In this document: positions 1-64,000 of the stretch, in pieces
Position numbering within the stretch: position 1 is the stretch's first letter
Layout: every line of letters begins with the position of its first letter
NCBI GenBank assembly: GCA_951406725.2
Contig: OX597830.1
Span: forward strand, 46,686,001 to 46,750,000
Source: Octopus vulgaris
Taxonomy: Eukaryota
Length of the DNA: 64,000 nt
Reading direction: 5' to 3'
Made by a program: the position numbers and the translations under genes
Notes under the pieces: generated by a model
The model's input: only the letters and a program-made list of their open reading frames with translations
Database searches by the model: none
Told to the model about the DNA's origin: nothing

Positions 1-192
1 TATAATTAGGGCTTAGTAAAATAAATTACTTATTTTACTGTTTTTGCCTCCATATCTTCGTGAGTTACTTTTGAGTAAACATTATCTGAGAGAAATTTTC
101 TTAAAGTAGTGGAAATGGCTAAAAAACTTTTTGGCTACTATTTCTAGAAAGTTCAGTATGTGGCAAAGTAATTTATTTTACTAAGCCCTAAT

Positions 193-196
<4 letters not shown>
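1..196. mobile_element. Short non-autonomous element with 31-bp terminal inverted repeats, abutting a (TA)n tract
   Basis: 1-31 TATAATTAGGGCTTAGTAAAATAAATTACTT is the exact reverse complement of 166-196. (TA)n follows at ~198-262. Confidence 0.75.
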
Positions 197-266
<70 letters not shown>

Positions 267-729
267 ATACCTACGTGCATACACACATAATGCAGTACTT
301 GCAGTAACCCATTTTCCTTGACCCCCACCCCACCATCACCCCGCTAAATATTCGCCTTCAGAAAAGTTTCCGTATTCACAAGAAAATTGTGATGACCGAC
401 CACAAAGGTAATAAAGCGTTTGTATATTTATACAATTCCATCGTTAGCAATTCCTACGTTTGTTTTGTTAAAATGTTCGGGAGGCAGCTGCGAGGATAAT
501 TACTGAAGTCGAGTTTTCCGAAACAATGGGATAATGAAATAGAAAATGTAATTAAATCATTGAATAGAAGTTTAGCAATCGGAGCCTTATTGGATCACAA
601 ATATTCTTTTCTATATGTTTATATATTTATTTATTAAAAACATAACGAAAACCTTGAATATATCAGCAAATTTAGGAAATATTTAATGCAAATGGCAATT
701 AAAATAGTTTCTTTTTCAATAAAATTAAC

Positions 730-1134
730 TCTCTCTCTTTTACTCTTTTACTTGTTTCAGTCATTTGACTGCGGCCATGCTGGAGCACCGCCTTTAGTCG
801 AGAAAATCGACCCCGAAACTTATTCTTTGTAAGCCCAGTACTTATTCTATCGGTCTCTTTTGCCGAACCGCTAAGTGACGGGACGTAAACACACCAGCAT
901 CGGTTGTCAAGCAATGCTAGGGGGACAAACACAGACACACAAACACACACATACATATACATACATATATACGACAGGCTTCTTTCAGTTTCCGTCTACC
1001 AAATCCACTCACAAGGCATTGGTCGGCCCGGGGCTATAGCAGAAGACACTTGCCCAAGATGCTACGCAGTGGGACTGAACCTGGAACCATGTGGCTGGTT
1101 AGCAAGCTACTTACCACACAGCCACTCCTGCGCC
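730..1134 (-). mobile_element. tRNA-derived SINE, family A, full length
   Basis: Minus strand starts GGCGCAGGAGTGGCTGTGTGGTAAG with a B-box-like GGTTCAGTCCC, has an internal (TA/CA) tract, and ends GAAACAAGTAAAAGAG. More than 10 homologous copies in the window. Confidence 0.9.
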
Positions 1135-1329
1135 TAACTGATTAATATAAGTATGAAAATGATCCGTTTCACATTTTCTAGCAACGTGTTCAATATTTTC
1201 AATATTTTGTGAAGGAATGTCTCTGTCAAGCGGGGAAATAATATTAACTGAATTATTTACTATTAAATGCTCGTAATCCATATTGTTAACACAATGATTT
1301 CAAATATTGGTAAAAGCAAGCAAATTTAG

Positions 1330-1503
1330 GGGTTGCGGTAAGTCGGTTACATTGACCCCAGTGTTCAACTGGTATCTAATTTATCGACTTTGAGAGGATG
1401 ATAGTCGATTTCGGTCGCATTTAAACTCAGAACGTAAAGAGCCGAAAGATGTGCTGCTAAGCATTTTGACCGACGTGCTAACGATTCGACCCGCTCGCTG
1501 CCT
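1330..1503 (-). mobile_element. Degenerate SINE family B copy
   Basis: Diverged match to 42518-42747 (AACTCAGAACGTAAAG...CGTGCTAACGATT...CTCGCTGCC). Confidence 0.7.
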
Positions 1504-2756
1504 TTGTTGCAAGCATAATTCATGCTCGCCGCCATATTGCAAACATAATACTCACACCAACATTCTTTTTTTCCCCCGAGTACACCATTAACGATAATTT
1601 GCCAACTACTTAAAAAGAAAAAAAAAATGGCACTACAAGAAATAATACAAATAATGCTTTCTACTCGAAATGATTAAAGAGAAATGACCCTGTTTAATTC
1701 GCCACTCAAATATTTTTGTATCGAAGTAAAACAAAATGGAAAAGCAGTTTAATACTGTTCATAAAATATTCATAACGTAGATTTTTTTTATATTTTACAA
1801 ATTCAGAAATGTGATAAATAAAAAAAAAATATTTTCAAGTTATGAAAAGCAACACTTATTTTTCAAAGCTCCGGTTATTACCTTTTTTACTGATTTTGTC
1901 GCATCATTTTGGCTATCGCAGCTAATTGCAAAACATAAGGGGGAAAAAAACACAGCAAAGCAGAATATTCGAAGATAGTAAAATAGGGAAGAAAGTATTC
2001 TGGAAGTTACTAAGTTGCTCTTTGCAACTTAAAAATAAAAATAAAACCACGAGACAAGCAGACCTTAATAATGCAATAAGTGAATTGCCGAAAACTAAAA
2101 TAAGAAAAATTGAATCACTACCAGACGACATTATTAAAAAGTGACATAAAAATATTTCTATGATCAAATAATTTTTATTGTAAATGGATGAATCAAGTGA
2201 TATTATCGAAGCAGCATAAAACGTGCATTTGTTCTGGAATTCTGTTTTGATGATTGATTGCATTGTTAAAGAAAATTTGATAAAAAAAGACTGCCATTAA
2301 AAGGAAAATCTGATGAAAAAGTTTTTGACGAATCATTTTAAAAAGAAGACAAATTTTACAGTTTAATATTTCAGAAGTTGGTATCAGCCGCTACAAATGG
2401 TGAACTGAGAACGATTGTCGCAACTGCAAAAAAAAAAAAAAAAAAAAAAAAAATCCCGAATTTTCGAATAATATAGATAGCACAATATTATTTATCAACA
2501 AGTGTTGTACGAAAAGTCAGCAAAAATTAAAGGAGTGTTAAAAACAGTACAAACAATTGTGACCTCATTTATGACGAAGTCTATCCAGACATTTCCTAAG
2601 AAGCATCGATTCTAGTCATGGAGATTTGTCCCTGCATACAAAAAACTGTTGACAAAATAAAGAAAAGTGTTAGAATGATTAATGAACATTTGGCCAGACA
2701 TTGGCAACCGGACGTCATAAACTGGTCATGAGGTTTAACGTTTTAAACAGATGTGA

Positions 2757-2845
2757 CTATGGCACTGATTTGTAGATCAAAAAATAAGACCGTGGCACTG
2801 TTTTGTAGATCAACGAATAAGACCATGGCACTGCTTTCCTAGATG
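2757..2845 (+). repeat. 33-bp tandem repeat (~2.6 copies) inside the hAT remnant
   Basis: TGGCACTGxTTTGTAGATCAAxxAATAAGACCx is repeated. Confidence 0.75.
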
Positions 2846-2959
2846 AAATGTTCGATCATTATTTTAAAATTTGAAAAGCAACCAAGGAAACATTCGATTA
2901 AATTAACACTTATATAAATTCAAAATTTATATTAAAATTTATAGAAACTCTAGAAAGGA

Positions 2960-3295
2960 ATTGGTCAGTGGTTAGAGTAGCGAGTTCACAATCAGGAAGT
3001 AGTGAGTTCGATTCCCGAAGAGGGATGTGTATTGTGTTCTTGAGCAAAACACTTTATTTCCCGTGTCTCTAGATCACTCATCCGTTGAAATGAGTTGCAA
3101 CATCACTGGTGCGAAACTGCATCGGCCTCTTTGCCTTTCCCTTGGACAACATCGGCGGCGTGGAGAGGGGAGGCTGGTATGCAGGGGTGACGGATGGTCT
3201 TCCATAAAAAACAACCGTGCCCAAACTTGTGCCTTGGAGGGGAACTTTCTAGGTGCAATCTCTTGGTCATTCATGACCGAGGCGAGTCCTTTCCC
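2960..3295 (+). mobile_element. tRNA-derived SINE, family D (single copy here)
   Basis: A-box-like TGGTCAGTGGTTAGAG and B-box GAGTTCGATTCCC, then GTGTTCTTGAGCAAAACACTT. It interrupts the hAT remnant. Confidence 0.7.
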
Positions 3296-3492
3296 TGATT
3301 TTGATCAACTATAAACAATACTGACATTTTTCACGTCTCTTCATCGAAGTTGATGTAGAAGAAATTTATACAGGAACAGAAGTTACGTTCAACTTAAATT
3401 CGCCAAATGTAGAACTGAATCGATTGTGTTACATTGCTACTGAATTAAAACGAAGACACTAAGATTTCAATTATTGGTATTTAGCTTCAGTT

Positions 3493-3880
3493 AAGGCGGC
3501 GAGCTGGCAGAAACGTTAGCACGCCGGGCGAAATGCTTAGCGGTATTTCGTCTGCCGTTATGTTCTGAGTTCAAATTCCGCCGAGGTCGACTTTGCCTTT
3601 CATCCTTTCGGGGTCGATAAATAAAGTACCAGTTACGCACTGGGGCCGATGTAATCGACTTAATCCGTTTGTCCTCTCTGTGTTTAGCCCCTTGTGGTTA
3701 GTAAAGAAATAGGTATTTCGTCTGCCGTTCCGTTCTGAGTTCAAATTCCGCCGAGGTCGACTTTGCCTTTCATTATTTCGGGGTTGATTAAATAAGTACC
3801 AGTTGCGCACTGGCGTCGTTGTAATCGACCTAATCCGTTTGTCTGTCCTTGTTTGTCCCCTTGTGGGTAGTAAAGAAATA
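3493..3880 (+). mobile_element. SINE family B, head-to-tail 1.8-mer with 17-bp target-site duplication
   Basis: Starts GGCGGCGAGCTGGCAG with B-box GAGTTCAAATTCC. A second unit restarts at ~3712. TSD GGTATTTAGCTTCAGTT at 3476-3492 and 3881-3897. Confidence 0.9.
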
Positions 3881-5039
3881 GGTATTTAGCTTCAGTTGAT
3901 AGATAGCTTATTATCGAAAATATTGTATTGATATCGAATGTATATTTTCCTTTCACATATCTTGCTGAAGTATTATTCTTGTGCATAATGCAGTAAAATC
4001 TAAAACAAGAACTGCTTCAATAAGCGAGCTCTAGAAAATTTCTTATTTCTGCGTTATCAAATTGTATCGAAATAGGTGGTAGATCTGATTAAGCAATATT
4101 AGCTAAAAATACTAGCGTGGTTGATTTTTAAGTAAATATTAAAAAAACAAATCTATTCTTACAAATAAATGCATGCAATAAATAATTGACGTACAATTGA
4201 GCCAGAGTTAATTTTAAAAGATTAAACAAAATATTGTTGATTATTAGAGTAGATTTCTTGATTTCATTAACCACTATTTTTACAAGAATGATTTTTTAAA
4301 ACTTTTAATTTTTGTTTGAGATGGAAAACTTTATTTTCTGCACTTAACATGCAGCACTGACGTCTGACAGTTATCTATAAATAGATTCAGGGCACACTTT
4401 TACTAGGTAGAGTACCAAGATCATAATTCTGATTATTTTAGTTGAACGAATCTTAATAAAAACAGTGAAAAAGTTTGGAGCCATTAAGAGATTATAAAAT
4501 TAAAAATAGTTTTTCACTATCGAAAGTTTGGCTGGCCCTAAGCTAAGTAATTCCATGAAGCAACAAGATTGTTCGAAAATAATGCAACACCTCCGGATTA
4601 TCTTACTTCAATAATTCTCTCTAACTCTTATTTCATAACTATTTAAAATAACAATTGGAACAACATCATCATCATCATCATCATCATCGTCGTCGTCGTC
4701 GTCATTAGCAACAGCAGCTGTATTATATGATTAGCTGACATGCACTGGTTCTATTTTAGTATTAGACCGACGGAATACATAAAGTCACATTTTAAATGAC
4801 AACAAAATAGACGAATTCATAATATGCAAAATCCAATTTAGTAAATAAGTTTATGTTAACGAAAGAAAATCGCCAGAAAACAAAAAATTTATCGTCTGCG
4901 TTATTATAACTTGTAATAGAAATATATTTATATTAAGGTAAAGGACAACATCAAAGTAGTTTTTATTAATGCGGATTTATAGTTTTTATTAAGAAAGTAT
5001 TGGATTTTGGATAAGTAAATACATTTATCGAATTTGTTC

Positions 5040-5253
5040 CTTTTATCTGTTACTTGTTTTAGTCATTAACCCGCGGCCATGCTGGGGCACTGCCGTGAAG
5101 AATTTCAGTCGAATGAATCGACCTCAGTGCTTCTGTTTTAAAGCCTGGGACTTATTCTATCGGAGTCTTTTACCAAACCACTAAGTTACGGAGGCGTAGA
5201 CCCATCAACACTGGTTGTCAAGCGGTAGTGGGGTACAAATACTAACACACACG

Positions 5254-5312
<59 letters not shown>

Positions 5313-5436
5313 CAGACTTCTTTCAGTTTCCGTCTATCAAATCCACTCACAAGGCTTTGGTCGACACGCAGTGGGACAGAACCTGGAACCATATAGTTGG
5401 GAAGCAAGCGTCTTACCATACGAACATGCTTGCGCC
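5040..5436 (-). mobile_element. SINE family A
   Basis: Homologous to 730-1134, with an internal (CA)n expansion and a small deletion. Confidence 0.85.
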
Positions 5437-5501
5437 TATCAGTGTGTCTCTATGTGTCTACATTTATATATGTAGTGATATGCAGCCGTAATATGGATGT
5501 C

Positions 5502-6770
5502 TCAGGTGATCCCATAAGTCGTGTCCGATTTTACCTTTTTTAAAATTGAAAGAAATTTAATAGTATTTTAGAATGTCTAATGGAATTAAAAATTATTTTT
5601 ATGCATTTGTGTACATTTAAACTAATTAAACATTATTTTACAGAATAATAGGATTAAAATGTCTTTGATTAAAACCTTTTCTAACATGGAAGTATCCAAA
5701 AAGCATTTGAGGCACATATAATGCTTTATGAGTACAAAAAAGGAAACTCTGCAGTCGAAGCGACTCGAAACATACACTCAGTTTATGGGAAAGAATGCTT
5801 GAATGAAAGACCTTGCAGAAGATGGTTTGCAAAATTCAGAAGTGGAGATTTCAGCCTTGAAGATGAAGATCGAACAGGACATCCAGTTGAGTTTGATGAT
5901 AAGCTCCTTGTGGCATTACTTGAAGGAAATCCTGCATTATCAGTTGAAGAATTGGCAATAAAGCTTACTTCAAACTATACAACTGTTCATCGTCATCTTC
6001 AACAACATGAAAAGGTTCCTAAACTTGGAAAATGAGTGCCCCGTGAATTGTCTGAAAACAACCACAAATCCAGAGTTGACATCTGCTCTTCTCTCCATTC
6101 TCGCGAACTCATTTCACCCTTTTTGGATAGACTTGTGACTGGTGACGAAAAATGGATCTTCTATCGAAATGTTAAATGTCGTAAACAGTGGCTTGGTAAA
6201 AGGGAAAAAGCTCAACCACAACTGAGAAGGGAACTTCATGGGAAAAAGACTCCTCACTCTATCTGGTGGGATTGCAAAAGAGTAATTCACTTTGAATTGT
6301 TACCACCTAATGCAACAATGACTGCTCAAGTCTACTGTCAGCAATTAGAACGTTTGAACCAAACTTTGAAGAAAAAAAGACCCGCTTTAGTGAATCGAAA
6401 AGGAGTGATGTTTCATCAGGAAAATGCACGACCCCACGCTGCAAAGATCACATCACAGAAGGTCGAAGAGCTTGGCTGGGAAAAAATTCCTCATCCACCT
6501 TATTCTCCCGACCTTGTTCCTTCAGACTACCATTTGTTTCGTAGTTTACAGAATCATTTGGGGGACATAATTTTCTCAAGCCAGGAGGAGGTCGAAACTG
6601 ACATTTCAGAGTTCTTCGCTTTGAAACTAAAAGAATTTTACATTGATGGGATTAAAAAGCTTGTAAAAAGATGGAAGGAAGTCATAGATAATCAGGGAAA
6701 GTGCATTGATGATTAAATTTCAGTTGTTTTCTTTATTCAAAATTCGGACAGAATTTATGGTATGACCTGA
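5502..6770 (+). mobile_element. Near full-length mariner DNA transposon
   Basis: Imperfect ~29-bp TIRs (TCAGGTGATCCCATAAGTCGTGTCCGATT / AATTCGGACAGAATTTATGGTATGACCTGA), TA after the right end, ~1.27 kb long. Confidence 0.92.
5686..6716 (+). pseudogene. mariner DD34D transposase pseudogene
   Basis: HTH region, then *VPRELS (TGG>TGA in WVPxEL), TGDEKW, HQENARPH (catalytic D>E) and YSPDLVPSDYHLF with 34-residue spacing. Frameshift near the ATG at 5686. Confidence 0.92.
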
Positions 6771-7753
6771 TATATATAAGTGTATGTATGTATGTGTGTG
6801 TGTTAAAGTGTGGTTTAATACATCCATTCAACGTATGGGATTAAATCTGTGTGTCTGCACTGAGAAGCATTCTTCGTATAGAATAATTGTCAGTAACACC
6901 ATGGGTATTAATGAGAATTCTCTTGAATACTCAAGAAGATATGAACCTCATCACGTTTAGAGACTTCAGTTAATTAAAACAATCACTCTAAAGTGAAGTT
7001 TTGTTCTATAGAAATAAGATGTCTGTCGTGAGTACACTGTTTGAATCGGTTGTTTTTGGTAGTCTAACACGTTTAGGAATATTAACATTTTACAAACTCA
7101 CCGATGATAACTTTATTACACATACACACACGTCTGTTTCTTGTTGGATCCATTGCTAAATCGCCATTTTGTGATAATTTCTGTTGCATTGTTGATGCCA
7201 TTAAAATCAAAAGAGAAATTGCTTCTGCTTCGATCAAATGTTGTTGTTATTGCTATGGTTGTGTTTGATGTTTATTATTATTGTTTTTATTGTTGGTGTC
7301 TCTTTAGTAACAACAACCGCAACAATTTCATTAAATAAACAAATAAATGACAAGTAAGATGACATAAAAAAGAAAATATCGTAAAATAGATTTTCATATT
7401 TTTCCTAATTTCGAATTTGTGTTCGTATTTTGAACGCAGTTCATTAGTTGCCGTTCGATGCGTACACAGCCACATATACACTCGCAAATATGCACCCCTG
7501 CACACAGCTATATTATACAATTGCTACGTATGTACATTGCGGATCGATGCATATCTACATAGAGACATAATTACTGATCGATACAGGCGCACGTGCTTAG
7601 CTGAGATGTACTCTCTAATACATCCACATGCAGATATAAATACGCTAATATACACACGTATGTATACACATATGTAAATAATTATCTGTCTATATTTCTG
7701 TGCACGTAAAATCAGAAATATGTTCTTTGTGAATACACACACACACACACACA

Positions 7754-7790
<37 letters not shown>

Positions 7791-7817
7791 ACACACACAC
7801 ACACGTACACACACACA

Positions 7818-7855
<38 letters not shown>

Positions 7856-7860
<5 letters not shown>

Positions 7861-8091
7861 ATCCCTCGCCATATTGCGGTTCACCTATCGCGGTTCACCT
7901 ATCGCGGTTCACCTATTGCGGTTTATTGTTTAAGCTTACGTCGATTCCTCCGTGGTGGCGTTTTGCATTTGTAATAAAATAAATATGTACAAATTATAAA
8001 AAATATACAGTACAGTTCTGTTTTTACTTCGCAGATTTTCACCTACCGCAGAGGGTTTCGGAACGTAACTCCCGCGTTAGTCGAGGGATTA

Positions 8092-8094
<3 letters not shown>
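7856..8094. mobile_element. Tigger/pogo-type MITE
   Basis: TIRs AGTAATCCCTCG ... CGAGGGATTACTG followed by TA. Internal 14-bp repeats CGCGGTTCACCTAT. Lies between (CA)n and (TA)n. Confidence 0.75.
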
Positions 8095-8152
<58 letters not shown>

Positions 8153-8239
8153 TAAGAAAGTTTGTTTGGTAAAGCACGTGGGTGAATATATAAGAAAATA
8201 GTAAAGTGTGAAAAAACGACAGAAGGCTTAAATGTTAAA

Positions 8240-8778
8240 AAATATATATATTTGTGTCAAAATGTCTGGAGAATATTGGAAAAATTTTTTTCCTTTCCTT
8301 CAAATGACATAATTTTAAAATTTTTAAAGAAATTACCGGTTTCGCGTGTAGCTTTTCAAATTTCTTGTGACGTTATGTTTATATTGCATGGAGTTATCGT
8401 TGTGTTTATTTTCAGGAGATTTCTAAATAAGGGGGGTATTGAGTGATTTCTTCCGGTGTAAGGGAGATAATCGCTTAAATTTTTTTTTTCCCTTTCCCTT
8501 GTTAATTTCTCTGTGTCAGTATGTTCGGATGGTTTTTCCCTTTCCCTTGTTAATTTCTCTGTGTCAGTATGTTCGGATGGTTGAGTCTGGGTTTGTACTT
8601 TTCAATGAAGAATGTTTCCTTGTTCAGTCTCATTTGTGTTGATGATCCGAAAGCACATTGGTAAAATGGGAAGATTAAAAATTGTGGCAGTAGTTGCTTT
8701 GCGCATTTCTCAATGTGCTCACTAAAAGGTATCATTCTATATTCTGGGAATGCAATCTGTTGTCGATGCAGTGTGCAT
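8240..8778 (-). mobile_element. 5'-truncated Penelope-like element: C-terminus of GIY-YIG endonuclease plus 3' UTR
   Basis: Minus frame reads [23 protein letters not shown]...FLIFPFYQ...RLNKETFFIEKYKPRLN, a typical PLE GIY-YIG tail. (TA)n on both sides. A 49-bp tandem duplication at ~8486-8582. Confidence 0.75.
8327..8366 (-). ncRNA. Minimal type I hammerhead ribozyme, U3-A8 core variant
   Basis: AAGAAAU-UUGAAAA-GC-UACAC-GC-GAAA-CCGG-UA-AUUUCUU: 7-bp helix I, 2-bp helix II, palindromic helix III loop, GUA triplet. Confidence 0.65.
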
Positions 8779-8796
8779 ATATATGTATATATATGT

Positions 8797-8853
<57 letters not shown>

Positions 8854-8856
<3 letters not shown>

Positions 8857-9040
8857 AAAATGTGACCGCGTGTTGGCGATTTTTTCCATCCGTCTCCCCT
8901 TCCTTGGATCTTTCCTTTTCCTATGTTTCTGATGAAGAGCTCCGCTCGAAACGTTAAATCCTCCTTTCTTTCCTTTTCTGAGCGTCCAATAACACGTTGT
9001 TGTGTTTTCTCTTTGTGGTTTCATGTTTGGATTAACTTTA
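8854..9040 (+). mobile_element. Short (TA)n-embedded element carrying a hammerhead motif (PLE pseudo-LTR/retrozyme-like)
   Basis: Flanked by (TA)n on both sides. A homologous inverted copy lies at 23801-23990. Confidence 0.7.
8926..8958 (+). ncRNA. Minimal type I hammerhead ribozyme motif
   Basis: UUU-CUGAUGA-A-GAGC-UCC-GCUC-GAAA-CG-UU-AAA. AACGUU is palindromic, which would allow helix III to form in a dimer. Confidence 0.7.
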
Positions 9041-9506
9041 TATATATATATATCACACACATAGGTACATACATTGTTTACTTTATTTGTGTGCTGATGC
9101 ATGAAGGAACATTTAGAAGCATGGTTGTATAAGGTTTGAATATAAATGCATGAGCAGACCCATGGTGGAAGTCAACTGGTGGCCTAATAAAATCACCTCC
9201 GAAGCTCAGCATGTTCATGCAAATGTTTTGAGAGTCCAACAAGTTCCTCTGTGTGGATATGTTTTGAGTGGATTCAGTGTTGCAAGATAGTGAACCTACT
9301 TTACGGTAGCTGAACCGAAGCTGAGACAACCAGAAACCGACACCACTTCAGGTTTCTTTTTTTTGATTTATACAAGTTTATCTTCTAGAAAGAAGTTCTA
9401 ATGAGAACTAGGGCTCCTTCACTCCCAGTGATCCACATGCAAGTTAACTCATAGCTGGGACCCTAACAGGTGCTACTACCGGGTTCAGAGTATACCTGTG
9501 AACAAT

Positions 9507-9664
9507 ACCTACCTACCTACCTACCTACCTACCTACCTACCTACCTACCTACCTACCTACCTACCTACCTACCTACCTACCTACCTACCTACCTACCTAC
9601 CTACCTACCTACCTACCTACCTACCTACCTACCTACCTACCTACCTACCTACCTACCTACCTAC
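9507..9664. repeat. (CTAC)n microsatellite
   Basis: About 39 perfect units. Confidence 0.97.
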
Positions 9665-9879
9665 TTTCCAAGATACCAACATTCGGGACATTTGACTGGT
9701 TTACAGAGGAAATCCATTCAATAGAAACTGAAATCTCCAAGATATGACGAGTGGAAACTTCAGCAGAAACAGTGATATGGAGAGGCTCTACCGAAGAAGA
9801 GATGAAGGAGGTGGAAGCTTGAGATCGTTGCAGACAGCCTCCCAATGTCGTATGGTCCCTCTCAAATAGCACTTCTTCT

Positions 9880-9881
9880 TC

Positions 9882-9951
<70 letters not shown>

Positions 9952-9973
9952 GCAGCAGCAGCAGCAGCAGCAG
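9880..9973. repeat. (CAA)n(CAG)n microsatellite
   Basis: Read directly. Confidence 0.95.
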
Positions 9974-10549
9974 AAATAAATACATAAAAACAGTACTAAG
10001 AAGCGAAGCGAACAACTTCCTACGTACCAGCAGTGAGTTCCCCCGGGAAGCACTCTCCACCTGACCCTCTCCCATGCAATCCCAAAACATCTGGACTAAC
10101 GTACCTCAAAGAAGACCTGGATGTGAAACGCTCAGCATAGCAAAAGAAAACAAAAAAAACAAACAAACAATAAAACAAGATAACAACCACGACAAAAAAA
10201 CAAAACCCAAAACCCCAACTATGGGTGCGTTTCTCGAAGCCTTGAAGAGGACATTAATATCGACATGGGGTGCAGTCTCTGTTTGACTCGCGACCGCTTG
10301 ATCCCACTTCGAAGGCACTTGCACTTGCACCCCAAGAACAGGAAATTTGTTTCAAAATACCTAATAAACGAAGAAAACAAAGAAGCCCTTGCACTCCCTA
10401 AATACAACCGAAAAAAGGTAGATTACGTCACGTTTCTCTGGAAGACATGACGCATGTGGCCAGCAGCCCCCCACCCAAGATGTTAATAAAATGCTACCAC
10501 GACGTTCTACAATGTCATCCGCAAAAGGACTTCCTCAGAATGAAAGATA

Positions 10550-10951
10550 GGCGCAGGAGTGGCTGTGTGGTAAGTAGCTTGCTAACCAACCACATGGTTC
10601 CGGGTTCAGTCCACTGCGTGGCATCTTGGGCAAGTGTCTTCTGCTATAGCTCCGGGCCGACCAATGCCTTGTGAGTGGATTTGGTAGACGGAAACTGAAA
10701 GAAGCCTGTCGTATATATATATGTATGTGAGTGTGTTTGTGTGTCTGTGTTTGTCCCCCTAACATTGCTTGACAACCGATGCTGGTGTGTTTACGTCCCC
10801 GTCACTTAGCAGTTCGGCAAAAGAGACCGATAGAATAAGTACTAGGCTTACAAAGAATAAGTCCCGGGGTCGATTTTCTCGACTAAAGGCGGTGCTCCAG
10901 CATGGCTGCAGTCAAACGACTGAAACAAGTAAAAGAGTAAGAGTAAAGAGT
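10550..10951 (+). mobile_element. SINE family A, full length
   Basis: GGCGCAGGAGTGGCTGTGTGG...GAAACAAGTAAAAGAGTAAGAG. Confidence 0.92.
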
Positions 10952-11448
10952 ATAGAAAACTCTTCCGTCATACATTTGTAACATTTCCATCAAAACTTAT
11001 CAGGCGCAAACATAACAAACTGTTTGGGAAAGACAAGGAAAAGTAGGTACCCTCATTGCTGTCCGGCTGATGTGAATCTCTTCGAGAATCAAAGAGAAAA
11101 AAAATTCCTACAGACAATTGCTTCAAAACTTCAGCTTCGATAACCAGATTATAAATTCCCATTTATACCAATAATAATCACTGCATTTGGTTTATCTGGA
11201 TAAGCGAGGGTGGAACAGTAGAAATATGCATTGCTTTTCTTAAGTTCCAAACGTGAATTTGTTACGACGGAGCTCCGTGTCTTTGTTAGAAACCAGATCT
11301 TTCTTTACAAGACGATTTCTGAGGATTAAAAATAAGAGAACATAAATATATTCTGTCTGTCTGTCTCTCTGTCTCTCTCTATCTCACTCACACGCACGCA
11401 CACAAATAAATATTCCCGAACATGTATCTACACTTCACTTTAGCTATT

Positions 11449-11606
<158 letters not shown>

Positions 11607-11654
11607 GTTTGTCAGTCTCCTCGCCTGCCTGCCTGTCTGTCTGTAGATCTTTTT

Positions 11655-12082
11655 ATCTTTTACCTTTTCCTTGTTTCAGTCATTAGACTGCGGCCATGCT
11701 GGAGCAACGTCTTGAAGAACTTTTAGTCGAATGAATCAACTCCTGTCCTTATTTCTTTTAAAGCCTGGTACTTATTGTATTGTTCTCTTTTGGCCGAACC
11801 GTTAAGTTTCGGGGTCGTAAACAAACCAGCACCGGTTGTCACGTGGTGGTAGGGGACAACACACAGACACAAAAACACACAAACACGCGCGCGCACGAAT
11901 ACACACACGCACACATATATACGACGGAGTTTTCTGTTTCCGTCTAACAAACCCACTCACACGGGGCTTTGGTCGGCCCAAGACAATAGAGGAAGATACT
12001 TTCCCAAGATGCCACACTGTGGGATTGAACCTGGAACCATGTGGTTGGGAAGCAAGCTTCTTACCACACAGCCACGCCGGCG

Positions 12083-12084
<2 letters not shown>
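11655..12084 (-). mobile_element. SINE family A
   Basis: Homologous to 10550-10951. Confidence 0.85.
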
Positions 12085-12130
<46 letters not shown>

Positions 12131-12134
12131 TGTA

Positions 12135-12177
<43 letters not shown>

Positions 12178-12245
12178 GCGTATAATAGGGATGACCTCTA
12201 AGTGGACATCCAATATGCTAGAAGAACATCACCTACGGTCTAACT

Positions 12246-12280
<35 letters not shown>

Positions 12281-12283
<3 letters not shown>

Positions 12284-12669
12284 ATGGATGGAAGCACTCC
12301 GTCGGTTACGACGACGAGGGTTCCGGTTGATCCGAATCAACGGAACAACCTGCTCGTGAAATTAACGTGTAAGTGGCTGAGCACTCCACAGACACGTGTA
12401 CCCTTAACGTAGTTCTCGGGGATATTCAGCGTGACACAGAGAGTGACAAGGCCGGCCCTTTGAAATACAGGTACAATAGAAACAGGAAGTAAGAGTGAGA
12501 GAAAGTTGTGGTGAAAGAGTACAGCAGGGATCGCCACCATCCCCTGCCGGAGCCTCGTGGAGCTTTAGGTGTTTTCGCTCAATAAACACTCACAACGCTC
12601 GGTCTGGGAATCGAAACTGCGATCCTATGACCGCGAGTCCGCTGCCCTAACCACTGGGCCATTGCGCCT

Positions 12670-12671
<2 letters not shown>
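12281..12671 (-). mobile_element. tRNA-derived SINE, family C
   Basis: Minus head GGAGGCGCAATGGCCCAGTGGTTAGG...GTTTCGATTCCC, 3' stem-loop CGTCG-TAAC-CGACG and a (TCCA)n tail. Near-identical copy at 37179-37555. Confidence 0.9.
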
Positions 12672-12752
<81 letters not shown>

Positions 12753-13049
12753 CATATATAACAGAATGACATAAAAATCCAAGGCTGTGAAAGATTTCAA
12801 AGCAGCTGTTTCCGGGATATTTTATATATCCCTTCATTGGAGACGGTGTAAGAAAATGGTTAAGCAATAGTTATTCTAGATAAGATATGAAATAGAGAGT
12901 GAAGTGGAGGAATAAAAATAGACGTGAGATATGCAGGGATATTGTGTCTGCAGTTCCATTATTTAGGCAGAATGGCATACATATAAGATTCCTTTACCTT
13001 GTAAGTTCCAATAGTATTTCAAATTGGTCATTCCAAGCATAGAGTGTGT

Positions 13050-13480
13050 AATCAATGGAACTGTAATCAACAGTGAACATCTGATATTTATTATATGTGA
13101 CCGTGTTCTGTTGTCGAAAGCAGGATACGTGAATCATATGAAGTCACATGAAAAGCGAAATTGCCATTCAGGTAATGATCTTGGACACCAACCGCCTCTT
13201 ACGACTTGTGTCGCGTGTCAGAAAACTTGTAAGACAATATCTGGACTTGAAGCACATATGCCAGTTCACACAAACATTCCTTCAGAATCAGATTCCAAAG
13301 GGCAAAGATATAGAAGAAACCTGAATAATATCTGTCACTTGTGTTTTAAATCCTTGGAGTCAGCTGCTGGTCTTAAAAGTTATCTGGGGGGGGATCATCA
13401 ACGGAAGGATTGTGCTGTGTGATGGAGTGTGGGGTGTAGGTTGATGGGACGGCTATCATCTCTCAAGATGAAGCAATCAT
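13050..13480 (+). mobile_element. 3' end of a LINE (probably RTE clade) encoding three C2H2-like zinc fingers
   Basis: ORF 13024-13422 contains ICDRVLLSKAGYVNHMKSH, CVACQKTCKTISGLEAHMPVH and CHLCFKSLESAAGLKSYL, followed by a short UTR with a stem-loop (13456-13471) and a microsatellite tail. Confidence 0.6.
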
Positions 13481-14149
13481 ATATGTGTGTGTGTGTATGT
13501 GTGTGTGTGTGTGTATACGTGTATGTGTGTGTACACGCGCGCGTGTGTATACATTAGAAGACATTGATTTATTATTTACTAAAGCAAAAATGTAGAATCT
13601 CAGCAGCGAGAAAGAGGAAAGTAGAATAAAATCTTATTTTGTGTTCTGTTGGAAATTTTCATTGAACGCAAGTGTGGACGTATGAATTATTAACGACGGG
13701 ACTAAGTATTCGAAGACATTTTCGGAGACATCAAGCTGCCTTTGTTACGTAAGAATTCCATTTAATCAATTAATTGAGGTTTCTTGCTTTTCTGCTTAAA
13801 TTCCGTTGCCAAATTCTATCGAATAATAAAAGATGTGAAATTCATTCAAATATACAATACTGTTGTAACTTAAGTGAAGTGATATCTCGGTTCAACCAGG
13901 AATCAAAATCCGTTCGTTTGCTTGTTGCTGGTTGGCAGAAAGTCTCATGGCTGAATTTTCATCAACCCTCAACTGCCTCCCTTTCACGGAAGGTATATTC
14001 TATCTATGTCTGGTTTGCGGTGATACATACAATGCATTGTCATATTTTTTCGGATTTTGGCATCGACTTCGACATCTCAGAGATGGACGACTTTATAAGA
14101 TTGAAGCTGACAAGGTTAGCGTATTTATGACCTTAGTTTCGTTGCTTAG

Positions 14150-14671
14150 TTTTGTTCCAGTGATTGTAGGAGCACTTGGAATGATAAAAAAAACGGAAGT
14201 GAAAATTATTTAAGAATGATCCCTGGCTTACCATCCATGCAGGAAGTGCAAAAGACTGTCTTAACTGTGACGTCACACATATTGAGAAGAGCATTGCCGC
14301 TGTGAATTTTCTTTCCTTTTCCCCTTTATTTTCTTTATTACTGGTATTGTTTTTCATCTTCATGTTCCCCATCTTGAATACTTCAATTTCAAGGTCTTTG
14401 TATTTTGACAATTTTTCCACTTCTTTTTGGACAATATTTTGGTCAGAAGGAACTGCAATGTCTATCAGTAAGCAAGTGTTTTTTTTTCCAATCCTTGATT
14501 ATGATGTCTGGTTGATTAGCTTTTTTATCAGTTTGAACAGGCGTATCGCAGATGATCATGACCTGGTCGTTGTCTTGTATTTTGTTTCGCACGTGTTTAT
14601 ACAATTTATTGCCAGTTTTAATCTTGTAGTGTTGGCATATTATCCAGCAGCTATAACCACTTATTCATGTT

Positions 14672-14711
<40 letters not shown>

Positions 14712-14880
14712 CAGATTTGGCAAGGAATGGACAGCCAGTGCTGATGCGGTCAACTGCCTCATTGTGCTTGTTGCCAATTATATATTTGGTGTTAGGGCCT
14801 GTTTCCATTATTTTGCTTTTATAGTTGTCAGGCATTGGTCTTGCAGCGAGAACCAGTCCTTCCGTTTCAATTATTAGTCC
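14150..14880. mobile_element. R4/Dong-like non-LTR retrotransposon fragments (restriction-like endonuclease), in two orientations
   Basis: Minus 14340-14880: ETEG...GCPFLAKSE...TCLLIDIAVPSDQNIVQKEVEKLSKYKDLEIE. Plus 14150-14305: VPVIVGALG...QEVQKTVLT.TSHILRR. Confidence 0.75.
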
Positions 14881-15284
14881 AGTAATTTTGTAATTGTTTA
14901 ATGAAATTAGAAAGGGTTTAGAACGTTGCGAGACAATTTTGTGGAGGTTATTAGATCAACTTTGAAATTTTCAGTGTCTCTTATGGGCGGAGTGTTTTTG
15001 GGAAGTTGAATTCTAATTAATCTACAGATGGATTGTAGCTCTGATTCCCGAACAAATATGATTTCCAGTGCATGAGACTGTTTGCATTGTATGTTTTTCC
15101 CTATAGAGCGAATCCAACAAAGTTTCCTTGAAGCAATACTGAAGTTTTTCAACGAAAATAGAATCGATTGTCTTTTTTACCTTCAACTGTTTACGCCTCG
15201 TTTATAAATGGTGATTGTTAAATTCAACTTCTTCAAATAAATATGTTGAGTGGTTCTTTTGTTTCCTACCTACCTACCTACCTA

Positions 15285-15379
<95 letters not shown>

Positions 15380-15395
15380 ATGTATGTATGTATGT

Positions 15396-15458
<63 letters not shown>

Positions 15459-15988
15459 GGTGAAGTGCGTGTGCAAGTAAAACAATACATAACTTTTTAA
15501 TTTCTCGAATCTATTTTCTGCTTGGATTGTAATCTTTTCGTATATACATTTTGCTGTCCACTGGATTCTTTTTATTAATTCCTGGAGTTTTATTTTTACC
15601 TAATTCTCATAAATTTTGCGATTTTATTGGAGTCTTCTGTTGATCTCTGAATTCAATTGTATCAAGCTCTTTTCTCTCTCATTTCCAAATGTCTTACTGC
15701 TATACACCTGAAAAAAAGGAAAGAAGACATTTTCCCGTCCCTACATGCTTTTGTTTGTGTGCCTGTCCATACATAAAGGACACGTTACCCCTTGCTTTCG
15801 CAATCCCATACGATTTTTCGACACCCTTATCTTCTCTCACACGCATTCTCCCTCATCTTTCCAGAAATTACACACACACATACATGCATTCTTTTACTTG
15901 TTTCACTCATTTGACTGCGACCATGCTGGAGCACCGCCTTAATATATACATACATATATATATACATATATATTTATATATATATATA

Positions 15989-16512
15989 CATGGTAGCTGC
16001 CCCCTCGTTATCGAGTATGGCCATTGCACGAAGCTTAATCAATGTTGTTATCGTGCAATGCCTGTGCAAGAAGATTTTTTATAGTGAAGATAGGCTGTGC
16101 ACTGAATCAATCCCACTCACTTAGCAACAGCAGCCATAATCCGAAAAGAAGAACAAGTCAACATCATCGGTAACCACTGAGCCGCAGGTTTTATGTCGGA
16201 GTTATCCCAGTTACCTGAGTTACCTTCTCCTAGAAGGATGCCCTAACAAAGGCTAGGAGTCCTTCACTCCCAATTGTTTAACCGCACGATCGGGTATTCA
16301 GTCCGATTATTTCTATGTTCCCGCGCATGATACAGCCTTAAAGCATTTATTGGATGGCCGTTGACTCTCAAGAGTTCCTCCGCCCTTTGACGGGTTTTGT
16401 TTTTCATCCCGCAGGGTGTCCAATAAACACCCTCCTCACCAAGCAAGCTTGGTGGGGTTGCCGGTTTAGTCGCCGACGACCCGACCATGCAACAGGTTGT
16501 ACTGGGTTACAT
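15989..16512 (-). mobile_element. Probable non-autonomous RTE-derived element (structured 5' end plus RTE-like 3' end)
   Basis: GC-richer block between (TA)n tracts, with several hairpins (CACCAAGC/GCTTGGTG, GGGTGT/ACACCC) and a 3' stem-loop CTCG-ATAA-CGAG. Confidence 0.45.
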
Positions 16513-16543
<31 letters not shown>

Positions 16544-16907
16544 CCAACCTCAATATTTCCAACTTCTGCTAACCAACACCACCATACTTCCACACTTGTA
16601 CGCATCTATACATATAAACCTACGCAATGACACACAAACACCTCTCACACCCATTTCTAGATCTAGATGTACTCAGATATATGCATCTGCACACTCGCCC
16701 TTAAATCTCTCCTCTCCCCCACCCCATAGAACAACATTCTCTCATTCTACTTTCTAACCACTTCATGCGTCCATTCCACTGTATTATTATTATTGTTTTT
16801 GTTCTTCTTATTTTTATTATTTTTCTGTTTTGTGATTTTGTAATGATTCTTCTTTTATGCATTCAGTATTTGTATATCTCTCTCGCGCTCTCTTTGCTTT
16901 TCTTTTT

Positions 16908-16935
16908 CTGATGAAGGACTAACATCCGAAACGTT
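16908..16935 (+). ncRNA. Hammerhead core remnant (helix I not recoverable)
   Basis: CUGAUGA-A-GGA-CUAACA-UCC-GAAA-CG-UU, same layout as 8926-8958. Confidence 0.45.
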
Positions 16936-17035
16936 TTTCTCTATCCTTCAGCTCACAACCTCTTAAACTAATACCTTCTTTATCAGACTTGGTTCTTCTA
17001 TTGCTGTTCGTTTTATATCATTGCTTTGACGTGAT

Positions 17036-17135
<100 letters not shown>

Positions 17136-17757
17136 TCGCACACACACATTTGCGCATAACATTCACGTTGTTTTCGCAATTTGAAGAAATAAAAAAAACA
17201 TTATTGAACTTCTCTAAATATCTGTTCTTTGATCAGCTTTGATTTTGGCAAAACAACAACAACAACAACATTTGATTCACTGACAAAGTAAAACCTTAAT
17301 TTATTCATTTTGTTTGTTTTACAAATTATTAATTTTGATATATTTTTTTGTCTTTCGTTTTTTGTGCTGCTTTTTTCTTCTCTACAACATTTGATCAAGT
17401 ATTTCCACTTGAGTGACAAAACAAATAGAAATACAAAAAAAAAAAAAAAGATAAAAATCACAGAAAGATATTTACACAAATCATTATTGATAAAAATGAC
17501 ATTTATCATCATAAAAATGATACACTTGCTAATAAGGTAATATTCATATCAGGCATAGAGACTAATTCATCCATATTTATAAATAGAATTGGTGTGGAAG
17601 GGGGAGGGGGAACAAATGGGACATTTTCGGTGTTCACACCTGCACCAAAAGATCTTAGCAGCATCAGTAAAACGAAGCGAAGTAGACCAAGTGAAAACGA
17701 TTTTCATCAAGAATATGGAAATCGTGGTCACGGAATCGTTTCACCAGTTACCACCTG

Positions 17758-17826
<69 letters not shown>

Positions 17827-18221
17827 TTTTGGGATGCAGTACGAGGATTTTACATAATTTAGGGAAAAAAAGGTTGAAATGGGAAATCGCTTTCCCATAA
17901 ACTTTAGCAATGTAAATATCAAATTAAGTGAGGTGAATTAAAACAGCTTGAAACGGGGATCGAAATCCATTCTTTGGATTCGGTTCGCCCGGAGCTTATC
18001 TCTTCCTTATAAGCCTTATAAGCTTCACCAGATTTCAGAAAGATAATGGATACAATACAATACAATGTCGTGTAAACCCTTTTTACGTTTCATATAAGAA
18101 AATAAACTCAAACGTACATTCTCGTCTGTCTATACTCAGAACCATGTACTCATACATATATATATATATATATATATATACACGTTAAAAAACAGAGGGA
18201 AAACAAATTAACAATAACATT

Positions 18222-18930
<709 letters not shown>

Positions 18931-19321
18931 AGGTAGCTAAATACATTTTGGCATTTTTGCCTATCGATCTATCAAATGTGTCTCTACATTTATGACAACA
19001 TCAACAACAATAATAGTAATAACAATAATAATAATAATAATAGTAATAATATTGATCACAGTTTCTGAAATTTAAAAATTTTGGAAAATGCTTTGGGTAA
19101 TTGAATCACTATTCTTTGGTTCTCGGCATCAAATGTAAAAGAGGAAATGAATAAAAACGTAATAGAGTGGTATTTATGCCCGATTAACTAAAATACCAAT
19201 GAGTTCAGCACATTGATTATCAATTAAAAACCGTGCCTCTAAGGAAAGCAATGAATTAGGATCAAATTGCGAATTAAACTAAGCGTTTAGTAACGTAATT
19301 ACCTTCGACAAGATATTCAAA

Positions 19322-19324
<3 letters not shown>

Positions 19325-19407
<83 letters not shown>
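19325..19407. repeat. (AG)n microsatellite
   Basis: Read directly. Confidence 0.97.
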
Positions 19408-19412
<5 letters not shown>

Positions 19413-20557
19413 TTTCACCATGAGCATGCGTCGATATTGTTGCCCACACTAAATTCTAATGATGAAATCATGATTTCTTTTGGCTAATCACAAAGACAAT
19501 TTTTGCAAGGGACGTGAAGTGAAATGGTGACACTCTTAGCTTTTTAAACGTTATCGATAAAAGTATCGACTGCACCGTGATACAAGTCACACAACTTACG
19601 CATAGATGTCGTTTTATACCATTTAATTCCGTTGATAGCGGTAAATGACGTTATCTGCCGTTATACTTATTTTTGCGTTGTTATTTTTTGTTACATAACA
19701 TTTCACATTATTTAAAAATAAAATAAAACCCAAAAATGTGGCTAAAACAGTATAGGTGTTTTTAATGGCTACAATGATTTTTCTACAATAAAACTGTTTG
19801 AATTTCAGCAGAGGATTTCGGATCAAATGACGTCAAACAAATACAATTCCAAAGAATAAAGTGAAATGGCTTTAGATGGAAGTTGAACTGAGACGCATAT
19901 GTCAAAATTATGAACGAATGATGATCGATTAATGATTATAATTCAATATCTACTCCCTAATTTGGAAAAAAGCAAGATATAGTTGTAGTCCACAAAGGAA
20001 CGGGCTTAAGACTTAAATATGTGGAGTGTATAATATTTTACTGAGAGTTAAAATACCTGTGACAAAACGTTATTAAGTGTTTCTTACAAAAGAAGAAAGG
20101 TAATGACATATTTTTTGTATGGAAATTTGAAAATAAGAGGAGTAAAGATGAATGTAAACGGAGTAAATAACTTCAACATCATCATCTCGACAATCAACAA
20201 CAACAATATCAAAGAAGCGTCAGTTACATAAAGTGAACCTTAAACCAATCAAATATAAATTAGATGAATCAAATTTCCATTCCATTACTCAGAGTTTCAG
20301 GCAGTGAGTCAAACATCAGACGAGGATTGGTAGTGGTGAGAGCAGTATCGGGTCGACTTTTGCAGTTTCTTATTGGCTCATTTTAGTTCATAGTAGTAAA
20401 TACACCAACAGAATATTTTGCTATTTCTCGAGTGAAGAAGATTCAAATATTAAGTAAAAGAGCAAAAATCCGAGTTGATGTTCAAATGTCACCATTAAGA
20501 TGAATTAATATACATACTATACATACATACATATATATATATGTTTATATATATATA

Positions 20558-20642
<85 letters not shown>

Positions 20643-21399
20643 ATCTGAATAATAGATAGATCACTGATGTAGAGAGCGGAGCTCACTGGAGTTTAGTAAC
20701 TCAGAAACCGGCTGAAGCAGTTCGAATGATATAGAAGGAAAATTTAGTCTCTTTCCTACAATATCGTTCCAACTATTCAGAGGTTTTTAACAGTAACAGC
20801 TCTCGTCTGATGGTTACTGCCGAGCATGGAAAATTGAGTGATGAAATGTGAAGTCATATGATGTAATATACTTAGTATTCATCTCAAATTTACTCTTTTC
20901 CTTCTAGTATTGAATACTTCTCATTTTTTTCCGTAAAGCTATTTTAGAAGTAGAAACACTTGAAATACAACCCTGTTATATGTATAGATATATATATCGA
21001 CTTCTAAACATATAGATGTATGTATATATATGTGTGTATATGTAAACAGACATACGAACGTGGAAAGCTAAGCTAAAGAAATAAAATATGTAAATTCAAG
21101 TGAGATAACAATGAAAGGGTTTCCGAATTTTATTTTTCCAATTCAACATGAACGCCGGTATATTTGATTTGCAAAATAAATATATTTACAGTTTGTTATG
21201 GAAGATTGAAAATTCTACACCAAAATCTAGGAAGATTAGATTAATCGTAGCAGCAGTTTTTAACATCATCAAAAAGAAAAGAAAAGGAAAAGGTCTGCAA
21301 AAATCTGGAGATTGTAATTATACAGGGCGGAGGTAAGGTGGGGGGAGGAAAGAAATGGTTTTTCGGGGATAGGAATTTTAGAATTTTCACACACACGCA

Positions 21400-21431
<32 letters not shown>

Positions 21432-21450
21432 CATACACACACACACACAC

Positions 21451-21499
<49 letters not shown>

Positions 21500-21565
21500 C
21501 TCTCTCTAATATATATATATATATATATATATACATACATACAAATTATAAAGTATATATGAATG

Positions 21566-21596
<31 letters not shown>

Positions 21597-21627
21597 GATA
21601 ACAGTATATATGCATATATATATATAC

Positions 21628-21680
<53 letters not shown>

Positions 21681-21795
21681 TATATTGGTACAGGACGTTA
21701 CAATAAGTAAACAACATGAAATTCGAAAACAAACTTTTGTATGCGAACGATGAAAAAAAAACAAATGGAAAACAAGACAAGTAACATAAAGAACG

Positions 21796-21858
21796 ACCCT
21801 TCATCAGTTGTCGGCTGTTTATCTACTCCACATTTCGAGCAATTCACGACAATATGTG
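21796..21858 (-). ncRNA. Candidate hammerhead ribozyme with non-canonical strand order, copy 1
   Basis: CACA-UA-UUGUCG-ugaauu-GCUC-GAAA-UGUG-gaguagauaaacagc-CGACAA-CUGAUGA-A-GGGU. Helix III CACAU/AUGUG, helix I UUGUCG/CGACAA, helix II GCUC/GGGU. Confidence 0.7.
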
Positions 21859-22264
21859 CCTTCCAGAAAACAGTTGCTTCCGCGAACCAAAATAAAATTT
21901 GGGATTTGCGGAGAGTCAAAATTGGTAACAAAAACAGGACAGTGGAGACATACAACAAACCAAACAAAAACAAACAGGGAGGACCGTTAGGTCAGACGAG
22001 ATAAGGTAGCGAACGCTGGAGCAATATTCTTTGACAAGAGAAAAGATAGGAGAGGAGACAGATAATAGTGCGTCTGGTCTGTGCGACAGACTGAAGGAAA
22101 AGAAAGATGACCAGGTGAGGAAAAGAAAGATGGACAAGGGTCACGTGTGAGCAACGAGAGAGAGTAAAGGAGGAAGCGGGAGACAGAGACAGATAGAAAA
22201 CAGTGAAGCGGAGAAAAAGAATTAGAGAAAGGAAGAGAGAGAAAACGAAAGGGGGAGAGAGAAA

Positions 22265-22298
<34 letters not shown>

Positions 22299-22786
22299 GC
22301 ATATAATCATGTATATGTTTGTGTATATATCGAGGGAGGTAGAATTATATATCCATCTATATACATATATACATACACACACACATACGCACGAACGCAC
22401 ACACACACACACATACGCACGAACGCACACACACACACACACACATACGCACGAACGCACACACACACACACACATATATACACATACATATATGCATGA
22501 ATGTAAACACATAGTAAACCAAAAAGAAGAAAAAGAAGACGAGAGAGGGAGAGAGAGCGAGAGAGAAAGAGAGAGTGAGTAAATAGGGAGGGAGAGAGAG
22601 AGAGGTGCAGATATATTTCATGATGTCAGATTTTTTTTAGAATAAATTTTTTTAGAAAGGAAATGAATATATAATACAAATTTATTTATTCAGCATTTTA
22701 ACATTTATTATCATTACTAATATTTAAAAAATTATTATTGTTACCGGCATCTCCATCGTCAACGTCGTCGTTGTTTTTGTTGTTGA

Positions 22787-22843
<57 letters not shown>

Positions 22844-23693
22844 AGCACTAACTCATCATGAAAATCGTGTAATTTTTTTTGATTTTCTGCTTGCTCCTCG
22901 TTTCACTCATGGCAACCACAACTGTTTCTTCACTCTAGGCCCTCCATTTGTTAAAAAATACTTTGATTACATTTCCGCCTAGTTGAGAAATAACAATTTT
23001 TGTTTTTTTTTCTTTCCTTTTCGTAATTTCATTAACTTTGTTAAAAAAAAAAAATCAACACATTTAACAGCGTTTAACTAAGGAATCGTCGATGGAAGCC
23101 AACACGACTAAACCCAAATTATTTCTAACAGAACACGTTCTGACAATTTTCTTTGCATTGGAACGAGGCTTGAAATTCATATATTTTTTCAAAAGAATGG
23201 AATGGAAGTTTGGAATTTGTAATATTCATGGTTTTCCGAATGGAATTTCTAGTATAAAATAACTGTTTTCAACTGGGATTTGAAACCCAAAGCAACTCAC
23301 ATAGAAACTGTCATTTTCTGGAACTTTAGTTGGTGAATCAGGATTTTTAATCAAAATGTTGAAGAAGAAAATGGTGAAATATATTTTCGAAGCGAAGAAT
23401 TAGAACAGCGAAAAGAGAGGTGACAGCGATGTATTGAAGCATAATACAGAGACGGATATACTGTGATGTGGATAAACAGGAAACCGCTGGATGTATATGT
23501 GTATGTAAATGTGTGTGTGTTTGTTGCGCGCGTGAGTACTTTTATCGTATGTATTGTCACAAACTCCAAACTCCGAGGTTTTTATTGTAAGTGACCTAAC
23601 CTCGTTCCTATGAACGGGTAACCATAATCCTAATACACACACGCACATGTACACCTTTATACAAATATATGTATGTGTGTGTGTGTGTGAGTG

Positions 23694-23990
<297 letters not shown>

Positions 23991-24437
23991 TATGTAAAGA
24001 AAATGAGTAAATGAGAGAAAGAAAGCGGCTAAGACAGAGAGAGGAGAGTTTCTTGTCACAGTTCTCATTCTTGTCTTGAAGGAAAAAATCATAGTTAATC
24101 ATTGATGTTCTTGGAAGACGGTTCTGACTTCGGCGTCCAAACGAATCGCCAGTGAACAGGGAGGCGAGGCTGCAATGTATGTGAAATGTGTTGAGGAAGA
24201 CTGAATCGTATGTAGTAGACGAGAAACAACGAGCGTTAGCGACAGGTCTGTCATATAAATTTCATTTCAAGCTAGATGTTTCGTTTTAGCCAGAAATATT
24301 TCATGTTACAAGCGTTGGTTTTGCTTCCATATATATGATTCACGTATCCTTAACAAGTAAACAGAGAGAGAATAAAAAAAAAACTTTTGGAGCTATATAC
24401 ATACATACATAATACATATATATATATATATATATAT

Positions 24438-24512
<75 letters not shown>

Positions 24513-24760
24513 AATATATGTGTAGTTATGAGTGTATTCATGTATGTAAAGTAAATAGTTGTACTACATGTAATTTATGAAGGTGTAGAAAAGTACATAT
24601 CTACTAGTCTAATACGAAGACGAAAAAATACATTAACAAAAGGCAAAATAGACTTCATCATCATCATCATCATCATCATCGTCGTCGTCATTTTGATCAA
24701 AGCCACAATCTTTACAATATTTCGTTGTGAGTTGAAATTTAGAAATTCACAGTTTAGCTG

Positions 24761-24796
<36 letters not shown>

Positions 24797-24874
24797 GTGT
24801 GTGTGTGTGTGATATGCACGATACACGATATATATATATAATTTATATAAATATATACATATATATATATATGC

Positions 24875-24907
<33 letters not shown>

Positions 24908-25368
24908 AATATGCATATGTACGTACATGCAGACATACATACATGCATACACACACAGACACTCACTCAGACACACACATACACACATATGCTTGCACAA
25001 AGGATTCCATTACATATAACAATGCGACAAACAAGAAAAAAAATCTCTTAAAAACAACAACAACAACAACAACAACAACAAAAGCCGATCGTAATCTTTT
25101 TCTCTTTCTTGAATCAGTTTTGATAGAAATTTTGTTGTTTTTCAGAATTAGTTGAAAACTTGTTTCTATTCTTTTGCGTTGTTTCTGTTTTAGGCGAAGT
25201 CGACGCTTCTTTCTGGGATATGTTTTTGATATGAGCCACAGTTTGCTCGGTGAATACGCTTAGATTGATCCACGAAAACGACACGCAATAAACAATGGAA
25301 TCGTGGAAACGAGAAGCGGTTGGTATGCATGTATGTGTGTGTGTGTGTGTGTGTGTGTATACATATGG

Positions 25369-25413
<45 letters not shown>

Positions 25414-25420
25414 TACATAC

Positions 25421-25498
<78 letters not shown>

Positions 25499-25540
25499 AC
25501 ATACATATATATATAAACATACACATATTTAAAATATGTT

Positions 25541-25571
<31 letters not shown>

Positions 25572-25721
25572 ATGTACATATATGCATATATGTGTGTGTG
25601 CGTATGTGTGTGTGAGTATGACATATAAAATATGTAATATACATCAAAAATGCAAATATGCATATATACATACATACACACATATATGTATATATACATA
25701 TAGATATATACATACATACAT

Positions 25722-25786
<65 letters not shown>

Positions 25787-26239
25787 AATATATATGTATA
25801 TATAAAATGCATATGTATTTTCATCTTTATGCACACACACTTACACATAAATACACATATGTATATTTTAATGGTTGTTATTTTGCTTTTGGTAGGTGTG
25901 CGGCATGGTTTGTGAATTTCCATGCATCTGTCGATGTGGGCGCTGTCAGTGTAAAATGTTTTTTTTTTATTCTTGCTTTATAATTTGGATTTTTTTTTTC
26001 TACGAAATATTTGTCAAAGTTGGAAAACTAAGCCAAATCACGAAATCGATGCCAACATTAAGACTATTGATATGTTGTTATAAGAAAGAAATTCGCATGG
26101 GAATATGTTCTGTATGAAAATGGTTAAAGTGGAAAGGGGAGCAAACATCCACACATCATGAACCGTTGAAAAAGAAAAGCCAAAAAATGGTTTGCAAAGC
26201 TAGAACAATGCATAAAGTGCTGTTTATGTTGAGGCATTC

Positions 26240-26293
<54 letters not shown>

Positions 26294-26335
26294 ATAAAAA
26301 TGGTAAGACAACAAAAGAAAGAAACCATAACATTT

Positions 26336-26406
<71 letters not shown>

Positions 26407-26577
26407 GTATATATAAAACGCGTACATATACTTGCACACAGACACACACACAAAACACGCACACACACACACAACACACATATATATTGGTATGTGTATA
26501 GTGTAATATATATGCACACACATAAACACATACATATACATGCATATACGTATATATGTATGTATCGTTCTCTCTCC

Positions 26578-26608
<31 letters not shown>

Positions 26609-26759
26609 CGTATGTAATATACTAATAGATATATAATATTTATATGATATATTTTAAAATATACTAATAAATGTATAATGTGAAATAGTAAATCAATAAT
26701 ATAAGATATATAACAATAAGGTATTAAGAATAGATGAGACAAGATTCAACCACCACCAC

Positions 26760-27159
<400 letters not shown>

Positions 27160-27160
<1 letters not shown>

Positions 27161-27498
27161 CGACCAAGTTGTCAAAGTTATACACTGGAAACTGTGCTAG
27201 AAATGGGGATTTGAAGCTGGAAACACAATCAGCGAGTCGAAAGAGTCCTGGAGTCGGAGAAATGTAAGATTTTGTGGGACCTTCCTATTCAAACGGACAA
27301 GAAGTTAGAAAACGATAGGACAAAACAATTATAGATAAGGAAAGCGAAGTTGTTTACTTATCGACCCATGAGACCCTTTGAATTCCAGAATCGTAAAGAA
27401 AAAGACAAAAAACAACAACAAAAAATACAACCCCTTAAAATTCGAAATAGGGAGAATTTGGAGCATGGGAACGGTAAAGGTTGTACCTGTAATAATTG
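27160..27498 (+). mobile_element. R4/Dong-like retrotransposon fragment (RLE region)
   Basis: DQVVKVIHWKLC*KWG...VLESEKCKILWDLPIQTDKKL...CLLIDP...[13 protein letters not shown]...KVVPVII, starting directly after a TAA array. Confidence 0.75.
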
Positions 27499-27529
27499 TG
27501 TGTGTATGCATGTGTATGTGTGTGTGAGA

Positions 27530-27650
<121 letters not shown>

Positions 27651-28180
27651 AGCGAGAGAGAGGTCATTCCGTGTCAATGCTTCAAGATTAGAGCGACCCC
27701 ATTATCTGGGTGGACTTCACCTTGCTATGGCTGCCGTTGGTTCACTGTAGACAGTTGCTGGAAGTGCATAAACCCAAAGTAATTCTCCGTTCATCCGTGT
27801 CATGCTCCTTACGTAGATATTTGTGTTTCGTGAAGCCAGTAAGAAGACATTGTTATGTCTTTTCTCGGATATTTATCAAGTTGTTTACTTGTAAGTTCGC
27901 CAAAACGCAAAAAAAAGAAAAAAAAAAGAAAGTCTCAAAACAACTCAACCAACAGAATAAACGCATAAAACATTCTAAAATATTCAGTGACGCGTCATTG
28001 AAAGTCAAATTCTCTCTCTCCTTCTACCCCCCTCTCTCTATCTATTTGTTTGTCTGTCTGTCTGTTTGGTTGTGTCGATCCGTCTATCAGTCTGTCTAGG
28101 ATTCTAGGAACATAGGAAGTAGCACTGTATCAGTTTTCCAAAAATATGAAATAAACATAAAAACGGAAATAATGAACAAA

Positions 28181-28341
28181 TCCCGTCACTTAGCGGTTCG
28201 GCAAAAAGAGACCGATAGAATAAGTACTGGGCTTACAAAAGAATAAGTCCCGGGGTCGAGTTGCTCGACTAAAGGTGGTGCTCCAGCATGGCCGCAGTCA
28301 AATGACTGAAACAAGTAAAAGAGTAAAGAGTAAAAAGAGTA
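28181..28341 (+). mobile_element. 5'-truncated SINE family A
   Basis: Matches the 3' half of 10550-10951. Confidence 0.88.
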
Positions 28342-28557
28342 AATCCCGAAATAATTTTACGATTAAACGAGAAGCAGTTAAAGAAAAAAGTCAATTAGAA
28401 TTTTAGAAAAGATAATCAGAAAAAAAAAAAAAGCTGACAAGGAATCAGTCACATTTCGACAATCAAAAACGGAATGTTGCCCAGTATCAACAATATTGTT
28501 AATAAAATCAACATGGTGAAGAATTTCAATGATATTAACAAAAGTTCTTGCAACAAC

Positions 28558-28897
28558 ATTTTTGCAAACATTACAAAGTAAAGCAATATTTTGTTATAGG
28601 CTTGAATTCAGTCAACGAAAGAAGCGTGGCAGAGATATGTCACAAAAGTGAGTGCTTCCTTGCTTGAGAATTTTTGCAAACATTACAAAGTAAAGCAACA
28701 GTTTGTTATAGGCTTGAATTCAGTCAAAGAAAGAAGCGTGGCAGAGATATGTCACAAAAGTGAGTGCTTCCTTGCTTGAGAATTTTTGCAAACATTACAA
28801 AGTAAAGCAACATTTTGTTATAGGCTTGAATTCAGTCAAAGAAAGAAGCGTGGCAGAGATATGTCACAAAAGTGAGTGCTTCCTTGCTTGAGAATTT
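28558..28897 (+). repeat. 112-bp tandem repeat, three near-identical copies
   Basis: Units start ATTTTTGCAAACATTACAAAG at 28558, 28670 and 28782. Confidence 0.95.
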
Positions 28898-28899
28898 AT

Positions 28900-29490
28900 T
28901 CAGGTAAGGGCAAGTGAGAAGGTGACATACTTCCTCGCGAAAGCCGGAGAAGAGGTTTCCATACGCCTTCCAAAATAATAGTTAAATGAAACTATACTCG
29001 ATGTGTTCTCTAGTGATAGGGATTGGGTATATGGAGAAAACGGAAACTAGACAAAAAGAACGTGACTGTGGGAGGACAGATTGGTGATGGACAGAATTTG
29101 AAAAATGACAGAGACTGCAAACGTTAAAGAGAAAGGACTCCACTCCAAAATAAGGAAACCAAGAAGACGTGTAAGTTTCCTGTCACGGCCTGGAACTGTA
29201 CGGAGTTCACAGCCCTTCGAACGGGGAATTGATGGACGTTTTCAACGAATTTCAGAAAAGAAGGAGATAGGCAGATTTAAGTGGAAATGTGAAAAATGAC
29301 AGCAATAGATTGCTAATAAGAACCAACTAAAGTGTTTATGAACAGTTATACTCGTTCCGACACCAAAATTACATGCGAGCACCTTAGAGATTGACCACTT
29401 TGTGTCCGTGTATGCGAATGTACCGAAATGGTTCTCAAGTTTGTGAAGTGTCTTTGTCAAATCCAGCAATCGGATTCTCACACGTATATG
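28900..29490 (+). mobile_element. Decayed LINE apurinic-endonuclease-like fragment
   Basis: Fragmentary IGRF...KNDSNRLL...EIDHFV motifs. Weak. Confidence 0.35.
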
Positions 29491-29740
29491 GGTGAGTTGC
29501 TCTTATTTGCTTTGTGTTCTATTTATGTTATTATATTTGTAAACAGTGTATTTATATATTTTATTATATATTAATTTACTTATTTGCTTAAATATGTAAA
29601 AAATCCCAAACAGTGATAACGCCCTTGTCGCATCTCTTGTTTTCACAAAAATCATGCAACCACGCCACATGTCATTGTTATCCCTTTCTAGCACAGTTGT
29701 ATGTAGGAATCATGGGTTCCAGTGACAAAATAAAAGATTA

Positions 29741-29814
<74 letters not shown>

Positions 29815-30341
29815 GCCTTTGCACAGCTTCTAACGCTGGAGATGTATTACAGTGTCAGCTATTATTATTATAACATTTGCAATAACAATGTTGCAACGGT
29901 ATTGTATTTATATTGCATTATTTGATAAAAAAATCTTTTTGCATAGAAACCGGGAAGGAATTATTTAAGTTCTCGACGAAAAAGCCCAACAAAAAAAATG
30001 CAAAAAGAATAGACAAAAAGCGAAAAATAAAAAGGTAACTTTCATCACGAGTACATATAATTATTTTATCTGAATGCTGCTTAACTTTCTCAATGACGAA
30101 ACGACTCAGTTGTATATAGTGACAAGAACGACTCAGTTGTATATAGTGACAAGATCGCAGCATTAATATTTAAACAAGAACATATTCGGTGTATTTGATT
30201 CGCAAAACTCTTTCAGTGAAATTTTGTATATTGTACCTGTTGTGCTTAACGACTGAATCAGCAGAAATCTTGTATCGATATAAATTTATGTATATTGATA
30301 TGTCTTGATATGAATTTAGAGGTGTGTGTATATATTTGCGC

Positions 30342-30377
<36 letters not shown>

Positions 30378-30936
30378 CAATACATACATACACACACACG
30401 CATATATATATATATGTATACACTTATATATATGTGAATATATTAACATATATTTATACTATATATAAATATATGCATATATATATAGTCTATATATATG
30501 TAAATATATATATACGTGTGTGTGCGTGTGTCTGTGCGTGCGCATGTATATGCGTATGTGTACACGTAAGCTTGTGGGTATGCATATGTATACATGAATG
30601 AATGTAGACATTATGTTACCTGAATATGTTATGCAGATGTGTTTTGTCCAATACTGGGAAAAGTGACCGAAATTAAAGTAGAGATGTAAGGAAACTGGGA
30701 ACCGGAACTCGATTCAAAATAGAAAGAGAATCAAGACCAGAAGAAGAACCATAGTTATGATTATCAAACAAAAAAAAAATTGAGCTTTTTCTTCACTTTT
30801 GATCATAAACTTGAAAAAAAGTTATTTGTAATATATTTATATTTCCTTTCTTCTCGATTATCATCATTATTTTCTATTACAATTGTCATTATTATTAAAT
30901 AAGAGAAATTACAATTAAAATGGTAAAATAATAGAA

Positions 30937-30987
<51 letters not shown>

Positions 30988-32235
30988 GTTATCAGTTAGA
31001 ATGAGATGACCCTTCAAATTTGAAGACAAAGGTGAAATATGTTAGGATCGTCATTAGAATCAATAAAAAACAATGAACTAAATCTCATAATAAAACCAAT
31101 CACATAATCTTCTTTAGACCTGTTACCGAGAGAGAAACATTTCATTATTCCTATCACTGTAATTTTGACGTCCATATTTCCAACAGTTTCCCGCTACCTG
31201 CGAGATTGTTATGGAGATGTGTGTGATGCATTCTACGAAAAACATGTACAAATATGTTTGTGTACTTAAGCTGATTGCTTTGTCGTTTCGGGTGTTTTTT
31301 TTTTGTGTTTTAGTGTTTTAGTTTGTCGTGTAGAATATGTGTCATGTATTGTGTTATTGTGTTGAATAGTGATTATTATTGAGTAATCGTGGATTTGTGC
31401 TGAGCCTTAATTGGTCCCTGGGTAGCATTCTTTCTTCTGGGACTTCCTCATCTATGTGTATATTGACACTTTTTCCCTTCATTTTCTTTCAGATTCTCTG
31501 TAATCCCACCCGCACCTTTTGTAACCTGCTTCTTCAATATTTCGTTATCCGTTGTCTTCGTGACAATAATAAAAAGAAAAGATGATGATTATTATTATTA
31601 GTAATTTTTTGTGTTCGTTTTTTGTTACCGTAAACCGTTTCCACGAAGTAAGAATAAACGCAGGAAGAAAAAAAATCAAAGGATGATGTAATTACATTGA
31701 AACCCAAACTAACGGTCCAAAGTTCGGTTGTACATCAGGAATGGAACTCCTCAACTTATCCCATGTCACAAGGGGACTAGGGTTCCGTTGTATTTGCCAA
31801 AGTGATGTTCATTAAATCGTTGTCGTTGTCTTCAAAATGGTCTTTCTCATAACTTTTCCGTAGTAGGTCATTGTTACTGCGAACTGCAAAAAATAAATAA
31901 ATAAATAAATAAATGAATGGAAATATAATTATACATTTACATAAATATACATAGAAATATAATTCGGATAAAATAAATTCCAAGCAGAAGAATCGATTAA
32001 ATCTCTTGAGAAAGGTGCGGCAATTGGCCGCAGTCTAATGATTGAAAAGTGATAAATAAATAAAGAAATAGACATACATATACACCAAGGGGTGTACATT
32101 ACAACCTTTTATACATACATAACATATATATACGAGGGTGAGTCAAAAAGTCTTGACTTTTTCTTTCTCTCGTTTTGCATATTTATATACATACATACAT
32201 ACATACATACATACACACACATATACAAACACACA

Positions 32236-32273
<38 letters not shown>

Positions 32274-32392
32274 TACACATATATATATATATATATACAT
32301 ATACATATTTTGTATCTCATACTCAAACTATTATATTTAATATATTTACTGTCTAATTTGTTCATCCGCATAATTGTCTCTCTCTCTCTCTT

Positions 32393-32468
<76 letters not shown>

Positions 32469-35400
32469 AATATGCTTGATTCATATAGAAAATTTTTAAA
32501 TGACAGTAACTTCGAATTAGGCCAAAAGAAACAGCACAAATCTTACACTAAGTTTGGTATACAACAAAACATAAAGTAAGCCGTCAGATAATCTGGAATT
32601 CTTGTATAAGAAGTTAATTTCGAAATCACTGAAAACCAGTTGTGCAAAAATTAATTCCAGTTAAAAAATCTTAAAGAATCTTAACTGTAGAGAAATGGTT
32701 CAGGAAGAATTTGTGACTAGCAAATTTCTTCCAGAAATAAATGATGATATTAATAACTAGATGAAAAAGAATTGGATCTAGGTTTAACGAGGTCCATTAA
32801 TAGCGTAAAAGATGGAGTTTTATTATGGTTATTATTGAACGGTTTCTCTGAAAAAAATGTTACAAATTGTAAATCAGTAATAAAGCAATGGTCGTTAGTG
32901 CTAATATACTATAGCTATATAATAATGAATGATATGTTGGAGGCTTTAAAAATATTCCTGTGCAGGAAAAATGAAATAAGAATGCAATAATGTGACGGGT
33001 TATCAAAATAATGGATGAACGTGTGCGCATGTATTGAACAAGTTATTAACTATTTGGAAATATAAAATTTTGAAAGTATTCTAAAATTCTAGGGATCCTA
33101 TGCTTGTAAGGAGAGACAAATTCTGAGCGTTGCTTATGAACTTAGAGTTTTAAAAGGACAAAACTAACACAAATTCTTATTGTTTGTATAAGGTGTGCGA
33201 ATGATAGCATTTCGCCTGTTTATACGAAAGTGTCGGTTGGTCATCGAATTCCTGCTTTATTTTGGGAAGGAGTCTTTATGTCTACATATTTATACATACA
33301 TTTTCGACGAAACATATTTTGTAAAATATTCTATTTGAACTGTTGTTTTCCCTGCATTACAGTGAATCCCAAGCGAACCTTTTTTTACTTACTTACGGCT
33401 TGTCAAATTACACAGCTTGATGTCAATCCCAGTGTTATAAAGAAAATAAAATTTCAACCATCTCAGAAATTATTATTGATACAGCAATGCAAAGAATATA
33501 ATTTTCAAACTTTCTTCTTTTAGTATTGATTTCAGGTCTATTCGTTCTTTTAATCGAAATAATAAAAGTAATTGTAATTCACGTATACATTTCTCGGTAT
33601 ATATTTTAACGTTTTAAAAATTATTTGTATATAACATGTCAGAATATAATATGATTTGACATAAAACGAAAGATTTAACGTGACGAAAAAAAAATGTTCT
33701 GTTCTTTAATTGTAGAAATCTTTCCACATTTTCTATCTAAAGAGACATTATAACTTTTGTGTCTAAAATAAAAGGAAAAAATCTAAAAAGACTGATTGTC
33801 GTTGGTTTTATTCTTGCATTTCGTATAGAATACCTTTCTAGTTATGATACAGAATAAAGATTGAATATACACATTGTTACCAATATACATTTCCATTATA
33901 TTGTAGATGTTATTGAAATTTAATATCTCTTATAACACAAATTATGTAAATTGCTTTTTAAAAAAAACTGCTATGCAAAAAGATATTAAAAAGACATTAA
34001 GTTAAAACTGCTAAACATCAACGTAGTCATTTCTGAGTCTTCTTCAATAATAACTGTTAGTAAAGAACTATGGTTTTGAGATTCAGGGATTTTATCTAAG
34101 TTTGTGGATCGCAAGAATATTTTCATATGACGTATATTAAACACCCTTTTTTGATATCCATCTTCATCCCATATACGGTCTTATCTTATTTTGTCTTTCC
34201 CTTTTTAAGCACATATCGAATGTAGTTTCACTTTGGTCATTTCTATTGGATATTCTGTTATCTTTTACTGACAATGCTCCTTCAAACATCACAAGTATTT
34301 GTTCCATTTTTGGTTCCTTTAACATATTTATGTATGACTAAACACATTTTTTCTTCCTCTGTTCACATCTCCCCAACTCAGTTTTTCCACTAAAAAATAC
34401 CCTCCTCCCCACCACCACAACAAAAAAATTCTCATTTAATAATTTCAGTCAATCTTCCCTCTTTTCTGAACGAAACTTTCTCAAGTCTGTTCTTCACTCA
34501 CGTCTTTTTCACTTGCATAACTCTAGAGAAACCCCAAGCCTGAATCAACCACACCAATCTCATCTGGGGCCTGCAAACGTTATGAGCACAACCCACTTCC
34601 TTCGAAAAAATACATGCAAGGACTTATTTTATTTTCGAAGATATTTTAGTTATGGATAAGAAGCTGCATGTTATATTACAATGGTGAAACTGCCGCAGTG
34701 GCAACGCATATTTGTAGGAACTGACATAGCTTTAATAAGTGTTTCTGATTTAAGTAGAAGACAATTTGGATGGGGAAAGGACTGGGCAACCTGACCCCTG
34801 CACTTAATTTTATCTCTCCTGCAGGAAAGGAAAGTTGAACTTAGAATGTAAAGAGTAGGAATAAATACTGCAGGGCACTAATGTGCTGGAGGGCAGAGGG
34901 GAGAAAAGGAAAGAGGGGTAAGGAGGTGAAAGAGAGAGGAAGAGAAAAGAGAGAAGAAAGAGAAAAAGAAAGAGACGTTGCACAAAAAAAAAAATCCTGC
35001 CATTTAGGGTGACAAAGGGGAGATAAGTGCGTGGCGTTTCATAGGATGATAGGTTTCGAAAATTAAACAGAAGCATGACGAAGAGCGACAGGCGCACACA
35101 CACACACACACACACAAACACAAACACACACACACGCGTATGCATGTATGTAAATGCATATGAGTGTATATATATATATATATCTGTCTGTCTGTCCCTG
35201 TGCCTGTGGCTCTGATTACTCCGGTTAAAACTGACGATGTGTTCATGTGTAACTTTATCTCTCGCAAATTAGCTGTTCAGTAATTCGAGATGGTTAAAAC
35301 AGATACCAGACTGGAATCAACTCTTGCTGGGGTGGTCGGCAATCACTAAACTTCTGACGGTGCTGCTGCCCAGGGGTCATCCGATAAACTAATAAAAACA

Positions 35401-35747
35401 CAAACACACACAACACACAACTTTCCAATTTCCTTCTTTTCCTTCTTTTATAAAATCTCTTTGTTCTGTATTTTCGCAACACTCTCTTCTCAAAACCCTT
35501 CTTCTTATCCTTTCCTATTCTTTATCCTTCTCTTCCTCGTCTTCTTTCACTATTCTCTTTCTCCCTCTTTCATATAATCTTCCCTCTTCACCACTCTCTC
35601 CCCGCCAATCCTCCATTTCTGTTTTCTTTTGGATTTCTCCATTTTCTGTTCTAATTCCTCGATTTCTTCTTGTTTCTTAGTTTTGCTATTCTTACTGTTG
35701 AAATCCTCGTCGTCGTTGTTGTTCTTACTCACCTCCACCACCGCCAC

Positions 35748-35850
35748 TTTCTTCTTCTTCTTCTTCTTCTTCTTCTTCTTCTTCTTCTTCTTCTTCTTCT
35801 TCTTCTTCTTCTTCTTCTTCTTCTTCTTCTCCTCCTCCTCCTCCTCCTCC
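35748..35850. repeat. (CTT)n(CCT)n polypyrimidine microsatellite
   Basis: Read directly. Confidence 0.95.
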
Positions 35851-36053
35851 TCCCCTCCGCTTCCCTTTCAGCCTCCACCTCCTTCAAACCTTTCTCTTCC
35901 CATTTGGTAATGACCTTTTCAGCCTGACATTTCAATACTGAATTTAAAATCTCAAATTTTCTCTTTCCGTGAAATTCAATATGGCTTTTAAATTACTTCA
36001 ACGTCGAATCTTTATATACAGTTGCTCCTTTCCTCCTCACCATATCACTGTTT

Positions 36054-36054
<1 letters not shown>

Positions 36055-36129
<75 letters not shown>

Positions 36130-36376
36130 CCTACCTCTCTCTCTCTACCTACATGCCTACCTACCTACCTACCTACCTACCTACCTACCTACCTCTCTCT
36201 CTCAATCTACCTACCTACCTACCTCTCTCTCTCAATCTACCTACCTACCTACCTACCTACCTACCTACCTACCTCTCTCTCTCTCAATCTATCTACCTAC
36301 CTACCTAACTACCTACCTACCTACCTACCTACCTACCTACCTACCTACCTACCTACCTACCTACCTACCTACCTAC

Positions 36377-36421
<45 letters not shown>

Positions 36422-36425
36422 CATC
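36055..36425. repeat. Compound (CTAT)n/(CTAC)n/(CT)n microsatellite
   Basis: Read directly. Confidence 0.95.
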
Positions 36426-37178
36426 TATTTTCTCCCCCTTTTTATCTATTTCTATTTTTCTCTATGTATTCATTGTGAATTCGTGCATCGACAGGTCTGC
36501 CTCGCTGCCCGCCTGTCTGTCTGCCTTTCGCTTACAACTTTTCTTTCTACTTTTATATTCTTCTTGACTCTTTTTTCCATGTACGTATGTGTATGTATCT
36601 CTCTCTCTTTATCTGCCTATCTATCTAATTGCATAACTCTCTCCCTCCCTCCCTCTCTCTCTCTCTTTAATGAAAAACAGAAAACGCATACACCGTAAAG
36701 TCACCTCATTAAGCACCTGGAAATAGTCTGTTACAAGAGTTTGGTCATTCCGTAAATAACAAACCGAATGGATGGAATACATGCAGCCTCATTACTAGAA
36801 TTCCGAGCGGAAGAGACTAGATACAAAGTTTCTGGCGATTCGAGTGTTTGTCACACTTCCACATTCCTATTCGTTATCCCGCTTCCTGTCTGCTGTCCAT
36901 ATAATGCTGAAGTAGGAAGTGGCCGTTGCAGTACCGGACTGCAAACTCACGGTTTATAAGTTCAAATCTTATCAGCTCCTTACGTTGGAAACATCTTGGT
37001 CCGTTGTTTCAGTTTATTTAGTGGTCATAGAATAGGCACCAGATCGATTTGGTTGATCCTTAGACCAAAGTTCGCCACTTGTTTTAGTTTGCCTTGCCAT
37101 TAAATCCAACATTCTACTTCTGTGGTGACTTTATATAACATCTTTTCCACGTTAAACTCACCAAGACAAAATTTTTAG

Positions 37179-37555
37179 GAGCACTCCGTCGGTTACGACG
37201 ATGAGGGTCCTAGCTGATCCGATCAACGGAACAGCTTGCTCGTGGAATTAACGTGCAAGTGGCTGAGCATTCCACAGACACGTGTACCCTTAACGTAGTT
37301 CTCGAGGAGATTCAGCGTGACTCAGAGTGTGACAAGGCTGGCCCTTTGAAATACAGGTACAACAGAAACAGGAAGAATGAGTGAGAGAAAGTTGTGGTGA
37401 AAGAGTACAGCAGGGTTCACCCACCACCCTGCAGGAGCCTTGTGAAGCTTTAGGTATTTTCGCTCAATAAACACTCACAATGCCCGGTCTGGGAATCGAA
37501 ACCGCGATCCTAAGACCGCGAGTCCGCTGCCCTAACCACTGGGCCATTGCGCCTC
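37179..37555 (-). mobile_element. SINE family C
   Basis: Collinear with 12291-12671. Confidence 0.9.
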
Positions 37556-38029
37556 TACAAACCACCAAGCAAAAAGGCCCACGAGGAAAGGAAACATTTT
37601 TTATGACTCAGAGAATAGAGGAGAAAATTATATTATTGCAGTTTCTCTGAGATTTATGAAAGAAAGACAAGATCAAATGTCAGACATCTTGTCCAAAGTG
37701 CTTCTAACAGAGAGTCCTCTGCTGTAGACATTTAAAGCACCGCTCATATATTACTCTCCCTTCATAAAATTAATTTTACCATTCTGTTAATTCCTCACAG
37801 AGTAACTCGAACGTCATACTATCTTCTCTACATGTTATGTAGATCAAGATCAATTATTTAATTGACGAACTGTTTCGAAGCTCAGAGAAAACTGCCGTGT
37901 TTCAATCGTTCTGAAACTCCATTAGCTAAACGCCCATTCTACACTTCATCTCATAAATACTTTATACATTTTAAAAAGAATACAGGTGAAAATAAATATT
38001 GTCTAAGTGTCTTTGACTATTTTGATTTT

Positions 38030-38760
38030 CTCTTTTACTTAGACTGCGGCCATGCTGGGGCACCGCCTTGAAGAACTTTAGGCGAATCCACCCTGTTTTC
38101 ATTAATTTTTTTAAAGCCTGGTACTTATTCGCTCGGACTTTTTTGTACCGAACCGCGAACTTACAAGGACGTCAACACACCAACACCGTTTGTCAAGCGG
38201 AGGTGGGGGACAAACACAGACACAAAGACACACACATATTTACCCCTCCACGCGCGCACGCACGTACCCCTCCCCACTATTTGATGGGTTTCTTTCAGTT
38301 TCCGTCGACTAAATATTATCACAAGGCTTTGGTCGGCCCAAAGCTATAACAGAAGACACTCGTGAAAGGTGCCTCGATGTGGGATTGAACCTAGGACGAT
38401 GTGGCTTGGCAGTAAACTCCTTACCTCATAGCCATACGAAAAAAGAAATAGAATAATTTTCTTTGACAAAATATCAAAAAAAAAAGTGGGGTCGATAATT
38501 GCACAAGAAAGTATTCTTCACTCTGAACAGAGCACCGCCATATTGGATGTATGATGTGTGAACATTATATTTTTTGACTTGTTTCAGTCACTGGACTGCG
38601 GTCATGCTAGAGCACCGCCTCGAAGGGTTTAGTGGGACAAATCGACCCAAATATTCACAAGGCATTGGTAGACCCACGGCTGTAATAGAAGAGTAGTGGG
38701 ACTGAACCTGGAATTACGTCGTTACGAAATGCCTTTAACCACACAGATATGTCTGCACCT
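38030..38760 (-). mobile_element. Two diverged SINE family A copies (38030-38435 and 38575-38760)
   Basis: GACTGCGGCCATGCTGGGGCACCGCC and CACAAGGCTTTGGTCGGCCC matches. Confidence 0.8.
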
Positions 38761-39774
38761 ATTCACTATGCATTGTTTGCCAGTAACAGTAAAGAATAAA
38801 GCGATCGGTTAGTTTTGCTTCATTTTGTTATTTTCTTCTAAATCTTAGGAGTCGGGCACAATATTTTCATTCTTGTTTTTGCAAGTGTCTCTCCTTTGAA
38901 AAGAAACAACCGCGTTCTTAGCTGTCCCGTACAGTGACCTTTGTTTAATATTCCCAACGTGTCTAGTTTGTTTCTCGCGAAGAATACTAAATAGGAAGTC
39001 ACTGCTGGGTTTTAAAGATATAAAAATAGAATCTCGAAGTGCGACTGTTTGGTTTGCAAAATCGATTTGTCTACAGATTTTTTTAACGTCACTTCCTGTT
39101 TATTGCGCGAAGACGAAACCTTTTATTTCGAGCATTATACTGAATGTGAATATGCCTACTCTAGTATACACACGGTATGCTTCTATATATTATTGTTACA
39201 ATATTTGGTGTGTATCTGTGCTATGTAGACTGTTCTATATGTGTATATACAAATACAAAAGCGAAATCACATTTATGCTCATATATATATGTATACAAAT
39301 TTTTAACGCATAAACGTTCATATATGCTTGTACAAAAACACACATTCTCACAAATGTTTGTAACAAATATCAGTATATACTATTAAAATTTACATTACTT
39401 CAGATTTAAGTAATAATCTTTAAAGATTAAAATAATAAAATGAATTAAAAAAAAAACAAACTAAAGAATAAAAAGAACGCCACTTTGGTTTATAGAATAA
39501 ATGGAAAAACTATATTTTCGTTTTATGTATCATATTTATATTTTACGCCATGAAAATGAAACGAAAAAACTTCTATGGTCTGTATTATAGATAATCGTCT
39601 TTCGCGATTATTTTATGAACTATCGGCTTTGTCATTTTGGAATCACTTCTGTGCGTCATTTTTTTTTCAACTCTCACAACTGGAATAGTAAAATCAATAT
39701 TGTAAGGGTTTGAATATGTCTGGATAACAAATATGAAAAAAAAAATATTAACTTTTATATCTGATTCAATTCAG

Positions 39775-39823
<49 letters not shown>

Positions 39824-39946
39824 CGTGTGTGTGTATGTGTATGTGTATACACATTCTCGCGAATGTATGGATACGTACCTATATATATGTTTGCGTGTAT
39901 ATACGTATTTACATATATGCATATTCGTCTGTGCGTGTATATATAC

Positions 39947-40063
<117 letters not shown>

Positions 40064-40585
40064 ATATATGTCTGTGTATATGTATATTCATATACAGGCA
40101 TAGAAACACCTACTTATCTATCTATCGACTCACACAAACACATGCACACACATACATACATAGATACATACACATACACATACTTACATACATACACACA
40201 CACACGTACACACACTCACACACACACATTTTTGTAAAAGACAGTTAAAATGTGAAGTAGAAGCCGCTTTTGGCCATTGTGGGACGAAACCTTTTCGCTA
40301 GCAATAACCAGCTGATAACATTAAATAAACAATTTGGGATTTAGTGATTTTGATAACAATAAATGCTTGATAATATTAATATTGTAAGTTACGTCCACAG
40401 TATGTGGATAAATTTCTTTCGACTTTCAATTCGAAAGATTAAAATCAACGTACTATAGAAGCAACAAACAGTTGGTATACATATATATATATAGAAATAT
40501 GTTCCGTTGTTGAGGTTTAAATCAAACATCATTTAGAAATAGGAACCTACTGGAACCACTCCAGACGCTCTACCTTATTCTAATA

Positions 40586-41000
40586 GGCACAGGAGTGGGC
40601 TGTGTGGTAAGTAGCTTGTTTACCAGCCACATGGTTCCGGGTTCAGTCCCACTGTGTGGCACCTTGGGCAAGTGTCTTCTGCTATAGCCTCTGGCCGACC
40701 AAAGCCTTGTGAGTGGATTTGGTAGACGGAAACTGAAAGAAGCCCGTCGTATATATGTATATATATATATATATGTATGTATGTGTGTGTGTTTGTGTGT
40801 CTGTGTTTGTCCCCCTAGCATTGCTTGACAAACGATGCTGGTGTGTTTATGTCCCCGTCACTTAGCGGTTCGGCAAAACAGACCGATAGAATAAGTACTA
40901 GGCTTACAAAGAATAAGTCCCGGGGTCGATTTGCTCGACTAAAGGCGGTGCTCCAGCATGGCCGCAGTCAAATGACTGAAACAAGTAAAAGAGTAAAAGG
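40586..41000 (+). mobile_element. SINE family A, full length
   Basis: Near-identical to 10550-10951. Confidence 0.92.
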
Positions 41001-41298
41001 GTAGTATGGTGGATTTGCCATTAAATGTTTACTGCAAACCAAGAAATTGATATTAACTAAAATGTCGAGACTTCAAAACATATTAAAAAAAATTGTAAGA
41101 ATAGTTATAACAGACGACAATATCAGTTTTATTACTGGTTTAGCTTTTTAATGTTTAACCGTATTGATAGATTATATGAGAGAGATAAGTAGGCATTTAA
41201 ACATACAGTCAGACGTAGAAAGATATACAGATCGATAGATCAATTGAGCCCAAGTAAATAGGTCTTGTTGCTTCAGTACACCAACGCATTACAACAGC

Positions 41299-41331
<33 letters not shown>

Positions 41332-41333
<2 letters not shown>

Positions 41334-41613
41334 AGGTGCAATGGCCGAGTGGTTAGGACTCGCGGTTTCGATTCCCAGACCGGGCGTTGTGTGTGTTTAT
41401 TGAGCGAAAACACCTGAAGCTCCACGAGGCTCCGGCAGGGGTTAGTGACGGTTCCTGCTGTACTCTTTCGCCACAAACTTTCTCTCACACTTTCTTCTGT
41501 TGGCCTGCTCGCTTAGCCAGCGGGGTGGCGTCATTTGAAGGCTAAAACAATGCAAGCGCATTGTGACCAGCGATGTGTAGCAACATCTGATAGTCTGGTC
41601 GGTCACGGTCACG

Positions 41614-41617
<4 letters not shown>
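41332..41617 (+). mobile_element. SINE with family C head and body but a different 3' tail
   Basis: Matches family C up to CACAAACTTTCTCTCAC, then unrelated sequence ending in (GGTCAC)n. Inserted in (TA)n. Confidence 0.8.
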
Positions 41618-41687
<70 letters not shown>

Positions 41688-42354
41688 CATGTATAACATC
41701 GCACTAGACTTCTACTTATCCACGCACGAGTCATTTTTGCTTTGCCTTCCGAAGAGAGGCAGTTGATAAAATAAAAGATCAACCAATCATTAATTCATCA
41801 CCATTCCCCCCCATTCCGTTTTTCCCACCACGACCGCCACCGCCAAAAATTACCCGAACAAATTCGTGGTCTTGAGTCAATAATATAACAAACTCTAATT
41901 TCTTTTATGGAGGCCTCCAGGTGACATAATCGGCAGAGGGTCGGACGGACAAAATACCTTGTGGTATTTACTTATGCATTATATAAGTTTTGAATTGAAA
42001 TCCCGCGATGGATAACTTTATGTTCTCCCCTTTACCTCTGCAAGATCAATAACTGCCAATAATATGCTGAAGATCGATTTAATCGAATCTATTCCCTTCC
42101 GAACTTCTGCCGAAAATGTGTCATTTACAAAGGATTACTTCTCTTATATTTAAAAAAGGAAAGCGTGTTTGCAGCAGCGACGACAACAACGATGACAACA
42201 ACAACAACAACAACAACAACAGCAGCAGCAGCAGAAGCTGTAGAAGCTGTAGAAGTAGCAGCCGCAGCAGTAGCAGTAACAACAGCAAAACGGCAACAAA
42301 AGAAATAACATCATCAGAGAGTGAAGACTGTGTGTGTGTGTGTGTGTGTGTATG

Positions 42355-42800
42355 TGAGAGAGGGCATATGTGTGTGTGAGGGCATATGTGTGAGGGCATA
42401 TGGGCATATGTGTGTGTGAGGGCATACGTATGTGTATGTGAGGGTATATGTGTGCGTGTGAGGGCATATGTGTGTGTGAGGGCATATGTGTGTGTGTGTG
42501 TGTCTGAGGGCATATGTATTTCTTTACTACCCACAAGGGGCTAAACACAGAGAGGACAAACAAGGACGGACAAACGGATTAAGTCGATTACATCGATCCC
42601 AGTGCGTAACTGGTACTTAATTTATCGACCCCGAAAGGATGAAAGGCAAAGTCGACCTCGGCGGAATTTGAACTCAGAACGTAACGGCAGACGAAATACG
42701 GCCACGCATTTCGCCCGGCGTGCTAACGTTTCTGCCAGCTCGCCGCCTGAGGGCATATGTGTGTGTGTGTGTGTGTGTGTGTGAGGGCATATGTGTGTGT
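42355..42800. repeat. GAGGGCATATG(TG)n minisatellite interrupted by a SINE B
   Basis: About 10 units of GAGGGCATATGTGT. Confidence 0.85.
42518..42747 (-). mobile_element. SINE family B, full length, 13-14-bp TSD
   Basis: (C)TGAGGGCATATGT on both sides (42504-42517 and 42747-42760). Confidence 0.92.
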
Positions 42801-44269
42801 ATGTATGTGTAAAGACTGGAATGTCGTACAAGTTAACCAAAATATTTTCCCAATAAAAAAGGACACAATAATATATTTCAATAACGGTTCGATCCGTTCG
42901 TCTAGTTTCCAGAGAGATTCTTGCCTGTCTGTGTTTCGCATCTGTTTCGCATATTCTTCACAATAGAAACACCATTGTTTTGTCGATATCTTTCTCTGTT
43001 TGTGTGTTTTCGACTGACACCATATTGTCTCCTCTGTGTTCCTATCGTCTTCCTACAATTCTGTTGGACATTATTGTTATGCCGGTGTCCGTCTCTCTAC
43101 CTATATTTCCGATAAACACCATTATTGTTTAGCTAATGGTCGATTCTACTCGTAGACTTGTGCATTGAAAACTCTTCGTTTATCTCCAGAAAGACACATA
43201 CGTACACACACACACGCACACGCACACACACAGACACACACAAGTATGGCGGTAAATTGCCCGGATGGTTTGAGTGTCGGCTGGAACATATTGCATTATT
43301 CTAACAGTACGTGCTCTGAGTTCAGTCCCACCGTAATCAGCTTTGATATTCGTTCACGGGAGTCGAGTAATAAACACCAATGGAGGCAGACAGACTGGCA
43401 AGATGCTTATTTGCCGGACAAATTGTCTTATAGTCTCTTTGCGTTGTAATGCCAAGACCTGCGATTATGACTCTGGGCCCCGAATTGAATCGGTTTTGTC
43501 CTTTTCTTGGACAACGTCAGTGATGTGGTGAAGAGAGGCTTGTATACAAGAACAACTACAAGACTTCTAAGAAGATTCTTACCCAAACTTGCTCCTAAGA
43601 GAGGAAGATTTCATGCGCAGACCGCCTATAAAGACAACATAGGAAACCCAAGCACACACACGCGCGCGCTCTCACACATATACTCACTGATATGCAGACA
43701 CAGCTACCCCACCACACATCCATCGTTTAACTTGTCATTGACCCGTGGCCATTTTGAAGCACCACTTTGAAGAGGTTAGTCGATCAAATAGACATCAGGA
43801 AGTATTTCAAGTATGGTACTAATCTTATTGCCTCTCTTTCTATTGACCCGCTAGCATACAAAGCAACAAACAAACCAACACCGGTTTTCAAGCGATGAGA
43901 AACAGACCCAAACTTGCGGAACACCGTTGAATATATATATATTTCTAATCAAACACGAAGGTTGAAAACTACGGAGAAGAGCGGCCAAATAGGTCTGTTT
44001 ATAGTAACTATAATTATATATTATTTGTGTAATAATAATATATACTCTATTTAAAGCGACTAAATATAGACAATTGACTGAAAAAAGATGGGCCGAACCA
44101 CTGGGAATTCAACACGATATCATTGTTTACATGTCTCCGTACGCACCCAATTCAGCCACATAGCCCACCCATCAATTTCAACTAAATTTATAAATATATA
44201 TACTAGACTAATTTGGATTTGAACTCAGAACGTAAAGACCGACAAAATACCGGCTTGCTAACAATTTTT

Positions 44270-44499
44270 ATTTAATTACTACCCACAAGGGGCTAAACAC
44301 AGAGAGGACAAACAAGGACAGACAAAGGGATTAAGTCGCTTACATCGACCCCAGTGCGTAACTGGTACTTAATTTATCGACCCCGAAAGGATGAAAGGCA
44401 AAGTCGACCTCGGCGGAATTTGAACTCAGAACGTAACGGCAGACGAAATACCGCTACGCATTTCGCCCGGGGTGCTAACGGTTCTGCCAGCTCGCCGCC
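44270..44499 (-). mobile_element. SINE family B, full length
   Basis: Near-identical to 42518-42747. A short extra fragment lies at ~44210-44260. Confidence 0.92.
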
Positions 44500-44844
44500 T
44501 AAACATCTAATTTTATTAATAAAGAAAATGTAGCGATCTTATACGGACGATGTTCGAGTTATATCGTCGACAAGTGAGTTATTTTATTCAAACAGAGTCT
44601 TGTAGTCTGTTAGCCATTTTTTCACTATCAAAAGAGAACAAACGTCTCCTCACTCGCTTTGACATCACTAACCGCCATGAGCAAGCTTCCTCCTCCTTCC
44701 ACTCATTTGTTAGCTGCGAACTTCTACTCTGCTTTACCTCGACAGAATAACTTTTATTTGCTTAAAACCACGTACTTTTTCTCTTTACCGCTGCCCATCA
44801 TAAAAGCCTGTAAATATTTTGACTTTACAAACACGGGCATATTC

Positions 44845-45139
44845 TTTTATTCCTTTAATTGTTTCAGTCATTTGACTGCGGCCATGCTGGAGCACCGCCT
44901 TTAGTCGAGAAAATCGACTAAGCCTAGTACTTATTCTATCGTTCTCCTTTGCCAAATCGCTAAGTTACGGGGACGTAAACGCACTGGCATCGGTTGTCAA
45001 GCGATGTTGGGGGGTGGCAAACACAGACACACAAACATATTCACACACACACATGTGTGTATGTATGTATGTATGTATGTATGTATGTATGTATGTATGT
45101 ATGTATGTATGTATGTATGTATGTATGTATGTATGTATG

Positions 45140-45201
<62 letters not shown>

Positions 45202-45357
45202 GACAAACTTTTTTCAGATTCTGTCTACCAAATCCACTCACAAGGCTTTGGTCGGCCCGAGGCTATAGTAGAAGACCCAAGGTGCCACGCAGTGGGACTG
45301 AATCTGGAACCATGTGGTTGGTAAGCAAGCTACTTACCACACAGCCACTCCTGCGCC
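44845..45357 (-). mobile_element. SINE family A with expanded internal (TATG)n(TA)n
   Basis: Homologous to family A. Confidence 0.88.
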
Positions 45358-46083
45358 TATATATACGTATAATCTTTACAACGCATTCTGCAACGCATTC
45401 AATTAACTTTGTGAGACGCAAATAGCTATGGACATTCTCAGAAGCACATTTATGTAAACTTTGTTTTAGTTGATATAAATCCCGATCTGTCATATTCTAC
45501 TTTGAGTCTGAACTATTTGAAAGCCATTCTCGCAGACAACTTGTGTACATAATTATTGTTAATTATTATGGCATGATTTTACCAACAAAATCAGAAGAGA
45601 TTTGCCTTTCGTTTGCTGGACAGAAAAAAATGGGAAAAATTATTGCTAATGTTACGATAAACCTTTTAATTTCTTCAGATAACACAGGATATGATAGATA
45701 GCTAGATTGATAGATCAGTAAATAAATAAATAATTAGATAAATAGATAAGGCGATCGGATGATAGATAAAGACTTTGACTAGTTCCTTTCAATATGTCTA
45801 CGATCTGTTGTATGTGCATGTGTATTTAAGCGTGCAAATTTTTACAAGTTTCAAAAGTGATTATAGATAATCCATTTATTAAACGTTGCTAGTCTCTTCT
45901 CAACGAGTTTACCATTTACCATTCCTCTCCTTTATTGATTGTTCAACAGCAACCCCCATACATATACATACACGTGTACAGACACACTAACATACAAACA
46001 CACTAACACATAAACACATTGATCTTTTTCTCATCCCTCTGACTGTCAGACAGTCTGTCTGTTTTTTTCACTCCCTCTTCCTC

Positions 46084-46182
<99 letters not shown>

Positions 46183-46670
46183 ACGTACACACACAAAACC
46201 AAACATTGATATACAAACAGCATGTATTTATCTTATTTTTAATCCATTTCTTGTCTTCTACAAACCTCAGTTTTTACGCTTCAAAATTCACCCGATTCTC
46301 CAGTCACGTGTTAAACGGAACCGACATAAATACTATAGTCCCATCTCCTGGTTCACCGTGCCTGTAAAAACAAGTCACCTCATTAAAACGCTGTCTTATT
46401 TCCTTCAACATACAGTTTCCGAGTTTACTAACGATTTACTAAAAGCAGCATAGAAAAAAAAGTAGTACAACAAAGAGCAAACGTGTCGATATCCAATTGG
46501 CACGGAGGACATCAAAAAGGGTTTGAGCGCTTCTCATTCACTTGACAAAGCCACAAAAACAAATAACAGTAATATCTACTTCACTGCTGTCACCATTTAA
46601 CACTCCACGGTCACTCGGCCTGCTAGAAATAGCGGCGAAATCTGCCATAAATTAAACTCTACTGTCTTAA

Positions 46671-46891
46671 CCCTTTAGTGTTCACATTATTCTGCCCAAA
46701 TTAATGCTTTTTCCTCCACACTGTTTTGAACTAATCATGCATTATCTTGTAGCTGTGAGATTTTGATGAGGTAGCTGTTAATTTTTAAAGCGATATTGTA
46801 GGGTTGGTGTGAGAGACCAGATCTGGTCAGTTTGAACATAAAACAGGCTGAATACTTTTGGCCGGATTTGGCCGGTTTAAATCCTAAAGGG
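46671..46891. mobile_element. piggyBac-type MITE
   Basis: TTAA-CCCTTTAG ... CTAAAGGG-TTAA: 8-bp TIR and TTAA TSD at 46667-46670 and 46892-46895. Confidence 0.8.
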
Positions 46892-47852
46892 TTAAATATG
46901 GAAGGATACACTGAATAATGCAGCTTTTGATATGTTTTGGAATATGGATCGGTCACGACTGGAAGGCCTTTCCTCAAGGATGTGCTCGGTCAGGGTTAAC
47001 CTAAGGCTAAGCAACTACAATAATAACCGATGCAAGACCATCACGAATACTCGGTGTTGGTCTCGCAGAAATAGGTAGATCTTGTCTGGGTGCAGATTTA
47101 ACGTTTTCATTCTTATTCAGCTGATCCACAGATTAACAAAAATAGTAACGAGCTCAGTTTTAACTTTTAGCGATAACTATGAGCATGCTTTACACATCGC
47201 CAGTTGCTCAGTCAAGCGCCATTTCACTGTTGCAATTTGTCAGATGGATTTTGTTCTAGTGGCGGCACTTCGACATGGTCTCCTTCTTTCAGTTTTATAA
47301 GCAGCTTTATTCAATGAATTACAGAAACCAAATTAAATAATTCCTAAAGCGTTGTTACCATCATTAGCACTTCAACAATTAAAAATACCGCCTTCCAACA
47401 TTATCATCAAAATACAAACGCCACCACCACCCCCACCCCCACTCCACCAGCACACCCATCATCTATACAATCTCAACTAAGAATAATAACAATACCATCT
47501 CCTCCCTGACCACCAGCAGCAACCATCACCACCAGCACCACCACCAGCACCACAATTACTACACAACAACAATCACCATAGTCTTAACTTCACTCTCCGC
47601 CACCAATAACACCATCACAGTTAATGCCATTCCAACCAGGATTATTACAACCATTGATAACACCAGCATCACATCATCACTGAAAGTTGATGTCTAATCA
47701 AATAGAAACCATTTTTAATTAAGAAAATCGTTTGTCTGTAATTTAGTATTTTGTCTGAGGTTGAGACTAATGAATAATTAGTTTCTTAACACTAGCAGGG
47801 AAATTTCCATTGATTTAACACGTCCTCCATACTTTTGTGTTGATTCACATCA

Positions 47853-47920
<68 letters not shown>

Positions 47921-47925
47921 GTATG

Positions 47926-47976
<51 letters not shown>

Positions 47977-48184
47977 ATATATATGTACATATATATACAC
48001 ACGTATGTGTGTATGTGTGAGTGTGTGTGTGAGTGAATGTGTGTTTGCCTGTTTGTGTGTATGTATGTATGCCCTTGTGCATATACACATTAAAATATTT
48101 CCATATTTAAATGAATACAAGCACACACAAACGCATACATTTCGTTATATATATATATATATACACATATATATACAAATATAT

Positions 48185-48226
<42 letters not shown>

Positions 48227-48308
48227 ATATATATATATATGTGTGTATATATGTATATGTAAATATATATATATACATATATTTATACATATATGTATAT
48301 ATATATAC

Positions 48309-48377
<69 letters not shown>

Positions 48378-48378
<1 letters not shown>

Positions 48379-49430
48379 TAGCAGAAATACCCGGCGTTGC
48401 CCGGTTACATTCAATTGAAGAATTAGACTTTTCTGTTATATTTTCTGAATGAACTGGAATATCTATGTTTCGAATTTCATCAAAATTGCAGATGAGGGTT
48501 ATTTCCCTCTTTACACACCCTAAAAAAATTGTAATCGTGCCACATGGAAACCAAAAGACGAATGATCACAATAAGCAGCCAGTTACCCTAACCTAGTCGT
48601 TACCACTCCCAATGTAGGATTCCTCACCATCAAGGTGACAGGCACAGCCGTAAGATGCATTACGAATCTATAGCAATTGGAAGGGCGTGACCCAACTGAA
48701 ATCAATATTATCAACTTTGTGACGTGAGGGCTTAGGAGATATTAAAGTGTCACCTCTGGAGTTTGCAAATGACAACTATACTGATACGTAACTGGACAGA
48801 ATGAATTTAAAATCTATAAATGTCTTTGAATAACCAATCACTCATCTGGGAAGGCCTTGTAATCAATGTTACCATCTGGGGACTATGTGTGACCGAGTGA
48901 TAATAAAAAGACTGAAAGGAGGTCTGCAATCAAATAACTTTACTCAACACTTTGCAACTGAATCAGCAGAGACAAAGATGCTTCTCATTTACTTAACAAT
49001 TTATGCACCACATTGCAGAAATCACAATGTAAGTGTATGTCAAAGCAAACTGTTACACTGTTGTACCATTGAATTAGAAATAATGCCCAACTTTTATGCT
49101 CGGGTAACCCTACAGCTTCCAAGAGCACAACTGTATTCGTTTTTGCTTAGATAAAATGACAAAATTATGGGTGTTAATTCTCCATGGAGGGGTCTTTCTA
49201 ACTTTGTAAGAAGATGAAATTTTATAAATATTACTTCATTTGTGTCTAATGTCTATTGTTAAAATTTCATCAACAGCAAAAATATACGAATTGTCATGGG
49301 GGTTATGACCCTTATGCATAGAATATAATTTCCAAATTTCATAAAGATCCATTCAGTACTTTTGATCTAGTTTTGGATCATAAAAGAAATGACTAAAATT
49401 TGGGAGTTAAGGCTCCCATTAGGGTGCTAT
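48378..49430 (-). mobile_element. Non-autonomous Helitron-like element
   Basis: Minus-strand 3' end CCGGGCAACGCCGGG (GC hairpin) ... CTAG followed by T, inserted in (TA)n. 5' limit approximate. Confidence 0.65.
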
Positions 49431-49678
49431 ATATATATATATATATATATACATACACACACACACACACTCAAAGATAAATTGATAGATATAACTGAGT
49501 GGGCAAACAAAAATATGAGACACAGACTAGTGCTTTTTTATGCTGATAAGCCTAGTACTTATTCTATTAATTTGTTCTTGTGAAACCAGTAAGTTATGTG
49601 GATGTAAATAAATGAACAGCAGTTGTGAAGCAGTGATGAGGGCGAAACACAGACACAAAGACACACACATACACTTAC

Positions 49679-49750
<72 letters not shown>

Positions 49751-49789
49751 GATTGATTTGTTTCAGTTCCTGTCTACGAAATCCATATA

Positions 49790-50647
49790 TATTGTTGGCA
49801 TCCTTTTTGTCTCGGGAGACAATGGAGTTGCGCATAAAATAATCTAGTCCGACTTTTACATTTCATGTCCTAATACATCTCCTGCTGTGGCTGTGTAGTC
49901 CCATCCTGGACAAACACTCCCTCTGGCAGGTACCGCAAATGTAGCGAAGACTTTGCCTGGCTGGTTGTAATGTCATAGTTTCTTGTTGACGTCTTTTCTT
50001 GTCTTTCCATTTCTCTTCTCTCTCTATGTCACTCCTTGGTGTTCCCTCTTTTACGGTACGTCGCCAATCTCCACGGTTGCTGGCAACTGCTTCCCAGTTG
50101 GTAATTGTGATTGTCCCATGCCCGTTTGGAGAGTTGGGCCATCACAGCAGCTGCCTTGCCAATGCGTATATTGAGCTCAGTATCAAGGGATAGGTTGTAG
50201 GTGACGGTAGAGCCAAGATAGGTAAACTTCTCCATCTCCTGTAGTCTATGGTCTCCAATATGTATGTTTGAGATGTCCGGTGTAGCCTGACCCATGATGT
50301 TGGTCTTCTTGAGGCTGATAAATAAGCCAAAGTTGCCCCATGCTTGCTCAAAACAGTTGATGAGCCTTTGTAGGGCTTCTTCTGTGTGTGATACCAGAGT
50401 GGCATCATCAGCAAATAGCATCTCCTTGATCAGAACGCTTCTGATTTTGGTCTTGGCACGCAGACGCGAGAGATTGAACAGTTTCCTATCACTTCTACTG
50501 TGCAGAAACACTCCATCATCTGATGTCACAAAGGCATGTGACAGCAGCAGCGAGAAGAAGATGCCAGATAATGTAGGAGCAAAGACACAACCTTGCTTTA
50601 CCCCATTTTTTATTTGGTAGGCGGCTGATGTTGAACCATTGTTGAAG
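49790..50647 (-). mobile_element. RTE (BovB-like) LINE fragment: RT core fused by internal deletion to the 3' end
   Basis: GVKQGCVFAPTL, MLFADD, KKTNIM, FTYLGS, RIGKAA, then NWEAVASNRGDWR and C..C...SRMGLHSHSRRC, then 3' stem-loop TTGTCT-N4-AGACAA. Confidence 0.9.
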
Positions 50648-52331
50648 GAGCTTATCATCAAACTCAACTGGACATCCTATTCGATCTTCATCTTCAATTT
50701 TGCAAACGATCTCCTGCAAGTTCTTTCATTCAAGCACTTTCCCATAAACTGAGTGTATGTTTCGAGTCACTTCGGCTGCAGAGTTACCTTTATTGTACTC
50801 ATAAAGAATTATATGTGCCTTAAATGCTCCTTGGATACTTCCATGATGAAAGGGTTTTTAACCAAAGCAATTTTAGGGTGTCCACGAAGTCTGGGTACAT
50901 GGAATAAAATCAAATCATAACATAAACAAATATAAGAAATAATAATTTTCCTTTTTTACTTTTGTTTAAATTAAATAAAAAATACTTTACTTTTCTAAAT
51001 TTATTTGTTATTTTTTTCAACAGATGATCGAATGATGGCTGTGTCTAAAGAAGAAAGAATCCCAGATCGAATGATGGATCTGTCTAAAGAAGAAAGAATC
51101 GAGTTAGTATTATTAAGTGGACGAGAGGGATGGTCTTATCGCAAAATTGCGGAAGAGTTTAATCTTCGACATCCTTATAGGTAACCTGTTTTTTTACTGC
51201 CGTCGGGAAATTGATCAAGAAATTTAAAGAAACAGGCAGTGTTTTGAATAAACCCCGTTCCGGGCGACCAAAAACTTCAAATGAAACGAAAGAGGCTGTC
51301 ATGGCTAAAGTTTCTGCTAGCCCAAAGAAATCACTTCGTCGGACATCCACGGTATTAGGTGTTCCAAAACTAACCACCCAGAAAATGCTGGTTGAGGAAA
51401 AGTTTCATCGATACAACCTACAGATATTGTATCACTTAAATGAAGACTACCCTGATAGACGAATGTAGACGTGCGAATGGTTTTCAGATAAATTGGATGA
51501 AAATATCAATTTTACGAAAAACGTTGTTGTTCAGTGACAAAGCTACGTTTTATGTAAATGAAGAGGTCAACAGACAGAATCTTCTATACTGGTCTCGAGG
51601 TAATCCACATTGGATGGATCCATCCAAACAGCATGGCAGTAAAAAGGTGATGGTGTGGTTTGTGAAAAGCTCATGTTCTAGGACCCTTCTTCATTGAACA
51701 TGTATCGGATGAGACTTATGTAAACATATTGAGAGACACATTAATATCTCAAATTGAGCGCCTAGGCGAGGGCCTTCCGAATTGGTTTCAGCAGGAAGGG
51801 GCCCCTTCCATTTTGCCACAACTGTTAGAGATTGGCTTAATGACACTTTTCCTCACTGGATTGGAAGAAGGGCTCACATGGAAAGGTCCCCTCGTTCACC
51901 AGACCTTTCTCCCCTTGATTTCTTTTTCTGGGGTATGTTGAAAGAGAAAGATTACAATAAAGATTACAGATTTAAAACACATGAGAGAACGCATTACCAG
52001 TCACTGTGCTGATGGCAATGTAGACTTATTTAATCAAGTTCACCTGAATTTTGCAAGGCGCATTGAAAAATGATGGAAATCACTTTGAAAATATTATTTA
52101 TTAACATTATAATTAAATAAAATTGGTTTGTTTTAAAAGTATGTGTTATTCCCCATGCACGCAGACTTTGTGGACACCCTCTATTATTTTGTAAAACAAT
52201 TATTGAATTAGTTTAAACGTACACAAATGCCTAAAAATAATTTTTAATTGAATTAGACATTTGAAAATACTATTAAATTTCATTCAAATCTAAAAAAGGT
52301 AAAATTGGACAGGACTAATTGGATGACTTGA
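50647..52331 (-). mobile_element. 5' part of a second mariner copy (same family as 5502-6770), split by a Tc1/mariner insertion
   Basis: 50647-50874 and 52181-52331 are reverse complements of ~5660-5908 and ~5502-5650. Confidence 0.88.
50875..52180 (+). mobile_element. Tc1/mariner transposon of DD40D/DD41D (rosa/Visitor-like) type, pseudogenised
   Basis: TIRs AGGGTGTCCACGAAGTCTG... / ...CAGACTTTGTGGACACCCT. Motifs KFKETGSV, PRSGRP, FSDKATF, WFQQEGAP and SPDLSPLDFFFWG with ~40 residues between the second and third acidic residues. Several frameshifts. Confidence 0.88.
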
Positions 52332-53095
52332 TATATATAATCTATGATATTGTAGTAGGTTTCAAGTTTATAACACCTTGATATCTCATGTTATCTCATT
52401 TTATATGCCTAAGACGTTTATTTTCTATTCTGGTTTTTATATATTTCTATACATTATATTTGTATCTATAATTTATTTTAAGCCGAAACATAATACGATC
52501 CTTGTACAAACGAAAGAACAAGAATGTCCTCTGGAACTTTTACCTTCCACCGGTGTTTGTAATCGATGGTGACATGTGCGATGATTTTGCGACTATCTTA
52601 TATTTTACAGAGAAATTGGAAGCCCCGAATGTAAGCCACCACTTTATGCATAATACAATATTTATAGTTCTCTATTTCTAACTCAAATTCTGTCCTCAAT
52701 AATTATAGATCTCTATTTCTACATGTAATTCTTTTTCTTCTCGTTCAGTTAATAACTATAACACGCATTCTTGTCTGTCTCTCGACAAAGCTTTTTTTCT
52801 CCAGCGCTCACCACTTCACCTCGTTAGGGTTAAACAGCCCTTACCGAATGCTTTCACTGTCCTATTTTTGTTAGCAGCTTTGACGTTCCACGTATCTCAA
52901 ATTTTATTTAATTTGCTTTGGTGGAGCAATTGCTTTGACGAAGACGCATCTTGTTGCACAGCTCGCAATGCGGAGTAGGTAAATCTGCCAACAATTGAAG
53001 GGTTGTTTTTTTATGCTGCCTTCGCGCTACAGTTCTCAATATATAATGGAAATTCTCCCAACCCAACCCAACCCGTGTGTAATAGTGACACCAAT

Positions 53096-53240
53096 GCCAT
53101 AACGTCGAATGTGGGCTGGTAGCTGTGTACAGTCGTCGCAATATCGCCCAGAGCGAGCTCTGGCCGCCATAGCGTCGACTGTGGACTGGTAGCTGTGTAC
53201 AGTCGTCGCAATGTCGCCCAGAGCGAGTTCTGACTGGCAT
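53096..53240 (+). repeat. 70-bp GC-rich direct repeat, two copies
   Basis: GCCATAxCGTCGAxTGTGGxCTGGTAGCTGTGTACAGTCGTCGCAAT... at 53096 and 53166. Confidence 0.9.
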
Positions 53241-53459
53241 GAAGCCACACCTGCACCTGTGTGTGTGTGTAGGTGGGTGGGTGTATCGGTATGTGTGAAT
53301 GTGTGTATATATGTAGGCATGTATATATCTGTATATATATATGTATACATATATATGTATACATATTACATGTACATCTATATATACATCTAGACATACA
53401 TGTTTACATATACATCAGTATATATGCATGTATTTATATATATAAATCCATATATATAT

Positions 53460-53700
53460 ATACATATTGCCTACCGGATGCTCCAAATCACATAGGCAAG
53501 TTTGAAGTTTGCCTCACAAGAATTAAAGAAATCCGCATGAATCTGGAACACCACGTGACCATATTTCTTATGGGTGATTTCAACTTCCCCAACGTCAAAT
53601 GGCCCGAAGGTCTCATACTCTCAGGAATTAATCATTGCAAGCAAGTACAGGTGGAGTCCAAGTTATATCTTGATATCGCTATTGATAACAATACTCAAAA
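53460..53700 (+). mobile_element. LINE APE endonuclease fragment (CR1/L2/jockey type)
   Basis: YCLPD (cf. YRPP)...IFLMGDFNFPNVKW. Confidence 0.7.
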
Positions 53701-54102
53701 TATATAACAGACTTGCAATTTCGATCAATTGGATCTTGTCCCCCTCTTGTATAGAAGTATACGGCTGCAGCGAAATTCATTTTTGGACTTTCTTCTATCG
53801 AAGGCATTTTAACAAAAATGCTTCCGTAAGGACGGTGAAAATATTGTCAATTTCCCCAAACAGGGTCACAATTCAATTTTTAAGCAATAACCAAAGCCCC
53901 TTCTCCGAAAGTGGGAGGGTTACGGTTTACAATTATTTAACAAATGCAACACAACAACGTTTCCCTGACGAGGAACCAACAAATGTGATTACAATAGTCA
54001 AGCAGTAATAATAATAACAACAAACCTTTGTAATTTATCCCCATTTATGTGAAACCACTTATTCAAGTTGAAGTCATTGATGCAATTTTATACGAATTAC
54101 TA

Positions 54103-54149
<47 letters not shown>

Positions 54150-54399
54150 ATAAGGGTGAAAAATTGAATATTAATTTGATTAATATGAATTGAAAACCAG
54201 TGGTGTAGCATATAAGACCATAGAGGATCTTCTTCTAGCAAAATGGATGACCACTGTTAATGGTACATCCCTGTTATATAATGCTTTCACTTTAATAGTT
54301 TCAGTATTAAAGTGAATGTCTGCATTACAAAAGAGAGATGTTTTTGTCTCACTTTTAACACGTAATACTGAAATAGTGGAGAAGATATGATATTGCTGT

Positions 54400-54560
54400 G
54401 GGGTCGCCCTAGGGAAAAAAGTTAAAACTTTTTTGCCGATGACACTCCCCGGACCTTAAGTAAGGCATGTGTAAAATTTGAATGAAATTGGTTGTGTAGT
54501 TCTCAAGTTTTAGGGAAACACACAGACAGACACACATTCTCAGTTTTATATATATAGAGA
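54400..54560 (-). mobile_element. Helitron-like 5' terminus
   Basis: Minus TCTATATATATAAAACTGAGAATGTGTGTCTGTCTGTGTG...CCAATTTCATTCAAATTTTACAC, a typical non-autonomous Helitron start. Confidence 0.6.
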
Positions 54561-55039
54561 TATATATAATTACGGCATATTCTGTTAGGAACGTAGTAGA
54601 AGAGTACAGTATAAAACCCGTTTACTTTCGGACTAGTAGTCGTAGTATTATACGTGCATTCAGGTTTGCGGTTGGGCTTCTGTCCTGTGTAGATAGATAA
54701 CTGAAAGAATTGCAGGGTAGCAGTTGCATAATCAAGTACCTTCACACCTTGCGTGGAAACAATTGTAGGGATTAAAAAATAAATGTCTAACCGTACCCCT
54801 TCTTGTTGACTCCAATTTTTTCAAATACACACATACACACACGCACACACATGTATGTATGTATTTATGTTTGTATACACACACACACACACATATATAT
54901 ATACATATGTACACACACACACATATATATATATATACATATGTACACACACACGCATATATATGTCCATATATACCCCATACTCACACACATACACATG
55001 TATATACAAGCCTATATATATATATATATGTAATTTTTT

Positions 55040-55443
55040 TATCTTTTACTTGTTTCAGTCATTAAACTGCGGCCATGCTGGGGCACCGCTTTGAAGTATT
55101 TTAAGTGAATAAATCCACCCCAGTATTTTATTTAAGCCTTGTACTTAACTTACTCAATCGGTGTCTTTTGCCGGACCGCTAAGTTACGGGGACATAAACA
55201 CACCAACACTAATTGCCAAGTGATGTGGGGGAACAAACACAGACTCAAAGATACACACGTTCACATAATTATATATATATATATACGACAGGATTCTTAC
55301 AGTTTCCGTCTACCAAATCCACTCACAAGGCTTTGGTCGGTCCGTGGCTATAGTAGAAGACACTTGCCAAAGGTGCAACGCTGTGGGACTGAAACAGGAA
55401 CTATGTGGTTTGGAAGTAAACGTCTTACCACGCAGCTACACCT
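55040..55443 (-). mobile_element. SINE family A
   Basis: Homologous to family A. Confidence 0.85.
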
Positions 55444-55838
55444 GAGTCGGAACGAATACCGCCAAACTTTATATCCGATTTTATATCCGACGTTGACACT
55501 TCGCTTCATTTCTTAATTAAAAACATTTCCCTAATCTAAAATGTGTTGTGTTTTTATGAAAATATTTGTTTCATTTTTATTAACCTTTCGTGATTATTTT
55601 TAATTGAAACTGAGACGTTCATTAAATTCGCGCAAGAAAATGTCATTAATTAGGAAAATGGTTTTCGACTGGCACAAAACAATATGTCATAGTATAGGAA
55701 TGGCTGTATTGTCAAGTGGTTCGCTTTGCAACCATCTGGGCTTGGGTTCAATTTTACTGCACGGCAGAAAAATGGCCGAGACAAAATGATACGGAAATAT
55801 GATATACTCTTCAATATACAAATACACATACACACACT

Positions 55839-55917
<79 letters not shown>

Positions 55918-56539
55918 GCACATAAATATATACGTACATAGATGCATAGATACGCACCCCTCTACGTATATACATGCATACGCAGGCGCATACATATACA
56001 TACCCACATGGTGTGGCTATTCGTCCGAATGGCTTGAGTCGATCCTGTGCCCTTCGCAGTGTTTCCGAAACCCAGCTGTACACAGAAAGACGTGGTTGAT
56101 ATTCCCCCCTCAAAAGTTTGTATCTGGAAGCTGATATGGTTTATCAATGGTATCCATCAATGGGTTTAACGGTGATGGAAACTGTGATGTCAATGCCTCT
56201 TTTATACACATGACTGACACAAGCACGTGGAAAAAAAATGCTATCGGAAACCTAATCGGAAATCGAAACCGGGTTTTCGCGTTCAATTTTCAAAAAAGGT
56301 TAGTTCTATTCTCCGCTGATATTGGATCGTTCGGTCGATAATGAAAGTTTCATCTTCATGTTGCGTGTCTGAGGAAAGTGTGTCATGATTCCTTCTCCAA
56401 GCTAGTGAAATATTTAACCTTAATACACCCGAACCAGTCAGAAAGAGACTCTCTCTATGCAGTTGTTCCATTTGCTAGGAATAGCAGCCAAATCTCTCAA
56501 CAAGACTACAGTGTTAACAAAGAAAGAGAAATACTGATT

Positions 56540-56732
56540 TCAAATGCTGGCACAAGGCCTGCAATTTCGTGGTGGGGAGGGGGTACTTAGGGAGTGCTCA
56601 GTTGGTACTTATTTTATCGATCCCCAAAATGATGAAAGGTTAAGACGACCTCGGAGGAATTTGTGCTCAGAAAGTAAAGACGGATGAAATGTCACTAAGC
56701 ATTTCGTCCGGCGTGCTAACGATTCTGCCAGT
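56540..56732 (-). mobile_element. Degenerate SINE family B
   Basis: GGTACTTATTTTATCGA...GACCTCGG...CGTGCTAACGATTCTGCCAG. Confidence 0.75.
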
Positions 56733-57099
56733 TTAATGGAGAAAGAAATATTTTAGATAATGTAGTAATAGACACTCCTAAACTGCTAGGATGGCCACGG
56801 CTCTAATCTTTCGATCATAGTTCTGCTCGTTCTTTCCCTCCTAAGGAACAACAACCACAAACAAACACAATACAGTAAGCTGATGAAGCCCTGAGTTAAA
56901 CAATTTCACTCAGTTAAACAAGTGGATAACTGAGCGTTATGTGTATGAGGCCTTGTATGAAGCTCAGTCCTTCCGACGAAATGAGCCAAATCATATATAT
57001 GTGTGTATGTATGTATACGTATATATGTGTACGTGCGCGCGTACGTATGTATATGTATTCCCATATATCTATATCTATATCCATATCTACCTCTCCATA

Positions 57100-57378
57100 T
57101 ATACTGGGTGCTGTGAATATATTGTCGTCTGAATTACGCAAAAATGAAAATAACAGTGACATCACATTTTCAACTGATATATTTACCAAAATTACATAAA
57201 AATATCTTGAAATACTAAACAGTAATTTTTTTCAAGAAAATCGCCATTGGCTTCAACTACAGCTTCCAGACAACTTCGGAATCTCCTGCCACTCTTCTGG
57301 ACGGTCTCCTTGATTAAGTTGGTCAATGCTGCCATAATCCTTGCCTTCATGTATATATATGCTGCCATAATCCTTGCC

Positions 57379-57380
<2 letters not shown>
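57100..57380 (-). mobile_element. Tc1/mariner 3' terminal fragment
   Basis: KARIMAALTNL...RRFRSCLEAVVEANGDFLE C-terminal motif, ending CACCCAG-TA. Confidence 0.65.
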
Positions 57381-57466
<86 letters not shown>

Positions 57467-57841
57467 GTGTGTGTGTATGTATATATATAAATAAATAAAA
57501 TGTAGAGCATTCTTGTTTGTCTCCACTGAACTAAATAAAAAAACCCTCCCCATTGATAAATCTAAATAACAAAGTGAACTCAGTGATAAAAAATCTGCCC
57601 ATGGAGAAGGACCTTCTACTGCCATGTTCTTAATGATGAAATTAAGCTCTCTGTCTATATATCTACCATCTTTGTAATGTTGGCAAATGGAACATTGTCT
57701 ATTTAATTAAAAAATTCTATATGTGGCTGAAAAGTGCTCTACATTTTAAAACTGATGTAATACTTACATTATTTAATTAAATGAAGTAGCATGAAACGAT
57801 TGTACTACACTACCTTGGATATCCTTGTTGCTTATTTTGAT

Positions 57842-57918
<77 letters not shown>

Positions 57919-58066
57919 ATACATGCATAAACGTGCGCGCGCGAGTCTGCGTGGAGACGTACATTCATACATTTCAGTTACGTATTTGGCAAGATTTTCC
58001 ATTTGAAAACATATGTTACAGGAGAAATTATTGCAGTCTGGCGCTATTAGATTTACAGTTCATTTC

Positions 58067-58182
<116 letters not shown>

Positions 58183-59586
58183 CTCTTACAGTGTTGTTAA
58201 CTCTCTGAGTTAGGAAAGAATCTTGTTATTCACAATGGACTGCTTTATCAATGAGCAGGTCAGAGACATCCGACGGAAGACATTGATCAAATTAACTTGA
58301 TGATGGAGCGAAATAATGAAATTTGTGGTGTGTGACTTATAAATGAAGTACCTACGTGACTACAAAAGGATAGAACATCAGACATCAGCACTGTTGTCTG
58401 TAATACTAAGTCCGACTTGCTTATATTTTTTAACGACGGTGAGGGACAAGAAATGTGTTATAGCAAGGTGTAAAGGCAATAACAAGACGGTTTGGTGTGT
58501 CACCATCTTCAGATGCTGTCTTCAAAATATCAGAGATTTGAACATATAGCATCGGGGACTGAAGCTAAATACTGAAAGGAATTTTAATGGCCTGCTCTAT
58601 ACTTTCTGCATTTAGCTAATCTTCAAGTATACGTATATATTATATAATATATAAGCCAAGAAGTTATATAATGTAAAAGCTCTTATGTAATATAATAATG
58701 TATATTATAGCATGTTATACATGAAGAGATAAAACCATTAAATAATAGTAAAAATAAAACTCAAAAGCTCCACTTGTTTTTAATCAATGATTAATAAACA
58801 GTTAGTTATTGATTTACAATAGTTTGAATGTGTGAAAGACAGACTGCAGATTATTTATATATATGTATATGTATGTGAATGTATATTTATGAAATAAACG
58901 AAATCTCATATATATGGAAAACGAAATACGATAAAAATTCATTTACACACGTCGCTACAGTGCAACATTATTTTGCTTTTATTTAGGCGACTCTACGCTT
59001 ATACATTAAAGTATTGACTTATTATTCAGGCAAAAACGTTCTTTTGTTTTATTCATTAAGTTTTTGGTTTAATATTTGGTCAATAATAATTATGTAATAA
59101 AATAAATGTTGGGAAGTGAAACCAGCAAATGTAAGCTTATATGCAAATCTATATATAGATTATTTAGTTCAGTGTGTTAGTATAATAATCACAGACGCGC
59201 GCGTGCGCGTACATAGATTGGGAAATATTTATTGAAGCTGAAAAAAGTTGAGGATTACAATTTCCAATCAGGAGATTATAACGAGAAACTATTGACATTG
59301 AGTGATGGTGATGATGGTGGTGGTGGTGGTGGGTTTCCGTCGGTTACATTTGACCTATTGAAACATGTTGGTGCAAAGAGAGGTAAGATTTTTTTGAGGA
59401 AGACTGGCTGCAGCCCTTTCATGCCAGTTTGCCCCTCTCTCTACACCACAAATGTTTATCGAAGAGAGACGCCTCTGAATTTGGCCACATCAATGTCGTT
59501 ACAGGTGTTGCAGTCAGAACACATCTGAACCCAGATGCCATATGGCGTAATGATTGCGGCCAATGGATTAACGATTTTGTTTAACT

Positions 59587-60054
59587 ATGTTGAAGTGTGT
59601 TAAACATTAAAAGATATTTTGTACTGTTCACAAAGTTCAATTAGTACTTTCATACGCTTGTAGTAATCATCAGATTTCAAAATGTAGTTAACTGACAGTT
59701 GAGTTTTTGACAACTGTAGTAAAATAACTGACCTCTAGCTTTTTTATATCTTTTAGAAGTCTCCAACAAGGAGAATTTTTCGAATAAGGTTTTGACCAAT
59801 CAACAAGCGTGCGCCCGGTAAACTGTGACGTTTACGCTGCATGCTGATTGGTCAAAACCGTATTCGAAACATTCAGTTTGTTGGAGACATCTAAAAGATA
59901 CAGAAAGGAGGAAATCAATCGTTTAACTACAGTTGTCAAGAGGTCATCTGTCAGTTAAATACATCTTAAAATCTAATGATTACTACAAACGTATGAAAAT
60001 GCTAATTGAACTTTAACATTACAAAATATTTTATTGTTTAACACACTTCAACAT
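59587..60054. mobile_element. ~468-bp imperfect palindrome (foldback/MITE-like)
   Basis: Arms of ~215 bp are reverse complements along their length (ATGTTGAAGTGTGTTAAACA / TGTTTAACACACTTCAACAT; GTTTTGACCAATCA / TGATTGGTCAAAAC). Confidence 0.9.
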
Positions 60055-60157
60055 TGTAAAAAAATAAATAAATGTAATAATAAACAGCGTGAAAACCATA
60101 CCATGTAACTTTATTCAACTGATATATTATTCTATACATATTTACAAAAATTCGGAT

Positions 60158-60203
<46 letters not shown>

Positions 60204-60211
<8 letters not shown>

Positions 60212-60426
60212 ATATTTAGGAATGGTCATTTTGCCAGTTTAGCCAATAAAAACACGCGCACTATATATTTGGTGTTACTTTGCTTCAGTGTTATTTATTT
60301 TTTACATTAATCTTAATCTTATTTCGGCCAGAGTTCTTTTCTTTCGTCACACTCCTGTGACCGCATCAGTGGTCCTTTGTTTATTGGCTAAACTGGCAAA
60401 ATGACCATTCCGAAATATAACAATAT
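60204..60426. mobile_element. Short element with 47-bp inverted termini and an internal hammerhead-like motif
   Basis: 60204-60250 vs 60380-60426 with 1 mismatch. Abuts (TA)n. Confidence 0.8.
60326..60375 (-). ncRNA. Type I hammerhead-like motif with A9C
   Basis: GGACCA-CUGAUGC-G-GUCACA-GGAG-UGUGAC-GAAA-G-aaaagaa-C-UC-UGGCC. Confidence 0.55.
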
Positions 60427-60479
60427 CTGTTTCAACACACGACTTCACATAAAAAATCTTGCACAACAAATATTTAAAC

Positions 60480-60541
<62 letters not shown>

Positions 60542-60692
60542 GTGTGTGTGTGTGTGTGTGCGTGTGTGTATTGTATTGTATCTATGTTGGATAACTTAGA
60601 TATGTTTCGATCAAAGATTGGTCCAGGCCATGTCTAACTTAATAGCACCACCTCATAGGATTTGCTAAATCCTTTTAAAGTTAAGTTTTGTG

Positions 60693-60938
<246 letters not shown>

Positions 60939-61087
60939 AATATAAGAGAGTGGTCACTATATTGCTCACTCTAGCACCAGTTAATCCAAAAGGTTTCAAC
61001 CACGAAAATACATGTTTCCCATGAAAGCCAGTACGACTGTTAGCTCACACGGACAGGGCAAATAAAAAATAACAAAAATACAGATTA

Positions 61088-61169
61088 TTTTGGGACAATT
61101 GTTTCGCTATTAATGAATTAAATGTAATATTACTTACAAAAAAATCCATTTGTAGCTCGTCAGCCAAGA
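61088..61169 (-). ncRNA. Type I hammerhead ribozyme with intact core and long loop II
   Basis: UUGG-CUGACGA-GCUA-(~40 nt AU-rich)-UAGC-GAAA-CAAUUG-UC-CCAA: canonical core, GUC triplet, palindromic helix III. Inside a (TA)n-flanked element at 60933-61346. Confidence 0.8.
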
Positions 61170-61647
61170 CTATCTTGATGAAATCCACTCAATCACACGC
61201 CAGATTTTACCATAACGATAAATACGCGTGTGGTTCAATTGATTACATCCGACGTTATAATTCAAATGCCCCAGCACTAGGCCACTTGGTGTTGAATAAA
61301 TATACTATTAAATTAGTATCTAATTCTCTCACCCTTATTAATTAATTATATATATATATATATATGTGTGTATATATATATATATGTATATATTTGTGTA
61401 TATTATTTGTATATATTAATATATATGTGTGTGTGCATGTGTGTATATATATTATTTCTATACATATATTCTTTTATTCTTTCATTCTTTTATTTCTTTC
61501 AGTCATTTGACTGCGGCCATGCTAGAGCACCGCCCACAATTGAACAAATCGACCGCAGGACTTATTCTTTGCAAGCCTAGTACTTATTCTATCGGTCACT
61601 TTAGCCGAACCTCAACGTTACGGTTGTCAAGAGATGGTGGGGAGACA

Positions 61648-61741
<94 letters not shown>

Positions 61742-61847
61742 CACACACACGCGCGAAAATGCACATTAAGTACAGGACATCACCGACGAGTGAAAAATAC
61801 GCAAGCACACGAGAGATAAGAAGAGGACAAAATAGCAAAGGAAGAGT

Positions 61848-61914
61848 AACTCCTCCTCAGTTGTCCACTCTTTATTTCTTCCTGTTTCGAGCTTTCAACG
61901 ACAAGACAAGAAAA
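61848..61914 (-). ncRNA. Candidate hammerhead ribozyme with non-canonical strand order, copy 2
   Basis: UUUUCUUG-UC-UUGUC-guugaa-AGCUC-GAAA-CAGGAAGA-aauaaagagug-GACAA-CUGAGGA-G-GAGUU. Helix III up to 9 bp, helix I 5 bp, helix II 5 bp, GUC triplet. Confidence 0.72.
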
Positions 61915-62099
61915 CTTCATAAGAAAGTAGCATCCAGTTGGCTGGACACCCATCCCCAAAAGAGACAGAGAAACGGGAATATATATATAAATGTATGTAT
62001 GTGTATGTATGTATTATTGTTGAAGGTGCACTTATTTGCAGACTCAATATGCAACATACCACGTCACTGCAATGACAGTCATCAACCATCTGAACAACA

Positions 62100-62611
62100 A
62101 TCACCACCACCACCACCACCACCACCACCGCCGCCGCTACCACCAAAACCACCACCACCACCACCATCTGCGGCAGCGCCGCCGCCATGAAGATTACGTC
62201 TACGGTTTCTTAACTGGAACATCATTAATCTCACAGCCACTGCAATCATGTCGGTTTAACTCTGCCGTCGTCACCAACACCACCACCTCCACCTTCACTG
62301 CCACCCGCCGCCGCCACCACTACCACCACCTTCACTACTACCACCACCACTCTACTATCACCACCGCCACCGCCTTCACCATGGCCACTGCCGTCACCGC
62401 CACCACCGCCGCCACCGCCGCCACCGCCGCCAGCTCCACATTCACTATCACCACTGCCACCGCCGCCACCATCACTACCACAACTTTCACTACCACCATC
62501 ACTACCACCACCACCACCACCACCACCACCACCACCACCACCACCACCACCACCACCACCACCACCACCACCAGCACCACCAGCACCACCAGCACCACCA
62601 GCACCACCAGC

Positions 62612-62642
<31 letters not shown>

Positions 62643-62698
62643 CCACCACCACCACCACCACCACCACCACCACCACCAGCACCAGCACCAGCACCAGC

Positions 62699-62729
<31 letters not shown>

Positions 62730-62740
62730 CGACCACCAGC
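62100..62740. repeat. (CAC)n/(CGC)n/(CAG)n low-complexity array
   Basis: Read directly. Source of the spurious poly-T/G/V/H ORFs. Confidence 0.95.
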
Positions 62741-63124
62741 CAAATGTATCTGACATGAAATCCCCATTGCTGTGTTGTGTAATCGATAGACGAACATGCT
62801 AACCAGTCGATAGGCAGATAACATGGTAGTATCACATGACGAACTTTGGTGTATCCAGCCTCGCTGAGCAGAAGAGAGTTCTGTTAAAAGGGGAGGGAGG
62901 AGTGGTGAGAGGAGGAAATGTTGGTTGGTGATAGAGAGATGCACCACAAATTGCTTAATTGGAAGCGAATTAATCATTGTGTATATATATATATATATAT
63001 ATATATGCATGTACGTATAGCTACACATGTTTGCGTGTGCGTATGTATATGTGTGTGTGTATGCATATATATATATACATGCATATATGTGTTTGTGTGT
63101 GTATGTACAAACGTGCACACACAC

Positions 63125-63163
<39 letters not shown>

Positions 63164-63479
63164 CATACATATATATATATGTATGTATAGAAATTTATAT
63201 ATTTTTTGTGTGTAAATATTATACAAAATTATGAAATTATGTAATACCATTTCTGCAAAATTCTCCAAGATGTCGCATGAATATGTAAATGCGTAACATG
63301 AATATGGAATTACGTAACATGAATATGGAAATCTGTAAGATTAAACGTTAACAAATATGAGCCGAAGGGAATTGATGTCGATGGGAATCGCCTGTTGAAG
63401 TTATGACGGTTTTTCTTCTCAGTAATATTCTGTTAATATGAATTTTTCACAATGTCACCAGGTCACACATTTGTAGGAC

Positions 63480-63745
63480 AGAGGCTTAGACGTTTCAGTC
63501 AACCATACCATATAACTGTTACTTGTTTTATTGACGCTAGAGGGCAAAAGTGACATCGAAGTCAACCATCGCGGTATTCGAACTAACGGCGTTAAAGGAG
63601 GCGCACTGCCATAATCTTTGAAAGAGGGAATCTTCGATTATATTGGTATCAGTATTTCACTGGTGCCTGTTCTACCCGGTTTGAAAGCGGAAAATAGAAA
63701 TTCGACCACGATTGGATTTGAATTCAAAATGTAAGGAGATCCAAG
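63480..63745 (-). mobile_element. Two very degenerate SINE B-like remnants
   Basis: Residual GGCAAAAG..TCGA and TTCGACCACG..GGATTTGAATTCAAAATGTAA matches. Confidence 0.45.
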
Positions 63746-64000
63746 ATATTTTGTCCTGGAGACTTTCCACCGTTCGATATAACAAATATTATCAAATTAA
63801 ACGTTACTATGGATTTCATTATCCATTCACATGTAGGCAGATTTAAATAAAACAGTTGAGGTCATATTTAAGGTTCATGTATCTCTCTACAGTATTAACG
63901 AGATAATATAAAATGGATTCACTTCAAGTGAGAATCGAAACCTGGTCGCCGAATCATCGTGTTCGCTGAGAAGTCAGTTCTTGCTATACAGGTACTGCCC

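What the first reader, a model, noticed from the sequence alone, without database searches (positions are those of the whole stretch)
21796..21858. Diverged second copy of the A-C-B hammerhead shows compensatory changes
Seen: CACA-UA-UUGUCG-ugaauu-GCUC-GAAA-UGUG-(15 nt)-CGACAA-CUGAUGA-A-GGGU. Compared with the 61.9-kb copy, helix III differs in sequence (CACA/UGUG vs CUUG/CAGG) but stays paired. Helix II changes U-A to U-G, helix I gains a pair, N7 and H17 vary within permitted identities (AUA vs GUC), and the 6-nt I'-to-II' linker length and the extra purine after A9 are kept. Both copies also carry GTCCTGTAC 70-100 nt downstream (plus-strand GTACAGGAC at 21688 and 61770) and then run into a microsatellite. 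Inference: a diverged repeat family, probably Penelope-like pseudo-LTRs, was under selection for this fold.
Basis: partly seen in the sequence, partly recalled or inferred. Interest (0 to 1): 0.88.

Follow-up and report, generated by a model that had tools for sequence, protein, structure and literature searches.

The report
Rewired hammerhead ribozyme of Naiad retrotransposons
The flagged bases are a decayed copy of a repeat present in thousands of copies that carries all the core letters of a self-cutting hammerhead RNA in a rearranged order, and the same predicted fold sits at the end of many Naiad jumping genes, so it is likely the self-cutting RNA that these elements were reported to lack (cutting itself is untested).

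Summary
Observation confirmed: both loci hold hammerhead blocks in the non-circular S-G-C order (0 hits in 300 shuffles). They belong to two related non-coding repeat families (A, B; 59% alike; thousands of copies) ending in (TA)n, with Penelope-type tandems and tails. The 5' strand of stem II lies upstream of the cleavage block, and the bases after CUGANGA pair further upstream, so a helix and a hairpin are inserted between A9 and G10.1. This split layout recurs with different sequences in 11 of 66 Naiad 3' UTRs from metagenomes (antisense 0 of 66; shuffles 1 of 1320) and downstream of this genome's own Naiad RT remnants; 2 of 66 are type CSG. Craig et al. 2021 report that Naiads lack canonical hammerheads. 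Eckert et al. 2023 found SGC only in metatranscriptomes and assumed this junction cannot be split. Limits: cleavage is untested, A and B alone cannot separate the two stem II pairings, no A or B copy was found joined to an ORF, and the window copies are decayed. None of the earlier scan notes listed describes this.

The parts
21676..22265 (-). Copy 1: family A non-coding repeat unit, about 130 nt short at its 5' end, ending in (TA)n
   Evidence: 84% to an A unit over 618 columns
21912..21917 (-). Helix a, 5' strand (predicted to pair with 21795-21800); one C-to-U change gives a G-U pair in this copy
21880..21911 (-). Hairpin b, between helix a and stem II
   Evidence: double changes in 8 and 10 of 45 copies at two pairs
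21874..21879 (-). Stem II 5' strand (10.x), upstream of the cleavage block; G10.1 is A in this copy, G in the family majority
21868..21873 (-). Stem I/II interaction helix, 5' strand (pairs with 21815-21820)
   Evidence: double change in 7 of 45 copies
21847..21858 (-). S block: stem III 3' strand, U16.1, H17 = A at 21853 (predicted cut between 21853 and 21852), stem I strand
21828..21842 (-). G block: stem II 3' strand, GAAA (21833-21836), stem III 5' strand
21815..21820 (-). Interaction helix, 3' strand
21801..21813 (-). Stem I partner strand and CUGAUGA core (21801-21807)
21795..21800 (-).
21688..21696 (-). 3'-terminal 9-nt motif shared by families A and B, just before the (TA)n run
61756..61971 (-). 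Copy 2: family B unit with an internal deletion of about 250 nt that removed helix a 5' strand and hairpin b
   Evidence: two blast pieces against a B unit, 77-127 and 371-549
61847..61934 (-). Remaining ribozyme of copy 2: upstream stem II strand, interaction helix, S block (H17 = C at 61905), G block, CUGAGGA core
52720..53020 (+). Third, more decayed family A-like copy with a broken core; stem III still pairs, with other letters
   Evidence: 72% over 162 columns; read by eye

Best explanation
The two sites are decayed copies of non-coding repeats, likely spread by Naiad Penelope-like retrotransposons, whose 3' end is predicted to fold into a hammerhead ribozyme of a new wiring that would cut the element's tandem transcript into unit-length RNA. 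The order along the RNA is: helix a 5' strand, hairpin b, stem II 5' strand, interaction helix, cleavage block, GAAA block, interaction helix partner, stem I partner with CUGANGA, helix a 3' strand. Helix a closes the whole domain of about 100-145 nt, and A9 is not joined directly to G10.1. It can be read as a type CSG hammerhead with a helix and a hairpin inserted after A9 and the chain opened inside the inserted helix. Shown: the sequence blocks, the repeat families and their copy structure, the same layout with unrelated letters in Naiad 3' UTRs. Inferred: the fold, that A and B use the split stem II, self-cleavage, mobilisation of A and B by a Naiad enzyme, and the role in making unit-length RNA.
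For: Recurrence: 11 of 66 metagenomic Naiad 3' UTRs carry it on the sense strand with a 5-6 bp upstream stem II and a 0-1 bp adjacent stem II; antisense 0 of 66, shuffled 1 of 1320 at the same score. All six helices parse with different letters across families. The a+b junction is in the lowest-energy fold for 13 of 14 families, against 774 of 2100 shuffles and 65 of 182 cross-family swaps. Family A: upstream stem II -6.9 and helix a -10.2 kcal/mol, against -2.0 for the adjacent stem II; 50 cells with double changes against 26.5 +/- 3.8 shuffled. Family B: a variant in 8 of 30 copies breaks the adjacent stem II but fits the upstream one by moving a bulge. Naiad link: the same layout (family C) lies downstream of this genome's Naiad RT remnants in 12 of 30 loci plus 1 marginal, 7 of 20 more and 5 of 14 endonuclease loci. 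Carrier proteins have N-terminal GIY-YIG then RT. 12 of 14 split-bearing rows fall in one RT clade with the octopus-type Naiads (support 0.997). By eye it is also at the 3' end of published coral, jellyfish, hydrozoan, ctenophore and cephalopod Naiad consensus sequences.
Against: No cleavage data. In family B the adjacent stem II (5 bp, -4.0) scores as well as the upstream one (-3.2, bulged). A loose a+b test did not separate real from shuffled (13 of 14 against 1218 of 2800), a blind-hairpin test reached p<0.05 in only 8 of 14, and helix a is weak in family C. 53 of 66 Naiad UTRs show no hammerhead. No A or B unit was found joined in register to an RT in 50 RT loci. The descriptor itself required G10.1 and C11.1.
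Confidence: 0.78

Rival explanations
1. Families A and B are plain type SGC hammerheads as the first reader drew them, with stem II made from the bases right after CUGANGA; the upstream helices are an alternative or inhibitory fold, or a remnant of a split ancestor.
For: The adjacent pairing is possible in A (4 bp, 95% of cells paired) and B (5 bp, -4.0 kcal/mol). Window copy 2 has lost helix a 5' strand and hairpin b. Type SGC is known to cleave (PMC10085705).
Against: It is weaker than helix a, which uses the same bases; impossible in 11 of 11 metagenomic relatives and 2 bp in family C; broken by a variant in 8 of 30 B copies. Hairpin b and the interaction helix keep compensatory changes and sit flush against the upstream strand.
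Confidence: 0.13
2. The fold is real but does not cut: it is a structured 3' element derived from a hammerhead that the Naiad enzyme or a host protein binds.
For: No activity data. A break between A9 and G10.1 has no tested precedent in the papers read, and some core insertions impair cleavage (PMC3088659 passages).
Against: CUGANGA, CGAAA and NUH are all kept while helix letters turn over. Related Naiads hold type CSG hammerheads at the same place (2 of 66; six nematode consensus sequences by eye), a form that cleaves in vitro. One unpaired base is common at this junction in Penelope hammerheads (PMC4209133).
Confidence: 0.08
3. The ribozyme reading holds, but A and B are spread by a canonical Penelope-like element with a C-terminal endonuclease rather than by a Naiad (this rival concerns only the mobiliser).
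For: The genome has a young canonical family with intact 781-aa frames, whereas its Naiad frames are broken remnants. No A or B unit is joined to a Naiad RT.
Against: Among the loci examined the split ribozyme was seen with a coding region only in Naiads. The 781-aa family ends in an ordinary type I-like hammerhead (by eye). A copies are 7.4% from their majority, so they are old and need no enzyme that is active now.
Confidence: 0.2
4. The match is chance in a repeat-rich, AT-rich genome.
For: The core motifs are short.
Against: 0 of 300 window shuffles; 3865 exact 16-base hits against 11 for the reversed control; the recurrence and controls.
Confidence: 0.01

Closest known systems
Type SGC and type CSG non-circularly permuted hammerheads (Eckert et al. 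2023, PMC10085705)
   Same: S-G-C block order; a helix joining the far ends of stems I and II; full core. The strand order stem II 5', S, G is that of type CSG.
   Different: The paper assumes CUGAnGA and its adjacent paired bases cannot be separated; here a helix and hairpin separate A9 from G10.1 and stem II's 5' strand comes first. SGC was reported only from metatranscriptomes and CSG from few soil metagenome sequences, none in a genome of a known organism except one weak GCS case; here the motif is in an animal genome in thousands of copies, on retrotransposons.
Naiad Penelope-like elements (Craig et al. 2021, PMC8557442)
   Same: (TA)n targets, 5' truncation, inverted pieces, partial tandems and short tails; family C matches the Naiad_Ovul/Obim 3' end; the paper's 'HHR_core' and 'HHR_half_core' marks fall on several elements that parse as split-SGC or CSG.
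   Different: The paper finds no canonical hammerhead in Naiads and proposes no fold. Families A and B have no ORF and are 720-850 bp.
Type I hammerheads in pseudo-LTRs of canonical Penelope-like elements (Cervera and de la Pena 2014, PMC4209133)
   Same: Sense strand, near the 3' end, one per repeat unit; often one extra base after A9.
   Different: Those are C-G-S order, often minimal and thought to work as dimers; this one has 3-6 bp in stems I and III and is predicted to fold as a monomer with crossing helices.
Animal non-LTR retrozymes (bioRxiv 10.64898/2026.07.22.740005)
   Same: Non-coding hammerhead-bearing repeats proposed to derive from Penelope-like pseudo-LTRs.
   Different: A and B are mostly dispersed single units with a permuted, split ribozyme; circular RNA was not tested.
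Hammerhead variants with additional helices (Weinberg et al. 2015; cited in PMC13725137)
   Same: An extra helix in or beside the core has some precedent.
   Different: The paper is not held, so the position of its extra helix could not be compared; those variants are recalled, not seen, as circular permutations from bacteria or metagenomes.

Membership tests
Hammerhead ribozyme class | Core CUGANGA, GAAA and NUH | tested here: met
   Both window copies; all families and loci parsed; 19 of 30 A and 15 of 30 B copies keep every core base
Hammerhead ribozyme class | Stems I, II and III flanking the core, supported by compensatory change | tested here: met
   Different letters across 13 families, cross-family strands fully pair in only 17-38 of 156 swaps; double changes within family A for stems I and III
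Hammerhead ribozyme class | Stem I/stem II distal contact | tested here: met
   A 5-10 bp helix flush with both stems in the parses; double change in 7 of 45 A copies; predicted, not probed
Hammerhead ribozyme class | Self-cleavage after H17 | not testable with these tools
   Only contigs of runs guessed to be RNA were on offer
Type SGC (Eckert 2023) | Block order S, G, C | tested here: met
Type SGC (Eckert 2023) | Stem II strand directly after CUGANGA (unbroken C block), in the Naiad relatives | tested here: not met
   Adjacent stem II 0-1 bp in 11 of 11 metagenomic loci, 2 bp in family C
Type SGC (Eckert 2023) | Unbroken C block, in families A and B themselves | tested here: inconclusive
   Both pairings are possible; energy favours the split form in A, not in B; a B variant favours the split form
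Naiad Penelope-like element | ORF with N-terminal GIY-YIG and C-terminal RT, for families A and B | tested here: not met
   Units are complete at 720-850 bp between (TA)n runs; no A or B end joined in register to an RT in 50 RT loci
Naiad Penelope-like element | The same ORF, for other carriers of the ribozyme (family C, metagenomic loci) | tested here: met
Naiad Penelope-like element | (TA)n ends, 5' truncation, inverted pieces, partial tandems with a short tail | tested here: met
   head motif repeated within 250 nt past the 3' end in 7 of 30 A and 5 of 30 B loci
Non-LTR retrozyme | Tandem arrays that give circular RNA | not tested
   A few tandems seen (L007, L022); circles not examined

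The most novel reading that the evidence does not exclude
An active hammerhead ribozyme with a wiring outside the six permutations thought possible (core split between A9 and G10.1 by an inserted helix and hairpin, non-circular order) is the missing ribozyme of a large part of the Naiad retrotransposon clade across several animal phyla, with type CSG hammerheads and other ribozyme classes filling the same slot in other Naiads; it would be the first non-circularly permuted ribozyme family in animal genomes.
Probability: 0.7. Interest if true: 0.92.

Novelty: new variant of a known kind. Interest (0 to 1): 0.86.

Why it matters
It would explain a stated oddity, that Naiads alone among animal Penelope-like elements lack hammerheads while some keep 'half cores', and so support the view that 3' self-cleavage is part of how these elements copy themselves. 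It would move non-circularly permuted hammerheads from anonymous environmental RNA into animal genomes, give type CSG a biological home, and show that the catalytic core tolerates a break at A9/G10.1, which current search descriptors and Rfam models assume intact (no Rfam ribozyme hit in 18 loci that include six of these motifs). Constructs of 100-145 nt make it testable in one transcription assay.

Tried and rejected
Rfam on the window: the 150 listed of 262 hits are nearly all microsatellite matches, none a hammerhead; nothing relevant in 18 Naiad loci. GIY-YIG family search: the top loci are canonical C-terminal-endonuclease elements; A/B matches there are scattered fragments. Word-based protein search with the Naiad endonuclease piece: none of 50 candidates scored. 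Viral contigs: 74 pattern hits, none a relative. A loose pass/fail test for helix a plus hairpin b did not discriminate and was replaced. RNAalifold on A and B copies recovered little of the fold, as expected for crossing helices and decayed copies. Expression: no RNA holder listed; four contig sets laid on copy 1 show no pile-up of ends and cannot show strand or ends; no evidence either way. The lower divergence of core bases among copies (9 of 300 against 163 of 2638 in A) was not taken as selection on inserted copies, because the copies were picked by likeness to the query and subfamily differences inflate the flanks. Literature searches that found no description of this motif; the library lacks most subscription papers, and PMC4509812 and PMC5785218 are not held.

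Full report
OBSERVATION. The order is cleavage block, GAAA block, CUGANGA block, which Eckert et al. 2023 call type SGC (PMC10085705). A descriptor for that order finds 2 sites in the window (H17 at 21853 and 61905) and 0 in 300 local dinucleotide shuffles. The 3' motif at 21688 and 61770 is as described.

THE REPEATS. The window lies in a 2.8-Gb genome, inferred to be an octopus from exact matches to motifs of the published Naiad_Ovul consensus. Copy 1 belongs to family A (5187 first-look candidates, 40 scored, full-length hits 84-89% identical) and copy 2 to family B (938 candidates, 40 scored). A 16-base pattern over the core has 3865 exact hits against 11 for the reversed control, and nearly all of the first 100 listed are A-type. 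Whole A and B units are 58.8% identical over 611 columns. Units are about 720-850 bp and non-coding, with a sharp 3' end at (TA)n, ragged 5' ends, inverted pieces and some head-to-tail tandems. The head motif recurs just past the 3' end in 7 of 30 A and 5 of 30 B loci. These are the insertion features that Craig et al. 2021 give for Penelope-like elements. Copy 1 is 5'-truncated, copy 2 has an internal deletion, and a third decayed copy lies at 52720-53020.

THE FOLD IS NOT QUITE THE ONE DRAWN. The bases after A9 pair with a strand further upstream (helix a, -10.2). A hairpin b fills the gap between helix a and G10.1, and a further helix joins the far ends of stems I and II. Family B has the same layout, but its adjacent stem II (5 bp, -4.0) scores as well as the bulged upstream one (-3.2). 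A variant of the strand before GAAA in 8 of 30 B copies mismatches the adjacent pairing and fits the upstream one. I aligned 45 A copies (of 60 A-type loci, 47 span the domain, and 2 were left out as duplicates). 87.2% of cells pair, and 50 cells show double changes against 26.5 +/- 3.8 shuffled, mainly in hairpin b, the interaction helix and stems III and I. Helix a has none and stem II two single cases, and the count of pairs with any double change equals the shuffle mean. Family A alone therefore cannot decide between the two pairings.

RELATIVES DECIDE IT. Craig et al. state that Naiads lack canonical hammerheads but mark 'HHR_core' and 'HHR_half_core' in several, including Naiad_Ovul. A 14-base motif from that consensus has 554 hits against 14 in this genome (family C). 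Family C has the split layout and only a 2-bp adjacent stem II. It lies downstream, on the same strand, of Naiad RT remnants in 12 of 30 loci plus 1 marginal and 7 of 20 more divergent ones, and of 5 of 14 endonuclease remnants. A Naiad endonuclease piece from this genome retrieved full-length N-terminal-GIY-YIG proteins. Six of these, aligned, gave 254 relatives in metagenome contigs, of which the tool kept 79 loci. 13 have under 150 nt after the ORF. Of the other 66, 11 carry the split motif on the sense strand (upstream stem II 5-6 bp, adjacent 0-1 bp), 2 carry type CSG and 53 have no parse; the antisense strands give 0 of 66, and shuffles give 4 of 1320 with any parse and 1 at the same score. 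Helix letters differ between families: strands swapped between families pair fully over the 4 core-side positions in 38 (II), 27 (I), 17 (III) and 11 (interaction) of 156 swaps (own pairing is 13 of 13 by construction).

Helix a and hairpin b were tested three ways. A loose test did not discriminate (13 of 14 real, 78 of 182 cross, 1218 of 2800 shuffled). Choosing the hairpin blind gave p<0.05 in 8 of 14, and in 4 of the misses the chosen hairpin had swallowed the helix a strand. Folding the upstream and downstream flanks around a stub gave the junction in 13 of 14 families, against 774 of 2100 shuffles and 65 of 182 swaps, about 2e-5 by my arithmetic if the rows were independent, which they are not fully; family C is the miss, and the energy gain reached p<0.05 in 8 of 14. 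On an RT tree (84 of 85 rows, L274 dropped for coverage) 12 of 14 split-bearing rows fall in one clade of 27 with the octopus-type Naiads (support 0.997); L210 and L263 lie outside.

I also read by eye, without a script, the last 350-420 nt of 53 of the 54 consensus sequences in File S5 of PMC8557442. The split layout is clear in Amil, Aacu, Anas (near-identical corals), Obim and Ovul (near-identical), clear but cut at its 5' side in Movir-2 and Chem-3, and weaker in Bfor and Esco. Plain type CSG is clear in six nematode Naiads (Nbra-1 to -3, Hcon, Hpol, Asuum). The rest show other structures or nothing within the stretch displayed.

MECHANISM. Shown: blocks, families, copy structure, recurrence in Naiad 3' UTRs. 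Inferred: the strands fold into the standard three-helix core, with helix a and hairpin b projecting from the A9/G10.1 junction, a position that often carries one unpaired base in Penelope hammerheads (PMC4209133). Closing helix a with a loop would give a circle in CSG order, so the simplest history is CSG, then insertion after A9, then reopening inside the insert; this order of events is a proposal and was not tested on the tree. By analogy with the model for canonical elements, cleavage once per unit, about 150 nt before the 3' end, would release unit-length RNA from tandem or read-through transcripts for reverse transcription at (TA)n. A and B would ride on a Naiad enzyme. That link rests on the shared ribozyme and target only, since no A or B end was found in register with an RT in 50 loci (one rearranged A fragment in L329). 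The window copies are probably impaired: copy 1 has A at 10.1 and copy 2 lacks helix a and hairpin b. Among the 30 best matches of each family, 19 A and 15 B copies keep every core base, and A copies are 7.4% from their majority.

KNOWN AND NEW. Eckert et al. define six permutations on the assumption that CUGAnGA and its flanking paired bases are not separated, and report no SGC or CSG RNA in a genome of a known organism (their supplement has no hit for 'octopus'). The motif here meets the SGC order, but its relatives fail the unbroken-C-block criterion, so I file it as a new hammerhead variant and not as type SGC. A 2026 paper notes that variants with additional helices exist (PMC13725137). 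Its source, Weinberg et al. 2015, is not held, and I found no matching description in passages of Forgia et al. 2023 (one supplementary file unreadable). Searches returned no description of a Naiad ribozyme fold or of this wiring; subscription literature is largely outside the library. Earlier notes of this scan: none by the full word set or by place, and the eight listed concern phage RNAs.

PAPERS SEEN. PMC10085705: parts 1 and 3-6 of 8, supplement passages. PMC8557442: passages, the Naiad, Chlamys and Hydra sheets of File S1, File S2, File S5 ends; its bioRxiv version: passages. 10.64898/2026.07.22.740005: abstract, outline, passages (its supplements are closed and may bear on Naiad-linked retrozymes). 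PMC3088659, PMC4209133, PMC6765202, PMC6962438, PMC10162972, PMC13725137: passages (plus part of the reference list of the last). PMC4509812 and PMC5785218: not seen. Hammerhead numbering and the twister-like readings are from my own knowledge.

VERDICT. A real feature, and more unusual than first read: a predicted split-core, non-circularly permuted hammerhead carried by Naiad-type elements. Interest 0.86; new variant of a known kind; activity untested.

Noticed in passing
window 52720-53020 (+): A third, older family A-like copy: GAAA and the CUGA core are damaged, but stem III still pairs with different letters.
   Followed up: partly
L212 and L222, 3' UTR (about 820-1130 nt after the ORF); six nematode Naiads in File S5 of PMC8557442: Plain type CSG hammerheads in Naiad 3' UTRs; the type was known from few soil metagenome sequences.
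   Followed up: partly
L192, about 300-390 nt after the ORF; Naiad-1_Movir and Naiad_Mley ends in File S5: Twister-like 3' UTR motifs by eye (recalled pattern); Rfam gave no hit for L192. Suggests that Naiads swap ribozyme classes.
   Followed up: partly
L204 and L208, 3' UTR: A shared, highly paired RNA of about 170 nt with no Rfam hit, in the RT clade that mostly carries the split hammerhead; a candidate unknown ribozyme.
   Followed up: no
File S5 of PMC8557442, oyster, ark-shell, pearl-oyster and hemichordate Naiads: A conserved 3' UTR element closed by a CGGGUG/CACCUG-type helix, with no hammerhead core; unexplained. A pattern for it found 0 of 53 in the negative metagenomic UTRs.
   Followed up: partly
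L193, end of contig: The first two-thirds of a split hammerhead, with the CUGANGA block lost before a (TA)n run.
   Followed up: no
L091-L096: A young canonical Penelope-like family with intact 781-aa RT-GIY-YIG frames in many copies; L091 and L092 end in a type I-like hammerhead with a U3/A8 core (by eye).
   Followed up: partly
families A and B, bases after A9: Unlike in the other carriers, helix a's 3' strand can also pair with the strand before GAAA, so two folds compete; possibly a switch or an evolutionary intermediate.
   Followed up: partly
family A head, e.g. L022 about 1250-1270: A splice-donor-like GTAAGT near the 5' end of the unit, as in the intron-bearing pseudo-LTR of Penelope.
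   Followed up: no
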